Assembly: GCF_000315625.1 (NCBI RefSeq)
Contig: NW_005434620.1
Location: 185,631 to 249,630, forward strand
Direction of reading: 5' to 3'
Origin: Guillardia theta CCMP2712
Lineage: Eukaryota > Protista > Cryptophyta
Length of the DNA: 64,000 bases
Position numbers and translations under genes: made by a program. Every line of letters begins with the position of its first letter. Within the stretch, counting starts at the first letter, position 1. Under the pieces are notes generated by a model. That model was given only the letters and a program-made list of their open reading frames with translations, was not told where the DNA came from and searched no databases. Positions 1 to 64,000 of this stretch are shown piece after piece.

Positions 1-59
1 TCCCTCCCTCCCTCATCCATCCTCCCTCCTCCCTCCTCTTTCCCTGTACTCCTCCCTCC

Positions 60-404
60 TCACTTGTGATAGAATCGCCTGATCCCTTCGCGGTAGGTCT
101 CTAGAGACTCATCCAGGTTGTCGAGCTCTTGCAGGCAGACAGCGCAGTTGTTGTAGTCGTCGGCATTCGCTTCCTCCTCCTCCATCATCGTCTTGTACAG
201 TTTGACTGCCTCCTCGTACTTCTCCTCCTGTATGTTCTCGATAGCTGCCTTCCTCCTTCTCACCGTCTCCCCCGACTGTCTGCTCGGCGTCACCGCCATG
301 ATGCAAGCACTTATGTAGAGGGTTGCAAGCATGAACCTCCTTGCACGACACATCGTAATCATCTTCTTCGTGTTGATCCTTGAGGAGCAATCTAGTTTCA
401 GCAA
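60..404 (-). CDS. TPR-repeat protein, first exon; runs off the window start
   Basis: KYEEAVKLYKTMM..ADDYNNCAVCLQELDNLDESLETYREGIRRF fits TPR consensus. Hydrophobic leader MLATLYISACIMAV. GTGAG donor near 63. Confidence 0.7.
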   Translation of the reverse strand: MLKLDCSSRINTKKMITMCRARRFMLATLYISACIMAVTPSRQSGETVRRRKAAIENIQEEKYEEAVKLYKTMMEEEEANADDYNNCAVCLQELDNLDESLETYREGIRRFYHK

Positions 405-918
405 GCAGAAGACTCTTCCCGTCTCGTCCTCCTCCCTCTCCTCCCGTCTCCTCTCCTCCCGTCTCCTCTCCTCCCGCTGCCTCCTCCTCTCCTCTCCTTC
501 TTCCTCCTCCTCCTCCTCCTCCTCTCACTAGCTCGTCTTGTCGAATCCTCGCATGGCTTCACTGCATCGTCACCTGATACCCCACCCTCTGGAATATTCG
601 AGTACCCGTAGTTTATGAGTCATTTATGGGGGTAATTCATTTCTGAGCAAGGGGTGGGGTAGGAGCTTGTGGAGCGCCCGACATGGATGTTATCAACATG
701 TCAACAGGTCAGTGGAGGAGGAGGAGGACGAGGACGAGGACGAGGAGCAGGAGGAGCATGAGGAGCATGAGGAGCAGCAAGGAGCAGGACGAGCAGGAGG
801 ACGAGCAGGAGGAGGACTAGGACCAGAACCAGAACCAGGACCAGGAGTATGAAGAAGAAAGGAGAGGAAGGAACAGCTTGGTCTATCGGGGAGCACAACG
901 AAGGGGAAGGAAGGGAGG

Positions 919-953
<35 letters not shown>

Positions 954-1001
954 GAAGAGAAAGGGAGGAGGTGGGGGAGTACCAGCATCGAAGTTAGACT
1001 C

Positions 1002-3713
1002 TTGATCTTGACGGCACCTTACATCAGGCCCCTGGTGCCCACCGGACATCACGACCCACCTCACTACACACCTGACAACGGGCAAGAGGTCTGCAGGCCC
1101 GTACCACAGCGCCAGGTATGTCCGAAGAGTGTGAATGCCTTGCTCGCGTTCTCCCTCCTGAGAGCTCCTCGCTTGCCCAGCGGCCCTCCGCCAGGTCCGG
1201 ATGGATGGGTCAAGGCGACTCTGCCGCACGGAGAGGAGATCTGGGCAGCCGTCGGCAGGTGACTCGAGCTAGGAAGGAGGGCAGGCGGCGTGACGGGGAT
1301 GCAGGAACGAGGTGGAGAGGATAAGGAACGTCGTGATCGTGGAGCGCAAGAACAACTCGAGCAGGTACCTCTGTCTCAAGTGTGGGACGACGTTCGTGGG
1401 GTCCAAGAAGAGGATCAAGGAGCACATGCGGGGGCAGGGCAAGGACGTGAAAGGCTGCGTCGAGCCCCCGACGGAGGAGGAAGAGGCGATTTTCCAACTG
1501 GATGATGCTAATTGCGGGGAGAGGGGTGCTGAGCGAGAGCGAGTGCGGGAGGACGTGGAGGAGGAGGAGGAGGAGGAGGAGGAGGAGGAGGAGGCTCTTT
1601 CTGATAACCACCAGCGTTCGCTCCCTGAGAAGAGGAAGAAGAGCGCTGGTGGGCAGGAGTGCTCGAGCCCGTTCCTTGCTAGCACGACGCCTCCGCTCAA
1701 CGACAGGTGGAAGAAGAGCAAGATGCCGGACGGGCAGGAGATCTGGGCAGCGGAACCCCGGAACGATATCGAGAGGATGAGCTGCATCGTGGTGCTGGAG
1801 CGGAGGGAGACGTCCACGAGGTACCTGTGCAACAAGTGCAACTACATGTTCTGGGGTCGAAGAAGAGAGTCAAGCTGCACCTGAGGAGGCAGAGCAGCGA
1901 CGTCAAGTGCTGTGTTGAGATGCCGACGCCGGAGGAGGAGCGGGTCCTCAAGGCGGACGACGAGGGGCATCGGAGCAAGGCGCTGCGGGGGGGGCAGCAC
2001 TACCATACGGCAGACCGGGATGAAGCAACGTCCTCCGACATCGCCGTGGTGAAGAGAGGCAGACCTTTGACAAGTCCGTTCCCAGCTTCGGGTGACCCCC
2101 CAGCTGGGGAGGGGTGGTCGAAGCTGAAGTTGACGGACGGGGCGGAGATCTGGGTGGGGGAGCCGAGGAACGCGATCGAGCGGCTGGGGAGCGTATGCGT
2201 CATTGAGAGGACGGGGAATGCGACGAGGTACCTGTGCCTGCGGTGCAACCTGATGTTTTGGGGGTCCAAGAAGCGGATAAAGGAGCATATGAGGAGGGAG
2301 GGGAGCAGCATCACCGGCTGCACTGTCGACCTCTCCTTCGAGGAGGAGGAGGTGCTGAGGACGGAGGATAACCATGGGGATGGGGCGGACGACTGCAGGT
2401 TCTCCAGCCCGTACCCAGCTAGCGGGCCTCCGCCGGAGGAGGAGGGGTGGAGCAAGGCGAGCCTGTCGACGGGGGAGGAGGTCTGGGCGGCAGAGCCGAA
2501 GAACGCGATCGAGCGGCTGGAGAGCATCCTGGTGGTGGAGAGGAGGAGCAACAGCTCGAGGTACTACTGCAGGAAGTGTAGCCTCTTCTTCTTCGGGACC
2601 AAAAAAAGAGTCAAAGAACATCTCAGACGGCTCAGCAAGGACGTCAAGCCCTGCGCCGTTGCGCCGTCGGAGCACGAGGAGCAGGTGCTCAAGGCCGACG
2701 ACTCGCTCCTCATGGTTCGCAAGGGATACGTCGACCCTGCCGCCGACAAGGGGGCGGGGAAGGGGGCGGCGGCGATGAGGGGGAGGAAGAAGGAGCGGAA
2801 CTCGCAGCTGGCGGCAGAGGCTGACCTGGCATGGTTCAAGCTGTTCGAGCGGTACGACATCCCCAAGAGAATCATCGAGACGGAAGAGGCGCGGGAGGCC
2901 GTCAGGAAGACGATCTTAGCTGGGCCCTCTTACCAGCTGCCGTCCAGGAGCAGGTTAGGTGACGACACCCCCGGACACAAGGCGGATCCCAACGGCAAGG
3001 GCGCCAAGGCTCGCTCGAAACCGGACGGTCTGATGTACCTGGCGGTGCAAGCGATGGAGGAGGAGGAGCAGGTGCTGAAGGAGGGGCTGGGAGAAGAGAC
3101 GGGTGGGTACGACCGATCCTCGTCCATGGATGTGCAGGAGCTGACGGAGCAGGGGACGAGCAAGCTGACGGGGATCAGGAAGCGAGCTGGGAAGCTCAAC
3201 AACCGGCTGTTGGACAGAAAGTCGCTCCTCTCCCTCCGCCTGAAACACCACTGGAGGTCCCAGGAGGCAGCCAAGGAGGCGGCAAGAGCGAGCACGAAAG
3301 CGCTAAGCAGCCTGAGCATGCTCAACGAGGAGTCGGCAGCGAGTGACTCGGAGCAGGAGGGGAGCCGGCATGTTGGAGGAATGGACCGAGCGATGCTCCT
3401 CGACGACGGAGGGCGGGACAGCCGCATGACCTTCGGGGGGAGGAGGGCGACAGACTTGGACCAGGGGCAGGGCATGCTCTCGAGCGTCATGGACGGCCCC
3501 AGCTTGCTGAACTCCAGCTCGAGCATCCATCCTCCTGTCTACTCCATGTCCATGAACCCTTCGAGCCTGTCTGCGAGGCTCCCAGCTCAAGTCCACCAGG
3601 TGCCTTTCTATGTGCCTGGTCCTCCTCCTCCTCCTCCTCCTCCTCCTCCTCCTCCTCCTCCTCCTCGCACCCACCCGCCTACCCGCCCCTCCCTTCCTCT
3701 TCTCGTAGACTGA
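1002..3713 (+). CDS. Four-repeat BED-type zinc-finger protein derived from a hAT transposase; intron 1259-1304, frameshift at 1853-1856, both ends uncertain
   Basis: Four ~100-aa units each with C-x2-C-x13-H-x10-C (e.g. YLCLKCGTTFVGSKKRIKEHMRGQGKDVKGC), followed by ADLAWFKLFERYDIPKRIIETEEAREAV..SYQLPSRSRL, resembling the hAT segment after the BED finger. Confidence 0.75.
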
Positions 3714-4011
3714 CACGACTTTCAGAGCCTGCAGCTTCCAGCCCTGCAAACGTCAGGCATGGACGACCTGCGATCGCCGTGGGTAGAGCAGGGCGATTTC
3801 ACTGCTCGCACGGACCTCCCTCCTCTCGAGCCCTCCGCCCTCGATCACCCGCTCCCGCGCGAGCCCTGGTCGGCCTCTCCCTCCTACCTCAACCACACCA
3901 TAGGGCAGCTGCCGCGGTACACGAGGAGCTGAGAGACTTTATGTACATGTACAGCAACAAGTTGTAAACTATCATTCTTTGACTTTGATTGCCGTTAGCT
4001 TCTCTCCCCTT

Positions 4012-4459
4012 TTACCTCTCCATTCCAACTCTGATGTACTTCTCTTGCTGCTCCTCCTCCTCTCCCTCCCCCTCCCCCTCCTCCTCCACTTTCTCTTCCA
4101 CTTCAACCTTGGAGATCGAGTCCGCAAATCGCCTCAAGTTCAGAGCCTCCATGACCTCTCTATTCGGCAGCGCTGCGACCTTGATCAGGATCTTGAGCAG
4201 GAGATTCTTGTGCGACTGCAGGTGGAGGCAGAGGACGACGACTTGCTTCATTTGCTCTTCCGGTATCGTCTCCTTGAATTCGGGCGGTGTCGGCATTGAC
4301 TTGTTGATAGACCTCAAAGTTTCCTTCATCCCCTGCGAGAGAAGATGATGTCAACAAAGAGAAGAAGAAGAAGAAGAAGAAGAATCAACACAACTGACAA
4401 CAACAACATCAGCACAGACAACAACAACTGTCTCAAAGAGCACCATATCACAACCTGAG

Positions 4460-4495
<36 letters not shown>

Positions 4496-6917
4496 TCTCA
4501 AAGAGCAGCACCATCCACACGATCACCTTGTTCTTGTCGACAAACCTATCAAGGTTCATGAACTTGTCCTGGTTCCCCGTCCCGTCAAGGAAGTCTTGCA
4601 TCCTTGCGCGGAACAGGATCGAACGCCGAAAGATCCCCCGGTACTCCTTCATGCGCGCCAAGTACTTGTCGCGCTCCCTGGAGAAGTTTCTCCGCAGGCT
4701 CTTCAAGATGCAGGTGAAGACCGAGAGCTTCAGCGATGCGTCGACGTGGAACTTTGACACCTCGGGCGACATTTTTGCCCAGTCAACTTGCTCGACGTGC
4801 TGGGCGAGGAGCTCAGGAGTCATGGCAGGGGTTGTCAGGAGTCACCTTGTACTTGGAGACATGGGCTGAGACGTCTTCACTCGCCTGCACTCACTCACAT
4901 CAGCGACCAGCAACTAGTCAAGCGTCAAGATCACCCGGCGGTGCTGAACTTTCTCCTTCATCAGCTCCGACAGCACTTGTCGCTCGACCTTCTCGAAGAT
5001 CACGTTGAGCCTTCTCCTCGATACTGCAAGAGGATCAGGGGAGCGCGAGGGAGTCAGCAAGGACACCTCTGGCTCGTTGGAGGTACAGCCGTATCTGACG
5101 CTGCAGCAGCACAACCTTCCTGCGGTAGGAGCGGATGTGCTCACGGATGAAGGAGACCTGTACCATGTAGTTCTAAGGACTCCTCCTCCTCCTCCCCTTT
5201 CCACATTACCCCTTTCCCCCCCTCCCCCTCCTCTCCTCCTCCTCCCCCTTCCCCCTCCTCACGTCGACGTACCCGCTCGAGATCTCTCAGGAAGGACACG
5301 ATGAGTTTCACTCGCCTCCCGTGCTTCCTCTGCCGCCATCTCGATATCACTTGCCGCCCCCACCTGCTCAGCCGCTCAAGAGCAGCGAGCTGCCTCTTGC
5401 GCTTTCTCGCTAGGAACTTCCGCCAGCACTTGGCGATGATGTCAACTTGCCGCGACCTGCGAGGGGAGGATGGAGCGATCAACGCGGGAGGGAGAGGAGC
5501 GTGAGAGGGAACCTGATCTCTTGCTTGAGCAAGTACCCCCGCTTCATCTCCAGCAAGCGAGCTAAACATGCAAGGATGGCCAGCCATTCTCTCTGCGCTG
5601 TCCTCTTCCTCTCAGCAGCGCTCTGCAGCAACAGCAGTCATGGACTTGACCAGCGCTCTCATGCCAACACCTCATAGTTGAACTGGATCTGCCGCTTCTG
5701 CCGCCGGAGAATCACACCCTCCATGCTCTCGCACTTGTTCAACATGTCCTCTGCCCTCCTTTGCAGAGCGTTCTCCATCTTCTCGACCCGCTCGAGGTTC
5801 TGCCGCAAGAGTCTCCCGCCCTTGTAAGAGGATCTGCCCGTCAAAAGCTCGTGCTTGTTCGCTCTCACGAAATCTTTCGTGGGTGACAAATCTGAGGACA
5901 GCACAGAATCAGATGAATCCCCTCCTCCTCTCTGATATGATATGATCTGATGTGCAACCCTCTCTTTCCCTCTACACTCCTCTCCTCCCCTCCCCCCTCC
6001 TCCTCTCCCCTACCCTCCCCTAACCTCTCCTCTCCTCTCCCCTCTCCCTTACCCTCCTCTCCCCTCCCCTCTCCTCGTCCTCCTCCTCCCCTCCCCTCTC
6101 CTCCTCTCCCCTACCCTCCTCTCCTCTCCTCTCCTAAACAACCTCGCTCACCATGAGACAAGTATGTTCGGTTAGATTCCTCCAGCAAGCTCACGTCGGA
6201 CTTGATGTTTGCTATCTTGCTCTGAATCTCCTTGACGAGCAAGGAGCGATCAGGCAACGGCTTGTCAACTTCGACTCTTCTCAGCTGACATCGGATCGAG
6301 TGGTTCAGCTGCTGGAGCAGCAGGCGCTCCTTCCGCATCTCCGCCTTGACGGTTTCCATCCTCTCCTCCTGCTCCCTCCGCGTCAGGCTCATCCTGGCAG
6401 TGTCGGATCGCACTATGTAGGGCTTCAGCTGCTGCTCGCGAGAGAAGCGCTCGGTGTGCTCCAGCAGTTCATGCCGATGCTCCCGGTAGGTGATGGCGTT
6501 GCGCAGTGACAGCTCCGACATCTCCTGCTGGACGCTCATGCCGCTTGTTTCCCTCGTTGTCATCGCCCTCCTCCTCTCATGCGGCGACGTGATCGCCGGC
6601 AGTTTGAGCTTGGGGACTCTGACCTTGTCTAACATGCCCCACTGCGTTCGCTGCACCTGAGCTCGCTTCTTGGCAAGGGCAGAGTTTAAGCGCGACCGCA
6701 TTTTCTCCATGTACAAGGCTTCCTCCTGGTGCAGGTACTGGTTGCATTTCCTCCAGAAGAGAGGTTGTTCAGGGAGGTGCTGGGGGTCGTTAGCTTGCTG
6801 TTGTGCCCTGCTCGCCTTCTCCTTGTCCTTTGAGCGCGTTCTTAGCTCATCTGGAGATGTTTTCATAGCGTGCATGTAGCCTGACCGACCTTGCTTCTTA
6901 TTACTGTGGTCGTTCAT
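4012..6917 (-). CDS. Multi-exon coiled-coil protein with an IQ-like calmodulin-binding motif
   Basis: Chain of same-strand exons separated by short GT-AG introns. IQ-like VDIIAKCWRKFLARKRKR at ~5400-5450. Long charged helical stretches. Confidence 0.6.
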
Positions 6918-7691
6918 GACCTTGCTGTACTAAAGACTTCTGTTATCTTGCGGTTGTTGATCTACTAAAGCTTTCTCTTTGTTCCTCATACACGACCACC
7001 TGCAGCTCTTGCTCTCCTCCGCTCTCCGGCTCTACGAGACCAGGTGCCACAATCATATCACCTGACAAGAGTTGACACGTCAAGTTGCTGTTAGCCGATG
7101 GTCAATGCCACGGTCTCCAACGTTGTTGGTGTGTGTCTTGCTCCTGTTCTCTTCTGCTTGCTCTCATGGTCTCTCCCGCGACCACCATCACTGCCAACTA
7201 ACCGCCGATGTCATCTCGCCATTGTATCAGTCGGTACCATCAGTACCCCCTACCCCCTTCTTTGATGGCTTGCAGTACACGGCGTATCCACCCCTACCCG
7301 TCTCTCTCATAGTGAAACAACCCCACCCTCTGGTGCCGCGGCCTATGGAGTTTCACCCTGGTACCTCCTGACGTAGACCGTGACCGTGACTTTCAGTTCC
7401 GAAGTTCAGTAAACGGAACTTCCGTGCGGCCCCGAGCGGCCCGCCGAACTTCTCGGGTAGACCGTCGGACGGCGTCATGGTCTACCCGACGGTCCGCATG
7501 TCCTAAGTCGGCTGCCTGGCCCGGCTGGAGAGTCGGAAATGAGCGGCGGCGGCCGGGCGGGCCCGCCGGACTGAACTGCGGCCCGGCAGTGAGGTCCGAT
7601 CCGACGGTCGGGCCCGATCATGGCCCCCGGAAGTTGACACTGAGCGTAAGTTTGACAAGCTTTCAAAAGCTGAGGCGGAAAGGTGAGGAGG

Positions 7692-10135
7692 ATGAATGGC
7701 GAGGCTGGGCTGAAGAACGCGGGGAATACTTGCTGGATAAATGCTGGGACGCAAAGCTTGAGGCATACACCAGGCTTGCTAGAGGTAAGAGGAAGTGAGA
7801 GTCGGCAGGATACATCATCACATCATCATCATCATCGTAATCGTCATCATCATTGGTGCTGATAATGATGATGATGCGAGGATAGATATAGGATCTGTTG
7901 TTTCCCCTCTACTTCAGCATGCGAAGTGTACTGTAAAGGTCCACGACTGAGGATCGATCACCTCTGAAGAGACAAGGCATCATTTCGCCATGATGTATTC
8001 TGATTCGATGGTTCATGCAAGGCCCTTCGAGATGCGATTCTCTCTGGCTGGGTGGAGGAATCTTTCCTGGTGGAGTTGTACAACATCATGAACAAAGTAG
8101 GACCAATATCTGACTCCCTGCAGAGTTTCTGGATGACTGTGTGAGCCCAGGTCACAGGCAAGGCAAGGATAGCAAGCGCAGATTACACCAAGTTCCTCAA
8201 GACAATCAGGTACGTTGATGTTGTTGTGATGATGGCGATGGTGCTTGTGATGAGAGGGTCCCCTGATGCAGCAATGCGAACAAGTCATTGAGGGTAAACA
8301 ACCAAGAAGATGTGCATGAATTTCTGCTGTTCGTCCTCGACAAGTTAGAGAGCACTGGCCCGACCATCCAAGGTCAATCGTGTTTCATCCTTCTTATACC
8401 CCTCATAATCCCTTCGCCAGAGTCTATCACTAGCAGGTTCTTCTCGGGGAAAGTCATAAGGCAGGTTCGCAGCGATCATGTCAAGAGAGGCTGTCCTGTG
8501 AGACCTTCTGATCAGGTACAATGCCCATCATGCAAGCACACCTCCAGCACCATCGAGCCAACGGTCTACCTGTCCCTGGACCTCTCGCCTCCTGGAGTCG
8601 TTTCCTTGGAGGATGCACTCGAAGATTTCTGTCGCGTCGAGACGTTGGATGCTGAGAACAAGTGGGAGTGCGAGAAATGCAAGAAGAAGGTGCCTGTGTG
8701 GTCTTGAGGTAAACTACATGACCATCTGTATTTGTGAAGGTAAGAGCTGCTATGAGGACCATGATCAAGGTGGGCTGATGAATCGAAGAAGACTCGTTGA
8801 CTGAATGATGCTTACATGCAGGAGTTGCCGAGGATCCTGATTGTTCATCTCAGTAATACGTGAGTGTATGGGTGCAGCAGTTCCTGACTCCTGCTTCTAG
8901 AGCGATTCTCGTACAACGCGCAAGGCAGTAGGAAGAAGATACAGAAGCAAATATCCTTCCCCAAGCTCTTCGATCTGGCAAAGTTTGTCGACAACTCTGA
9001 TCCGTCATCGCCAAGACCGAGAAACACGTTGTACTCCTTGTATGCGGTCATTTCTCACGAGGGGCAGTCGCTGACCAACGGACACTATATCAGTTACTGT
9101 AAATCCTCCGCAGGTTGGATGGAGTTCGACGACGACAGTGTCAAGGCAGTGAACTGGGAGCCCCATGTGAAGGCTTGCAAGCCGTACCTGCTCTTCTACG
9201 TCTCGGGCGAGCAGCGTCAGCGAGACCAAGCACTCCTTCAGGGTCACAACATCGACCCGCTCGCTGCGAGGATGCAACAGTTGCACGTCGACGCGCATGC
9301 AGGGCAGGAGCGATACAGCAGCACTGAGCTCGCGCAGGCAGGAGGACGAGGGAAGGGCCAGGGAGCAGAGCTATCGGTCCCTCCGATCGAGGCAAGGGAT
9401 CGAAGGGCAGAGCACGCAGCTAGATGGTCTGCTGGGGTCAACCTCACCGTCCCAACACTCCCACAGTCCGAGACCTTGTACGCTCCAGGCCGCTCGCAGC
9501 TCAACGTCAACGGGGAGAGCGCGACGTATTTGAACCAGAGCTCCTGGTCCTCCCAGGCGGCAGACCCGAGGGGAGTCAGGACAGAGCTGGTGGACTCGGC
9601 AGGAGGACAAAGGAGGGCACCGCAGGGAGCTGGGATGGATCAGAGGCTGTCGGGGCAGGTTCCCAACCCTTCCCAATGGAATTACTTCCACAGCGCGTCA
9701 ACTCAATCGAGCATGCCAGCATCGCAGCCGCTACCACATGCGCAAAATTTCCCCACCAGGTACTACCGTTCAACCCTAGACCACTTGGCAGCCATCGGCC
9801 CTTTGATTCCCCCAGCTCCCCCCTCTGCTGACCCGGTACAGGGGACGTATCCCCCAGCTCATCAGGCTTCCTCCTCAAACCTGCAAGTTCCTCCATCCCC
9901 ACTGGCGATGACAGCCCCCATGTCAAGGACGTCGCTGCGCATGAATCGCTTTCTGGACGCTCGGTTCGACCAGCCGGACCGAGAGGACATCTCCGCCATC
10001 GTCCACCGGAGGGAGGAAGAGGCTGCCCACGTAGCCGCCCTGGAGCTGAGCTACAGCCAGAAGGATCGGCAGAGGGCCTTCGTGCCCCACCGGGAAATCC
10101 CTCAATCGATCGGGAGCCTCCGAGGGCCGCGGTGA
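7692..10135 (+). CDS. Ubiquitin-specific protease (peptidase C19) with low-complexity C-terminal tail
   Basis: Cys box GLKNAGNTCWIN right after ATG 7692, QEDVHEFL, Zn-ribbon CPSC/CEKC, His box YAVISHEG..GHY..WMEFDD, YLLFY. Confidence 0.95.
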
Positions 10136-10278
10136 CAGCGGCCGGAAGGGGGTCAATGAAATCTTTTTATATGTCCATGTCAAACATCATACACAGCAGG
10201 GCCCTCGTTCCAGTTGTACAGTTCACACCCGCGTTCCCTGCCGTCCTCGTCAGGCCCTTGGAGCGTGTCCTCCATCGA

Positions 10279-12310
10279 CTACCCCCGGAGCTTCGCGGCC
10301 TCCTCTAGTAGCGGACACCGAAGTGAGGGCGCGCGCGCGAGATGGCGTCGGAGTCGCTCTCGTAGAAATCGCCTGACAGATTGTCAGCACGACAAACAAC
10401 GAGGGCAACACTGGTGCATCCAAACACCTCCGTTCATCTGCCAAACCATCAGGAACAAAGGGACAAGAACGAGCTGCTGCTTACGTAGGGATAATCACTG
10501 TTGCAGTTGAGTCCGAACACACCACCTGCACACAAGACGTGAACTGCAGTGGAGGAGGCGAGCACGAGATGTACAGTCAAGAGTGTGGGTGCTGTTGGCC
10601 TCCAGGTCCTTGGCAGGGAGGAGCTTTGCAGGGTCCAGTACCTGCAGTCTACGTTGAGCGCTCGCGACCATTGCGAACGAGAGTATACCGGCTGATAGTC
10701 GTCTAGACTTTGATATAACCTCCGCACAGCAGCAAACATCGTGCGATACTGGAAGAGAGACAAGGTCAAGCAACCTTCACTTGAAACAGGTTGGCTGAAG
10801 TGACTGTTTGATGAAATACCAACAATCTGCGTCTTCTGAAAATTCTCTCTTCCACACACATGTTAGCCCTCACCCCCTTCTCTCTCTCATACACACACAC
10901 CTTTGTTTCTCTCTCTCCTTTTCTCTCCCCCGTTCCTTCACCTCATTACCCTGTTTTCCCTCATCACATACACAAGCCTTCTTCGTTGCTTCTCTGTCAA
11001 TCATCATGACCATTCTTTTATCTCTGCTCTGAGTGAGTTACTATCTACCATTCTTTCCTCTCTTCTCCTCCTTCCCTCCCTCCTTCTCCTTTCTGCTTCC
11101 TTGGCTCTCCATTGAACGCTCCGCCATTAGCTATTTTCGGGAACCGTTACGATCGGTACTTTCCGTTTCAACGTTCCTGCAAAGCGGTAGTTATTTCCCG
11201 TTACAAGATGGTGAAAGGGCACTCGCAATATATGGGCGATGCCTGAATGACGAAGAGGAGGAGGGAGGAGGAGGAGGAGGAGGAGGAGGAGGAGGAGGAG
11301 GAGGACGAGGACGAGGAGGAGGAGGAGGAGGACGAGGAAAAGAAGGAATAGGAAGAGGAGTGGAAGAGGAGGAATAGGAGGAGTAGGAGGAGGAGTAGGA
11401 CAAGTAGAATACCAAAATGAGTTGGTAGTAAGAGGATTGAAATAATGAACAGCAATGGCATTGATGTTTGTTGTGAAACTGTCAACACAGTACCTGACAA
11501 TGGGTAGCTGCATGTTGACAAGAGTATAATGTGGATAACCCTGAGGCATGATCAACTCAAGCAGCCATTTACTTTCATGCACACATGCAGTGTACATGCT
11601 TTCTCTTGTGCCGTGCATCTGACTATCGAATCAGTTTCTACACGCGACCATGCGGCTGTTTGGATTCATCAGGGGTCCCATGCTTGGTAAGTTTGCACGA
11701 GTTGAAGGATTTCTCGCTAGCCCCTTGACGTCTCCTCTTCTGCCCGTTGCCGTTCACTTAGAAGCTCGATCGCTGACGGCACAGCAGACCTCCCATCTGA
11801 CTATGCGTACAACAAGGCGGTGATAGCTCGCTGCTTCAGCGAGGTCAGAGTCTCCCTCGTCCTCTTCCGTGGTTGATCGTTTCTCAGTTCTCTTTGGAGG
11901 ACGACGTTAAAGATTGTATCGCGGCATTGCAGGACGACAGATCGGTAGGTGGAGGAGATTGTTGTGGTTGGTCGCTTACCGGCAACGCAGCTCATGGAGG
12001 ACTATCATGCCGCTGGAAACACGAAATGCCAGTGGTGAGATGAGAGGAGGGAGAGGAGGAGCAGAGCAGAGCAGAGCAGAGCAGAGCAGAGCAGAGCAGA
12101 GAGTTTTCTCGGTGGGAGGAAACAAGATGCATGATCAGACATGTTGTATCGTGTTATCTACACTGGTACGAGGTTTCTCGCCTTGATATGTACTCTACAG
12201 GCACCAGCCCTGCGAGGAGTATGTCGTCATCGGACCGTGAAGGCGCAGACTCTGAAGTCAACAGCTGCGATTGTGCTGATACGATTGGATGAAGTTTTTG
12301 ATCTTGACGA
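10279..12310 (-). CDS. Multi-exon hypothetical protein; possibly the 3' part of the PDZ/coiled-coil gene
   Basis: Exon-like blocks (HESKWLLELIMPQGYPHY; YQSLDDYQPVY; VWQMNGGVWMHQCC; GDFYESDSD..KLRG*) between repeat-filled introns. Confidence 0.35.
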
Positions 12311-12718
12311 GTAATTGTCGGGTGCTGTTGTTGTGTGAAGGTTGGAGGACGTGGGGGAGGTGGATGGTGGGAGAAGGGGAAGGAGGAGGAGAAGACGAAG
12401 CAGGGACGGGAGGAAGGAGGAGGAGGAGGATGAGAGGAGAAGGTGAAGGAGGAGGAGGAGGGACGGGAGATGAGTGAGACTATTTGTTCTGTGCACGAGG
12501 AGCAGGGAAGGAGAAAGGAAGCTTGATGGAGGCGAGACTGCTGAAGGAGGGGGAACGATGTATGGGGAGGTAGAGCCATCGGAGATACGCAGTGGAGGGG
12601 GAGGGGAGAGAATACGAGACGGAGGATAGACGAGATGCAAGAGGGGAGGGGAGAGAAGTGCGGAACGGAGAGGGAAGGAGCGAAGGTGAGAGGAGGAGAG
12701 GGAGAGGGAGGATAGTGT

Positions 12719-14028
12719 TCAACTTTCACATGCTCGTCTGACGAGAACGACGTCTATGATGCTTCTCTCGTCCTTGCTCACCCTCAAGAACCTCAGCGAC
12801 ACTTGACTCCCTTCCTCTCCTGCCAGCCCGTCAGCGATAAGGGGGAAGGCAACTGGATGGGGGAGAGGAGGAAGAGGAACGGCAGGGGGGGAGGTGGAGG
12901 AGGTGGAGGAAGGGGTGGAGGAGGAGAAGGTGGAGGTGGAGAAGGTGGTGGGNNNNNNNNNNNNNNNNNNNNNNNNNNNNNNNNNNNNNNNNNNNNNNNN
13001 NNNNNNNNNNNNNNNNNNNNNNNNNNNNNNNNNNNNNNNNNNNNNNNNNNNNCTCTCCACGTCCGTCCTCTTCCGCTCGTCCTCCATTTTCGCTTTCTCT
13101 TCTGCAATGCTATTCCTTTCTCGTTCCATCCTTGTCGTGTCTTCCTTGATCTTCATCCTCTTCTCCTCCACCCTCCTCCCCTCCTCCTCCACAGTCTCTG
13201 CAGTTCTCCTCTTCTCCTCTTCGACCATATTCTTCTCTTCCTCCACCCTCCTCTTCTCCTCCTCCACCCTCCTCTTCTCCTCCTCCACCCTCCTCTTGTC
13301 CTCCTCCACTCTCCTCTTCTCCTCCTCCATGCTCCTCGTCTCCTCCTCCCTCCTCCTCCTCTCCCCTTCAATCTCATCCACCAGCTCCGCATGTTTCTCC
13401 TGAAGCTGGCGGGACTCCTCCTCCACCCCCGTCAGCATCTCGTCCACGCTCATGGCTCTCCTCCTCCAGTACTCCTCCTCCCCACCTGCCTTCCAGCTCT
13501 CTTCGAACGACTCCACCATCAGCCTTCTCCTCTTGACCTCCACCTCCACCGTTCCACCAGTTTGCGGCCTCTCGAACTTCAGCTGGAGGGGAACCCCAGC
13601 AGCTCCCGAGCAGAGGCTCGTCAGGACCCCTAGGCTCCACTCGAAGACCGGCTGCTTGTCCACGGCCAGGAGTAAGTCTCCCACCTCCACCTCCAGCTGC
13701 TCTCCTGCTGCTGCTGCTCCGGCTCTTCCTCCACCTTCGGGTGCTTTCCCCTCGACTCGATCGACTCGAAGACGGCTCAGTCCGTCTTCTGACTTGTGAA
13801 GCTTGAGGACGATCCCAGCTCCCTGCTCCTGCTCCTGCTCCTGCTCTTGCGCCTGCTCCTTTTTCCTCCCCGTCAGGATCAAAGGAGAGCAGAACTGAGC
13901 ATCTTGCAGTCGGCGAATGTCCATGAGGAGGGAGGAAAGGAGGAGGGAGAGGGACGAGCCCTGCTCTTCGAGCCTATCAACGTGAGAGCTGAACAGGTCA
14001 AGCTCTGCTCTCCCTGTAGCCCTCTCAG

Positions 14029-14090
<62 letters not shown>

Positions 14091-17070
14091 GAATTGTGAA
14101 GTTGGTCGAGATTCCGTTGAGCAAGAAAGGGAGCAACCGGCGACATTCCTAGGCTGAAGTCTTGAGGTTCCCTTGGAAGGACAGGCTGAAGGAGGAAGAG
14201 GAAGAGGAGGAAGAACAAAGAGCAGGGAGAGGAGAATAAAAGGGACCAAGAGGAGTAGGGAGAGGAAGACAGAGAGAAGGGAGCGGAGGAAAGGAGGAGG
14301 AGGAGGAGGAGGAGGAGGAGGAGTAGGAGGAGGAGGAGGAGGAGGAGGAGGAGTAGGNNNNNNNNNNNNNNNNNNNNNNNNNNNNNNNNNNNNNNNNNNN
14401 NNNNNNNNNNNNNNNNNNNNNNNNNNNNNNNNNNNNNNNNNNNNNNNNNNNNNNNNNAGGAGGAGGAGGAGTAGGGATAGGACAGAGACAAGGGAGAGAA
14501 GGAAAGTGAGAAGGGGATAAAGGAGAGGAGGGAGAGGAGCGAAGGGCGGCAGAGGGAGAGGAGGGAGAGAGAGGGCAGGTCAGAAACTTTCACAGGAAAG
14601 GTTGCTCTCACCGTAGATGGCAGAGAAGTCAGAATCCTCGAGGAAAGAAGCTCCTCTACTGACGGATCTGAGCAAGGGACGTCACCTTGAACTCCCTCGT
14701 TGTTGCCCGGAACGCTCTTCAAGGTTTTCATAGGATGAACATCTCGAATTTCATGTGTATCTTCCTCCTGCATCGTAATCATCATTACGGTCATCATTGT
14801 CAATATCAATAATCATAGTCATCGTCATCGTCATTACCACCACCATCACCATCATGATCGTCATGATCATCATCTTCGTTATCATCCATCAAGAAATAAT
14901 ACCATGGCTGAAAGATGACAAACTTCGCGATGTTCCCCAAGCTGACAGCTCAACTCAAAAAACAGAAGAAGAGCAAAAACAGAACAATCACATCACTTCA
15001 CATCTCATTCATCCCCTCCCCTTCCCTTCCTTTTCCCTCCTCTCCACTCTTCTCTACTCTCTACTCCCCTAATCTACTTTCCTCCCCCCACCCCTTCCCA
15101 TCTCCTCCTCTTGTCACCTCCGTGAACGACGGGTCGTTCAAGCTCATCCAGTGGAACTCCAGCCCTTGCTTCACTTCTGCGAGGCAACTCCAGAGCTCCT
15201 TCACGCCCTCCTCCTGCTCCTCCTCGCCCCTCCTGCTCCTCCTCGCCTGCTCCTCCTCTTCCAGCAACTGCACGACGCTCTCCACAATCTTCATCCTCTC
15301 CATCGCATCCTTCAACCCCGTCCTCGCCAGGCTCGTCCGACGCCGCCAGACCTCCAGCTAAGGTGAGAGTGGTGAGAAAGAAAGACGTCAAGTAACGCTG
15401 GCGGCCACCTCGGACTGAAGGGACACGCTCCTCTCCTTGACCGCTTGCATCGCGTCGGACAGGTCAGACCTCTGCTGCTGCTGCTGCTCGACCTCCAGCT
15501 CGAGGTCCTCGATGCGCCTCTGCTGGGCCAGGAGCTGGTGCTGGAAGCTCTCAATCTGTTGCAAGCACAACTCAGCAACAGCAGTCAACCGGGAGCTCCC
15601 CCTCACACACCTCTCTTGCAGAGCTTGCAATCCTGGCTACCAGCTCCTTCTCCTTCTCCTCCAGCACCTCCTCCACCCTCCGCTGCCCTTCCCACGTCAC
15701 CAGCAGGACACTTGCGAGGACCATCATCGTACCGCCTGTGCTGCGAGCGTCGAATCTCGAGAACTCTCAGCCCTCCTCTTCTCCTGCCACAAGAGCTCAC
15801 GGAACCTTTCGGCTCTCACAGGAGTTTTGGTTGACCAGGAGCTGAGAATCAAGGGATCGGACCCGAGCTGAAAGTTCGTCGATTTCAATCTGAGGAGCTC
15901 GTGAGGAGGGGGGGGGAGCAGAGAGCAAGCGAAATAAACCTTGTCCTCGTCTCGCTTACGCAGCAAGCTCGCCATCTCAATCTTAGTTTCTTCGAGCTCT
16001 TTTTCTGATGAAGTTTGTAAACGGCGGTTGAACTTCCAATAGAAATCTTGTACCTTTCGTCGCCAGCATTGCTTCCCATTCCTTCTCAAGCTTCCGGGAA
16101 TTCTGTTTGACCTCGCGGAGCTTGTTGTTGCATTCTACCTGTATAAAAGTCTGAGGACAAGAAGAGCAAGGCAGGAACAGGAGGAAGAGGAGGAGAAAGA
16201 GGAAGAGGAGGAGGAGGAGGAGGAGCAGCAGCAGGATGAAAGTGAGCCGATTGTTGACACCTGTACTGCAGCGATCTTCTCGACCTGCAACGAATGTGCC
16301 TCCTGCACTGTCTGTCTGAGCATGGAGTTCTCTTCCTGCAGCTGCGAGGAAGCAAGGGTCTCATCCTCTGCCATCTCTCCGCTGCTCACTTCGCACCTTG
16401 AGGATGGTTTGACTGGCGGCTTCCGCTTTCTCCTTCCATTTCGCCTCCTCCTGCCTGCAGCGAGACTTTCAGCGAGCACGCGGCAATGGAGGAGGAGAGC
16501 GCTTTCCTCCTGTATCTTCTCTCTCCTTCAAGCTTCTGCTGGAGATCTGACTGCAGACTGTCCGGCATACCACCTTTGATCTTACTGGCCAACACCGGGG
16601 AGGGGCCGCTATGCTCGACAGCCCGGACGGGCGCTGGGTCGTCCTCTGCCCACTTAGATGTGATGTTAGAGTGGAATAGAGAGATTGCGAGGTCATGAGA
16701 TGCTCACTGGCCAGATGCTTGAGGAAAGGTTCAACATGGAGAGGATGGAATCGTCCCGTCGAGGTGTGCTGCTCGCCTCCTTTGTTGTGTTGGAGGACAG
16801 CTCTCGCCCCTCGCTCTCAGCTTGTCGAGCAGGAAGGCTTCTTTCCATATCTGCCTCCATCCTGCGTCCCTCTCCTCGCGCAGTCTGCGCCCCGTCGCGA
16901 TCCCTCCTGCTGGTGAGCCAACCACGATCTCTTGTGAAGGAGGGGGAAGCTGAGAGAGGAAGGGGAGAGCCAGGGGAGGAGGAGGCATGAGGAGACGCGA
17001 GAGCCTTCGCTTGTCCTCGCTCATCGTCTCTCCTCCTCCTCTCCGTCAACGCATGCAGCACATGCGTCAT
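12719..17070 (-). CDS. Large coiled-coil protein with PDZ domain(s); interrupted by two N gaps
   Basis: PDZ-like GAGIVLKL..VGDLLLAVDKQPV..LCSGAAGVPLQLKFER at 13570-13830; end of a second PDZ (GEEGSQVSLRFLR) at ~12780-12820; EEEKRRV heptads. Confidence 0.65.
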
Positions 17071-17502
17071 GCCCTACCGACACAGCTCTCCCATTTCTGG
17101 AGCGGATTGACAAGATCTGAAACATGGTCGGGGGTAGGGTTCTCATGGTAGGGGTTATTTTACCAGAGAACACAGGCATTTAGTAGGTAGGGGTAGGTAT
17201 AATCGGATGTTCCGGGGGGATAGAAGTGAGTCGCACAACACTTGTATTTCAATAATAAAACAAAAAATGCTTTTCATTTTTGTACCATTCTCAATCAATC
17301 GCAGTACAAAAAGCTAAACAGGAATCTGTACCAGTTTTCATCCATAAAAATGTTTTTCAAAATTCCTCGGTACGTAAGGAAACTTGAGTAAACTACATGG
17401 GTCAACAAAACCTGTACCCTCCCGTGAAAACTTGAAATCTAGCCTCGGGGTTTGAAATCATTTTCGGGCTACTCAAAACTTGACCAGTCTTCCCATGTGT
17501 TG

Positions 17503-20246
17503 TCAATCCTTGTCACCGCGCCGGCAGAAATGGCGGAAGTAGCTCTACAGGAACATGCTCCCGTTACCGCCGTCTCCTCCTCCTCCTCCTCTCCTCCCAC
17601 CCTCCCTCCCCACGTACCTCGAGCGAGTCCACTCCCTCCTCCCGCAAGGCCTCCTCGTTGTGTGCCCGGATCCGCTCTGCGCATGTTCACGTCAGGGTGT
17701 TTGACGAGTGTGCGGGATCGTCTGCCTGCTGTGTATCCGATCTTGACTCCCCTGGGATATGAGACAGCGTCAGGATGAGACTGAACAAGAGTGTGCGGGA
17801 ACCTGTCTATCGCCTCCGTTCTCAGGAGATTGATCATCTGAACGTCAACTGCTGTCAAAGATATGAAACATCCCACGAAGGAGCAACCGGGAAAGGAGCT
17901 CTCTTCTCGTAGTTCAAGTATGCTTCCTCCGGCTCCAGTCCTGCACGGAGTGAGCACTCCAAGCAGGCAGTAGGGCATGGCGCACCCCCAAACTCGAACT
18001 GAGGGTGGAACGCAGCTATCAAGACGTGCTCGCCAATCTCGTAAAGTTCTCCGTTCTCAAGTTCGTCCTCCATGACCTGACATGGATGGTCATCGAGCGC
18101 CAAGATTGCGGTGCAAGCACCTCGCTGAAGTCGTTCCAGTCAAGAAAGTCAGGGTAGAGGTTGGGAAACGCGAGGATGGTGGTGGGTAATTCCTGGAGGC
18201 AGGTCAGGGCGCCACGACGACAGTGTTGGTGTTGTTGGAGATGGAGGAGGCTATGGGGATGATGAGGAAGAGGGGGAGGAGAAGAAGGTAGAGGAGGAGA
18301 AGGCAAGAGAGAGAGGGGGAGGGGATGGGAGGAGGGCGATACATCCTCTGGCGTGTCGATCAGCATCTTTGCTGCTCTTGGTGTTAACCCGTACGCAGTA
18401 GCTGGCAGGCAGAACCTTCTTCGATGAAGAGATCTTTGGCGTCCTCCTCATCGGTGATGTCCTCCCTCACGATGATCCTTCAAGCTCGCGTCAGGATTAC
18501 TCGAGCCCGCCTCGAACGAGCAGAGGACCTGATCCTGTCGATGACTCCGCTCGCCCAGGGACAGAGGCCTAGACGCACCTGATGGGCAAAGAGGAGGCAC
18601 GTTTGTCGTCACGAGGAGCTTAGGACGGACATAGCCTGTTAAGTTCTCTGCTTACCACATGTTGAATAGCCCATTCACGGATGAATCGAACATTCTCATC
18701 GCTATCCGCGATCATTTGTTCACGATTTTCTTGCACTTCCTCGCCTTCTTTCTTGGCTTCCTTGCTTTCTTTAGAATTTTGGAGTTCGCTTGTAAACGGG
18801 TCAGTGACAGGATTGCCAAGGCAGAGCCCAAACAAACCGGTTAACTAGGTTGGATATCGCAAAGATTTGATCGTAAGGAATCGGAGCGGGAGCTTTCGTC
18901 GTCTTCTCCTGCCCCTCCGACGATGCTGACTCTGGGAATGGAAGTTCACCCCAATGGTATCAAGAAAGAAGAAATAGACTCCATCTCACTTGCAACTGAT
19001 CTCTTGTTCGCCATGGATGACGATATCGCATCCGATGACGCCTTGAGCTCAAACTCCTGAGACCATTGCGGTCATGGACGACTCATTGTGAAGATCAACA
19101 GAAGCACATCAGCAGACGTCTGAGCAAGAAGCTTCTCGTGAGGGAAGTTGATGTAAAGCTCTTCGTAGGCTGCCAGTTGTCGGCGAACCTGCGGAGAGCA
19201 GCAGGGGAGGTCACCGGATTCTTGATGATTCACTTCTCCTCACCTCCTCCGCGGGAACCCCCTCCTCGTCCTCAACAGATGTTAGCACCCGTGCGCGTAA
19301 CATAATGAATTTTCATACCATGGGAGGTGAAGTTTTCCAGACCTTCTTCTTCTGGTTCCACCTCACGTCCTTCACGTCCTGCAAACTGTCAAAACCTAAA
19401 GAAATATCGTTCATCCTCCCCTCTCCCATGACTTCCTTGCTCTGTTGCTCTCGGTCTCTCTCTCTACCTGCATCCCCTCGCATCCTCCTGTGTCGGCGGT
19501 CCAAAACCTCTCCGTCTTCCCTTCTCCCCCGTCTCCCGAGGCCGGAGGGTCACCCGGACGCACAACCTCCGCGTTCCACGACTGGGAGCACAAGGATCAG
19601 ACGAAGAGGAGGACGGCATTCGTGAGTTCGCCACCTCCGGTGTCTTCATGATCCTAGGAAAGAAGGGGTAGACTCGACACTGCGCGGGCCTGTGCTCGTA
19701 AACACTGCAGGTCTTCTTGTCCTCCGAGAGGAACACGCATCCCTGGGAGCCCCCGGGCAGGCTCCTGTCCTTGAGGAGGAGCCAGCCGTCCACCTCCATC
19801 TTCCCAAAGCTTGCCACTACTTCCTCCCTCGTCATGGCGAAGAACTCCATCAAGCCTGCGACCTCCCCAGGAGCACACCATACGTCCCCGTACACCTGAC
19901 AGCACTTGCCGCACCCTGTGCAGGCGAAGGGAACCTGCCCTCTGGCTTCCCACCAATCCTCTTTCCCTGCTCCTGCATGGAGCACGTGGAAGCTTCTCCT
20001 GCCGACAGACACCTCGCGGGTCACGGGAGGAGACTGGTGAGGAGGTCGAACCAAGAGCGCGCCAGATGAAAGCGGGTGTGAGCAGGAACGGGGAGGCAGG
20101 AGTGGTGGCGGTGGAAAGCATGGCAGAGGGGAGAGGAAGCATGGGAGAGGAAGAGTGTGTGTGTGTGCATGAGAGGATGAGGATGGAGTTACGCACAACA
20201 GCGCCATGCCCAGCGCCATGAGCGACCCCACCGCCGGCCTCACCAT
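17503..20246 (-). CDS. YkgJ/CxxCxxCC cysteine-cluster domain plus DUF1415 domain, probably one spliced gene with an N-terminal signal peptide
   Basis: FACTGCGKCC..GCVFL..CSVYEHRPAQCRVYPF..GGCEGM at 19470-19935. VRLGLCPWA, AAFHPQFEF, NYEKRAPFP/MINLLR, RIRAHNEEALR at 17620-18580. Exon chain runs between them. Confidence 0.75.
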
Positions 20247-20355
20247 GTGCATAAATAACAATAATGCGACCGGTCGTGACTAGTCGAGTTCAGAGCTCGC
20301 CTCAGGCACTGTCTGTACCCTCATCCCCATGATACCCCCTCTCTTAAAGGAAAGG

Positions 20356-21450
20356 ATGGCGCCGAGACATGCTGGGGCGCTAGGAGCGCTGCTCCTCTTG
20401 TTCTGCTCCCCCTGCAGCTCCTTCCGCATTCCAGCCCTCTTCAATGGCAGACAAGTCATCGGAGTCACCAGGAGACAGCACAGCTCTCCCCTCATGTTGA
20501 TGAAGACCCCTCAAAACGTACCCATGAAGGACTCTCGGGGTTTTCTTTCCTTCGTGAAACGTGGTCGGATGCTGATTATGGGCAGGAAACAACATCGGAG
20601 ATAGTCGCTATACCACGAACTATGCAGAAGATCTGAAGCCAGAGGTGCTGCTGTCTCGCATGGCTGTATACTTCTATCGCATGCTCGCTGAGAACATAGA
20701 AAGGTAGAGGAGCTACCTCCTGGAACAAGCGAGGAATTCTTGAGAGACGTTGCTCAGAGGTGAGAGGGAACGCACATCAATAGAAATGTTGAAGCTCATT
20801 AATCTCCTTGCCTAGACTGAAGAGTTCCCCATTGGTTCGAGACTTGGAAAGCGGAAGGATCAAGTTTCGTAACAGTGTCGTCGGAACGGAGGTATCCAGA
20901 ACCAGGAGCTCTCGAAAGCCACGATCTGACATGGAAATTAAGGTTGTCGACTGGATGGTCAAACAAAGAATCGCCAAGGACAGGAGGGTAGCGGTAATAG
21001 AACATCATGAGACTTCTGCACAAATCCCTGGTCCTTCTCAACTCACAGATACGGAAAGGTGGCGTATGGAAGACAGCTGATCCGTCTGGCTGAGATCGTT
21101 CACTGCACCAGAGGGCATGACTTCAAGGTGGGTTGAACACGTACGCTCCGAAGCATTTGATTCACTTTTGTACAGGACGAAGAACTCTTCTATCGTTTCG
21201 TATCTGACTACGAGAAGGGGTAGGGCTAGTTTGCGAATTGAAGGGTTCTCATGCTAACAATGCTGCTAAGTTTGATCAATCCCAAGACTCCTTACCAGTA
21301 CGCGATGAGGGTGAGCATCTATTTGTATCAAAGATTCCTCCCTGACTGTCTGTTTTCCCTAAGGTCCTCTCAACACCTCCCATCCTGTTTGCCGGCATCG
21401 TTGCCTTCCTAGTCATTGCTAACATTGCATACCTGTTCAAATCACCTTAA
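20356..21450 (+). CDS. Putative plastid-targeted DEP-domain protein with a C-terminal transmembrane helix
   Basis: Signal peptide ending CSS-F then transit-like sequence. Spliced FRNSVVGTEVVDWM..RRVAVAYGRQLI..IVHCTRGHDFKDEELFYRF matches DEP consensus. TM ILFAGIVAFLVIANIAYLF, then TAA at 21450. Confidence 0.7.
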
Positions 21451-21584
21451 AAGTCTGGAAGTGATCCACTTGCATCGAGTTCTGCAAGCACTTAATAATC
21501 TTACCGCGCTCACGTTCAAAGATAATCAAACGAATAAAGCTTTATTTACAATTGATTCAAGGTATTTACACAAATATGTCATGC

Positions 21585-22211
21585 TCAGATCTGCTGAGCC
21601 TGAGCCATGGTTGACGACACATGGGGAATGTGGGGGATCCCTCCCATCTTTGCAGGCATGCTCGACGGCATCTTAGGAGCCGTTGACCCCTGTAGGTTGA
21701 GCGAGACGTGGCTCTTGTCCCTCATGTACCTCGGGATGTAGTGCTTGAAATGATTCTCCGCACTGTAAACATCCAGATGGGGTTTCCCAAGCAAGTCCTC
21801 AGTAATCCTGTGATTTGGCATCATGTAAACCCAAGGCTTCATTGTCATAGCTGTGTGGATGAGACCAGTATCCCTCTGATGAGGGCAGAGTGTAAGATCT
21901 TCGATTTCAACCTGTTCTCTTGTGTAGTACTTAGGAACACCCTCCAGCTCGTCGAGCTTCGCCAGCATCTCGTTGTCCACTGCGTACAGCTCACCCGAGA
22001 CCTGGGATCCCATGCCAGGTGCCTGAAGGAGGAAGGGCACGTAGTACTCATCGGTGATGAGGGGTAGGCATGGTTTCGTCTTTGCTGCACCGATGTAGTT
22101 TGCACCACGGATCACTTTAGAGTTGTAAAGGCCTCGCTTCAAGGTCCCGTACACAAACACTAGGTTGAACGCATTCATGGCGTTAGCTACCAGACCACCA
22201 TTGCAAATCAT
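21585..22211 (-). CDS. Gamma-glutamylcyclotransferase, AIG2/GGACT-like; intronless
   Basis: VFVYGTLKRG, VSGELYAVD..LAKLDELEG..YTR motifs. Confidence 0.9.
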   Translation of the reverse strand: MICNGGLVANAMNAFNLVFVYGTLKRGLYNSKVIRGANYIGAAKTKPCLPLITDEYYVPFLLQAPGMGSQVSGELYAVDNEMLAKLDELEGVPKYYTREQVEIEDLTLCPHQRDTGLIHTAMTMKPWVYMMPNHRITEDLLGKPHLDVYSAENHFKHYIPRYMRDKSHVSLNLQGSTAPKMPSSMPAKMGGIPHIPHVSSTMAQAQQI

Positions 22212-24699
22212 CTCGATGCCTTTTTTCTGTTGATGTAGATGTCACTGAGTAGATAACTTGTCTTGCTTGTCTGTCTGTTTTCCCTCTCTTGCTCTCTATC
22301 TCTCCTCTTGTTTCGTCTTGTTGACGGCGCGCTCCTCAGATTGTTATCTTGATGTGGTGGAACTTGCGGATCGACAGGGGACGACCTTTCTTGAAATAAC
22401 CTCGCACTCTTTCTCCAGTTGGCGGGATAATTTCAATGTACAATAGAGTTTTCACGCCAACTGTGAAAACAAATCTAATTCCATCCCCTTTTGTCGTCTC
22501 CTGCAGTACTGTTCAATGATTCTTACACGACAACTTGAAGTTGGCATGTAAAGAACCAGTATGAATCTTCAAAATTACGCCAACGTTGATAGCCCCTATC
22601 TCTTTTTTTCCTCGAACACCAGCATGCACAGGTCAACAGTTGACCCACCCTCAAATCACCCCAGGATTTTCCCCACCCCCCTATGCACCTCCCACTACCC
22701 CGTATTGTGGTCCCCACATCCAACGTACCGCCCCCTGATACGAGACCATGATACAATTAAGGGTTCATTCGATTAAATACACACCTTCTGCCCAATGGTA
22801 CGTAAAGGTTCTAACAGGCAACAACCCCTACCCCCATGGATGCCTTTGAGCTAGACCGCCCCATCAAGGCAAAGGTACGAAATGGGTACCCCACCCCCTT
22901 GCCCCTTGAAGTCCCCCAGAGCCTTGGGAAGGATGGGGAATCAAGGGAAAATACATTTAAATATTGCTATATAATAACGGTACGAGGATAGTAGAGGATC
23001 AATACAAATCAATTATGATTATCCAAAGTGTATATGAACACACAATATTTTTCGTAGATTTCGTTACAAAATGTCTCAAATATCTAATTATTAAAAAGTG
23101 ATTTTTGGTACAAACTTTACTATATTGAATCACTTTATAAATTATAAAAATATTTTTTCTACGAGTGAAAGCGAGTGGTACAGCCGTGGTACAGATTGCT
23201 GGAGACGTGCATCTCTAAATGCGGATGGAGGATTGATATAGGCCACACTACCGGTACAAAGTCCAAATTTCTGCTTATAATCGGTCCGGGTGGGGTGGTC
23301 ACCATGGCCCAACATAGAATTGACGGGACAGGAGTGAACCTTTGTCGTCACTTTCCAAATATACAGATAAATTTTGAATTCTACCGAAAATATCGCAAAT
23401 ATTTAGCAGGTAGAGTGGGTCAACACTCCAAGGTTTCAAAAGCTGAAAACTCGTAGCTCTTGAGAATCGAGTCCTTTGATCAAAGGCTACAAGATTAGAG
23501 CCTTCCATCCTCCCACGTATCGGCTTACTTCCGGCGTGTCATCAAGACTCCAACCGTTGAGTTACAGAGTCCCAAGTCATTGCTTTACTTCGGCTCCAGT
23601 TTGACCACATTTTGACCAAATTTTTGACCTCCCAGCTGACCAGCAATCTTGGTACACCTGGAGATTTGACAGGTTTTGACCGCTAGTTGACTGATCTGCA
23701 GGCTTCAAGCTCGGTTGACGCACGGTTCCGATCACGGCCGCAGTTAACTTAAAAAATTGTCCTCCCTGATTTGAGTGAATGGCAACCCACGGGATGGCCG
23801 GAGCCGGCCCAGCCCGGGGCAAAGGCTAACCTCGTCATTGAGGCGGGCCGGTAATATTTTGAGTTAAATATTTGAAGTTGAGTAAAGAATCACGACGAAG
23901 AGACAACGACATGCTCTGGGGCTGGAGGGAGAAAGAAACGGACAGAGGAGAGAACGCGAGGGAGGGCGAGGAGAGGAGGATGAAGATCAAGTTGTAGAGA
24001 AGAAAGATGCACGATATATGGGTGGAAAGAGAATGGTGAAGGAGGGCTCCGAGGGCATGGAGGGAGAGATAAAGAAAAGAGAAGCCCAGGAATCAACATG
24101 GAGGGGCGAAGGTATAAACGATTGAAAGGTGAAATAAGGAAAGGTAAAGGAGAGAAAATGAGAATCACAAGGACGAGATGAGGGAAGAGTGGAGGATCAG
24201 AGAAAGGTACACGATGAAAAGCGGATGAAAATTAGCTGGCGGGGCTTCGTGGTTGCGAGGAGTAATGGTATGTAGGATAATGCTATTTCGGAGAAGATAT
24301 GAACAATGCCAGAGAGAGAGATATTGCGTGGAAGAGACCGATTATCAGGGAGAGAAGGAGCACCTGGTAGCAAGATAGAGAACTGGGGAAAGGTTCATGG
24401 CATGGATGTGCTATAATAGCTGATGTATGAGAAATAGCTGGTACATGAGGGGAGGAGCTGCTGTATGAGAGCTTCTTGTGACGTCATACCGCAAGTGTGA
24501 CGAGTAGACTTATACGAAGCGATGCCGCACGTGGAGTGCAAGAGCGATTTTTTCAACACAAAAGCACTGATAATGATTCATCCAGCTAGATCAGCCCTGC
24601 ATCGGTCGCTCAGGCCTCAGACCATGGTTGCTAACCGAGGTAGACGTTTTGTGTGGCAGCCTCCATCATCAAGGCTGACGGGCCCCCGCAGGAACCTTC

Positions 24700-25678
24700 A
24701 TGTTTCTCGGGGACAGCAGCAGCAACCTTCGGGCTGTAAGGATTGCGGTCTTGTTCTCATGTATGGCAGCCGCTCTCGTACTGGTCACGCTCGGGGGCAG
24801 GGATCCCGTCTTCCTTGAGAACGGTATAGACGAGGATATGAAGACGGCCGTGGACAAAATCATGGCACGCCCAACAGAAGAAGATAACAGCGCCAAGACC
24901 GTCGCAACGCATGAAGCAAGAGCTGTGAAAGGCGACTTGATGATGGAAAGGGATCTGATCAAGCACATGAAGGTGAAGGCAAGTGCTATGGTCTCCTGAA
25001 CTCACTCGCCTGCTCTCTGCAGATGGTTCGCGCACAACTGGTGAATGGAGAGCCCATGGGCACGAAAGACATCGAATCTCAAATCAAGTTTCTCAAGGAG
25101 GATATCGACTTCCTCCTTCTCAACCCTGAGTCTGCGGGGTATACCAAGATCCCGTATGACAGCAGGAAACGAAGGCTGGAGCTTGCGCAGCGGATAAAAT
25201 CACTTGTCGACTACTTGCAGTATCGTCTCGTCACCGAGCATGGGTGCAGCATTCACGCTGTTCTCAACGATGGGAGGTGCATGCCTGACCCTCTGCCCAA
25301 CAAGCTGCAGGGAGACTGGGAGCAAGAAATGTACGGCAACTCCTATCGTGCGTATCAGCCCTACTACTACGCTCAAGGGCTCGCGAATGGAGCGTACCCT
25401 GGAGGATTGGCAGGAGGAGGAGGAGGAGGAAGCACAACCAAGACTGTGGGCACGGAGATCAAGGCTAATGGCAAGAATAGGTGAGCTCCGGCCCTGTCTT
25501 GCCTCTCAAGTTTCTGACGCTTCGAACGTACAGCCGCAACGACTTTGTCATTTTTGGTGGGCCTGTCAGCGTGAAGTTTCCTGCTCCTGCTCCTGCGTAC
25601 ACTACCATTGTCTCAGGGATGCCGGGAGGGCAACCCATGGGCTCGCTGCTGCAGCCAGGGCCTGGCATTGGGCGGTGA
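24700..25678 (+). CDS. Hypothetical type II membrane protein, multi-exon
   Basis: N-terminal TM (IAVLFSCMAAALVLVTLG), in-frame exons across short introns, Gly/Pro/Tyr-rich tail. Confidence 0.5.
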
Positions 25679-25875
25679 AAGTGTGGGAGTACTGTAGAGT
25701 AAACTGTTTGAACCCGGCAGCCTTCCCGCAGAGTGAAAGCAACTATCATGGCATGACAGCAGGGTCTGTCTCTGCAAGTGTTCACACTACTGTTACCGCC
25801 TCAACAACTGAACTGTGGCCCGGCCGTTGAACGTCAGTGACGCGGTGCATCACCCTGAAGTCGGATTCGGCTAAG

Positions 25876-25948
25876 CAAGCTTCTGATTCGACTAACCAAG
25901 CTTCTGATTCGACTAACCAAGCTTCTGATTCGACTAACCAAGCTTCTG
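25876..25948. repeat. 21-bp tandem repeat (CAAGCTTCTGATTCGACTAAC), about 3.5 copies
   Basis: Read directly from sequence. Confidence 0.9.
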
Positions 25949-26124
25949 AGTAACTTGAAAGACTGAGAGAGCCATCACTGTCAAGAAAGTGCCCTGGCAT
26001 TGTCCATGTTTTTACTGGGTTCGAGAATCCTGCCATTAGTTTGCAAAAGTTTATTACTAAATTAGATGAACCCTTACTTGCTTTGCCGCCCCAGCTGCAA
26101 GCCACTGATGGAAATCAATTCACG

Positions 26125-28219
26125 TCAGTTGTTCTCCCTTTTCGATGCCCAAAGTTGTGACTTCTCCCTTCCTTTCTTTCCGTCAGTTCTCCAGGGAATT
26201 CTCATCAAGTCAGGGAGCTCCTGACTGGCTTCAACGCCACACCTGATCGCCTGCTCCTGCTGCTGACTAGAGAACTCGGAAGAGCGATTCTCTTGCGGTT
26301 GAAAGCCACTCGAGCCGCAGGGAAGGTACTTCTTTGCCAGCTCTCGAAAGGAGGAAGAAACCCAGCCGTCTACTCGAGCTTTAACATGGAAAAGTTTCAT
26401 CTTCATCCTGCCGATCCCCCGAGGAACGCGAAACCGGGCGCAGCGAGTCGTAAAGATGGCGTATGGCAAGATGAAGTCACAAGAAACAACAATGAAGACG
26501 GGGGCAAAGGTCTTTGTGAGGGCAAGGTCAACCAGAATCTTTGTTGAGGAGTAGGTAAACCAAGTGCCGATGATGATGCCACCAAAGAGCCAAAACACGA
26601 CCAGCCCGACTCCTATGAAGAAGAGAGAAACTCCGGTAACGTACAGGAGCACCGCGATGCAGCCTGTGCAACCCTCTTTCCTCCTCTTTCTCCTCCTTGT
26701 CCGAGTTCCGGCTGCACATCATGACGAAAAGAGGCCACCAGCCATAGAAGGAACTCCGTATGGTATCCCTGCGATAGACCACTTGTGCCAGCACGCGGCC
26801 AACCGTGAGGTGACCGGGAGATCGCTCTGCAGCTCGTAGCAGTGCGGTGTGATCTCCATCGAGGTCAGAGGAAGCAGGACAAGCGACTGCTGACTCGAAA
26901 GAGCTGTTGAGATGACAAGGAAGGAAATTTTGCGCTTCAGCCATGTCCATTTCGTCTCGAAGCATCCTTTCTGTTTAGTATCGACGGTTCGGGGCTGCTG
27001 ACTGCAATCGCGGTCTCTTGTCTTGGCTGCACCATAGCTCTGACACCAGGAATAACACCACCAGCGCTGTAAGACTGTTGCTCCTCCTCCTCCTCCTCCT
27101 CCTCCTCCTTCTCTCCCTCCTCCTCCTCCTTCTCTCCCTCCTCTCCCTCCTCCTCTCCCTCCTCCTCTCCCTCCTCCTCTCCCTCCTCCTCCTCCTCGCC
27201 ACCTTCAACAGGAGAGGTGTTGTTTTCAACGACAGGTTCACTCCTGATGGTATCCGGCAAAATTCTTGAAGTGATATGCTCTTCTCCTTTTAACTCACTT
27301 TCAAGATTCGCATCCTTCATCATCATGTAAAAGGAAATGCAGGCCCAAATGATCAATCCCAGGCCAACGCTCAACTTGGACGAGATGTTCTCGTATGAGC
27401 TCTCATCTCCAAGAATACTGGTCGTGAATTCATAAATGCCAAACTTGCACAATGCCTCCTGCCCGATGTAGCTGAGCGAGCTATGTGGGGCACAAGTTCG
27501 ATTATATTGATAGTCATCTTTTGACAACAGCCATACGAGACGGTCAGGGTTGTCACTGACATAGTATGCCTTCATCACCCTAGCCTCCGACGATGTCAGG
27601 AACCAGTTGAACCTTGCGCTCATGAACGCCATATTATAAACGATCCAGAGCATCGGGAGCAAGCACTTGCCGATGAAACGGATATCTCCTTGATCGACCG
27701 TACAGTTCTGCAAGACGATGGTGATGAAGAGTATGAAGAAATGGAACGTAAAAGCGAATTTGAAAATGGTAGAGGATAGACCGTTCTGCATGAACCAGGA
27801 CTTCTGGTCATGATTTTCAGGCCTCGGATCTTGGCTATCCGAGTTATTGCGTTGAATGCAACCGGTATCGTTGACCATCTGATCTTGCAAGCAAGGGAAG
27901 CAAACTGATCGATGAGAGGTGTTGGTTGAAAATTCCCCGGGGGGCATGGTGTGCAGCAGTAGTCGAGCATCGCAATCTTGCATGAGCTTGTTGTACAATT
28001 GGCTCCGCTGCGGGACGTCGCCGTACAGTTTGAGCCAATGCAACAAGTCGAGTACCCCTTGTCTGTCGAGCAGGGGCGATTTTCCATGTCGCAACAGCTG
28101 GTACACATCGATTGGTTGAGAATCTTGTCCTTACCACAAATGCGATCACCTTGCACTGAGCTTGTGATGAGAAAGGAGAGAATACAAGTGCTGCACAGCT
28201 TGGAATGTATGAACAACAT
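26125..28219 (-). CDS. Multi-pass membrane protein with signal peptide and Cys-rich ectodomain; frameshift at 27935-27938
   Basis: Signal peptide MLFIHSKLCSTCILSFLITSSVQG. Joining frames gives CTPCPPGEFS..VCFPC (ephrin-receptor/TNFR-like repeat), followed by several TM helices and a poly-Glu loop. Confidence 0.6.
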
Positions 28220-28616
28220 CTCAACGTCTTTGCCTCAAACAATTCAGACTACAACTGTGCTGGAACAAGCGAGGTCCTCGAGGAGAGGAGGCTGGGACAG
28301 AGGACGCCAGAGGTCTAGTCAAGAAGCCACCCTCCACCCTACCCCTGCCAAGGCCAGAGTCAACATGTCCAGAGACCCGGTACTCAGCACTGCTGGACAT
28401 TCGGAGGCCGCCGCTGCGCGGCCGCGGCCCCGCGGGGGTCCGACGGTCACGGGTCCGACCGTCGGCGCGACGAAGCCTTGAAGCCTTTGCGGCCTACTTG
28501 CGGCGGGCGGCCCGGCGCGGCACGATGTGAAAATCGCGGCTCAAAGTTAAGTCAACCCCCCGGCGAGTCAAATAAAATGCTGGACCGTACTGCACCAAGA
28601 TTCGAAGAGACAAGAC

Positions 28617-29313
28617 TGATGGAACGTATGTCAGCCGTGCCATCAGATAGCGCCGAGTTAACAAAAACTCTCCTGTAAACCAAGACGACTTACGTGTTTC
28701 AAGGCGGCATGTAGCGTGTGGACGAAGAGGGGGCTTTCCTAGCCGTCTTGCTAAGGTCCTCTCATGTCTGGATGCTTGGGTTTCACATCCTAGTATACAG
28801 TCTATCTCTCATGTGCTCCTCAATTCTGGTTTTGTGTGCATTAAACTCGGTCTTGAGCAAAAACTGCCAGGCTTGTTTCAATAAGGTTGATGTGATATCT
28901 GCGTTACTTTTGGCATAGTACAAGTCTAACAAACTTGTATTCCGTCAAAGACCGTACGGAAACACTGTCGAGTCACTGAGAGTCCAATCGGATCGCACCC
29001 CGGAAGTTCAAGGTGCCGCGCCTCCATTGTATTTCCAACTCGGCCGGTAGTGTTAGTTGTAACAAGACAGTTTTTGCTCAAGACCGAGTTTAATGCACAC
29101 AAATCCAGAATTGAGGAGCACATGAGAGATAGACTGTATGCTAGGATGCCAGTGAAACCCAAGCATCCAGACATGTGCAAGACGGCTAGGAAAGCCCCCT
29201 CTTCGTCCCACACGCTACATTGGCCGCCTTGACACGTCAGTCGTCTTGGTTTACAGGAGAGTTTTTGTTAACTCGGCGCTATCTGACTGGCACGGCTGGC
29301 ATACGTTCCATCA
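28617..29313. repeat. Long inverted repeat (foldback): ~250-bp arms, ~190-bp spacer
   Basis: 28617-~28870 is the reverse complement of ~29065-29313 with scattered substitutions and small indels. Confidence 0.95.
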
Positions 29314-30239
29314 ACGCCGGCGTGCGCGCGGCGGCCCGGCCGCCGGGGCCGGGGCCGCCGGCCAGGGCGGCGGCGCCCTGGGTCAAGATGGGGATGAGGC
29401 TTCAGTTACATTCATCGCGTGACTCTCCTACCCCCTACCCCTTGACTTCTGGTACCCTACCCCCTTCAATAGCTGACAACTTCATAGGTTAGTACCCCTA
29501 CCTGTGTCATAATCAATACATCCTACGTCAGTTCAGTAAACCCCTACCATACCCAATGCCACCTGAGATTATGTACCCCCACCCACCAAAAAGTACCTTC
29601 ACCCAATATTCCTATTATATTTGCTCTAGTGGTACCCCTTATATATTCACCCTCACCCCTTCTGGAGATACCCCCACCCCCCAATTTGTATTGTACCAGC
29701 TGTCTTCCTCTTGCAGGGCTCATGCAGAGGAGCGAGGAGGAGGCGGGGGAGGTGGGGGGTAGGGAAAGTGCGAGGAATGCAGGAAGCGAAGGCGGAGGAA
29801 TGGAACGAAGATGGTGGAGGAAGAAGACTCTGCAAGACTGTATTGAAGAGACAGAGAAGAACATACCTAATTCACAGCTGAGGAGAAATGCTGTTGTATG
29901 CATGCCCGCACGATTGGAAAGGATGGGAATTTTGCAAGGCTTCATTTTCTGAATTTGCAGGAAAAACATTTTGATGAGACATTGAAGTAGTTTTGGAAAA
30001 AAATGATAAGATACGATAAGAGCGCAACAATGATTGTCCAGTTTTGCGCAAACTGAAAGTTTTCATGTTTAGTGGAATGTGCAGAAAAGGGAAATTGAAG
30101 ACACACAATTTACATGGTCTTTAGTTTCATTTCAGGGGAATTATTGAATGAGCACAGATGATAAAGTCTTGCCACCTATTTCGTATCTCGTGAAATCGGA
30201 ACAAGAATTTGACTCTTTGGTGAAGGCAGAAAAAGAACG

Positions 30240-31933
30240 ATGCCTGACGAAGACCCAAACAAACAGATTCCACGTATCTTCGTGGGAGGTTGAATCTTGT
30301 AGCATGAAAGAAATTTACGCTGACGAATGTGCGAAGGTATGGCCCACGGTCGAGATCCTCAGAAACCTGTGAACGAGGAGATGATTCGAACAGTTTTTGG
30401 CAAGTTCGGAGAAATCGTCACCATCAAGACAGGTTTCTGACTTTTAGTTCTGTCGTGTTGCCTTGTGACACTGTCGAACAGGCATGAAGGATTTCGTGTT
30501 CATCGACTACAAGGACCATGAGAGTTGTCAGCGAGCAATCGAGACAATGCATCAGAAACCCTTCGATGAGGACTCGTCGGGCCCGATGAAGGTAGGAGGG
30601 GGTGAGTTGGGAACGACAGGGTGTGAAGATGCTTGTGTGCAGGTTCAATATGCTGAGCCGAGACGCGAGCGCCGCGCGGACACTCGGAGGTTTGAAAGGC
30701 GTTCTCGCTCCCCGGGAGGACGGGGAAATTTCATCCGACGTCCTACCCCTCCGCCGTTGGAACGTCCGAGAATGCCGGAGGGATATCCTCAAGACCGCCC
30801 CCGACATTATGAGGATTTCCCACCAGAACGTGAGTGGATGGATAGGCCAAGGTCCAGGTCCAGGTCTGGGCGTTTCGACCCTCGGAACGATTACAATCGC
30901 CCGCTCCGAAGCCGATCTCGCTCCCCCGGCCCTCCTCCAAGTGCCTACAACGACAGGTACATGGATCGTCGCCACGAGCATCATGGCCAGTATCGCAATG
31001 GAGGGGATCACGGATACAACCGAGACATGCCCCGTGACCCGACGATGCGTCATCCGGGCGATATGAGAGGTTCCGACCGCGATTACGGTCGTCAGCCAAT
31101 GTATGCATATCGACTTGTGCTCGCCGCTTGCTTTGGTATTGAAGCTCATTGGTGTTTGCAGGCCTGATGGAAGGTATCAACAGCATGGAAGGGGAATGCC
31201 GGATAGAGGATATGACCGTCAAGCTCCAAGGGAACCATACAATGCTGGCCGTGATGACCGTTACGATCGAAGGCAACCTTATCCCAGAGACGATCGATAC
31301 GACAGAATGCAGCCTCGCCGGGAGGATCGACCCAATGGAGGCCCCAACGGCCCAGGAGGATACGATCCAAGAGCTGCTCCTCGGAACGATCAATTCCGAG
31401 GGAACCCGCGACGCCCCCCCTCCCCGGCTAGGCCACCGGCTGGAGGGCGGAGCAGGAGCAGAGAGCCGATGGAAAACACTTCCGTCAGGAGGGATGACTA
31501 CGGGCAGTATGACATGAGGGGAGCTCGAGACAACGCATATGATAGACCAGTGGACCCAAATGCTCGGTACGGCATGGACAGGCCTGATGGAGGGAACTAC
31601 GATCAACCAGGTCGAGGAGGGCGTCCTGAGCCGGAGAACTTTCCGCAGCGATACGATCAACAGCCTGGAGGAGGAGACATGAGAGGCTACGGCAGGGATG
31701 CCCCCATGGATAAGTTCTCTTCCTACGGGAACGGCCCCAACGATGACGACCGAGGCCTGCCGCCGAATGAGCAGTCGAGGAGGAGGCAGCGCGAGGAACG
31801 CTTCTCGTCCAACAACCCGGGGGAACAGGTCCAGCTCCTGATGATGATCGACGTTGTCTTACCCTTCCTGCAGGATGCTCCTAGAGACCAAGGACGGGCC
31901 GCAGCGTCTGACTTTGATGATGGAGACATGTGA
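30240..31933 (+). CDS. RRM RNA-binding protein with an RS/RD/Gly-Tyr low-complexity tail (SR-like)
   Basis: Spliced MPDEDPNKQIPRIFVGG (RNP2)..IRTVFGKFGEI..KDFVFIDY (RNP1)..VQYAEPR, then RSRSP repeats. Confidence 0.85.
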
Positions 31934-32216
31934 AACTGCACACGAATGGCAGGGGCACAAGCACCCCGTGGTAGATGAATGGCACATGGTTAAGGTGACA
32001 GATCGTAAGGAGAGGTAGGAGTTGACTTCTTGAGTACGAGTATGCACACCGGACAACGAAGCAGCAGGAAAAGATTGGAATTTAAGGAAAGAAAGAAAGA
32101 AAGATGAATTCTGCTTGCACTCCTTGTCAGGCTGCGACAGTGGCTTGCTTGAGGGAGAATGAGTCTGTTGAACATTCACATGTTTTCACTAACATCACTT
32201 TAGAAACATCGCTAGA

Positions 32217-35200
32217 TCAGATGTCGGAAGTCTCCCTGTAGCCCTTCCAAGATGCGGGAGACACGAAGTTGTGCTCTGCCATGGTCTGCAGGACGAGCTT
32301 GCCTGCTGCTCCGTCAGCCAACTCCAAGACACGAGGAAGGGAAGAGAGAGAAGGAACGAGAGCAGACGAGAAGAGGAGGCGGGGGAGAGGGAGAGAAAAA
32401 TGAACTTGGGGAGCAGGGAAGAGATGGAGGGAGGGAGGGAGGGAGCTCTACAAGAAGAGTTGGCGGGAGGGAGGAAGGAGCTCTACAAGAAGAGTTGGAG
32501 GGAGGGAGGAAGGCATGAAGGAGTGGAGGGAAGGTGGTCAACCTGGCTTGTCGTTGGGATAGACTTCCATGCATTCTTCCATGAGCTCCTTTGCCACGTC
32601 CCACTGCCCCTTGAAGTAGGGGACGAGGGCCTTCTCGAACTGCCGGCGCCAGTCGGCGGAGGTGATGGGAGGGAAAGTCTCCCAGAAGTCGTTGCCAGAG
32701 GATTCTGAAGGAGGAGTCAGCTGGGGAGGAGGGAGGAGGATGGAGAGGCTGGGCGGATCAGGAGGAAGGAGGCGGAAGCAGTCCAAGGAGGGCACAAGGA
32801 AGAGGCGCTCAAGGCACACAGGGGACGGAAGACGCGGAGAGTCGGGGAGGGAGGGAGGGAGGGAGCAAGAGGAGAGGAGAAGCTACCGAGGAAATTCATG
32901 TCGTAGTCGTCGAGGCTGAAGGCTCTGGTGTCGTAGGTGAAGAGGTCGATGGGGGTTTTACTGTCAGGAACTTTGATCTTGTCGACCTGCTGCTGAGTCA
33001 GAGAGAGAGAGAGAGGAGGCGAGGAGAGAGAGAGAGAGGAGAGAGAAGACAGAGAAGAGAGGAAGAGAGAGAGAGAGAGAGGAGGAGGAGGAGGAGAGAT
33101 GAACAAGTGGGAGACAAGGAGGGTAAGAAGAGGAAGGAGACAGCAGGAAGGATTGAGGACGAGAAAGGAGGCAGGAGGAGGAAGAGGGTGCCCGAGACCT
33201 TGCGGCAGAGCTTCTGGACAGGAGGGGAGAGGAGGTCCCAGAACGCGTCGGTCATGAGCACGAGAACGCCGTAGATCTTCGTTGCAGCCTCGAGCCTCTC
33301 CGACCACTTGACGTTGGGGGAGAGGTAAGTCGGGTCGATCTTGAGAGCTGAGCCGATGGCTCCCTCGATGGCCCAGCCAGCATGCAGCCCGAAGCCGAAG
33401 GTGATGGTGTAGTTGGGGATCCTTGCCTGAAGCTTCTCGTTGGAGGTCAGGCGAAGGAGAGCTGGGCAGGTCGAGGTCTCGAAGACGATTCTCAGCACAG
33501 TCCGCAGAGCCGCGTCAGCGGTCGAGACGACCTGGCCGACCGTCCGGCGCTCCGGCAGGCGCCACGCGAGCTGGAAGGCGTCGCCGACGTTTTGTTGGGA
33601 GCGCCCTCGTTCTCGGAGACCGAGCGATGCACAAAGTCAGCGACGCGATTGACGAAGATCATCACGTCCTCTTGCAGACACTCCGTGCAGTCAGTGAAGG
33701 ATCGGATGTCGCAGAAGCCCCAGACGCCCTGGATGCGCTTGCCTGGGATCAGAGCGTTCACGTCCTTGCCGCTGTTGAGATTCTCGGTGATGATGGTGGA
33801 GCCAGCCTCTCCAAAGGCAATCTGAAGCATCGTGGACAACTTGATCAGAGCTGCTGCGATCGACTTCGTCTCTGCGTCCCCGTCTATGATCTCCGTCTCT
33901 GCGTTCATCCTCGCCATCGGGTCTGCCATAAGCCCTCGCACCATCGCCGTCATGGTCTCCAGCGGCACGATCACCAGCTTGTTGGTCAGCTGCCCGAAGT
34001 TGAAGGTGGCGAAGCCCAGCAAAAAGGTCACGAAGATCACCGTCGAGCAGCTCTGCATCGCTTGGCTCTTGGAGTCCTTGGTGGTCTTTAGAACGAGCAT
34101 GGTACAGGGGTCCGCGTCCGCCAGGGAGGAGCAGGGGTAGCTGTCGCACGCGCCCCCGTAGAGGGTCCCGAACCCGAGCCGCCATGCTGCGATGTCGGGA
34201 AACCAGCGGGAGAAGGTCGAGTTGGGGTCAAGCCGGACGCTCTGGTTGAACTCAGTGCCCCAGGGGTAGGTACCTTGACAAGTTTGACTGCCGTTGAAGA
34301 TCTCGATGAGCTGCTCGGCCGGGTACCCTCGTAGGTCGTACATCCAAGTCCTCTGGGAAGGGCCGTAGCCCCACACGTCAATGCCATTCACTCGCAGATA
34401 CCGGAAGGTGCAGCCGATGGTTTCTTGCCGGGTTCCCAGCGTCGTCCGGTCAATGGGCGGGCAGCCGGGGAGGCAGGTGGAGTTGACCTCGGGCTGGTCA
34501 AGGCAGTTGTACTTCTGGAGGAAGCGGAGGGAGGCGGTAGCGAACGGCTCTGCGCTGACATTGTTGTCTGCGACGGTGAGGAGGTAGTCGAGGCGAGAGA
34601 GCTCGTCTTGGAATGTGCACTCGGAGGACTGGAACTCAGACGCAGTCTGGATGAGGAGGAGTAGCTCCCCAACGATGAGCATGGTGGCGATGATGACGAT
34701 GATCTTCCGTTGGATCCCGTCGTTGATCAGCTGGCCGACTTTCGACCCCTCTTGCTGTGTCCTTGATTTCTTCTTGATGAGCGTCAGGGCCTTGAAGATT
34801 CGGACGATACGCGCTGCTCTCGTCCCTGCTCGCGCCGCTCGCCCGGCTCGAGCAACGGTCGCGCTCCCCCCCTGGCCTCCTCCAAAGAGGCTGATGTCCC
34901 AGAGGAGAAGGAAGTCAGGGGCGAGGGAGATGGTGGAGATGAAGTCAAGGTAGAAGAAGAAGGAGAAGCAGTAGCCCGGCTTGAAGAGCGTGTAGAAGAT
35001 GAACTCCAAGCTGAAGAGGCAGAAGCAGAGCAGGACGATGGTGTAGAACGAAGGGTCACTCTCCTTAGACACATCCGCCATGGCGTAGATGTCGGTACCC
35101 CACAAGGAAAAGACAGTCACGACGATCATGAGCATAGTGAAGGCACTTTCCTCGGGATTCTCAACCACACCAGGGATCAGCGACTGAGGGCCCTCCCGCC

Positions 35201-36950
35201 TCCTCGCCCGCGCCTCCTCTTTGGCGATCCGCTTCTCCTCCGCCATGCGCAGCTTCTCGGCCTCGAGCCTCTCTTGCGCCGTCATCTTCTTCTCCGTCGT
35301 CACCTGCAGCACCTGCAGGTCCGATCGCCCCATGGAGCGCACAAGGTTGGAGATCTTCGCCATGTCCGCCTGCCGCTTGTTGATCTTCCGCTCCCACAGC
35401 TTGCGGTTCTTCGGGTCCCACTCGACCAGGTCGCTATCGTCGTCCACCTCCTTCTTCTCCTGGTACTCTTCCTCGTCGACCTCCTCGATAGGGTCGAGCA
35501 GGTGGGGGTTGAAGTCCTGCATCAGCTCCTCGAAGGTCTTCTTCCCTGCTGACGCCGACGGCAAGTTCTCTCCGTCGCTCACGATCTGCTTCGTCGCTAC
35601 TCCGCTCATGAGCGCGCTGGTGCTGCGCCGAGGAGAGACGCTGCAGGAGTAAGGAATCAGACAGCAGCAAGAGAAGGGGAGGAGGACGAGCAGGAGCAGG
35701 AGGAGAGGAAGTGCTCGACCTGCTGCTGCCACCGGTAGAAAGCTGCCTCTCCATGAAAGCATGCTTCTTGGTCAGACTCTCCAGCGAGACTCGGATCGGC
35801 AGCTCTCGGATCTCGTCGGGGAGTTTAATCCAGTACTTAGTGACCTGGAGGACTGTCAGGAGGAGACGGCAAGACTTCGAACGAGCAGTCACTCTTACCA
35901 GCCCGTCGTCGCTCTTCTCGATCGCCTGCACCTCCCCAGTTTTGCCCTCGTACCTGCACCCAACAGACTCACGACAAGACCCCAGGGCCCTCGCACGTGC
36001 CTGGAGAAGTTGGGAGGGAGGTTGGAGACGATGACTTGATTTCCAACTTCGATCGTGTTCCTGGACGAGGACTTGGAGTGCAGGAGGGGAATGTCAAAGT
36101 TGTCGTCCTGCAAGGGCGGAGCCGATTCTGGCGAGGACGGTGGAATCATCTCGGATCTTGCCCCGTCCGTCGCCTCCGCAGGCAGCCTGATGCTGTCGGG
36201 GAGGGCAGGAGGACGAGAGTAGAGGCGAGGAGAACTCTCACTCTCCTCCAGCTTCGCCTGCTCCCGCGGGTTTGCAGCAGCGGGCATGGGAAGAATTTCT
36301 TCGCTCGCGCCTGCACAGACAAAGGGAACGTAAGGGGAGCCAAGAGCTCGAGGAGGCCGGCGAACCTTCATCCCTTCCAGCGCTAGAGGAGACGGACGTG
36401 TGCTGGTCGTAGACAATCGTAGCAGCAGCCTGGGGGGCTGCTGGAGGGAGCAGAGGAGTTGACTGAGGAGGTCAAGTCAGTTCGGCACGTGAAGCAACAG
36501 GGCCCTCACGTCTGATTCTTGTTCCCCCCAGTCTTCTCCTGGATCTGACGTTTCTCTTCCAAACTCTCCCCCGCTCACGGTCAGGGGCAGGTCAGCCCCT
36601 TCCTCCTGCCGCCTGCTCGACGACGGCAGCGCCATCCGAGCGACGAGCGCGTCCAACGGGTTCAACTGTGACCGACATCAGCGGCAGCCTCCCTCCCCTC
36701 CCTTCCCCGCACGCACATGCTGCTGCGCGGACGACATGTCCAGCGAGTCTTCCCTGCTCGAGTCCGCATCCATGTGCCCAGGAAGGTCCATGAACTGCAC
36801 TGGAGTCTCGAACTGCCATGGGCCGTCAGGGCTGCTAACTCGAGGAGGCAACGGCAGGACCTGACTGTCAGTATCGTCCTCCTCGTCCGCCAAAGAGTGC
36901 ATCGGTGAGGGACCCAAGTCCCGAAGAGCTGGAGGAGCTCTGCCCATGTC
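32217..36950 (-). CDS. Voltage-sensor 6TM domain fused to a class III (adenylyl-type) cyclase and C-terminal TPR-like helix; frameshift at 33590-33593, 5' end uncertain
   Basis: S4-like VARAGRAARAGTRAARIVRIFK, HAMP-like linker, GFCDIRSFT, PNK(N)VGDAF, GFGLHAGWAIEGAIGS..IDPTYLSPNV..RLEAATKIYG, ending WKGYRETSDI*. Confidence 0.9.
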
Positions 36951-39009
36951 TCTTGCCTGCCGCAATGGAGCATGAGACGGTTGAGATTCTGACAGCTGCA
37001 GGAAGAGCAGGAGGGGCACAAGCAGAAACAGAAGGAGGAGGAGGGGCGCAAGCAGAAACACGAGGAGCGGGAGGAGGAGGAGCAGAAACAGGAGGAGGAG
37101 GAGGAGGAGGAGGAGGAGGAGGAGGAGGAGGAGGAGGAGGAGGAGGAGGAGGAGGAGGAGGNNNNNNNNNNNNNNNNNNNNNNNNNNNNNNNNNNNNNNN
37201 NNNNNNNNNNNNNNNNNNNNNNNNNNNNNNNNNNNNNNNNNNNNNNNNNNNNNNNNNNNNNAAAAGAACCAAAAGCAATATAAACATTATAAAATAGAGA
37301 CCCCTTTGCCCCAGGTGTCGACATTCAAGCTATGTTTTGTAAAACATTCCAATCAGATTTTGAAATCAATTCAAAGATCTTGAAGGAAAATCTGGCAGAG
37401 GATGAAAATTCTCCGGCACAGCGGTTCGGGACGGGGGGTGGGTCCTTTTGGCTATTCGGATTGAGTTCATGACAGCAGCCTGACGGAATTCCTCAGTACC
37501 AAACATTTTACTTATTTAATAGGGTTTAAAAAAATTCGGTTCGTTGTCCCGCTGCTGACTCCGTGACCCCACCTACTAACAACCTGTGTAAAGTAGACTT
37601 AGGGGTGGGGTTGTTGGCAATAGTCATTCCGCCACTGGGCAAGGTAGTCGGGACGGTTCAAGTAAGGTTGTAGATTTAACATCTCTCAGAACAACCAAGA
37701 AAGTGCGAGCGAGCTCCAAAGGGAAGGGAGGGGACAAGACACTCTGACAACCAAGAAAGACAGAAACGATGCAAAAACGGAAGGAGGAGGAGGAGGAGGA
37801 GGAGGAGGAGGAGGAGGAGCAAACCTTGTCAGTTTTCGATCGCTCAGATTCAAATTCTTCTCATCGCGCAGGCTCAAGGTGCGCGAGATGCCGGTAGCAA
37901 CCTGCGCAGAGTCAAGAAAGGGATGAGCAAAGAACGCCAACAGGAGCAGAAGAAACGAATTCAACTCAGAGTTCAGGCCAGGGAGGGAAACGAATTTAAC
38001 TCAGGGTTCAGGCCAGGGAGGGATGGAACGGATGGGAAAGTGGGGGGAGGGTAAGTTGGAGGCTGCTGTGGATACAGAGGAGTGGAGGAAGCGAGAATTT
38101 TCTCATCTTATCTAAGTAAACATGAGATGCTATCAACCATGCTTCCGAGCATGCGTGCTCCAGCCTCGTTCTCTGCGGAGTATGAAAGCCATGCTAATTC
38201 TGTTGCTGCTGATCTTGACCCTGATTCTGACGCCACCTCCACTCACCGCCCTGCCTTCCTTTCAAATCGTCCGCTCTCCTCAAGTCTGACCCTGTCATCG
38301 TTGCATTCTCTCAAGACTTTGATCCATATCCTCCCTGTCTTCTTCTTCTTCTCCTCCTCCTCCTCCTCCTCCTCTTCCTCCTCTTCCTCCTCCTCCTCCT
38401 CCTCCTCCTCTTCTGTCGTGCTCTGGCCCGTGCATCACGCCCGCAATGGCGGTTGAGTCTTCAAGGGGGGTGGTAACAAGAGGGTGGATGTAAAACAGGG
38501 GGTGGGGGTAGTCTCCTCAAGATACTCAAGGGGTAGTGGGGACGGACTGAGCTGTTGACTAAACGGGAGGGGTGGTCAGGAGTTGTAGTAATTGAGGGGT
38601 ACAAGGGTGGTTTCAGTTGCCATCAGCAGGGGTGTATTGAACAGGTAAAGAGGAGGTAGGGGTACTCGATTAGTGATGTGTAGCAGGTAGGTAATCTGGG
38701 GAGGGACGTAGCCACCGAAGGTAGGGGTACACAGATATATGAACGTTGAGTTCGAGGGGGGTAGGGGGTGGGGGTACGAAATATTGACGAAGGGGTTAAA
38801 AGTTGCCAGAGAGGGGGGGTAGGGGTTATCGAGGAAGTTTGACAAGGGGAGTAGGAAAAAATCTGAGTGGAGGAGGAGGTCGAGGAGGGGGAAGGAGGAG
38901 GGGGAGGGAGGGAGGAGATGGAGGACGGGGACGAGGAGAAGGGAGGACGAGGAGGGATGAGGAGGTGATGGAGCAGGAGGAGTAGGAGGAGAAGAAGGAG
39001 GAACCTGAC

Positions 39010-40867
39010 ACGTGCGGTGTTGCTGGTAGAGACGGATCCTCCATCGCAAGGCTCCACTTTGCCTGCCTCTGATCAGGAAAGGAGGAAGAGGAGGCGGTTG
39101 AAGAGCACCTCCGTGGTCCTTGATGGATGGAGGTTCGCATGCGACCAGATCAGCTGCATGGCGATCAGACGAGCATAGGAGAGGAGAGAGGAGAGAGGAG
39201 AGAGGAGAGAGGAGAGAGGAGAGGAGAGGACAAGAAACTGTAATACGAGGATCGACAGAAAGGAAGGGGGGGGATGGGTGGGACACGAAGGTATGCAGGT
39301 AAGGGATACTTGCCTCTAGGCTCGACACCGTGCTGTCCAGCTTGGAAAGACTCAGACCCTTGACACAACGACGTCAGACGCAGCGGGAATGAACGACAGG
39401 AGAGGAACCATGGCAGCACGTTCCTGCTCCATCAGGGCTACTTGGTTCTCGAGCTGGAGGACGCGCTTCTGTGAGAGATCATTGTCTCGCCGAAGCTGAC
39501 TGTTCTCCTGCTCAGCAAGACGTGAGAAAGGACGCTCCCGTCTCCCTCCTCTCACCTCCTCGCTCTGCTCGAGCCGTTTGATCGCCTCTCTTGTTGCCTT
39601 CTCTGCTATCGAGTGCGACTGCGAGCGGCTCTCAACCTGCCATGATCTTAGCGAGACAATGCTGAGCGACAAACGGAAATGCAGCAGGATAGACAGGCAG
39701 GCAGGCAGGCAGTCAAGTCAGTCAGTCAGTCAGTCAGTCAGTCAGTCAGTCAGAGAACAAGTATCTACTGACCTTGACCTGCAGCTCCTTGAGGTGAGAA
39801 TAAACTTCATGCAGCTGGCTCTTGAGCTCTTCGATCTCCTTGTCCTTGGATGCATCTGAGTCCCTGCCTTCACGGGCTTCGGGGCTCACTGGATGAGGAG
39901 CAGAAAGTTTGACCAGCCGCGCGCTGGTCGGTCGCGTCTCAATCCCTTCGTTCTTGGGAGCGGGAGGAGAGCTGTTCACTTTCTTCGAGCTCCTCTCCTT
40001 CTGCTCGCCGGCAGGGCTGCCAACAACCTTCCTCGGCAGCCTCAGGAAGTTGGGAGAATTCTTCGAGGGAGAGGAGGAAGCCTCAAGGATTTCGATGCTG
40101 TCGACGTGAATCTCCACCTTCGTTGTGAAGCCATCGGGACCGCACAGTTCAGCATCCTGTGAGGCTCGTAACGACAGACTGTACACGAGCTCGCCATCGC
40201 GTTCGCTGCCTTCGCCGCCTGGCACAAGGTCATACCCAAAGACCTTGGCAAATCCGTTCTTGACGTCGGCTCCTCGGCTGTTGTACTCCCAGAGGATGAA
40301 GACGAAGGCGTCTGAGCGCGAGGCGGAGATTTGAAACTTCTCTCCATCGAACTGAGCATGCGATTTCTTCTCGCGCGACCAAGTCTTCTTGACACGAGAC
40401 GTGCGCACTAGCTTGTTGCTCTTCCTCTCGAACTTTCCTCTCGCCAACACCCTTATCTCCACGTAGAACTCCCCGGCGCTCCGTGAGTTTATCGGCAGGT
40501 TTACCACGTCAGCGATGGACAAGTTCAGCCTGAACCTTTCTTGTGTCGTCTCCTGCGTGGGTGGTCGGTCGCCATGGCTAGGGGAAGCTCGCACGGCAGC
40601 AGCCTCCTCATCCTTCTCCGCCTTGTCAGCCTCGGCAGGATGGTCATCAGAAGCCTTGCTGGCAGAGTCCGAGAGAGACTGCGAGTTCTCGGAGAGCAGG
40701 AAATCAAAGTCCTCGTAGGGATCCGCAACCTTCTTCTCTCCCTTTATGTGTGCTGTGGGGAGTTCTTCCACGTCCATGGCGACCAAGAGTGCAGCATCCA
40801 GGCTTGCAAGCAGTTCGTTATGATCATTGCTCCCACCGTTGTGGATCGTTTCGCTCATGGTTTGCAA
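39010..40867 (-). CDS. C2-domain plus coiled-coil protein; 3' end uncertain
   Basis: LNLSIADVVNLP..FYVEIRV..RTSRVKK..FDGEKFQI..VFILWEYNSRGADVKNGFAKV is a C2 pattern; downstream coiled-coil exons. Confidence 0.65.
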
Positions 40868-41522
40868 ACACGTATTCAGATCTCAGTCCTTGTAGTACTT
40901 GACACGTTCACTGTCGGATTGTAACCCAGTCCATCCGCTGGCTACAGTCCCGTCGGAAACATCAGCGTCAGCCTCTCCTACCTACCAGGCTGCAGTTTCA
41001 CCCTCTCCTTTCAATTCTTATCGGGTCTTTATCAAAGTACCTCCCAATGTCACGCAAGCTTCTTCTCGGGCCTTGCTTTCAAATTTCTGCTCCTCCTCAA
41101 GGATCTTGATCTTTCTCCCTCACCTTCCTCAGCTTCTCTTCGTGCTTGTACTCTTTTTGTTCATAACTTCTCATCGTCGTCATCGCTGTCTCTTCATCGC
41201 TCCGCTGCATTCATTCGTCTCCCTTCAAAATAGCGCATTTATCGCCATGTTCAAGTGGGTGTGATATTGTCCTTCGTCGTACCCCCCACCCCCTACAAAT
41301 TCATTGTACCCCTGATGAGAATAGTGATTATTGATTATTTGCACATGGGGGTAGTATCACCCTACCCTACTCGGTGTTGTCTACCCTACGGTAACTTGAT
41401 GGACATCGTCAGGCCGTGCGGGACTCGAAGCAAAACAAAACCAGTGCAAGAGAGTGGAGATGAGCACAACTGAGGAGATGACGATGTAGAAAGATCAGAA
41501 GAAGTGATGAGGGAAGAAGATC

Positions 41523-41640
41523 AAGAGACATCAAGGAGAGACATCAAGGAGAGACATCAAGGAGAGACATCAAGGAGAGACATCAAGGAGAGACATCAAG
41601 GAGAGACATCAAGGAGAGACATCAACGAGAGACATCAAGG
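41523..41640. repeat. 13-bp minisatellite (GACATCAAGGAGA), about 9 copies
   Basis: Read directly from sequence. Confidence 0.9.
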
Positions 41641-41908
41641 AAGCGGGGAGAAGAAGTGAGATGTAGAGATGTAGAAAACAGAGAGAAGAGCGAGAAGTTT
41701 TGAGAACTCAAAGAGCGATAAGGTGAAGAGAGATACGGGGAGGAGAGTGAGAAGAGAATGATGAGAGAACAACGGCAAGAGAGTGAATGTAGTAAAATTC
41801 ACGACATCTCACAAAGGACTCGAGCACTAGATACATTCATGACACGAGAGCAATCAGGCCAGGGGCAGCACGTGATGTTAAGACAGGAGCAAACACGTCT
41901 TTCATTCC

Positions 41909-42847
41909 TCATGCTTTCTTCGCTCTCTTCTCGAGCTCCAACGTCTGATGTCTCAGCTCCTGCACGTCCTGCGTCAGCGTGTGGATCGCGATCTCATCTG
42001 CCTGCAGCCGAGCCTCCAGCGCCTGCACTGCCACGTCGTCCGTAGGGATCGCGCACAGAACTCCTCCTGCACACCCATCGTCGGAAGAGGGGACGGGAGG
42101 GATCGCAGAGCGGATGCTGTTGGCAGCATCGTTGGCATCCGCCACAGGCTGCTGAGCTGGAGGAAGGGCGTTCAAGGACGGGCTGGTTTCAGCCAGAGAC
42201 TGTGTCCTTGCCTTGGAAGCGGTCGATCCGCGCGTCTCCTCCTTCCTGCTCTGCTGAGAGCTCCCTGTAGCAAGGGAGCTGCTCTTGGCTGCTGCCGCAT
42301 GAGGCTTCGCAGGCTCTTTCAGCTCCTTGGAGAGTTTCGCGTCTTTGTGCATGCCGTCCCGTTGGTCTTGCCGTACACTGTCAAGGGTAGCCTGCAGCAA
42401 GCCGAGATCCGAAGCGGGAGGTGAGACTACTGTCCTCTTCCCGCCCTCCTGCGGCCTCAGGCTCTCATCCTGCGGCTTTCCGAGCGAAGAACGAGCGTTC
42501 CATGGAGCATACACCGTCGAAGCAGCGCGCATGATCCTCCCCTGACGCCGAGCAAACTTGTACCCCTGTGAGTACGGGCTGTAGTCCTCGTGTCCTCTTC
42601 CTCCCATCTGTGATGCTGCTGACTTTGCATACTCCATCCCAATCTTTCCGTGCTTCATCTCTACGACTTTCACATTTGCATCGCCGCCGTAAAGCAAGGA
42701 AGAGCCATCGGGAATAGGGAGACCTCCGATAGCATAGCATACCGTGATCACAGCAAATACTGCAATAATTCCAGACATGAACCCCCGTCTGTTATGCACA
42801 TAATTTCCACTTTGGTGACACTTTGAAGGTTCTTCAGCCTGTACCAT
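41909..42847 (-). CDS. Hypothetical membrane-anchored protein with C-terminal coiled coil; intronless
   Basis: 312-aa ORF, TM GIIAVFAVITVCYAIGGL, terminal heptads VQALEARLQAD..LELEK. Confidence 0.7.
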   Translation of the reverse strand: MVQAEEPSKCHQSGNYVHNRRGFMSGIIAVFAVITVCYAIGGLPIPDGSSLLYGGDANVKVVEMKHGKIGMEYAKSAASQMGGRGHEDYSPYSQGYKFARRQGRIMRAASTVYAPWNARSSLGKPQDESLRPQEGGKRTVVSPPASDLGLLQATLDSVRQDQRDGMHKDAKLSKELKEPAKPHAAAAKSSSLATGSSQQSRKEETRGSTASKARTQSLAETSPSLNALPPAQQPVADANDAANSIRSAIPPVPSSDDGCAGGVLCAIPTDDVAVQALEARLQADEIAIHTLTQDVQELRHQTLELEKRAKKA

Positions 42848-42977
42848 CCTGACTATTTGCTTGTAGAATGAAACTTGCTCCCGAGCTCCTAAACAGCCGC
42901 TTCACAAACCACAGCTTGTTGAGGTTCCCTGCCTCTTCCTCTGAATCTATATCTCCTCCTCCTCCTACGATACTCCT

Positions 42978-43080
42978 CCTCTTCCTCTCTTCCTCTCTTC
43001 CTCTCTTCCTCTCTTCCTCTCTTCCTCTCTTCCTCTCTTCCTCTCTTCCTCTCTTCCTCTCTTCCTCTCTTCCTCTCTTC
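42978..43080. repeat. (TTCCTCTC)n pyrimidine microsatellite
   Basis: Read directly from sequence. Confidence 0.9.
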
Positions 43081-43543
43081 AGGCACGAAGAGCCATGGAG
43101 GCGTGGAAACTTTTAGGTTTAAAACTGTTTTCATCCCCTTACCAAATAGTGATTGATAGAATTAACAAAACTTTGTATTGTATCATATATACTATTAAGA
43201 TTCCAGTACTGAGATCCTTTTAAAAACATAGTATGAATACTGTTCACCCACGAGAACGCATCTCAGCAGGTTTTCACGCAGGGGATCACGAACGAAGGAG
43301 GTATCAGCGTCAAGAAGGTCAGATGAGATCGAGGTATGAGCATCAAGACACCTTCATAGAGATATCAGGGTAAGATAAGGGCATCGGTAAGTCAGGTCAT
43401 CTCATGTCCTGAGACCAAACAAGGGCTAATACGAGAAAGAAAAGAAAGTGGTCGAGAGAGGTGAAGGCAACCTTGCAAGAAGGAAGCGGCGAGGAAGAGA
43501 CATAACTGACAATAGGAAACGATGTTTGAGATCGAACAGTACA

Positions 43544-44539
43544 ATGAAAATAGAGAGAGTATATAGATTCTCCAGCCGAATCTACGTTGCAATTCTGATC
43601 CCAAGTTTCTTGGGTGTGTTTGTTAGCACGACGGAAGAACCACGTTGGGAACACGATCTGGCCTCTTTCTCCAAGCTAAGCACGAAACCTCAACCATCTC
43701 CATCCTATCTCTCGCAGAACTGCGCAAAGAGCATTACAGATAGCATGGCAACATGTTCGAGTGAGAAGGAGCAAGCCCTGGTGGTGTATAACCCCGATCC
43801 CCTGCTGGCCTCGTTGCATGAAACCGAGCACGAGTTTCGACTTGAATGGACAGGGACCGGGCGCTCTCTTCCTGACAGTGTGAAACTGCAGCAAGGAGGT
43901 AGAGGAACAGGGGCCACGACGTGGGCGGCGGGATACATCCTCGCTACTTTCATCGCGAAGTACCACTCGAACATGGAAGAGAAGTTGCCCAGAACCTTCG
44001 TGGAGGTCGTGAAGACGAGGGGGCAGGAGTTCAAGTTCGAGGATCGGACTGTGGTAGAGCTGGGAGCTGGTCTTGGACTTGTGTCGATCGTCTTGGGGAT
44101 GTTGGGAAGCAGGGTTGTGTCTACAGATGGGGATGAGACGGTCATTCCTTTCCTTGCCAAGAATGTGCGCGCGTACAGGCAGCATATGAAACACGTTGTC
44201 AAGGTTGCCAGGCTGCACTGGGGTTCTAGCGAGGATGTACAGCTATGCATGTCCAGGCTGCCGGCAGAGGGAGTTGAAGGGGGGACAACGGTAGATATCA
44301 TCATGGCGGCTGATGTTGTTTTCGGTCAAGATACGCGCGTGTGGGAAGCACTTCTTGCTACAATGCTTAAACTATCGCATCGGGGAACTATCATATTCTT
44401 CGGCTATTCAAGTCGGTACGACTTGGACAAGAAGTTCGTAGAAAGCTTATCAGAGTATTTCCTAACTGCGGAAATCCCTTCGGAAGACTGGAGAGACACT
44501 TACGAACAGACTTCCGTACAAGTGATGATAAGAAAATAA
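43544..44539 (+). CDS. Methyltransf_16 (METTL21-like) protein-lysine methyltransferase; intronless
   Basis: TGATTWAAGYIL, motif I VVELGAGLGL, VVSTD, LHWG, DIIMAADVVF. Confidence 0.9.
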   Translation: MKIERVYRFSSRIYVAILIPSFLGVFVSTTEEPRWEHDLASFSKLSTKPQPSPSYLSQNCAKSITDSMATCSSEKEQALVVYNPDPLLASLHETEHEFRLEWTGTGRSLPDSVKLQQGGRGTGATTWAAGYILATFIAKYHSNMEEKLPRTFVEVVKTRGQEFKFEDRTVVELGAGLGLVSIVLGMLGSRVVSTDGDETVIPFLAKNVRAYRQHMKHVVKVARLHWGSSEDVQLCMSRLPAEGVEGGTTVDIIMAADVVFGQDTRVWEALLATMLKLSHRGTIIFFGYSSRYDLDKKFVESLSEYFLTAEIPSEDWRDTYEQTSVQVMIRK

Positions 44540-44666
44540 ACAGCATTGAAAGAATCCGACAAGGACAAGATCTTAACACTAGTACTAGTTCCTACGCAAT
44601 TGTCTGTTTACTGTAACATTTCGAGCAAATTCAGCATGCAACAATCAAAGCCATGGGGATTCTAAT

Positions 44667-45628
44667 TTACTGCTTGATGTTGTTCTTAGCCTCGTCAACA
44701 GCTGCAACAAAAATGAATCACATCAGAAATCAAACAATCAAAAATTTGAATTGTAGATAGTTAACAGTGGGGCAAATCGAAGGGAGAGCCAAATCAGTCG
44801 AATTCTCACCTCCCTTGATCTGCTCAACGAGCTTCTTGCTGATACCCTCCTCCGCGTCCTTCTGCTTGACGAAGTCGAAGGCCTTGAGGGCATAAGTTCC
44901 GATGAGAAGAGAAACCTGCTTGGCAGTGTCGCTGAGTCCCTTGTCTCCCTCCTCAGGCAGCTTAGCTGTAAACCAGTGACGTCAGACGACATGAAGTCAG
45001 AAGCACTTGGAATACCGCAGTACACGCCAGCTCCTCCAGCAAGAACGGCAACGAGGATAGAGAACTTGGAGAAGATGAGACCGACAACGGCGAGGGCGAT
45101 GCCAGAGGCCTTGGCCTTGTCATCCTCCGACTGCATCTTGAGGGCGGTGGCGCGAGCGGGCTTGGCGACAGCAAAGGAGCTTCTCTTCAAACCAGAGACA
45201 GCAGAGGCTCCCTGGCGGAGCATGAGAGTCTGGGAAGGGGTGTACGCGAAAGCATCGGCCTGTTTCCGAAAACGTAAGCAATGGGGCATAACAGAACTAC
45301 ACAAGGCGCAAGGCAAAGGCGGCATGGAAAGAATCATGAGGAACAAGAAGAAGAGAGTTATAGGCAGAGTCATAATCAAATCTCTTGATAGGTTTGAAAG
45401 AAAAAGATTGAGGACCACTCTGCATCGGAACAATCTGCTCTAACCCATTGCATCCCCTGAACAATCCGAGAGGTTGCGGGATCACGGACACAAGGAAGGA
45501 GGCAGGGTTGGAGGATCAGGAATCAGAGGGAAGAGAAAGGGACACTGCATTATTAGGATCACGATGTACAGCATTGAGCGACTCACGGAGGCGAGCATGG
45601 CAGCGACGAGCATCAAGCTTCTCATCAT
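44667..45628 (-). CDS. Plastid-targeted small hairpin membrane protein, probably thylakoid; function unknown
   Basis: Signal peptide MMRSLMLVAAMLAS spliced to ADA-F, Ser/Ala/Arg transit peptide ending LKM, two-helix hydrophobic hairpin, amphipathic tail ..AVDEAKNNIKQ*. Confidence 0.75.
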
Positions 45629-45659
45629 GAGCATTGTGGAACGGCAGACAGCGAAGCGC

Positions 45660-46445
45660 GGCAAGGGACCCCTACTACCCCCACCCCTGGTGGATCCTGT
45701 CTATACCCCATGTTTGATCTAGGACCCCTGTCTGATGACCCCCACCCACAGATTTCCATCTTCATCTCCGAACGGCAACCCAGACCATTTAAAAATACAC
45801 CCCACCCACAGTGGAAATTGACCCCCCGGCCTGCACCGGTACCTTACAACGAGTAGAGGGCCACCCCCACCTAAATAAATACGCCACCCACCCTTTCCTC
45901 GACTACCCCCTACCATTTAGATTCTCGGTGTTGAACCAGAGCACAACTACCCACCCCTACTTTGAAAATAAGGGAGGGGCATCTGCTGAGATATGGACCG
46001 GTACCTTGAACGAGGGATCCTGGTATTCCCACCCCCTGCTTTACCTCAAAAAGTGGGTAGGGGTAGTCTCAATGCTGACTTCACCGTCATGAAAACCTCG
46101 TCGGATCAGATGCAACCACAGACTACCCCTACCCCATCTTTATATCATCAACCCCCTCCCCTACCCAACCGGTGGTGTCCTTCACTCTACTACCCCTATT
46201 CACGACTCAAGAGATTCTAGAAAACTCAGAGGACCCCACCTCCTAAAATACCACCACGATGCTTCTCCTCTCATTCTTGACTACCCACCCTATTGTTGAT
46301 CGAGGCATCCACCTCCGGACCCTGACCGATCCCTTCATAAAGCCGTAAGGCTACTAAAATCGATGGGGTGGGTTATCCCTCTTGCCACCCCACCATGCTC
46401 TCATGATTGCCTGTTGTTGAAAGGACCCTACCCCAGACCTGCCCT
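45660..46445. promoter_or_regulatory. TACCCC/CACCCC-dense non-coding block between divergent genes
   Basis: Dense ACCCCTAC, ACCCCCAC, CTACCC motifs; similar blocks lie upstream of many other genes in the window. Confidence 0.45.
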
Positions 46446-47029
46446 CCACTCAGTGACTCGGAGTCCGGCCCGGTGACCGGCCGCACCCGTGACCTGGCAC
46501 TGCCGCAGTGAGTGGTCCCAACTCAGTTACTGGCCGGGCGGGTTTCGTCGAAGTAGGCTTGCTGGTACGGTAGGCTTGGGCCAGTGCCGTCGAACTTCGG
46601 AAGTAGGCTTGGGCCCGGGCAGTGGCATCGGGCCGGCGGCCGCCCTTCCGGGGCGGCGGCGCCCGGCCGGGGCCCTTGGTTTAACGACTTGAAAGATCCG
46701 AAGATAGAGGTCCGAAGTCAAATTCGCAATTTATGTTGTACGTTTTGCTTTCTTCAGAAATCCCTTCGAGTGAACTCGGAAAGTTGACTCGATCTCCCGG
46801 CCGCGACCGCCGCCGGTATCGGAAGCCGCCGGGGCCTGTCACGGTAAGTTCACCTCAGGTAGTACGGTACGGTCACGGGGTCACAGTGGCCGGGCCGGGC
46901 CCGCCGGGAGTCCCGTTTTATGAGTCGGCTACGGGCAATGCCGGGCATGCTCCGATTAGCTAGCAAGGAGGACAAGGAAAGCAGCACCTGAAGCAGCACA
47001 GAAAGCAGCAGGTCAGAGAGCAGGTAGGG

Positions 47030-47890
47030 ATGGAGGTCGGGCGGAGGGAGGTGCTGCTCTTGTACCGGTCGCTGCTCAAGGCTGCCAAGCGCCTGACGGA
47101 AGAGAACCAGAGGAGGTTCGTGGCCGATAGAGCTAGAACTGACTTCAGGTGCGGTCACCCCACCCCTGCCTCCTCTCCGTCCTTGGAGTGCTGCGAGTGC
47201 GGTAGAGCTGTGGCGAGAGGTGGATCTGGGAGGTGTACTTCATACTAGAGGTATCCTGGGGTGACGCAGGGAAAGGAAGAGGGATATGATGAGGATGATA
47301 TGGTGTGCCGGCGGGAGGATGTGTGATGTTCCTCATGGCATGCGGATCCCTGGAGGAGTTTGCGCTTGGATGTGTGGAGGTTTTGTCGTGATTGCACTCA
47401 TACGATGATAGCGAGCAATCAGTTGAGAAGGCTTCGAGATGCAACTTGAAGCTTTTTCAAAGCTGGACCTTCTGTCTTACAAGCATGCACTGAAAGCTTC
47501 TTGCTCAGGAAACACAAGACCCTGACCGACCCTGACGAGATATTGCTCGAGTATGGGGAGCAAGGTTGAGAAAGGCAATTCTTCTCTGACGCTCTCTTTC
47601 ACGCGTGCAGGTATAGAATGGGGCTGACATATCTAGACACTGTAGAGATCCGCGTGAATCACATGGAAGTGAGTGAGACTGCTCGTGTTCTTCTCCCTCG
47701 CCCCTCCTGCCTCGTGTTCCTCCTGCTATCTGCTTTGCCTGTGCATCCCCAACCAGGGTGATGACGAGGATACTTCATGATGTGGGACGTCCGCTGTACC
47801 GTCTCTGACCTGCTCGACCGCAGGCGGTGCTGTCGGCGTCGCCGGCGGTGATAGAAGGGGGTCACATCCCGAGCTCAGGCCAGCATTGAT
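47030..47890 (+). CDS. LYR-motif mitochondrial protein
   Basis: EVLLLYRSLLKAAKRL..RARTDFR spliced to KHKTLTDPDEI..G matches the Complex1_LYR pattern. Confidence 0.85.
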
Positions 47891-48029
47891 GGGTCATGGG
47901 CGGGAGGACTGACGATCATCAGCGACACAAGTCGAGCTCGTGTACATGTGTAGCTGTTGAGAATGAACCGATGACGTGATCGAGCCGGAATGTCTTCGAC
48001 AACCTCGACCGCGAGGAAACAGCACGAGA

Positions 48030-48440
48030 TTGCTGGTTGGATGCGTCATGGAGGATCTTTACTTCAACATGCTATGGTTACAGCAACCACTTGGCTGTCT
48101 TACAAGTGAACGTTCCAAGTCTGCGCGATGTTGGTGCCGAGCTCACCCTGCCGGCAGCATCAGAAGGATGTATGATAACAATAGAGATAAGGCGACACAC
48201 AAACACAAGGACAGGTCACATCTCTTACGTTGTCGATGTCGGCGGAGTTGACGGCTTCAGCCTGCTTGTAGGAGAAACCTCCGAGGTGAAGCTTGAGGTT
48301 CTTGAGGGGATCGCGCTTGAACAACTCAGTGAACTGGACGAGAGTTAGCGAAGAGGAAATCAATGTCTGCAATGACAAGCAAGACAAATCATCGCAAACA
48401 TGATACGGTCCGGACAGGCAGAGGAGCCTATGAATACATG
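48030..48440 (-). CDS. Small multi-exon hypothetical protein
   Basis: Codon-biased exon FTELFKRDPLKNLKLHLGGFSYKQAEAVNSADIDN with GTAAG donor; next exon GELGTNIAQTWNVH. Start unresolved. Confidence 0.4.
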
Positions 48441-49742
48441 GAACAACAAACAAGCAAAGCTACGGGTCACATATGCACTTGATGTTTCATTCATCTCTAC
48501 TACAATTACTACTGCAATATCAGCACAGCATCAGCACACATTTCAATCGAAGCATATCGCTACAACATTCACTTGCACACTCGCCTCCATAAGTGATATC
48601 ACGAGTGTTCTTGCCATTGAAACATCTTCTTATCCTCATAACTTTCTCCTCTTGCTGAAACATTCTCACCATTGCACAGGGGGAAAACTGATGGCTCTTC
48701 AAGTACCCACCCCCCTCAACAAGGACATCGACTACACCCCCTCCCAAACTCTGAACCCAAGTTATACAGAACCGGAATTACCATGCGGGTGGGGTGGAGT
48801 CAAGAGGTAGGGTACTCTTTTACGAAGGGGTACTATCAGAGGGCTGAGGTCCGGTGGGAAAAGCCAAAGATTGGGGGAGGCAAGTGATAGAGAATTTAGA
48901 GGGGTGGGGGTGGTGGACATTTAAAACCAAACTACTGTTTTAAGATTTTGTGAGCGATATTTATATTATTGGCAGATACCAAAGATTTATGATCCGCATT
49001 GTATTATTTGTTTTTGTTCTGATATATTTTTAAAATAGTAGCTATTCTAAAATTTACATCAAAGAGGCTCTTTCCAGTAATTTTTATAACACTATGATTG
49101 AACCAAACTGCTGTTACTCTCGTTTTAAAAACTAACATAATTGTTTTTTAATACAAAATTTTTCTCTTAAAACGAATATTGATAAGCATATACATTCAAA
49201 ATATCTTTTTAAAAATCGCTCTAAAACGTTTTGGCCTCGCCGCCGCCGCGTGCCCACTATGCTCTCTTTCGCTCGAGCAGCTGCCGCCGGCCCCTCCCGC
49301 TCGGTACTCTCCTCCCTCCTCTCCCCTTCCCGCCTCCCAGGAATCTTTCTTCTTTCACCCTTGTCCACTCTCCACGTTGCGATCCCCTTCCACCTGGTCC
49401 TCCAACCGTAGCGTGTTGGCTCCTGTTCTTTCAAGATCCGCTTGAGTCCGGCGTCGCTCGATGCTCTCTGTCTCGTTCCTTTTGCTATTTTCTGTTTTCA
49501 CATGACCGTATCTTTGATGGAAAAGCAAATTGTGTCTTGTTTGAATCTTCTTTCATGCTCTGAATGTCCGGAGGTTCCTGGCGGTTGTTAGTACTAATCG
49601 TTTGACCGGCTTCTCTGTTCCTTTTTGACCGCATTGAAATCTTTTTCATTGTGTTATTGTGGTAAACTTTCACCTTGATGTACAAACAGTTTATCTTGCG
49701 TGTTGCTTCTTAGATTGCAAATCATCGTTTGTTGTCAGATCC

Positions 49743-51116
<1,374 letters not shown>

Positions 51117-51257
51117 TCGATGCGCCTGGAGCGAGAGGCACGGAGGATGAAAGGGAAGAGAATCTTAGCATGTGGAGGAGATAAAAGTAGAAGCACTTTC
51201 CACTTTAGCCAGGACTGCATGAGAAGTTCTTGTGTACTTAAGAGATAATTTTTCAGT

Positions 51258-53914
51258 TCACATGGTAGATTCAGGTTCGATTCTTCTGCCGCGGTTAATT
51301 TGTCCCCACCCAATGAGACGCCAATGCCTGCCACGGCTCAAGTCAGCAACAGGGTCAAACTCCGCGTGCACCGCCTCCCCCAACATCACTTGTTCCATCC
51401 CTCATCCACTCTGACAGCATCCCCATCCTCTCCTCCTCCTCCTCACTCACTTGTCAACACGGCGAGACAAGGCGATCTTCTCGCCCACCTGCCATGCTCA
51501 CGTCACATCTGGAAGCAGGTCATGTCAAGACAGACCTGCGTGCAAACCGGGACAGTCAATTCGATCTTGGCCAAGTCAGCCTTGACGGCCCTAACGTTTC
51601 CTCCAGTTGAGGTCGATCCGACGTTCACCTACACTTTCCGTGAGCACCTCCTCCACACACTCGCTCATTTTCCCCTCCCAACCTCCAACATATTGTCACC
51701 ACTATCTCCTCCTCCTCCTTTGATAGTTGCCCAGTCTCAGCATCATCGTGATAATCTGCCTCCTTTCTCCAGCGTCCCGCACTCCCTCCCTCTCCCTCCC
51801 TGCCTCCTCACCATCAAAATTTCTCCCTTAGTGAGCTTCTCAACTTTTCCAGCCTTCTTGTCTCCTTCCGTCTTCACGCCTGGTAGAGTTGTCAGCCTTC
51901 TCACGCAATCCACAGCTGCAGCCGACCGAGCAAGCGACGGAGAAGGAAGTAGTTGATCTCCAGGTCCGAGAAGATTTCAGGAAGCTTCCCCTTCTCGCCC
52001 AGAACCTGTGGACCATCTTTGAGTTCCAGCTATGTCAGCAACTTGACCTACTTGTCCGACAAGACGGTCAGCTCGAGACAGCGTCGGGTCGATCTTCGTG
52101 CCGACGCCGATGAGGCCGCCAGGTACAGCAAATTCGAGCTCGTTGTGCTCGGCAAACAGCGAAACGATGCGACTGAGGATAGGACGGCAGGTGACCTGAC
52201 GGTTGAAACAGTGAGGAAGCAAAGACCAAGAGACGGCAGGCGAGCAAGAGAGAAGGGCAAGGAGAGGCTTCACACCTTTCCCTCCTGATCCTTCTTGACA
52301 ATTCCTGGTCTGATCTCGATCTCCGCATGCTTCTTCAAGACACCACAGAGGATAGAACCTCCGGCCACTCCTCCTTTCAGGTCCTCCACCTCTTCTCTGT
52401 GAGCGATCGAGTCAAGCAGGAGAAGCCGAGAGGAGGAGGTCTGGCCTTACCCGGGCTTGTTGACGTCAAAGGAACGAATAATGATCATGCGAGGGTCGCT
52501 CGTGAAATCGCGGCTGGGGATGGGGATGCACTTGGCCATGTACTCGGCGACCTGCGGGAGGAGAAGGTGAGAGGCAGCAGGGACGAGCAGGGGGCAACTT
52601 ACAACGTCGATGTTGTAGCGAAGCTGAGCAGAGATGGGGATGATGGGAGACTTCTCGGCGACAGTGCCCTCGATGAAAGCCTTGATGTCATCGTACTGCA
52701 AGCAAGGGCTTGTCATGTCCGGGGTCGAGCCAAGTTGAGGCGAACCTGCTGGAGGGCCGCGCTCTCTTTGACAAGATCGATTTTGTTCTGAAGGATGATG
52801 ATGTTCTGCAGTTTCATGATTTCCACAGCAGCAAGATGCTCTGCAGTCTGCAGGCAGGCAGTCAGGCTCGGGAATAAGCGAAGGGAAGTAAATCGCAAGG
52901 AGGATCAGGTTCAGAGAGGATCGATCGCTACCTGGGGCTGAGGACAAGATTCATTGCCAGCGATGAGCAAGAGCGCAGCATCCATAACGGCAGCACCTGG
53001 ACCCGCAAGTCAGACGACGAGGCTGTCGAGCGAGAGTTGATTGGAGGGGAGGAAGAAGAGGAGATGGCAAGGACTTAGTGTTACCGTTAAGCATCGTAGC
53101 CATAAGAATGTCGTGCCCGGGACAATCAACGAACGAAACATGGCGAAGCAGCTCCCACTCCCCCTCAGACGCCTGTGACAACACCAAATGAGCCACTGGC
53201 AGATCCTATTCTATCTTCACTCACAGATTTGTCCAAAGATCCTGGACCAGTCTTGACTTCGTACTTGCACTTAGTGTCACCTGGCCTACAAGAACCGAGT
53301 TACAACGGGAACACAAAGCATGTGCTGTAAGAATGGCATCATCCACTGTGCTTACTTTCCAAGGGGCAGAATCACGCGCTTCTTATCGTCAAGGAAGGAA
53401 GAAGAGCCGAACGCCCTGTAGTGGCCCTGTAAATCCTGTCAGATGGCCCTGCATGCTCAAGGGACGACAGGAATACAGGTTTCTCGTCAGGGGGATTGAT
53501 GCGCTTGTAGATCTTCGCGTTGGCATAACCCAACTTGATGGTGATGTTACGCTCGAGCTCGTTCTTGAAACGAACGGTCTGATACGTTGATGATCAGTCA
53601 AATTACTCTCGATCCTCCTCTGAGCACAGTAAATCCTCACCATCACGCCGGACAAAGCCTTGACAACCGTTGACTTTCCGTGAGCAACGTGACCGATGGT
53701 TCCCACATTGATCGTTGCTTGACGGCTGTGACAGTGTCAAGTCAATCAATCAACTCCACAGCTTGAGCTGACCTGATGACTTCGGGGGTGAGAGGACTCA
53801 GCTCTTCTATCTTGAGCTTGCTCAAATCCTGAGGGAGAAGACCTCTGCACGCGATGAATTCAGTGCTTGCCAGGGTTATCGCAACAGAGACATCACCCAG
53901 TGATCTCCTCCTGT

Positions 53915-53946
<32 letters not shown>

Positions 53947-54000
53947 AACTTCAGGCTCCTTTTCAGCTTCTGCGCTTTCGACTTCTTTCTCCACGTCAGC
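51258..54000 (-). CDS. EIF2S3: Translation initiation factor eIF2 gamma subunit; start codon unresolved
   Basis: [81 protein letters not shown]. Confidence 0.98.
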
Positions 54001-54869
54001 CTATCAAGCGATGTCAGGGTGAGCCAAAGATGCCAGGCAAACGTGCAATAAACCAGATATCAATCTCAAAACACAAGAACGACCGAATTTGATTCATATG
54101 CAACCCCACCTCATTCGTGGTGCTCTGTTGCCATTTCAATCTATCTAGATTCTTGATCCTGTACCCTGAACCTAGCTTGAACGTGCGTGCTGCGCGCGGA
54201 TCGTATCTCTATCATCTTTCTTTAAAGCTGATTGGGTATAGATCTTGATGCCTTACACTTGTTGGGTCGAAGGCAGCACATCTACTGTGCTCCTATCTCT
54301 CCTCCTTGCCTCAAAGAAACTGCGCTCAGCCACGTGATCCTAAGAGCATGTTCCGGTTCCATTTCAACCCTCGATATCTCCTTCTCTATTATCATCGCGA
54401 GAACTTTCAGAATCTTACTATTCATTAAACCCTTGTATCTCCTCTCAGATCTGCCAATCACTTCCTATGCGAGCAATGTTTATCCGGATCTCAGCCTCAA
54501 TCTCGATGTCTCTTCGTCTCTTCACCTCCCTCCCTCACGGCATCCCTCCCTGACCTCCTTCCTTCCCACATCTGAACATGTCAGCCTCCTCAACGCATTC
54601 CGTGCCTGTTGCAGCTGTCCTTCCCCCATTCTTCCTTGTGAACTTCTGAACAAGTACCTGCACCTCTACTTTCTGTTCCCGCTCGGAGTTCGCTGCTGCG
54701 CTCCCTGCTCGCCTCCTCCATCACATCACATCATCTGCACTCAGCCTCCATCGTAGCCTGTACTCTCACCGCAGCTGCCTCCTCCCTCCCTCCTCCCTCC
54801 CTTCGCTCCTCTGCACTTCCCACCCATTTCACTTACCATTGCGAACCGCACGAGGAACCCACGTCAACC

Positions 54870-55580
54870 AAACCCTCTACCCCTACCCTAATACCGATAA
54901 CCCCCACCCCCAAGTGGGATGTCCTGAAGCACTACCCTGACTTATATAGGGGTATAACAATAGTAAACCACCCCTCTTTGTACCCCACCCATGTCCTTCT
55001 CTGCACCACCGTACCCATTCTTTACCTTGTAACACATTGTCCACCCCCGATATTCTAGGGAAAAACCACCCTAGTGTAACATTACCCCTACGAAACTTCA
55101 AGTACCCCTCAAATATTCATATTCTTTTCCTTATGTGCACCCGTACTTTCCCGTTGATGTGATAACCCACCCCTGGCATTGCTACTGGACACTTTGTTAC
55201 CCCATACTTCCCCATTTTTTTTGGGAATTCTCGGGGTAGGTATGAGCACCTACCTTTTACTCAATAACAAGTGGGGTAGTCAGCCAAACAAGTGAAGTAC
55301 CCACATATTGCCTGTATTTGGAAGGGGTACATTCGGGAGAATTAAATACTACCCGTACTTTTTTCAATGAAAAGGGGTGGAATTACCCCACGGGGTTGTA
55401 CCGACCCCCCTGTAGGATATGTTTTTTATTTGAAGTACCCGTACTCCAGGAACGAAGAAGATCACCCGTCTATTTGAGTGCGGATATACCCCTCCATCCA
55501 GGCTCAACAAGGCAGAGGGCTTTTCCGTACCGCTGAACCAAACTAAAATAGTACATTTAAAAATGGACCCCACCTAGATA
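54870..55580. promoter_or_regulatory. TACCCC/GTACCC-dense non-coding block upstream of eIF2-gamma
   Basis: Dense GTACCC/ACCCC/GGGGTA motifs, followed by an AT-rich block at 55580-55850. Confidence 0.45.
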
Positions 55581-56143
55581 ATAATCAATGAAATCTCTCT
55601 CATCACAAGGGGTATATCCTCTGCTCCGGAAATAGCTCACAGCTTATAAAACATTGATTGTGAGAATTGATACAAAAATAAAACTATGTTGAAGTATTCT
55701 TTGTATAACAGATAATTTAAACTTTCATGAACAATCAAAAACCAGGGTGGATTTAATAACTACTTTTCAATAATTTTGTACCAGTCAGAGGAAGTGTGTA
55801 CAGTATTTTGTAATATAATAAAAGTAGTATTGTTGTCTTGTACCGAGAGGGATCATCCCGTACTGTGCCCGATTTAGAGAATTCTCCCCTTATAGCCTCG
55901 ACCCCCACCTCTCCCGTCCAACACAGCAGGTGATGCACATCTCCGATCATGAAGCTGAAATGCGAGGCTTCTTACTGCGACCCTATGCTCCCTCTCCCTT
56001 CCTGATTAAACATAACTGTCTTCTCGTCCCTCTGTTCTGTCTCCTGTTTATGTACCCTGTTGTCTGTTCTTCTTGCTCTTCATATACGATTGCGCAAATT
56101 GTCGTTGGAGGTTGAACATGTATTGACTGTTCTTGCAGCAGCA

Positions 56144-56260
56144 ATGTTTCAGTCCCTCTGGATGTGGCGTCAGGAGTACCAGCACCATGAGCAGCTCCCC
56201 CTTGCCTTCAACGGCACCTGGCCCTCATGGAACTCTGACCTCGACAACCGCCCCTGGTAA
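56144..56260 (+). CDS. Putative 38-aa micro-protein MFQSLWMWRQEYQHHEQLPLAFNGTWPSWNSDLDNRPW
   Basis: ATG in GCAGCAATG context just after a TTGAC..TTGCAG acceptor-like site; mostly C/G-ending codons in more AT-rich surroundings. Confidence 0.55.
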   Translation: MFQSLWMWRQEYQHHEQLPLAFNGTWPSWNSDLDNRPW

Positions 56261-56379
56261 ACACCGAAGGTCAAGAGGCCGTAGATGTCGACGAAAGTAG
56301 ACTGAGACGGTCTGATGTGGAATATTATTTATCATCCCAATAAACTTTTTTGACTTCAAGATTGGTTTATGCTCATATT

Positions 56380-59205
56380 CTATGCGGTTTTCTGTGCGAT
56401 CTGTTCTTCTATAACCTGGAGTAGCTCCATGCACCTGGCGACAAGCGGGTCCTCAGTCGTGAGATCGACTCTCTTAGCCTGCATGAGAAGGTCTTGAACA
56501 GCGGTGAGGGTGAACATAATGTTGTCATGCTCCTTGGTGACCAGCACCATCATCTTGGATCGAACCTTCTCCTGCGCCTGCATCTTTTCTCTGACTTCGG
56601 CCAGTCGCTGAACGATTTCATGAGCAAGCTCGTACTCCTGCAGACGGAACCGAAAGATCTCCTGCTCCCCTCTCTCACTGACGAAGCAGCAGACAGCACG
56701 TACCTCGTGGGCTTGTTCGAGAGCCTCCAGCGTGTCTTCCTCCAGCGCATCTGCCGTGATATAAGGTGCAGCCGATGATGAAGAAGAGGACAGGAGGAAG
56801 AGGAGGAGGAGTTCAGAAAGCTGACCTCGCATCCTCTTGAAGACTTGCTGAAGGTTCGCGTTGAATTCTCTGTTGTGGATGAGCAACAGGGCAAGAGGGA
56901 GGGACTAGGTCACTTGACTCTGTGGATGTCCCACTTGGAGATCCAGGGAGGGAGTTCCGCCATGCTTTCCTCCTGCAACTTCTTGCGCTCCTGCTCTCGT
57001 GGCGTCAGGCAGGCAGGCAGCAGCCATCCAACCTTGCGAGCTTTAGCCGCCAGCAGAAGCGGATCGAAGTCTAGCTTGTCGAAATCAACTGAAGTGAATA
57101 TGTCTCACCCTCCTCCTCCTCCTCCTCCTCTCCCCCTTCTCTCTCGCACTCGCACCTTTGAGGTTCACTGCGATGCTGGAAGCTCCCCCCCCTCTCCGAG
57201 TGAGCTGGTGCCAACCTTGAAGGGAAGGCTGCTTCTCGAGCTTCCTGACCTGACAGACCGACAAGCGTCATCAGCTTGCTTCCTGTCCAGCTAGCGTCCA
57301 CCGGCAGCTGGACCATCCCGACGGGCTTGTAGAAGCCCTCGAGATCCATGACCATGACCTGCCGCCACGTCATCAGCTGAAACATGACAAGCTCTCTGCC
57401 GTCACCTCCAGCTCGATAATGGACTCGACGCCTCGCACGTTGAACTTGAAGCTGCTCTCCCACTGCTCGTGTCAGCCTGGACATGCCAACAGCAGCGTCA
57501 CCCGCGGCTTCAGCGTGCGAGCAACGACGTCGCGCGTGTACTGATTGGGGGTCTTGTCCTCGAAGTCCTGGACGCGAGAACCAGGTCAGAGCATGCGAGG
57601 CGGCGGGGGAAGGAGCACAGGTTTGCTCGTTTGAATGGTCGGGAAGACTCGGATATGGACGAACGAATCTGCGCCTGAAGCAGGAGGAGATGTCAGACAG
57701 AGACAGGAAGGGGGAGGAGGCTGACCGTGATGGTCGTCGACCTTGTTGATCCCCCGAGCTTCGACCACTAGCAACTGAAGAACGTCAGAGGTCATGCAGG
57801 CAGGAGGAGAAAGTCACATCAACAGTGCCGTAGGTCTCAACGCCCCCAGCCCCGCTGATCTCCTTGTTCCTGTCATCTATCATCTTGCTCTTGGCCGAGA
57901 TCGCCGAGGATCGTAGCAGCCCGACGGTATTGTCCAGCTCCTGAGGAGGAGACGTCAGTCACAGCCTCTTGCTCCTCCTCATACGCAGTCACCTGATTCT
58001 CTTTGGTCAGAGCCGACCACATCTCCGAGCTCCTCGGGTCCAAGTTGAGCCTCACGCGGTTCCCCTCCCTCGCGTTGCTCGTTGACTTGGCGTCTCCTCT
58101 CGACTTGCTTGAGTCCGCTTGCGCTCCTTCTCCCGCAGCTGCCTCCTCTAGGTCCAGCTCCTGCGTCCTCACGTGAGGCAACGGAGAGGTTCCTACCGAG
58201 CCACCTCTTCGATATCCGCTGCAGCCTCGTCATCCGGCAGCTCCTGGGGAGCTGCTGGGCTCTGAAAGATCTCCTTATCCAGCTCCACAGCGTCTGTCGC
58301 CTGTAAGACGGTCAGAGGCGTCAAGGAGGGTCATCGGCCACCGGCTTCCTCGACCCCTTGGAAGAGACTCGCTTGAACTTGTCCTCCTCCCCCTCCTCCC
58401 CCTCCCCCCCTGTGGTTCGATCAGCAAGATCGTTGAATCGACTGCTCGCACCTGCTGATGGCGCTTGCTCGGTCTGATAGTAGGGGAGCACCTGAGGGGA
58501 GGGGGCGCGGTCGGGGCCTCTCCTCCTCTCCCTCAGCTTCCTCCACTCAGCGGCTGCTCGGCTTGGCTTCGGCAACCTGACGAGCATCCAAGTCAGACAA
58601 CGGGCAACATGCGCGGATACTGACATGCGGCGAGAGGAGACGGACAGGCGCTGGAGCTCCTGCTCCTCCTCCTTGAGCGAGGGGGCTGGGGTGCTGGCAA
58701 CGCTGTCGAGCTTGTGACTGGACATCCTCTTGACCGCAGGCTTCGGCGCCTCCTCTGCCTTGCTCGCTGTTGGCGTCTGACTTGGCGCCTCGTCGATCTT
58801 GTCGGTCAGGACGTCTGCGAGCTGCTCGCGGGTGGTGGCGGACCAGTTCACGTCACCGTTGAGGATGTCTCGGATGTCGTCAGGGCAGATCTCAAGGAAG
58901 TCGCTCGTCCACACGAGGAAGATCACTTGCTTCTTCAGGTTGTTAACCTCCGACCGCACGAACCTGAACGCCTCCCACTTGGGGATGCGAACGGACGACA
59001 CGTCGATGATGTACAACATGACGCTCGCGTCCTCCGACGTCTCCTTCAGCTCCTCGAGGTCTGAGGCAAGGACGGGGAGAACCTCCTTCCCCTGCAGGAT
59101 CGTCTGAACCTCCTGCACCAGCCCCCCCTCCTTGAGCTCGCGCTCCTCGGCGAAGATGCAGAGCTTCTTCAGCGTCTGCTTCTTCCTGCGAAAGAACCTG
59201 AACAT
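56380..59205 (-). CDS. Protein with N-terminal alpha/beta domain, central C2 domain and C-terminal coiled coil
   Basis: C2 motifs across exons: LLVVEARGI, ADSFVHIRV, WESSFKFNV, VMVMDLEGFYKPVGMVQLP. Ends AQKTA*. Confidence 0.7.
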
Positions 59206-59349
59206 GGCGCTCCTGCTTCAGCTTGCAGCCCCGAGGAGCGAGTTTGCTGCCATCCTCTTCCTCACATCGCTGCTGGTAGCAACAGGATTGCTGCGAACAC
59301 CATGTGGACAGTGAATATGGAGGAGGGAGAGGGAGGGAGAGGGAAGAAG

Positions 59350-59472
59350 AGGAGAGGACGAGAGGACGAGAGGACGAGAGGACGAGAGGACGAGAGGACG
59401 AGAGGACGAGAGGACGAGAGGACGAGAGGACGAGAGGACGAGAGGACGAGAGGACGAGAGGACGAGAGGACG
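59350..59472. repeat. (GAGAGGAC)n octamer repeat
   Basis: Read directly from sequence. Confidence 0.9.
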
Positions 59473-59825
59473 AGGAGTAGGAGGGGTGCAGCAGCGTCGA
59501 AGGATGCGGGAAAGGGAGCTCCAGGTATTTTTAAGGTATTGGAACTTCGGGTAGGGAGGGCCGTTAAATCTGGGAGGGGAGGGGAAGGCAGGGGAGGGGA
59601 GAGGGAGGCAGGGGGAGGCAGTGGGGGGAGGGAGGAGTGGGAGGAGGACGGGGAGTATGAGAGGAGTAGGGACAGGAAGGCAGGGAAGCGGGATGAAAGC
59701 AGATGTGGGAGCGAGAGGGAGAAGTGACAGAAGTTGTCACATAATGCAAGAGGACAAGAATGATGGAGGAGGATGCGAGGGAGGAGTCAGGCATGCAGCA
59801 TGTAACATGCAGTATGTAGAATCTT

Positions 59826-62800
59826 TCAACAAGTCGTCAGATGGAGGAGCAATGCGTTGAAGTCCTCTTTCATTCTTAATGTAGCATGCTCTATGTACAA
59901 CATCAAGACACACGATCTTGTTCGCAAGTCGCCTGTACGACTCTCCTCATCGACCTTGTATCCTGCTGGTCGTGAGCCCATGGAGCACAAGCATGAAGAT
60001 GACTTCACCTGTGAACGAGGGAGGAGGAGACGGAGAAATCCTTGCGCCTTGACCCATGAGAGTCACTCGACTCCGCCTGACGCAGGGACCTGTAGCTAGG
60101 ACGATTGCTGCTGTTGCCATAGTCCTCGAAGATAGTGATCTCCGGGAGAGACGTGATGTGCAACGAGTCCAACAAGCTCTCCTCTCCCTTCCTCTCCTCC
60201 TCCTGGTCTGCCATGAAAGTCAGGCGAGCTTGTCTTGTCACCGTATCCCTCACCTGACTTCTCACCGTCTTCTTCTGTCTCGCTTGTGCTCTGTCCTCGC
60301 TCGTGTTGTGCCTCTACAACCCGAATCGCCGCTGACTCTCCTCGCTCGTTGTCATGTGGCCTTGTCCTCGTCTGCGTCTTGGGGTTGACTGGCTTGACGG
60401 CAGTTGACTTCTTGTCGCCTCCACCCGCATGTCTTGTTCCCTCTTTCTCCTCCGGCGACTCCTTGACAGGAGAAGCGAGACTGGAACCCCTGCTGGGGGG
60501 ACGGAGGCTGGTCTTGGGAGGAGGAGACTTTGCGATCTGGAACGAAGAAGGTTGCAAGAGGAAGGTTATGATGAGAAAGAAGGTGAGAGGAGAGGAGAGG
60601 TGAAGCTATAGTCTCTCACCTCCTGTACAGCTTTGAGGATCTCCGTCTTGAACCTCACTAGCTGCTCGTTCATGGCGCGCATCTCACGCTGACAGCAGGA
60701 AATTGATTCGAAGGCGAGGAGGAGGGAGAGAAACAAGAGAAACATACCTGAGCGATGAAACTTCCTTTCTCTGAGTCCATTCTGAACGATCCCCTCATTC
60801 CTGAAGCGATGATGATTGATGGAACATATACAATTGAACAATCACCAGACGTTCCTTTGTTTTCGCGCTCGAAGAACAAGTTTTGACCGTAGAGATTGTT
60901 TGCTAGTCGTTTGCATCTGAACATGCTTCAGCAATCAACACCAACTCTGTCTGCAGCTTGCCTGTCCATCTCATGTGGGAACTCGTGCAACGCGAGGAGA
61001 AACTCTTTGCGCTCGAGGAAGAGGAGCTCGCAGCAGGCGCACGCCTGACCCTCTTTCGTCAAACCCTCAGGTCGAACCCTCTCCTCCTCCCTCCTCCCTC
61101 CTCCCTCCTCCCTCCTCCCTCCTCCCTCCTCCCTCCTCCCTCCTCCCTCCTCCCTCCTCCCTCCTCCTTCCTCCCTCCTCAGGACGTTCCTGCACATGAT
61201 AAGGCCACTTGGTTTCCTCCATGAGCGCCTGTTCTCCCATGAGCTCTCCTTCCTCCTTGAAGCCAACCTCCAGCTCTCGTCAAGCTCAGCCCGGGCACGA
61301 GAAGCGGAGTACCTCGTAGAGAGAAACTTTCATGCTGCTCGCCTTCTGCTCTGCCGGCACCTCGTTGTTGCTCCACGCGTTCTTTGCGTCTGCCTTGTCG
61401 TCAGAGGCTGAGAGGTGAGGTGAGAAAATGTACGTGAGTAGTTGAGGAGCCGAACTTGTCCTCGAGCTAAGAGGTAAACTCCATCGCACTTGTCGCAAAA
61501 CCGGTCAAAGTCACAAGATCGCGATGCGTTCTTCACCTTGTCATCTTTGAGTGCAAGCATGTCCTTGGAGACGCAGTAGATGGACTGATGGACTCGTCAA
61601 CAAGCAGCACTCGCACACCTCCCAAGACCTGCACGACATTCGACAGACGTCGAACACACTCGCTATCCATGCCCTTCAACAAGATGATGAGGAGAAGAGC
61701 AAGCAGAGGAGCAGGAAGCGGCTCAGACGCTGCGATGGAGTCGAGGAGAAGAAAGGGGAACGGGCAGGGGGAGGAGCAACCTGAAAGTATGGCACACGAG
61801 AGACAAGAGCGATGGATCGAAAAAGAGCCTAAGGGAACAAAACGATGAGCGGTATGACAATGATTGTCATAAGAAGGAGGGGGACATGAGGAGGAGGAGG
61901 AAAAGGAGAAGAATGACAGGAGCAGGAGCAGCAGGAGCAGGAGCAGGAGGAGCAGGAGGAGCAGGAGGAGGAGAGAGGAGGAGGATATTTTAAGAGCATT
62001 ACCATGTTTGATTGTGCTCCATGGGACAAGCTCCCTGGACAACGATGAGGGTGAATTGCGATGAGACGTTCATACCAATGATCTCAGACTCGTCGAGAAG
62101 TTGATTGGTCTGCCATCGCCAAGCACACTGAGATGAGAGGAAGGAGTCAGCAAAACAAACAAAAAATCATGTGTGCTATGATGAAACAAGGCTTTCTCCT
62201 CAGCTCCAGCTCCTTCTCACCTGTTCCAGCAGCGATCGTTTCAACTCTTTCGGCAGATTTCGAAACCTCGAGTAGTTGAGAATCCGCTGGAGCTGAGAAA
62301 CAGGACGAGTTAGGACTGGTTCGCCCTATTCGACGCGAGTTAAGTCTGACGTACGACGGACCTGAAGCTGAAACCTCGCGTTCTCACGGTTTCTGACGTG
62401 CATGAGGTCTGTGCAGACTGACAGTGCGTAGGTCTTGACGCCAACGAGTCAACTTGACTTTGACAAGCCGCAACAGTCACCATGAACGCGACGCCCAACC
62501 ATGTGACGAAGATGGAGTAGGAGACTTCGAGAGGAGATCTGAAAGCAGAAGCTGAGAAGAGCTGGGAAGGCGAGAGAAGAGAGCTGAGAAGAGCTGGGAA
62601 AGTGAGGGATCAGAAGCCTTTCACACCTGATGACCAAGTCGCCGTTGCCGAGTAGACACAAAACTTGCGAGGCGAACTTCAAAGCATGTGCGTACCTGAA
62701 AGAAGTCAAGATGCAAATGTGACGAGCTGCTAAGAAGAAGGAGAGGAAGTTGATCGATGAAAGGAGACGGGAAATGGAGAGGACAAAGAAGAGGAAGGAA

Positions 62801-63790
62801 AACTGAGAACGGAGACGAGGAGGAGGAGTAGGAGGAGGAGGAGAGAGGGAAAAAGAGGAGGAGGAGAAAGAGGAAGAGAACTTTATCATGGGGTGTTGTG
62901 TCGACAGGTCGTTGAGCTCAAGCCACTAACTCTTCTGTCANNNNNNNNNNNNNNNNNNNNNNNNNNNNNNNNNNNNNNNNNNNNNNNNNNNNNNNNNNNN
63001 NNNNNNNNNNNNNNNNNNNNNNNNNNNNNNNNNNNNNNNNNNNNNNNNNNNNNNNNNNNNNNNNNNNNNNNNNNNNNNNNNNNNNNNNNNNNNNNNNNNN
63101 NNNNNNNNNNNNNNNNNNNNNNNNNNNNNNNNNNNNNNNNNNNNNNNNNNNNNNNNNNNNNNNNNNNNNNNNNNNNNNNNNNNNNNNNNNNNNNNCCTCC
63201 TCCTCCTCCGCCCTCCTCCTCCTCCTCCTCCTCCTCCTCCTCCTCCTCCTCCTCCTCCTCCTCCTCCTCCTCCTCTTCCTCCCTTCTCTTCTCTTCCCGC
63301 TATTCTTCTTCCCACTACTACTTCCCTTTCCCCGTTCCAATGCTCTCTTGCACCCGCTCCCCGTCCTCCCTGTCACCCCTCCTCCCCCTGCACCTGATCG
63401 AAGGGTCGGACAAGAACGCAAGCCCGCAAGCCACCCAGTGGCACATGATAATGTAGACGGTAACCACCTGGAAGAGAAGGGCGAGAGCTCAGTACATGAG
63501 GAGCGAAACGGATGATCGACATGTCGACCAGCCGAGGAGGGCGATAACAGGAGCAGCAGCAGAAGCGACAGGAAACCATTCCGAAAGGAGGGGGGGAGAG
63601 GAGGAGGAGGAGGAGGAGGAGCACCAGCACCAGCCGGAGAAAGCACCTGGAGGTAGATCCATCGCTGACGTATGTTGGTAGAGACTGTGCTGGCCTGCTC
63701 GTGGGATGAGTTTCAACTAGGGGACTCACATCCTGTCACGTAGAAGTTGTAGAGCTTGCGGAAGCGATAAATGCGAAGAGCCTTGCCTGT
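59826..63790 (-). CDS. Large multi-exon hypothetical protein; may extend past the window end and spans an N gap
   Basis: Many short exons with GT-AG borders (KALRIYRFRKLYNFY; YAHALKFASQVLCLLG; SCDFDRFCDKCD; REMRAMNEQLVRFKTEILKAVQE). No family recognised. Confidence 0.4.
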
Positions 63791-64000
63791 GAAGATAAAA
63801 AGGAGGAGAGGAGGAGAGAGAACAAGGAGGAGAGAGAAGAAGAAGGGAGAAGAAGGGAGAAGGAGGGAGAAGGAGGGAGAAGGAGGGGACAAAAGAAAAG
63901 TAGAAGTCAGTAACTTCATGATGAGTTGTTTCACCAAATATTCACCGAGTTTTGAAAGTTTGAAGAAACGAATGAGAGTCGTACTTGTGTTTTGCTGTTA

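Follow-up and report, generated by a model that had tools for sequence, protein, structure and literature searches.

In BED fingers of the classical type, the last ligand is located 3 to 5 residues after the histidine. The vertebrate protein ZBED4 is a domesticated hAT transposase which keeps the hAT C-terminal dimerisation domain, and the SLEEPER proteins, which harbour one finger, have kept both the transposase body and the dimerisation domain. The BED domain of Hermes, a CCHC finger, inserts its helix into the major groove and through this helix binds DNA in a sequence-specific manner (PMC10368747). ZBED4 contains four BED fingers; in recombinant form, Zbed4 is a sequence-specific DNA binder and an activator of transcription, and the protein binds RNA too (PMC3365051). 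DAYSLEEPER and the SLEEPER genes are angiosperm host genes derived from hAT transposases, and the paper on them mentions a BED finger (PMC3499209). With respect to zf-BED_2 (PF26664), the finger of plant DUF659/hAT proteins, a search of the literature retrieved no paper.

Transcription-factor repertoires are poorly known in most algae and protists, and DNA-binding domains peculiar to one lineage usually escape notice since no profile exists for them. Here we describe a gene from a 64-kb stretch of Guillardia theta DNA (referred to as the window; all positions refer to it) which encodes four tandem modules with a BED-like core. These four BED-derived modules probably constitute a reader of long, composite or repeated DNA sites acting as a lineage-specific transcription or chromatin factor.

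Results

Gene structure and repeat units

The locus is one spliced, transcribed nuclear gene, the N-terminal two thirds of which are filled by four repeats of about 105 amino acids (about 1096-2708; all features described are on the plus strand). The evidence for splicing comes from transcript-like contigs of two studies, X3 and X4. The probable first coding exon, 683-707, with the ATG at 683 or 698 and the donor cag/GTCAGT at 708, contains the sole upstream ATG with a subsequent phase-1 donor and the exon end "cag". This exon end agrees with a 3-nt over-extension of the transcript contig X3 record 11, which reaches 1025; 29 more upstream nucleotides of this record are unplaced. Provided that this first exon is right, the predicted protein comprises about 897 amino acids. 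According to the spliced translation, unit 1 begins at the 3' end of exon 2 (1028-1115) with a degenerate counterpart of SPFP (GPYHSA, 1096-1113). This exon is followed by a 65-nt GT..AG intron (1116-1180) which is absent from an X3 contig of depth 25 (joint 1111->1177, cut +4). Exon 3 (1181-1258), delineated by the transcript contigs and by translation, encodes the hairpin of unit 1 (SGPPPGPDGWVKATLPHGEEIWAAVG). A GT..AG intron of 46 nt (1259-1304; joint 1254->1301, cut +4) interrupts unit 1, and splicing it out yields EIWAAVGRNEVERIRNVVIVER, which is collinear with the remaining units.

Unit 1 is thus assembled from 1096-1115, 1181-1258 and 1305-1509, its zinc-finger core and acidic helix being encoded by the third coding segment (1305-1509), with Cys 1372, Cys 1381, His 1423 and Cys 1456. 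Linker 1 (1510-1659) consists of poly-Glu derived from a (GGA)n run at 1548-1594 followed by a basic KRKK stretch. Unit 2 (1660-1973) harbours Cys 1828, Cys 1837, His 1878 and Cys 1911, unit 3 (2055-2363) Cys 2235, Cys 2244, His 2286 and Cys 2319, and unit 4 (2397-2708) Cys 2568, Cys 2577, His 2619 and Cys 2652. The C-terminal region (2709-3599) shares its exon with unit 4 and contains two islands of conservation, one at about 2790-3083, the other at about 3170-3260. Both X3 and X4 contigs reveal a 126-nt GT..AG intron (3600-3725) containing a (TCC)n run, read-through of which accounts for the apparent poly-Pro tail of the open reading frame 1707-3713. The last coding exon (3726-3932) ends with the stop codon at 3930-3932. 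Two further contig discontinuities were discarded as introns: the gap 4037-4109, which lacks GT..AG ends and sits in a skipped repeat past the stop codon, and the joint 816->1952, an assembly artefact with CT..AA ends between GAG-rich repeats.

The original prediction of four tandem units with invariant spacing is borne out, as all four display exactly C-x2-C-x13-H-x10-C. It did not hold in placing the units in one open frame, unit 1 being split by the intron 1259-1304, nor in taking "APRLPS" as the start of unit 1. These letters are intron sequence, while the spliced peptide reads GPYHSA-SGPPPGPDGW and begins in the exon before the intron 1116-1180. The similarity among the units is far above chance, with pairwise identities of 43-55% (tblastn E 1e-35 to 2e-19). 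Searched against the window, unit 3 matches unit 4 with E 1e-35 (52% identity over 99 amino acids), unit 2 with E 6.5e-24 and unit 1 with E 1.7e-19; tblastn detects no additional copy within the 64 kb. Unit 1 deviates in that VGRN replaces EP[RK]N and SPFP is degenerate.

Predicted fold and putative zinc site

The AF2 model of unit 3 comprises a single compact domain including the N-terminal extension (pLDDT 90.3, pTM 0.80). In this model, which contains no metal, Cys61 and Cys64 are located at the end of a hairpin, His78 at the end of a helix and Cys89 in the following loop. In a comparison of 21 units from the window and its orthologues, conservation is at least 90% in each of the four ligand columns, and in a 19-row alignment every row covering the ligand positions exhibits C, C, H and C. 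The units would bind zinc. In an AF2 model of two units the secondary structure of each is identical. The low pLDDT of the linker (<50) and the pTM of 0.50 fit an arrangement as beads on a string.

Among experimentally determined structures, none is close to the unit. A search of the PDB by sequence with the unit profile gave nothing usable (best E 0.29, a C2H2 finger), Foldseek against the PDB reached at best E 0.4, and VIA-align against 48,161 representative PDB chains at best Z 3.0, a repeat look giving at best Z 2.7 (survivin BIR). MBD, WW, FLYWCH, WRKY, BIR and Tudor were rejected as structural kin, all with Z <3. Solved BED structures score Z 2.4 (ZBED1, 2ct5) and Z 2.1 (Hermes, 8eb5) against the unit.

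Kinship with BED-type fingers

The BED-like core corresponds to unit residues ~46-103. In a shape search of the ESM Atlas, the top rows are clusters of DUF659, zf-BED_2 and Dimer_Tnp_hAT with a TM by query of 0.50-0.58, the matches aligning 65-79 residues, mostly unit residues ~30-103, at an rmsd of 2.3-3.8 Å. Since a short domain is compared here, with a predicted model on either side, the search provides moderate evidence that the unit adopts the same fold as zf-BED_2. By language-model features, BED and BED_2 clusters of the Atlas are found at 0.94 and make up 31 of 60 matches. By means of hhalign, the units can be aligned to the zf-BED_2-like family of GGPQKIRVHLTG (96%, E 4.8e-9), one member of which has a "weak" PF26664 match, and to the protein P0044 (85%, E 6e-6). 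The latter, which the unit profile matches, is itself zf-BED by Pfam (44.6 bits, E 1.4e-11); it shows C-x2-C-x13-H as the units do, but 11 instead of 10 residues up to the last Cys. Precomputed PF26664 matches are "faint" for the orthologue P0003 and for P0039, and "weak" for the distant relative P0059.

In hmmscan, the window units stay below the threshold of every Pfam model. The gathering score of zf-BED (PF02892) in particular is not attained, there being no match on the window units at E<=10 nor on the orthologues at E<=1. Sub-threshold matches of the knuckle type, namely zf-C2HC_3 (E 7e-4), Transpos_assoc, DUF7128 and zf-UBP, were rejected as family assignments. The units do not follow the classical zf-BED ligand pattern C-x2-C-x(n)-H-x(3-5)-[HC] and, like plant BED_2, possess a distal last ligand. 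In Hermes this ligand is found 1 residue after the His (PMC10368747), in the units 10 residues after it. Taken at the level of profiles and predicted models, these comparisons establish a BED-type kinship of the unit core. The original prediction had likened the half CxxC..F.G...R.K.H....V..C to BED fingers of the plant DUF659/hAT kind, a view now supported by the Atlas shapes, the features and the match to P0044.

N-terminal extension and relatives

The extension of about 45 residues is composed of a Pro-rich segment (SPFP..PPP), a Trp hairpin (GW.K...DG.EIW) and a connector (EPKN.IERL). It accompanies the core in all units and all orthologues, i.e. it is co-duplicated. Pfam gives no family match for it, and by features it approaches unnamed Atlas clusters only, at 0.85 or less. 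The earlier description of the Trp-bearing part as co-duplicated and unrecognised is supported, with the addition that it belongs to the same confident domain model as the finger. Searching 1.84 billion proteins with a profile yielded 67 matches, about 22 of them with the extension. The gene family is rare, and the extra N-terminal beta-hairpin of its units occurs in no described family.

In orthologues from several other assemblies the four units are kept position by position. Grouping with the orthologue units of the same position is strongly supported for units 1 and 4 and moderately for unit 3, while it shows no resolution for unit 2. For one orthologue pair, dN/dS amounts to 0.165 in the units versus 0.31 in the linkers, which indicates that the units are under purifying selection. 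Paralogues join the unit to Agenet domains (above the Pfam threshold) and to HMG-box-like regions (below threshold).

These observations leave room for the tentative, if somewhat doubtful, view that the unit is an undescribed composite domain, made up of a BED_2-type finger and an integral Trp hairpin acting as a second recognition surface, and that it founds a family of transcription or chromatin factors restricted to one protist/algal lineage. If so, the hairpin would contact the minor groove, flanking DNA or a ligand such as a peptide or a histone, unlike in ordinary BED fingers. The architectures of the family would then comprise arrays of four units, HMG-like boxes flanked by a pair of units, and units that occur singly together with Agenet readers.

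Putative mode of action

Most likely, the protein is a lineage-specific DNA-binding regulator. Four independently folded zinc modules would be carried on flexible acidic and basic linkers. Each would be a CCHC finger derived from BED, of the "zf-BED_2" kind known from plant DUF659/hAT proteins, with the family-specific extension of ~45 residues fused to its front. The predicted order within the module is three strands, the Cys knuckle (C-x2-C), a basic helix GSKKRxKEH leading to the His, the Cys ten residues on and an acidic helix. By analogy with Hermes BED, the basic helix and the preceding loop would occupy the major groove, and the four modules together would recognise a DNA site that is long, composite or repeated. 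That the units bind DNA is suggested by their kinship with BED fingers, by the basic charge of the core and by the domains with which the unit is combined in paralogues. The part assigned to the hairpin is likewise conjectural.

The basic helix is almost invariant across all units and paralogues instead of varying from unit to unit, and contacts to the backbone or to nucleic acids in general fit this near-invariance as well as sequence-specific reading does. One may conceive of zinc modules which do not read DNA sequence and whose partner is instead RNA, a protein or a chromatin component, for instance a histone tail or a Pro-rich peptide; the Trp hairpin would then offer a surface of the WW or reader type, and the array would act as a multivalent adaptor. 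The hairpin motif GW...G.EIW..EP indeed recalls the first two strands of WW domains, and WW, Tudor and BIR/survivin are among the weak structural matches. Moreover, one paralogue couples the unit to Agenet/Tudor reader domains, and ZBED4 provides a precedent for RNA binding (PMC3365051). Yet the WW, Tudor and BIR matches all remain at noise level (Z <=3 or Foldseek E >0.4), the sole neighbours to form a coherent group are fingers of the BED type, of which the characterised ones bind DNA, and the net charge of the core, +6 to +10, suits nucleic acid. We therefore regard such an adaptor as unlikely and retain the DNA-binding regulator as the preferred reading.

C-terminal region and the question of a transposase

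The conserved islands of the C-terminal region are common only to orthologues, and a homologue search with this region gave the orthologues P0007 and P0101 only. Pfam yields no match for the region. Neither a transposase core nor DUF659 nor the hAT dimerisation domain is matched by Pfam on window positions 1857-3710 or on P0007. By Atlas features, the best neighbour of the region is an unnamed cluster at 0.76. BLAST against the hAT-like relative P0055 returns E 0.4, and a search for full-length relatives of P0055 as a bridge to DUF659 found only P0055 itself. The assumption of hAT remnants in this region finds no support in these searches. Transpos_assoc (PF13963) fails its cut-off on the window (E 0.095, 13.3 bits versus 27.7). 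P0004 alone lies above it with 29.3 bits, a whole-protein score summed over the repeats, and the matches span the CxxC...H stretch at profile positions ~30-62 of 74. Around the gene no terminal inverted repeats are present, only (GGA)n/(TCC)n complementarity. As the gene shows no sign of a transposase core, of DUF659 or of the hAT dimerisation domain, it is the finger by itself that points to a transposase origin. Most likely, this finger would have been recruited long ago from a hAT-type transposase.

That the gene belongs to a mobile element, be it an active or recently decayed hAT-like transposase or an accessory protein, could be argued from the BED_2-type fingers typical of DUF659/hAT transposases and from the marginal Transpos_assoc matches of orthologues. 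It is highly improbable, however, given the missing domains, the want of a named Atlas neighbour, of terminal inverted repeats and of a second copy in the window, the insignificant alignment with P0055, the introns and spliced transcripts, and the same four units in orthologues of several other assemblies under purifying selection.

As to the integrity of the gene, unit 2 of the window contains a 1-nt frameshift in a G run ending at 1852. One more G after 1852 is present in X3 (depth 168) and X4 transcript-like contigs; it restores the frame of unit 2 and abolishes the apparent frameshift. Although the extra G is missing from the window and from the low-depth 2011 contigs (X2), a genuine frameshift rendering the gene a pseudogene in this strain can scarcely be entertained, as transcript-like contigs from two further studies, which bear both organism labels, contain the G and are in frame, X2 has homopolymer indels at two more places of this gene (1464 and 2111), of the kind typical of read errors, and the frame 3' of the shift is wholly open and conserved.

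Discussion

The module described here, about 105 amino acids in length, is well defined and confidently foldable but lies below the threshold of current Pfam models. It recurs in several protein architectures. With a profile derived from the unit alignment, these proteins could be annotated. The locus also illustrates that a homopolymer error of an assembly, together with short introns, can conceal an intact gene. Beyond this, the family would be tractable for testing by what steps BED fingers taken over from hAT transposases grow more elaborate and multiply to give host regulators, a course parallel to that of vertebrate ZBED and plant SLEEPER proteins; it alters no general principle.

Among the described domains, zf-BED_2 of plant DUF659/hAT proteins resembles the units most obviously in sharing C-x2-C, a G-rich turn, a basic helix leading to the His, a distal Cys about 10 residues on and a Pro-led helix. 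The units differ by their N-terminal extension with two invariant Trp, by an aliphatic first strand (V.V.ER) where that of the plant fingers is aromatic, and by GS/GT-KKR in place of GG..R. Furthermore, while DUF659 and hAT dimerisation domains follow the finger in the plant proteins, here a fourfold tandem array is followed by neither. Of Transpos_assoc (PF13963), only about 25 of the 74 model positions are matched, the rest of the domain being absent. Classical BED fingers (PF02892; Hermes 8eb5, ZBED1 2ct5), which originate from hAT transposases, are like the units in being CCHC/CCHH fingers with a beta-hairpin knuckle and a His-bearing helix, to which the units add the N-terminal hairpin and a C-terminal acidic helix. 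The SLEEPER proteins have a single finger and a retained transposase body, whereas the present protein combines four extended fingers with an unrelated C-terminal region. ZBED4, finally, whose origin is independent of this algal-lineage gene, has fingers of the classical BED type at scattered places along its length, whereas the gene studied here, with no detectable hAT remnant, carries its four fingers as close tandem duplicates of an extended unit.

Four tandem repeats and their transcript

Translation of positions 1002-2900 of the window in the three forward frames reveals four similar segments of about 105 residues, which are spread over more than one frame. Unit 1 (1096-1115, 1181-1258 and 1305-1509, plus strand) begins in the frame of position 1002, meets a stop at 1260 and continues from about 1305 in the frame of 1003. 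Unit 2 (1660-1973) follows the latter frame to about 1856 and then that of 1002, and an open reading frame at 1707-3713 holds both unit 3 (2055-2363) and unit 4 (2397-2708). A tblastn search of the whole window with unit 3 retrieves unit 4 (E 1e-35), unit 2 (6.5e-24) and unit 1 (1.7e-19) and no further copy within the 64 kb. The alignment of the unit pieces (A1) gives 43-55% identity to unit 3 and the consensus SPFPAS.PPP..EGW.K..LPDG.EIW.AEPKN.IERL..V.V.ER..N..RY.C.KC...F.GSKKR.KEH.RR...DVK.C...P..EEE.VL..DD, with the spacing C-x2-C-x13-H-x10-C exact in all four units. Four tandem repeats of invariant spacing despite their divergence, as originally predicted, are thereby confirmed.

Public runs were aligned to positions 300-4300. 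The contigs X3 and X4, obtained from runs of different studies, skip three plus-strand GT..AG introns with verified splice sites and are therefore derived from RNA. The first intron (1116-1180, 65 nt) lies ahead of the unit 1 hairpin, the second (1259-1304, 46 nt) is situated within this unit and the third (3600-3725, 126 nt) contains a (TCC)n run. Removal of the 46-nt intron yields ...EIWAAVGRNEVERIRNVVIVER..., which is collinear with the remaining units. Across the 65-nt intron the spliced unit 1 starts with GPYHSA|SGPPPGPDGW, a degenerate version of the SPYPAS.PPP motif (cf. ESPYPASGPPPANEGW in P0010). Hence, the residues which the original prediction read from 1170-1180 are intronic.

In both RNA-derived contigs (X3, with a depth of 168, and X4) one extra G follows position 1852 and restores the frame of unit 2; the protein encoded by the transcript is intact. 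The four-G run of the window (1849-1852) is probably a homopolymer miscall of the assembly. A strain indel is less likely; the low-depth contigs of 2011 (X2) equal the window at this G run but show two more homopolymer indels within the gene (1464 and 2111). With the run one base short, the intact gene appears in the window split into two open reading frames. The (TCC)n run inside the 126-nt intron is the source of the 16-residue poly-Pro tail of ORF 1707-3713. As this intron is spliced out in transcripts, the tail is an artefact of intron read-through and not the real C-terminus, which is encoded by the last coding exon at 3726-3932 (plus strand, stop codon 3930-3932).

At the 5' end, the alignment of X3 record 11 reaches down to 1025 with 29 further upstream nucleotides unplaced, and an acceptor cag|G is present at 1027/1028. 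Upstream of it, only the ATG at 683 (or 698) is followed by a phase-1 donor (at 708) that closes its exon with 'cag'. From the 3-nt overlap and the 29 unplaced nucleotides of this single transcript contig, a short first exon at 683-707 (plus strand) is probable, which would bring the predicted protein to 897 residues. The candidate first intron, in the region 683-1027, measures 320 nt and is rich in GA/GAG repeats. Upstream, separated by a repeat-rich gap of about 300 nt, a helical, TPR-like open reading frame (60-404, minus strand) is oriented divergently. Downstream, a 165-residue open reading frame (4326-4823, minus strand) converges on the finger gene; since X3 record 12 extends from this gene beyond 4300, the 3' ends of the two may overlap.

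Predicted fold of the unit and kinship of its core to BED fingers

A Pfam scan of the window pieces produced no match above threshold and none at all to zf-BED. The orthologues show marginal Transpos_assoc matches over about 25 residues, and a PDB sequence search with the unit profile returned nothing usable. Modelled by AlphaFold2 with the 19-unit profile A2, unit 3 is predicted as one compact domain which includes the extension (pLDDT 90.3, pTM 0.80). Its strands comprise residues 21-25 and 31-35 (the GW.K / EIW hairpin), 47-52, 57-61 and 67-70, and its helices residues 72-79 (KKRIKEHM) and 95-102. Of the putative ligands, C61 and C64 are placed at a hairpin end, H78 at a helix end and C89 in the next loop.

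Among solved structures, no similar one was found by Foldseek (best E 0.4), by VIA-align (best Z 3.0 among 48,161 chains; FLYWCH 2.7, ZBED1 BED 2.4, Hermes BED 2.1) or by a second structural comparison (best Z 2.7). The top rows of an ESM Atlas shape search are plant clusters labelled DUF659, zf-BED_2 (PF26664), Dimer_Tnp_hAT or zf-BED (TM by query 0.50-0.58, 65-79 residues aligned, 2.3-3.8 Å); about half of the rows align only from residues ~30-38 onward, the others extending further upstream. In the Atlas feature search, BED and BED_2 clusters account for 31 of 60 matches, at 0.94. By hhalign, unit residues 46-93 of A2 match A3, an alignment of GGPQKIRVHLTG fingers, with a probability of 96% (E 4.8e-9); one protein of this finger family has a 'weak' PF26664 match on record, and the match of the orthologue P0003 to PF26664 is merely 'faint'. 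The unit profile also finds P0044 (E 1.5e-5), which Pfam recognises as a genuine zf-BED protein (E 1.4e-11). By hhalign, A2 aligns to it with 85% probability (E 6e-6); the C-x2-C-x13-H spacing is identical, and 11 residues lead to the last Cys. From Atlas shape and features together with the alignments to A3 and P0044, we assign residues ~46-103 to the BED-type fingers of the plant DUF659/hAT (BED_2) kind, with a divergence that keeps them below current thresholds, in support of the likeness to DUF659-type hAT fingers which the CxxC..F.G...R.K.H....V..C half had suggested.

The extension (residues 1-45) has no counterpart among described families, and by itself finds only unnamed clusters in the Atlas feature search (0.85 or less), so that the prediction of an unrecognised Trp-containing module of about 45 residues is supported. 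Within the extension, P, GW.K, W and P.N..ER are invariant and about as conserved as the four zinc-ligand residues. The Trp hairpin may contact DNA as an additional surface or, alternatively, bind a protein.

Distribution, age and selection

The proposed profile search, run with A2 against 1.84 billion representative proteins, gave 67 matches at E<=1e-3, 25 of them at E<=1e-10; about 22 of the 67 span the extension (profile positions below 20). P0009 (883 residues) carries two extended units either side of a YABBY/HMG-box-like stretch (below Pfam threshold), and P0027 (738 residues) a single one, with an Agenet domain (28.1 bits, cut-off 27) and a Tudor-like region behind it. Judged from these architectures, both contexts point to chromatin or DNA. 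The tail of P0027 permits a homeobox-like reading, without Pfam support. The weaker matches cover the core only (profile positions ~46-93) and comprise a Q-rich family with a pair of ...RY.C.YC.F.FVGGPQKIRVHLTG...C fingers, P0039 with four plant-type fingers, and P0042, P0046 and P0055, which possess a Trp-less hairpin ahead of the finger.

Seven proteins of metagenome or transcriptome assemblies were retrieved by a word-indexed search with units 3-4: P0001 and P0002 with all four units (61% identity), the partial P0003, P0004 and P0005, P0006 with two units, and P0007 with unit 4 and the C-terminal region. In a tree of 30 units, units 1 and 4 of the window group with their orthologous counterparts (98/95 and 96/96) and unit 3 does so with moderate support (84/83); unit 2 shows no clear grouping. 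This same-position grouping argues that the four-unit array predates the splits between the species compared. Position-specific signatures are kept in each unit, e.g. in the triplet behind the knuckle and in the segment leading up to the last Cys. Between the DNA of P0001 and P0002, dN/dS (Nei-Gojobori) amounts to 0.165 for the units (417 codons) and 0.31 for the linkers (83 codons), at dS ~0.24-0.27, which indicates purifying selection, stronger on units than on linkers. In the 27 codons past unit 4 of these two called open reading frames dN/dS is ~1.2, which suggests that they run into an intron; probably, these orthologues have an intron directly after unit 4 that is absent from the window.

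Downstream of unit 4 two conserved islands (~2790-3083 and ~3170-3260), containing …AEADLAWFKLFERYDIPKRIIETEE…PSYQLPSRSRLGDDTPGHKADP…GLMYLAVQ… and …RKRAGKLNNRLLDRKSLLSLRLKHHW…, are common to P0007 and P0101 only among the relatives. This region has no Pfam match, an Atlas feature score of 0.76 and no significant BLAST similarity to the hAT-like P0055 (E 0.4); hAT remnants are unsupported in this partial test. As a lead, we take ADLAWFKLFERYDIP...PSYQLPSRSRL to resemble the start of DUF659 proteins. No inverted terminal repeats were found flanking the gene.

Putative DNA recognition and known systems

In a model of units 3-4 the secondary structure is repeated in each unit, and the low pLDDT of linker residues 108-116 (below 50) together with a pTM of 0.50 indicates, at the level of prediction, domains that are independent of each other and flexibly joined. 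Linkers 1 and 2 (51 and 36 residues) are acidic, with poly-Glu from (GGA)n, and bear basic KRKK/KRGR patches; linker 3 has 11 residues. Per unit, the net charge is +6 to +10 in the finger core and -4 to -8 in the C-terminal helix. We infer that the units bind zinc and DNA. In the CCHC finger of the Hermes BED domain the helix before the His ligand enters the major groove, and the bases are contacted by the loop that precedes it (PMC10368747). Residues 65-77 occupy the corresponding positions in the unit, with a variable triplet after the knuckle followed by F/W-G-S/T-K-K-R-x-K-E. GSKKR.KEH is almost invariant, which suggests contacts that are generic or shared; specificity may reside in the position-specific residues 65-67, 80-88 and 90-94. 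Joined by flexible linkers, the four modules would bind a site that is long, composite or repeated, like multi-BED and other zinc-finger arrays; ZBED4, with four BED fingers, binds DNA sequence-specifically (PMC3365051).

The unit represents an extended form of the BED finger that is new and rare, present four times in a conserved, expressed host gene. It overturns nothing established and adds one family and one foldable domain to the poorly charted DNA-binding proteins of protists. Its setting parallels the known domestication of BED fingers in the ZBED proteins and in SLEEPER (PMC3499209).

Follow-up and report, generated by a model that had tools for sequence, protein, structure and literature searches.

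A zinc-finger gene with a two-block tail

The window, a stretch of 64,000 nucleotides from the cryptophyte Guillardia theta CCMP2712, carries near its beginning a gene on the + strand that encodes four tandem zinc-finger units followed by a long tail. The gene model contains an exon piece (1163..1258, +) for the N-terminal part of finger unit 1 (..PSGPPPGPDGWVKATLPHGEEIWAAVG), which was assigned by its homology to units 3 and 4, and a 46-nt GT-AG intron inside the same unit (1259..1304, +), which was placed by homology between the repeat units. Splicing out this intron yields ..IWAAVG-R-NEVERIRNVVIVERK.., colinear with finger units 3 and 4. The zinc-binding part of unit 1 (YLCLKC..KEH..C; 1305..1500, +) gave a weak match to Pfam zf-C2HC_3 that stayed below the cut-off (E 6.8e-4). 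In finger unit 2 (1650..1970, +) the frame is broken by 1 nt within a G run near 1853-1858 (MFWG / SKKRVK), and the pieces on either side of this break were searched separately. Units 3 and 4 occupy 2061..2360 and 2397..2700 (both +), the latter being the last finger ahead of the tail, and ORF 1707-3713, downstream of the frame break, is intact over 668 codons. The 5' end of the gene model, start codon included, is incomplete.

Each finger unit is about 100 aa long, including an N-terminal extension, and neighbouring units are separated by acidic linkers. The zinc ligands are spaced C-x2-C-x13-H-x10-C within a sequence pattern, repeated in tandem, of Y.C..C...F.G.KKR.KEH.R. When a profile of the fingers was compared with PDB sequences, C2H2 fingers were the best matches, albeit weak ones (E 0.09-1), and in Pfam searches the fingers were not matched by zf-BED (PF02892).

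The tail can be described as two modules. The first opens with the basic patch RGRKKER (2778..2798, +), of which GRKxKER is kept in relatives and which may be NLS-like. This patch forms the start of block 1 (2787..2957, +), where a helix, a loop with a conserved D-I-P and another helix are followed by AG.SY.LPSRSR. Block 1 contains motif 1, ADLAWFKLFERYDIPKRIIETEEAREAVRKTILAGPSYQLPSRSRL, at 2820-2957 (+). Still within the first module, the nearly invariant linear motif GDDTPGHKADP..(K/R)G..ARSKP.G (2958..3029, +) is basic and predicted to be disordered, with a dN/dS of 0.14, and it is succeeded by a short conserved helix, GLMYLA.Q...EEE (3027..3086, +). A variable linker (3087..3176, +), Gly-rich in relatives and not alignable among them, leads to the second module. 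This consists of block 2 (3177..3287, +), in which a second basic patch, RKRAGK, precedes a helix some 30 residues long (LNNRLLDRKSLLSLRLKHHWR..), and which contains motif 2, GIRKRAGKLNNRLLDRKSLLSLRLKHHWR, at 3171-3257 (+). The C-terminus (3288..3713, +) is of low complexity and rich in Ser, Pro and Gln; it includes a poly-Pro run (about 3615-3665) and ends with the stop codon (3711-3713). ORF 1707-3713 carries both motifs in frame, 71 residues apart and following the four CxxC..H..C finger units, just as an earlier note on this DNA had described them (two motifs some 70 residues apart after the fingers).

We found the gene to be single-copy in the 87-Mb genome. Between positions 1 and 6000 there are no terminal inverted repeats, as the earlier note had also reported, and the sole inverted repeats there consist of (GAG)n/(CTC)n simple sequence. 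The intron that the note had ascribed to the gene does exist, as the one at 1259-1304, but it lies elsewhere than in the motif region. With a single copy, the gene does not belong to a set of many near-identical, TIR-flanked copies of a non-autonomous hAT element.

Conservation of the tail in relatives

Searching 1.84 billion representatives (1.84e9) with the tail by phmmer returned 10 fragments, all of which came from the gene's own family, and no hAT protein. A word search with the tail region recovered one relative, P0001. In metagenomic relatives, motif 1 and motif 2 are kept at 45-87% identity and form conserved blocks (54-87% identical) separated by the linker that cannot be aligned. The order of elements (finger, block 1, linker, block 2, low-complexity end) is kept in the relative L007, in which the C-terminus has a Q/H/P-rich equivalent. 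An intron splits block 1 of L007, whose two parts served as separate references.

The dN/dS ratio was about 0.09 for block 1 and about 0.09-0.14 over the conserved tail, with dS saturated; for finger 4 the comparison with L007 gave 0.23, as opposed to 0.09-0.14 in the block 1 region, again with dS saturated. Read from these sequence estimates and with that saturation in mind, both blocks are under purifying selection. Together with the single copy, the missing TIRs and the intron, this selection supports the view, already put forward in the earlier note, that the locus is a host gene and not a mobile element.

At the level of single residues, the prolines of D-I-P and L-P-S, 26 residues apart, are present in every relative that covers them. 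The position in block 2 that had been likened to 'RNRL' reads NNRL, SNRL, SSRL, SKRL or SDRL among the relatives, leaving R-L as the only constant part. No RNase H core was found between the blocks in the contigs of P0001, P0007 and P0011 (L007, L017-L024). In L017, the most divergent relative, Pfam searches of the ORFs gave no match, and the 2.8 kb upstream of block 1 contain no finger of this kind.

Searches for a hAT ancestry

The two motifs had been read as remnants of a hAT transposase, on account of their likeness to the consensus strings of that superfamily. When the ORF, the tail pieces and 13 relatives were searched with Pfam hmmscan at E<=10, there was no match to DUF659 (PF04937), Dimer_Tnp_hAT (PF05699), DBD_Tnp_Hermes (PF10683) or zf-BED; ZBED1_RNase-like (PF27041) was equally unmatched by hmmscan at E<=10, as was the helix-loop-helix family HLH (PF00010) in the window and the 13 relatives. 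HMMER filters drop weak matches. By HMMER, the sequence likeness of the motifs to the hAT consensus strings is not above chance, and at this level the hAT reading of the earlier note fails the refuting test that the note itself had set, given that neither the window nor any of the 13 relatives showed profile similarity to hAT.

Searches of PDB sequences with the tail, block 1 or block 2 did not find Hermes. The matches that were returned were chance matches (E 0.4-2) to an LHC protein, an allophanate hydrolase and a calpain EF-hand. The segment of the allophanate hydrolase, LAGPRYQAPTRQRLG (E 0.8), looks similar to the motif, which indicates that such short matches arise easily. We also considered an EF-hand reading of block 1, suggested by the calpain match (E 1.2), and rejected it, as the loop is without Ca-binding residues.

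The proposal that motif 2 represents the 'RNRL' end of a hAT protein fared no better. In the hAT C-terminal dimerisation domain, the R-x-x-L helix comes about 15 residues after a conserved SS..SER.FS motif, to which the catalytic Glu belongs. On reading the window and the relatives, S-S-x-x-S-E-R-x-F-S is absent ahead of RKRAGKLNNRL, where the variable linker lies instead, and the N of the supposed 'RNRL' varies (N, S, K or D) among the relatives.

In a search of the whole genome, PF05699, PF04937 and PF10683 were unmatched and zf-BED (PF02892) gave sub-threshold noise only. The controls of this search were prokaryotic and the PF05699 control matched nowhere either; because the controls were prokaryotic, the negative result for hAT in the genome is weak evidence. 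Nor is the HMMER negative decisive, because CGGBP1, an accepted hAT-derived protein, is likewise invisible to Pfam (PMC8097297).

Two weak leads came from a structural comparison and from a protein-language-model search, the ESM Atlas. The AF2 model of the tail consists of isolated helices without a globular core (pTM 0.24), with helices at residues 10-32 and 42-53 in block 1 (pLDDT 70-79) and at 146-176 in block 2 (pLDDT 84-94). In VIA, the tail model placed Hermes (8edg_A) at rank 1 of 48,161 chains, with Z 3.8, an rmsd of 4.9 and 74 aligned residues, although over 50 unrelated helical chains reached an equal Z. The alignment pairs residues 11..173 of the model with 84..609 of the chain and is colinear, but this carries little weight because the placement of helices is arbitrary in a model of pTM 0.24. 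A further Hermes chain (2bw3_B, residues 80..132) was aligned with model residues 6..58 at rank 25 (Z 3.4). With a model of block 1 by itself (pLDDT 58), Hermes was absent from the best 50 VIA matches, which were generic helix-loop-helix proteins instead, and the best structural matches of the block 2 helix in VIA were generic coiled coils. Foldseek against the PDB gave no match. In the ESM Atlas, the Pfam-bearing clusters among the matches listed for block 1 were PF10683 (0.85), PF04937 (0.82) and PF27041 (0.80), scores below 0.9 serving as a lead only, and a DUF659 cluster appeared at rank 10 for the whole tail. The ESM Atlas and VIA results, neither of them a sequence match, offer weak leads to the hAT N-terminal region, and they do so for block 1 only.

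Origin of the tail and possible role of the protein

By analogy, the closest precedent is the CGGBP family, in which a zf-BED finger and the Hermes DNA-binding domain persist and the core has been lost; its members include human CGGBP1 as well as proteins from fish, insects and fungi (Yellan, Yang & Hughes 2021, PMC8097297). Like the gene described here, they are host proteins with a zinc finger and, directly after it, a short helical region, lack a transposase core, often bear introns and escape Pfam. Their helical region keeps two prolines (PMC8097297), to which those of D-I-P and L-P-S may correspond. They differ in having one zf-BED, in being mostly shorter than 200 aa and in being recognised by a PANTHER/InterPro model, whereas our gene combines four C-x2-C-x13-H-x10-C fingers with a long additional tail that takes in the invariant basic motif, the helix of block 2 and the poly-Pro end, and belongs to a cryptophyte lineage without detectable hAT elements. 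Dozens of independent domestications of a finger and Hermes-type region have been described, and current domain models have been suggested to miss whole classes of hAT-derived host proteins (PMC8097297).

In Hermes itself, the N-terminal dimerisation/DNA-binding domain (residues 79-150; PF10683; PDB 2BW3, 8EDG) is a helical region just after the zinc finger, as block 1 is here; Hermes chains account for the rank 1 and rank 25 VIA matches, and PF10683 is the top named Atlas family. On the other hand, neither sequence nor profile searches at E<=10 revealed any similarity, unrelated helical chains score the same Z, the protein has neither an RNase H core nor an insertion domain nor a hAT C-terminal domain, and the Hermes finger ligands (C51/C54/H71/C73) contrast with the C-x2-C-x13-H-x10-C spacing. 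The ZBED proteins and DAYSLEEPER/SLEEPER, which are domesticated hAT transposases, are also single-copy host genes with zinc fingers, but they match Pfam zf-BED and Dimer_Tnp_hAT, neither of which is matched here. They moreover keep a transposase-derived core region, which this protein is without. Multi-zinc-finger transcription factors with C2H2-like beta-beta-alpha fingers share the tandem arrangement and the low-complexity tail, and differ in that here a distal Cys (x10) serves as the fourth ligand, the units span about 100 aa and the linkers are acidic and not of the TGEKP type.

The earlier note had derived both blocks from one hAT transposase whose RNase H/DDE core was deleted internally, in a Ds-like manner, before domestication and multiplication of the fingers. 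We regard this as unlikely. The single VIA alignment with Hermes does begin at the first ordered helix and reach the C-terminal end (model 11..173 against 84..609), the ESM Atlas leads would fit for block 1, and the block 2 helix holds an R-L like that known from the end of the hAT C-terminal domain. Nevertheless, PF05699 is unmatched in the window and in all relatives, 'RNRL' reads SNRL, SSRL, SKRL or SDRL in the relatives, SS..SER.FS is absent and a non-conserved linker stands upstream of block 2, and nothing in hAT proteins corresponds to the stretch of roughly 100 residues that separates the blocks and holds the invariant GDDTPGHKADP. In addition, the arbitrary placement of helices at this pTM deprives the alignment of force and the block 2 helix resembles generic coiled coils best, and that block 2 in particular is a remnant of the hAT C-terminal dimerisation domain seems improbable to us. 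Block 1 has a better case: it might be hAT-derived, the counterpart of the N-terminal Hermes-type DNA-binding/dimerisation region in a CGGBP-like gene, a possibility that we take seriously while leaning against it. The corresponding history, an ancient CGGBP-like domestication in cryptophytes in which a finger and block 1 were captured from a hAT element, the finger was later amplified to four, and block 2 and the remaining tail, new and conserved, are unrelated host sequence, is tentative and somewhat more doubtful. In its favour, block 1 directly follows the last finger, the named ESM Atlas matches listed are all hAT N-terminal families and Hermes 80..132 falls on model residues 6..58; it also has the precedent of many domestications of the bipartite region and a possible parallel in the two conserved prolines of the CGGBP helical region (PMC8097297). 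Against it, no search produced a profile or sequence signal, the Hermes match was not reproduced with the block-1-only model, the finger spacing is unlike that of Hermes and by sequence the fingers come closest to classical C2H2 ones, the genome searches detected no hAT family, and L017 is without such a finger in the 2.8 kb upstream of block 1.

Two further readings appear very improbable. Block 1 might be a degenerate basic helix-loop-helix module for dimerisation and DNA binding, unrelated to transposases: its own model shows a basic stretch, a helix, a Pro-containing loop and a helix, and about 15 of the best 50 VIA matches are bHLH-DNA complexes with Z 3.0-3.9 (MYC-MAX, HES-1, CLOCK-BMAL1, E47/NeuroD1, MyoD, USF2). 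These Z values, however, fall within the stated noise range of VIA, the model has a pLDDT of 58, the bHLH hallmarks of a profile match (Pfam HLH at E<=10, window and 13 relatives) together with an E-R-x-R signature in the basic region were not found, and helix 2 is both short and acidic. The frame break of 1 nt in finger unit 2 near 1857 and the incomplete 5' end, start codon included, could be taken to mark a decaying pseudogene whose motifs are functionless leftovers, but beyond the break the frame stays open over 668 codons, dN/dS against relatives is 0.09-0.23 (dS saturated), and an assembly error in the G run is a plausible source of the break.

On the whole we favour, as the probable explanation, that positions 2800-3265 encode the conserved tail of a single-copy, intron-bearing cryptophyte host gene with four tandem CCHC fingers. 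Judging from its composition and predicted helices, the protein would most likely act as a nuclear regulator that binds DNA in a sequence-specific manner. The fingers would read DNA, the basic patches, by their composition, could serve nuclear import and/or additional DNA contacts, and the predicted helices of block 1 and the long helix of block 2 may mediate self-association or partner binding, while the low-complexity Pro/Ser/Gln C-terminus would act as an effector region. If the hAT origin is wrong, the two conserved tail modules are previously undescribed parts of a lineage-restricted zinc-finger regulator.

Whichever origin holds, short consensus-string matches to transposase motifs lie in the chance range and call for profile-profile or structural confirmation. 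An ordinary lineage-restricted zinc-finger regulator would be useful for annotation and otherwise unsurprising. If true, a CGGBP-like domestication here would have no precedent beyond animals, insects and fungi, and no current domain model would detect it. Should block 1 be a hAT N-terminal domain, CGGBP-type hAT-derived DNA-binding proteins would extend to a distant algal lineage, which would support the suggestion that whole classes of such host proteins have been missed (PMC8097297) and would show that a genome may retain a regulator from a transposon family whose elements it has lost.

Gene layout, finger units and copy number

Both motifs that an earlier note had read as hAT transposase remnants follow the zinc fingers about 70 residues apart, as stated there, and lie in frame in a forward-strand open reading frame of 668 codons (1707-3713). 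The first (ADLAWFKLF...LPSRSRL, 2820-2957) and the second (GIRKRAGKLNNRLLDRKSLLSLRLKHHWR, 3171-3257) are separated by 71 residues; we refer to the segments holding them as block 1 (2787-2957) and block 2 (3177-3287), and to both with their surroundings as the tail. Upstream, on the same strand, four finger units of ~100 aa share the pattern Y.C..C-x13-H-x10-C, at about 1163-1500 (unit 1), 1650-1970 (unit 2), 2061-2360 (unit 3) and 2397-2700 (unit 4). The intron ascribed to the gene was located inside unit 1 (46 nt, GT-AG, 1259-1304, forward strand), where its excision makes the unit colinear again with the others. A candidate second short intron (47 nt, GTATGT ... AG after CAG) precedes unit 1 at 1116-1162, and a possible first exon, ATGGATGTTATCAACATGTCAACAG followed by GT, lies at 683-707.

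In unit 2 the frame breaks by one base within a G run near 1853-1858 (more broadly 1850-1860), where the sequence reads TTCTGGGGTCGAAGAAG; the other units have one extra base past the G run, between MFWG and SKKRVK. Either a misassembly or a genuine frameshift could explain this, and the unit was searched as two separate pieces, with the break near 1857 left unbridged. The finger profile weakly matched (E 1.6-4) the segment preceding the zinc finger of the MYST acetyltransferase KAT6A, through the pattern W..P.N.I.R....V.E..G....YC in the N-terminal extension of the units (2140-2260), probably by chance. Long triplet runs, (GAG)n/(CTC)n and related, occur in and around the gene (700-840, 1548-1595, 3615-3666 and 4040-4100), encode poly-Glu and poly-Pro tracts and create spurious inverted repeats.

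In the eukaryotic assembly searched (87 Mb, 669 contigs; the window is G000:C54:185631-249630), the tail and the block 1 profile matched only their own locus, to which matches of the finger units were likewise confined. Inverted repeats in window positions 1-6000 were all (GAG)n/(CTC)n simple sequence, in line with the reported lack of terminal inverted repeats (TIRs). The gene is therefore no TIR-flanked multicopy element, and the many near-identical copies that the note had named as evidence against domestication were not found.

Conservation of the tail

A word search retrieved one relative, P0001 (45% identical), on contig L007 (2.6 kb) of a Tara Oceans metagenome. With the tail as query, phmmer against 1.84 billion representatives yielded ten clusters, all of them short metagenomic pieces of exons that belong to this gene family. 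L007 retains the order of fingers, block 1, block 2 and a Q/H/P-rich end. Block 1 aligns as GRKxKERNSQLAAEADLAWFKLFERYDIPKRIIETEEMREAVRKT..AG.SY.LPSRSRMGDDTPGHKADP.KRG..ARSKP.GLMYLALQ..QEEE and block 2 as RKR.NKTS.RLLDRKS.LSMRLK.HWKAKD, with a Gly-rich linker between them that is unalignable among relatives. In the relatives, block 1 is interrupted by introns at two positions, after FERY (L007:1130-1222) and after RKT..A (P0008-P0010), and the window has an intron at neither; intron positions thus vary within this narrow gene family. The two exons of block 1 in L007 were used as separate references, unjoined.

The proposed dN/dS analysis gave 0.09-0.14 for block 1 (against L007 and L019, a second relative's contig) and 0.23 for finger 4, with dS saturated in both cases; for block 2, dN was 0.24-0.42 and dS too saturated for a ratio. 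It follows that the observation is real and that both motifs are functional components of a host protein. Among the relatives, P0011 (L017:2836-3219) diverges most and keeps block 1 with a different ending (AGQDYVPSSLRQLRG..). No recognisable finger unit was found within 2.8 kb upstream of its block 1, so that block 1 may sit in another architecture there, or the introns of L017 may be long.

Tests of hAT ancestry

Pfam hmmscan at E<=10 with the ORF, each tail piece and the pieces of 13 relatives returned no DUF659, Dimer_Tnp_hAT, DBD_Tnp_Hermes, ZBED1_RNase-like or zf-BED, an outcome that the earlier note had itself named as speaking against its hAT reading. Likewise, the matches from the 1.84e9 representatives included no hAT transposase. 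Searches of all PDB sequences, Hermes included, with the tail, block 1 and block 2 as profiles and single sequences gave chance matches only (E 0.4-2), and one of these, to allophanate hydrolase (LAGPRYQAPTRQRLG against LAGPSYQLPSRSRLG), illustrates how easily such short resemblances arise. PF05699, PF04937 and PF10683 had no match in the whole genome, which is weak evidence because the search controls are prokaryotic.

The AF2 model of the tail, run with 14 alignment rows, had a pTM of 0.24, indicating no globular core. Helices were predicted at 10-32, 36-39, 42-53, 90-109 and 146-176 (model numbering; pLDDT 84-94 for the last), and the conserved GDDTPGHKADP segment was predicted to be disordered. 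Foldseek returned no match for this model. VIA-align, a structural alignment search of 48,161 chains, ranked the Hermes transposase 8edg_A first (Z 3.8, rmsd 4.9, 74 aligned; model 11..173 against chain 84..609) and the Hermes N-terminal fragment 2bw3_B 25th (Z 3.4; 80..132 against model 6..58), both within 1 Z of dozens of coiled coils and below the Z of 8 under which, by VIA's own note, common arrangements fall. A second model, of block 1 only (pLDDT 58), matched generic helix-loop-helix proteins, with ~15 bHLH entries at Z 3.0-3.9 among its best 50 matches, from which Hermes was absent. In the ESM Atlas, a protein-language-model feature search limited to named clusters, block 1 retrieved PF10683 DBD_Tnp_Hermes (0.85), PF04937 DUF659 (0.82) and PF27041 ZBED1_RNase-like (0.80), all of which, notably, cover the hAT region directly after the BED finger, and no other Pfam-bearing set among the matches listed; the whole tail retrieved a DUF659 cluster at rank 10 (0.81). 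These matches are leads only, since all lie below the tool's 0.9 line.

Ancestry and proposed function

Block 1 has two prolines, in DIP and LPS, that are kept in every relative covering them, and Hermes, which reads ..AQW..RPF....LPS...L, may resemble it in the same order. The hAT N-terminal region combines a zf-BED with the Hermes DNA-binding and dimerisation domain, and CGGBP proteins, which arose in dozens of independent hAT domestications, keep these without the core, are mostly <200 aa and/or intron-bearing and include one, CGGBP1, missed by Pfam (PMC8097297). The Hermes BED finger is CCHC (C51, C54, H71, C73) and Hermes dimers are held by the intertwined dimerisation domain (PMC10368747); DUF659 belongs to hAT transposases (PMC3985635). 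With the clear CGGBP precedent, a position directly after the last finger and two independent, weak, non-sequence leads, descent of block 1 from the hAT N-terminal region, over all readings, is a serious possibility that stays somewhat short of probable: there is no profile signal, the structural lead failed to recur with the second model, Pfam does not call the fingers BED and their profile is nearest to C2H2 fingers, and no hAT is detectable in the genome. That the N-terminal region alone was captured, in the manner of the CGGBPs, we regard as rather doubtful.

For block 2, the claimed hAT C-terminal 'RNRL' end did not hold up. Its N varies among relatives (NNRL, SNRL, SSRL, SKRL, SDRL), and the SS..SER.FS motif that precedes this C-terminal helix in hAT proteins is absent both here and in the relatives, its position falling in the variable linker. 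A C-terminal hAT remnant here is quite improbable, as a helix with R-L is its sole support and the best structural matches are coiled coils; equally unlikely is the full scenario of the earlier note, in which both hAT ends were kept and the core deleted.

The gene product most likely works in the nucleus as a regulator that binds DNA sequence-specifically. DNA would be read by the fingers, and the basic patches RGRKKER and RKRAGK are putative import signals and/or DNA contacts. The protein may associate with itself or with partners through the helix-loop-helix of block 1 and the long block 2 helix. The disordered, invariant basic motif is a putative short linear interaction or minor-groove element, and the Pro/Ser/Gln-rich end would serve as a putative effector region.

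Follow-up and report, generated by a model that had tools for sequence, protein, structure and literature searches.

Does a gene of the cryptophyte alga Guillardia theta encode an adenylyl cyclase (AC) whose output is set by membrane potential? The gene lies on the minus strand of a 64,000-nucleotide stretch of DNA, called the window here; all features below are on that strand, in window coordinates. The initial annotation had described an ion-channel/adenylyl-cyclase fusion of the Paramecium/Plasmodium type. In that architecture, an S4 sensor is followed by a motif block just behind TM6, a single class III cyclase domain and an end that is TPR-like (PMC3283738, PMC10587447; the alveolate fusions are described in Weber et al. 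2004 and Muhia et al. 2003, as cited there); the window protein has each of these, fully or nearly. The family assignment stands, on evidence from Pfam annotation of relatives and from Atlas and structural matches of an intact relative, P0003; the 'ion channel' does not, there being no pore loop. The account that best explains the data as a whole, to which we give a probability of roughly 0.7, is that the gene is a cryptophyte member of this family, that membrane voltage sets cAMP synthesis by its product, that the assembled sequence contains an error, and that a partner subunit provides a catalytic Asn.

Membership of the gene in the family of voltage-sensor/class III AC fusions that includes Plasmodium ACalpha and the Paramecium 'K+-channel' cyclases is well supported. 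The best match is a transcript of Hanusia phi, P0002 (89% identity), and full-length relatives are 52–62% identical, P0003 (62%) among them. A family profile recovered 2483 representatives at E ≤ 1e-30, of which the best 150 match over nearly the whole profile. Relatives carry the Pfam domains PF00520 (S1–S4 part only), PF26726 and PF00211. A Pfam run on the window's own pieces gave no match, and the family identity is drawn from relatives and folds; exons were analysed separately, with P0003 as a stand-in for the whole protein. Compared with the Atlas cluster 'Adenylyl cyclase alpha, putative' (mostly Apicomplexa), P0003 has a feature score of 0.98 (235/256 features), and with this cluster and a ciliate cluster it gives TM values of 0.65–0.73 over 675–702 residues, homology to named apicomplexan and ciliate members thus being drawn from P0003 and clusters rather than from direct alignment to a named sequence. 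After ACalpha, its named Atlas neighbours are ciliate and then oomycete clusters, and one cluster of the family is mostly Oomycota. The window's own piece scores 0.90 to an Atlas cluster with PF26726 and PF00211. Conservation is given below for 111 relatives and catalytic patterns for 110 representatives; the family tree was built with FastTree, without support values.

Gene structure and a one-base deficit

The gene runs from 36947 to 32217 in nine exons, and its product of ~1272 aa consists, after an N-terminal extension, of an S1–S4 sensor, TM5, an outer loop, TM6, a cytosolic helical linker and a class III cyclase domain, with a short helical tail at its end. The span first proposed, 32217–35160, covers only the stretch from the stop codon to approximately S1 and misses five 5′ exons, which extend to a putative start ATG at 36947. 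Exon 1 (36717–36947) is open in frame, carries the first copy of a ~45-aa repeat (DLPGH...) with weak similarity to the N-terminal repeats of relative P0001, and is followed by a 51-nt GT-AG intron. Exon 2 (36489–36665), also open, holds the second copy (ADLPLTV...WGEQESDVRALLLH) and is flanked by GT-AG introns of 51 and 48 nt with in-frame stops inside them. Exon 3 (36001–36440) consists of a Pro/Ser-rich region of low complexity and the first part of the third copy (VGNQVIVSNLPPNFS); the 47-nt intron on its 3′ side has a GC donor, and an alternative 49-nt GT-AG intron would likewise keep the frame. The middle of the third copy (YEGKTGEVQAIEKSDDGL, aligning to YDGCAGHVVSFDHDSDE of P0001) is in exon 4 (35899–35953) and its end (VTKYWIKLPDEIRELPIRVS...) in exon 5 (35720–35844), which matches residues 173–206 of P0001 by tblastn (E = 6e-5) and lies between GT-AG introns of 54 and 79 nt. 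Exons 1–5 encode an extension of ~420 aa with three copies of this unnamed module, for which neither Pfam nor the PDB returned a match.

The main exon, exon 6 (33199–35640), encodes a coiled-coil region, the voltage sensor, TM5, the loop, TM6, the linker and most of the cyclase domain. The remaining exons were placed by tblastn: exon 7 (32887–32986) holds the last strands of the cyclase domain (VDKIKVPDSKTPIDLFTYD...; strands 707–725 of the P0003 model), exon 8 (32543–32704) the helical tail (FWETFPP...WDVAKELMEECMEVYPNDKP; helices 758–805 of that model) and exon 9 (32217–32302) a conserved end, ...SPASWKGYRETSDI, followed by the stop codon TGA (32217–32219). The W and R of the W.G.R motif in exon 9 are nearly invariant across the family. 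Overall, the nine exons are open, the introns are GT-AG in seven cases and GC-AG in one, and there is only one deficit, of 1 nt. The cyclase domain is a single one, as in the initial annotation, and is split first by this deficit at 33590–33593 and then by three introns.

Exon 6 is one base short of a continuous frame: tblastn alignments to P0001, P0003 and P0002 fall in two frames that meet at 33591, and neither frame piece contains a stop. The assembly reads AACAAAACG, with a run of four A at 33590–33593 that separates the substrate-Lys codon from that of the second metal-binding Asp, whereas relatives, all of which read NKN[VI]GDAF, imply five (AAC AAA AAC GTC = N K N V). The summed coding length is 3818, or 3n+2. 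As assembled, then, the gene is frameshifted inside its catalytic domain, an observation that counts against the overall account.

Judged on sequence, the deficit is more likely a sequencing or assembly error than the mark of a dead gene, because the rest of the gene is intact and, over the 131 aa that follow the shift, one residue is different from the Hanusia phi protein. Were the shift real, the gene would be a pseudogene recently inactivated in this strain, or would yield a truncated protein consisting of the sensor and half a cyclase domain. We consider this unlikely. In its favour, the assembly does lack an A that relatives need, no protein of 416–1323 aa identical to the locus occurs in the protein collection (the intact product is ~1272 aa), the downstream 131-aa piece likewise has no identical fragment there, and at least eight other family loci in the genome could cover for a loss. 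However, this is the sole lesion in a 3.8-kb coding sequence with eight introns, and the region after the shift is 130/131 identical to Hanusia, compared with 89% identity over the upstream 371 aa, where less constrained parts differ by 11%. Moreover, the deficit sits in a homopolymer, and the assembly is flawed nearby: a gap of 100 N lies 215 nt upstream of the putative start. One caveat here is that the protein collection, in which this precise gene is represented by neither a gene model nor a transcript fragment, may omit records of the window's own genome. Exact look-ups of the frameshifted ORF and of the Hanusia protein matched no contigs, and the exact DNA pattern across the A-run had no match in JGI metagenomes.

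Voltage sensor, outer loop and linker

Six membrane helices and an S4 with periodic Arg had been noted from the sequence, and both are borne out. An AlphaFold2 model of the window's own residues 185–668 (mean pLDDT 77.5, pTM 0.76), numbered as in the 756-aa ORF at 33492–35762, contains S1 to S4, TM5 and TM6. The sensor domain corresponds to 34761–35147 (ORF residues 206–334), its helices being present in this model, and TM5 to 34647–34742 (ORF residues 341–372; model helix 157–188). The S4 charge string RAGRAARAGTRAARIVR (residues 305–321; 34800–34850) runs from R305 to R321 and is followed by K324, giving six Arg plus Lys, with Arg/Lys found at each position in 71–107 of 111 relatives. F250-x-x-E253 in S2 and D273 and D283 in S3 are kept in 102–110 of 111. 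At the charge-transfer centre, position 250 is F in 109 relatives, position 253 is E in 103 and D in 8, and D273 is present in 110; a weak sequence alignment to Kv1.2 (E = 0.24) places F-x-x-E on F233/E236. These sensor features are more than chance: some 100 or more of the 111 members retain the S4 arginines, the F-x-x-E of S2 and the Asp of S3.

The fold of the sensor was compared with known structures using VIA-align. Its best match is the Ci-VSP sensor 4g80_S (Z 10.8, rmsd 2.6, 124/128 residues), followed by the sensors of Nav, Cav, Kv, HCN and SLC9C1 (Z 8.9 for SLC9C1). These clear matches come from VIA-align only; a Foldseek search with the membrane part returned nothing significant (best E = 0.55). 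Taken as modelled, the protein shows a canonical four-helix voltage sensor with a charge-transfer centre.

Between TM5 and TM6 lies a 188-aa loop (34083–34646), presumably extracellular, that contains 9 Cys and 5 N-x-S/T sequons. Family members differ in both the length and the sequence of this loop, it has no Pfam match, and in the model it is partly folded, with pLDDT <50 for ~35 residues. Neither a P-loop nor a selectivity-filter motif was found in the 188-aa sequence, and the Pfam Ion_trans match (PF00520) on relatives spans profile positions 3–114 of 241, which is the S1–S4 part only. Hence a K+ pore was rejected as a candidate, and the membrane part is probably not a K+-selective pore.

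TM6 continues as a long cytosolic helix, which is followed by a second helix (33759–34082; model helices 377–429 and 446–479). This linker had been called HAMP-like, a label we replace: HAMP (PF00672) gave no hit at E up to 1 on P0003 residues 405–530, and a HAMP linker was rejected on this ground. The region is Pfam PF26726 in relatives, where the domain is a precomputed annotation, including on the fragments P0301 and P0376, which start just before the GFGEAG block. HAMP cyclases appear among the bacterial structural neighbours only at TM ~0.5. In the alveolate fusions, a GXG-containing motif follows TM6 on the cytosolic side (PMC3283738). The corresponding site is the FGEAG block (33801–33815), which lies inside a helix in both models, our own and that of P0003. 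Its F650, G651, A653 and G654 are invariant in family alignment A1, and the full G-F-G-E-A-G is found in 95 of 111 relatives, the window clade having A-F-G, with Ala where most have Gly.

Could the protein nonetheless be a true ion channel, its six-helix part forming a K+-conducting tetramer in which ion flux gates the enzyme? A cation conductance has been reported for purified Paramecium cyclase (Schultz 1992, as cited in PMC3283738 and PMC10587447), the published GXG motif falls in the conserved block after TM6, and small Ala/Gly residues between the S4 arginines could open a water path through the sensor itself. Still, what lies between TM5 and TM6 is a variable, Cys-rich, glycosylated domain devoid of P-loop or filter sequence, and channel structures match over S1–S4 only. 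Both models place the FGEAG block in a cytosolic helix; the block is part of a helical domain in Pfam that RasGEFs also contain, and here it reads AFG rather than GFG. The family was described as not yet classifiable as K+ channels (PMC3283738), and no pore homology was found for the Phytophthora members (PMC12223298). These data make a channel very improbable and, given the models and the Pfam helical domain, render the pore-loop idea of 2004 doubtful.

We infer instead that the protein couples voltage to cAMP. The protein would dimerise through its linker helices and cyclase domains, with TM6 running straight into the two-helix linker (PF26726). TM5/TM6 and the linker would then relay S4 movement to the catalytic dimer, such that membrane potential sets the rate of cAMP synthesis. 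The papers on the family cited here (PMC3283738, PMC10587447, PMC12223298) show direct voltage control of catalysis for none of its members. The sensor is not joined directly to the enzyme, as TM5, a large loop and TM6 intervene, and this too weighs against the overall account.

Cyclase domain and the catalytic Asn

A single class III cyclase domain, as first proposed, is confirmed by alignment to CyaC and bPAC and by its fold, for which Foldseek finds PAC and CyaC cyclases (E = 6e-12 to 1e-8). Its first part (33591–33758) contains the first metal-binding Asp (FCDIRSFT) and the substrate Lys (NK); it was assigned by aligning P0003 to CyaC (1wc1) and bPAC (5mbh), and the window sequence here is identical to that of Hanusia phi P0002. 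Its second part (33199–33591) contains NVGDAF, with the second metal-binding Asp, then GFGLHAGW, the Thr of DPTYL, the Lys of SPNVKWSERLE and the catalytic Arg. Both metal-binding Asp reported earlier are thus present, CDIR at 33702–33713 and GDAF, in the other frame, at 33574–33585. Of the base-specifying residues, the K of NK(N)VGD corresponds to the CyaC Lys and the T of DPTYL to T1139 of that enzyme, and sequence alignment to CyaC correctly places D, K, D, T and R. By this alignment, the domain is of the Lys/Thr type, adenine-specific and class IIIb-like; a guanylyl cyclase was rejected, the residues being Lys/Thr and not Glu/Cys. Neither the window pieces nor the closest relatives were scored by Pfam for PF00211. 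The 'TPR-like' tail holds insofar as the P0003 model has three helices there, less so as a TPR, since TPR_2 scores E = 0.024 and 15 bits against a cut-off of 27; a precomputed TPR_2 hit exists on one relative, P0077.

The catalytic Arg is present, but the transition-state Asn, found in 94 of 111 relatives, is Lys in the window (SPNVKWSERLE) and throughout its clade (seen in seven members). In a homodimer, Lys for Asn would cripple both sites, a further point against the overall account. Because the Asn is Lys across the clade, full activity probably needs a partner subunit that would supply it.

Which protein might this be? Within this genome, the nearest paralog (contig C348, loci L002/L003) has the catalytic pattern I,D,K,S,N,R, with Ile replacing the first metal Asp, and the window clade has D,D,K,T,K,R. 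The loss of that Asp in the paralog suggests a heterodimeric enzyme with a single active site. In such an arrangement, which we offer tentatively and which would need the two proteins to be co-expressed and to meet, the window protein would be the metal-binding half of an obligate heterodimeric cyclase, and the paralog, which has lost one Asp and kept Lys/Ser/Asn/Arg, would give the rest, so that one active site would be paired with two voltage sensors. Among the 110 representatives, all six residues are present in 50, while 33 retain both Asp and miss one of K/T/N/R, 21 show the reverse (an Asp defect with K/T/N/R kept) and 6 lack both. Under independence, 9.6 double-defective forms would be expected; the shortage is small (~1.6 SD), and the sequences are not independent. 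In Paramecium, knock-down of AC1 or of AC2 abolishes the hyperpolarisation-linked cAMP response to the same effect, and the authors suggest heteromultimers (PMC10587447). Against the heterodimer, Lys might be tolerated, or the nearby conserved Asn of SPNV might substitute. A little more doubtful is the broader proposal that the window and C348 proteins are obligate asymmetric halves, that the half-degenerate members (54 of 110) behave alike, and that the extra loop and repeat add a second input.

Animal cyclases, those of mammals included, have a C1/C2 design. If the heterodimer is real, it would be a protist counterpart of this design that arose independently.

Comparison with other voltage-linked and class III enzymes

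Plasmodium ACalpha, Toxoplasma ACalpha1-3 and the Paramecium and Tetrahymena ACs share with the window protein six membrane helices including an S4, one class III domain, a motif block just after TM6 and a TPR-like end (in the window, a sub-threshold TPR_2). Unlike them, the window gene has the ~420-aa N-terminal extension with its three ~45-aa modules, and its product has a much longer Cys-rich TM5–TM6 loop that is glycosylated, going by its predicted sequons. AFG for GFG, Lys for the catalytic Asn and the cryptophyte host are further differences.

The initial annotation had singled out the algal host. The host is algal, but the finding is less surprising than supposed, the family being known outside alveolates: it has already been reported in oomycetes, haptophytes and green algae, and the Phytophthora paper lists homologs from Paramecium, Plasmodium, Emiliania and Chlamydomonas (PMC12223298). 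Its text gives the family as restricted to stramenopiles and alveolates, and its list has neither Guillardia nor another cryptophyte. The window gene extends the recorded range to cryptophytes, which agrees better with a tie to flagellar or ciliary signalling than with something peculiar to alveolates. Phytophthora parasitica PPTG_13136 and PPTG_13761 likewise combine Ion_trans (S1–S4 only) with a cyclase domain and have no pore-helix homology, and a Phytophthora homolog is located on one flagellum, where a sensing role was proposed (PMC12223298).

Outside the family, Ci-VSP and sperm SLC9C1 share the design of a pore-less S1–S4 sensor coupled to a cytosolic effector, with effector domains unrelated to that of the window protein. 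In Ci-VSP, a monomer, the enzyme sits directly on S4, whereas in the window protein TM5, TM6 and the linker lie between and the enzyme has to form a dimer. By sequence and by fold, the catalytic domain is matched best by the class IIIb enzymes Spirulina CyaC, Beggiatoa bPAC and Oscillatoria OaPAC, which likewise use Lys plus Thr/Ser to specify the base and have a helical (coiled-coil) input linker ahead of the domain. They differ in being soluble bacterial enzymes with the canonical Asn, identity is only 21–24%, and the insert that separates GDAF from GFGLH is longer in the window domain.

Few families attach a voltage sensor to an enzyme instead of to a pore, and this is one of them. The free-living cryptophyte Guillardia theta can be cultured and has at least nine genes of this kind, in some of which the sensor or a catalytic half is degenerate; these natural variants should be useful for dissecting communication between sensor and enzyme. 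Intact orthologs are candidates for a voltage-to-cAMP tool.

Gene structure and the one-base frameshift

The window contains a genuine, well-conserved member of a known gene family, the voltage-sensor adenylyl cyclases. The initial annotation had recognized it as such but confined it to 32217–35160, whereas its coding sequence extends to a putative ATG at 36947. On the minus strand, a 756-aa ORF (33492–35762) contains RAGRAARAGTRAARIVR and ends in GFCDIRSFT...GAPNK plus 32 out-of-frame residues. The gene does not start at the ATG of this ORF: a 79-nt intron precedes exon 6, which opens at 35640, and the five short exons upstream of it lead back to the putative ATG. Past the frameshift, the alternate frame is open for 131 codons up to a GT donor at 33198, beyond which three further exons lead to a TGA stop (32217–32219). 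The nine exons are separated by eight introns of 51, 48, 47, 54, 79, 212, 182 and 240 nt, five of them just 47–79 nt long. Borders are GT-AG in all but the 47-nt intron (minus strand, 35954–36000), where a GC-AG choice gives the best protein match (NFSR/YEGKTG) and a 49-nt GT-AG alternative is likewise in frame. Assembly gaps (N runs) occur at 12953–13052, 14358–14457, 37162–37261 (100 N) and 62941–63195. The third is 215 nt upstream of the putative start, so there may be additional 5′ exons.

All exon pieces are free of stops, and the summed CDS of 3818 nt (3n+2) is one base under ~1272 codons. For searches and folding, exons were handled as separate pieces and an intact relative took the place of the whole protein. 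DNA reading and comparison with relatives locate the frame switch inside AACAAAACG, directly after the codon of the substrate Lys (NK/NVGDAF). Every relative has N-K-N-[VI]-G-D-A-F, which needs AAC AAA AAC; the A-run at 33590–33593 has four A in the window versus the five implied by relatives. From these sequences we favour an assembly or sequencing error over a dead gene. A real lesion is rather unlikely, given that the site is a homopolymer, that it is the sole lesion across 3.8 kb, that conservation downstream of the shift is near-perfect, and that the 100-N gap is nearby. Indirect searches did not find the exact window gene elsewhere, in collections that may leave out records of the window's own genome.

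The best protein match is a Hanusia phi transcript (P0002), with 89% identity upstream and one residue different in the catalytic part, in keeping with the earlier placement of this cyclase in an alga. This transcript retains the intron that follows ...LCRKV and loses the reading frame there, and hence represents unspliced or partly spliced RNA; its intron sequence differs from that of the window.

The membrane part and its voltage sensor

Exons 1–5 (35720–36947) encode an N-terminal extension of ~420 aa with three copies of a ~45-aa module (..V.V..LP......G..G.V.......W..L.D.VR.LPI..). The same module occurs twice at the N-terminus of a relative, P0001; searches of Pfam and of PDB sequences gave no match to it.

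Window residues 185–668 were modelled with AlphaFold2 from a 111-sequence alignment (mean pLDDT 77.5, pTM 0.76). In the model, helices S1–S4 are followed by a fifth, which a partly folded loop of 188 residues separates from the sixth. The sixth helix extends ~30 residues into the cytosol and leads, across another loop, to a second long helix. The six transmembrane helices and Arg-periodic S4 noted initially are thus borne out. S4 carries R305, R308, R311, R315, R318, R321 and K324, and its positions are Arg/Lys in 71 to 107 of 111 family members. In the S2 motif F-x-x-E, Phe is found in 109/111 members and Glu in 103/111, the remaining 8 having Asp; of the two S3 Asp, the first is conserved in 110/111 and the second in 102/111. 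The top VIA-align match of the model is the Ci-VSP sensor (Z 10.8, rmsd 2.6 Å, 124/128 residues), followed by the sensors of Nav1.7, Cav2.1, NALCN, Kv4.2, Shaker, HCN and SLC9C1. Nearly all of these alignments are limited to model residues ~10–145, and Z scores of 9–11 alone are not decisive for helical bundles. A plain Foldseek search of the membrane part gave no significant match. In relatives, Pfam Ion_trans is matched at profile positions 3–114 of 241. Because fold, conserved charges and the relatives' Ion_trans matches agree, the assignment of a voltage-sensor domain is firm.

The TM5–TM6 loop contains 9 Cys and 5 N-x-S/T sites, both of which agree with the expected topology, with the loop outside the cell. 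Family members differ in its length, from ~40 to 230 residues, and none of those aligned has a filter-like motif in it. The 'GXG motif' of the literature is located after TM6 (PMC3283738); it corresponds to a conserved G-F-G-E-A-G, which lies within the cytosolic helix in models of both the window protein and the intact relative P0003. The variable loop without a filter motif and the cytosolic position of the GXG block speak against a pore, and a Phytophthora study likewise reports no pore-helix homology (PMC12223298). The block, in which Ala replaces the first Gly in the window clade, is part of PF26726 ('Helical_RasGEFs', Pfam 38), annotated on nearly all relatives and also on fragments starting just before it. 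The linker described earlier as HAMP-like has the predicted place and two-helix shape but no match to a HAMP profile.

Catalytic residues and a possible heterodimer

The model of P0003 (62% identical to the window protein, mean pLDDT 82) additionally shows the cyclase domain (residues 528–725) and three terminal helices. The domain resembles photoactivated and CyaC-type cyclases in fold and aligns to Spirulina CyaC and bPAC with E about 1e-7. By this alignment, the first metal Asp of the window protein lies in FCDIRSFT, the substrate Lys and second metal Asp in NK/NVGDAF, and a Thr at the class IIIb base-specifying site in DPTYL; the catalytic Arg is also present. Both metal Asp of the class III domain proposed in the initial annotation are therefore there, the second past the frameshift. 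The Lys/Thr pair points to ATP rather than GTP as substrate, judging from sequence. At the transition-state Asn position, Asn in 94/111 family members, the window has Lys (SPNVKWSERLE). Because the Hanusia transcript, P0001, P0003 and three more fragments share this Lys, it is a selected clade feature rather than decay.

The closest paralog (L002/L003, on contig C348 of the same assembly) lacks the first metal Asp (FGFAIIRAFT) through loss and retains the Asn. The window protein shows the reverse, with the Asp pair kept and Asn replaced by Lys. Among 110 representatives in the family alignment, 50 have all six catalytic residues, 33 the Asp pair only, 21 K/T/N/R only and 6 neither; the last figure is a weak deficit against the 9.6 both-defective forms expected under independence. 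This residue pattern is as expected if many family members work as asymmetric heterodimers, like animal C1/C2, as we hypothesize. Domain order, topology signals, conserved sensor charges, catalytic inventory and family membership are established for the window gene. Dimerization would, by analogy with other class III cyclases, occur via the TM6 extension and linker helices; S4 movement would be passed via TM5/TM6 to the catalytic dimer, membrane potential would set cAMP output, and the window protein would need an Asn-bearing partner.

Family range and paralogs

A family profile search returned 2483 representatives at E≤1e-30, the best 150 of which match along nearly the whole profile. Atlas neighbours, found in diatoms, green algae, ciliates, apicomplexans and oomycetes, combine PF26726 with PF00211 and PF00520. 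Among named Atlas clusters, 'Adenylyl cyclase alpha, putative' comes first for P0003, with a score of 0.98. Two models of P0003, the Atlas one and our own, align over 675–702 residues both with this cluster and with one from ciliates (TM 0.65–0.73). Proteins with an S4 sensor and a class III domain have been described in Paramecium, Tetrahymena and Plasmodium (PMC10587447, PMC3283738), and a 2025 paper places the same two-part proteins on one flagellum in Phytophthora (PMC12223298). Agreement of the profile, Atlas and structure matches with these descriptions supports the original assignment to the Paramecium/Plasmodium type. The homologs listed in the Phytophthora paper include proteins from Paramecium, Plasmodium, Emiliania and Chlamydomonas, with no cryptophyte (PMC12223298); a family member in a cryptophyte alga widens the known range and is not a surprise.

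Searching the window's assembly (87,145,349 bases, 669 contigs) revealed at least eight further family loci, several with canonical catalytic residues and some with a degenerate S4. A FastTree tree of the linker and first half of the cyclase domain (midpoint root, no support values) groups the window protein with Hanusia, then P0001 and P0003, and puts six other paralogs from the same genome in a distant clade. Four loci, L005, L006, L009 and L010 (contigs C28, C233, C7 and C139), have canonical cyclase residues and have lost most S4 arginines (e.g. ARSWQTARAGSHMA); by their sequences, they may be family cyclases that no longer sense voltage. Beside the window gene, plus-strand ORFs at 30484–31933 encode the apparent end of an RNA-recognition motif and then a long low-complexity tail rich in Arg/Asp/Gly/Tyr/Pro, like that of an SR-type RNA-binding protein.
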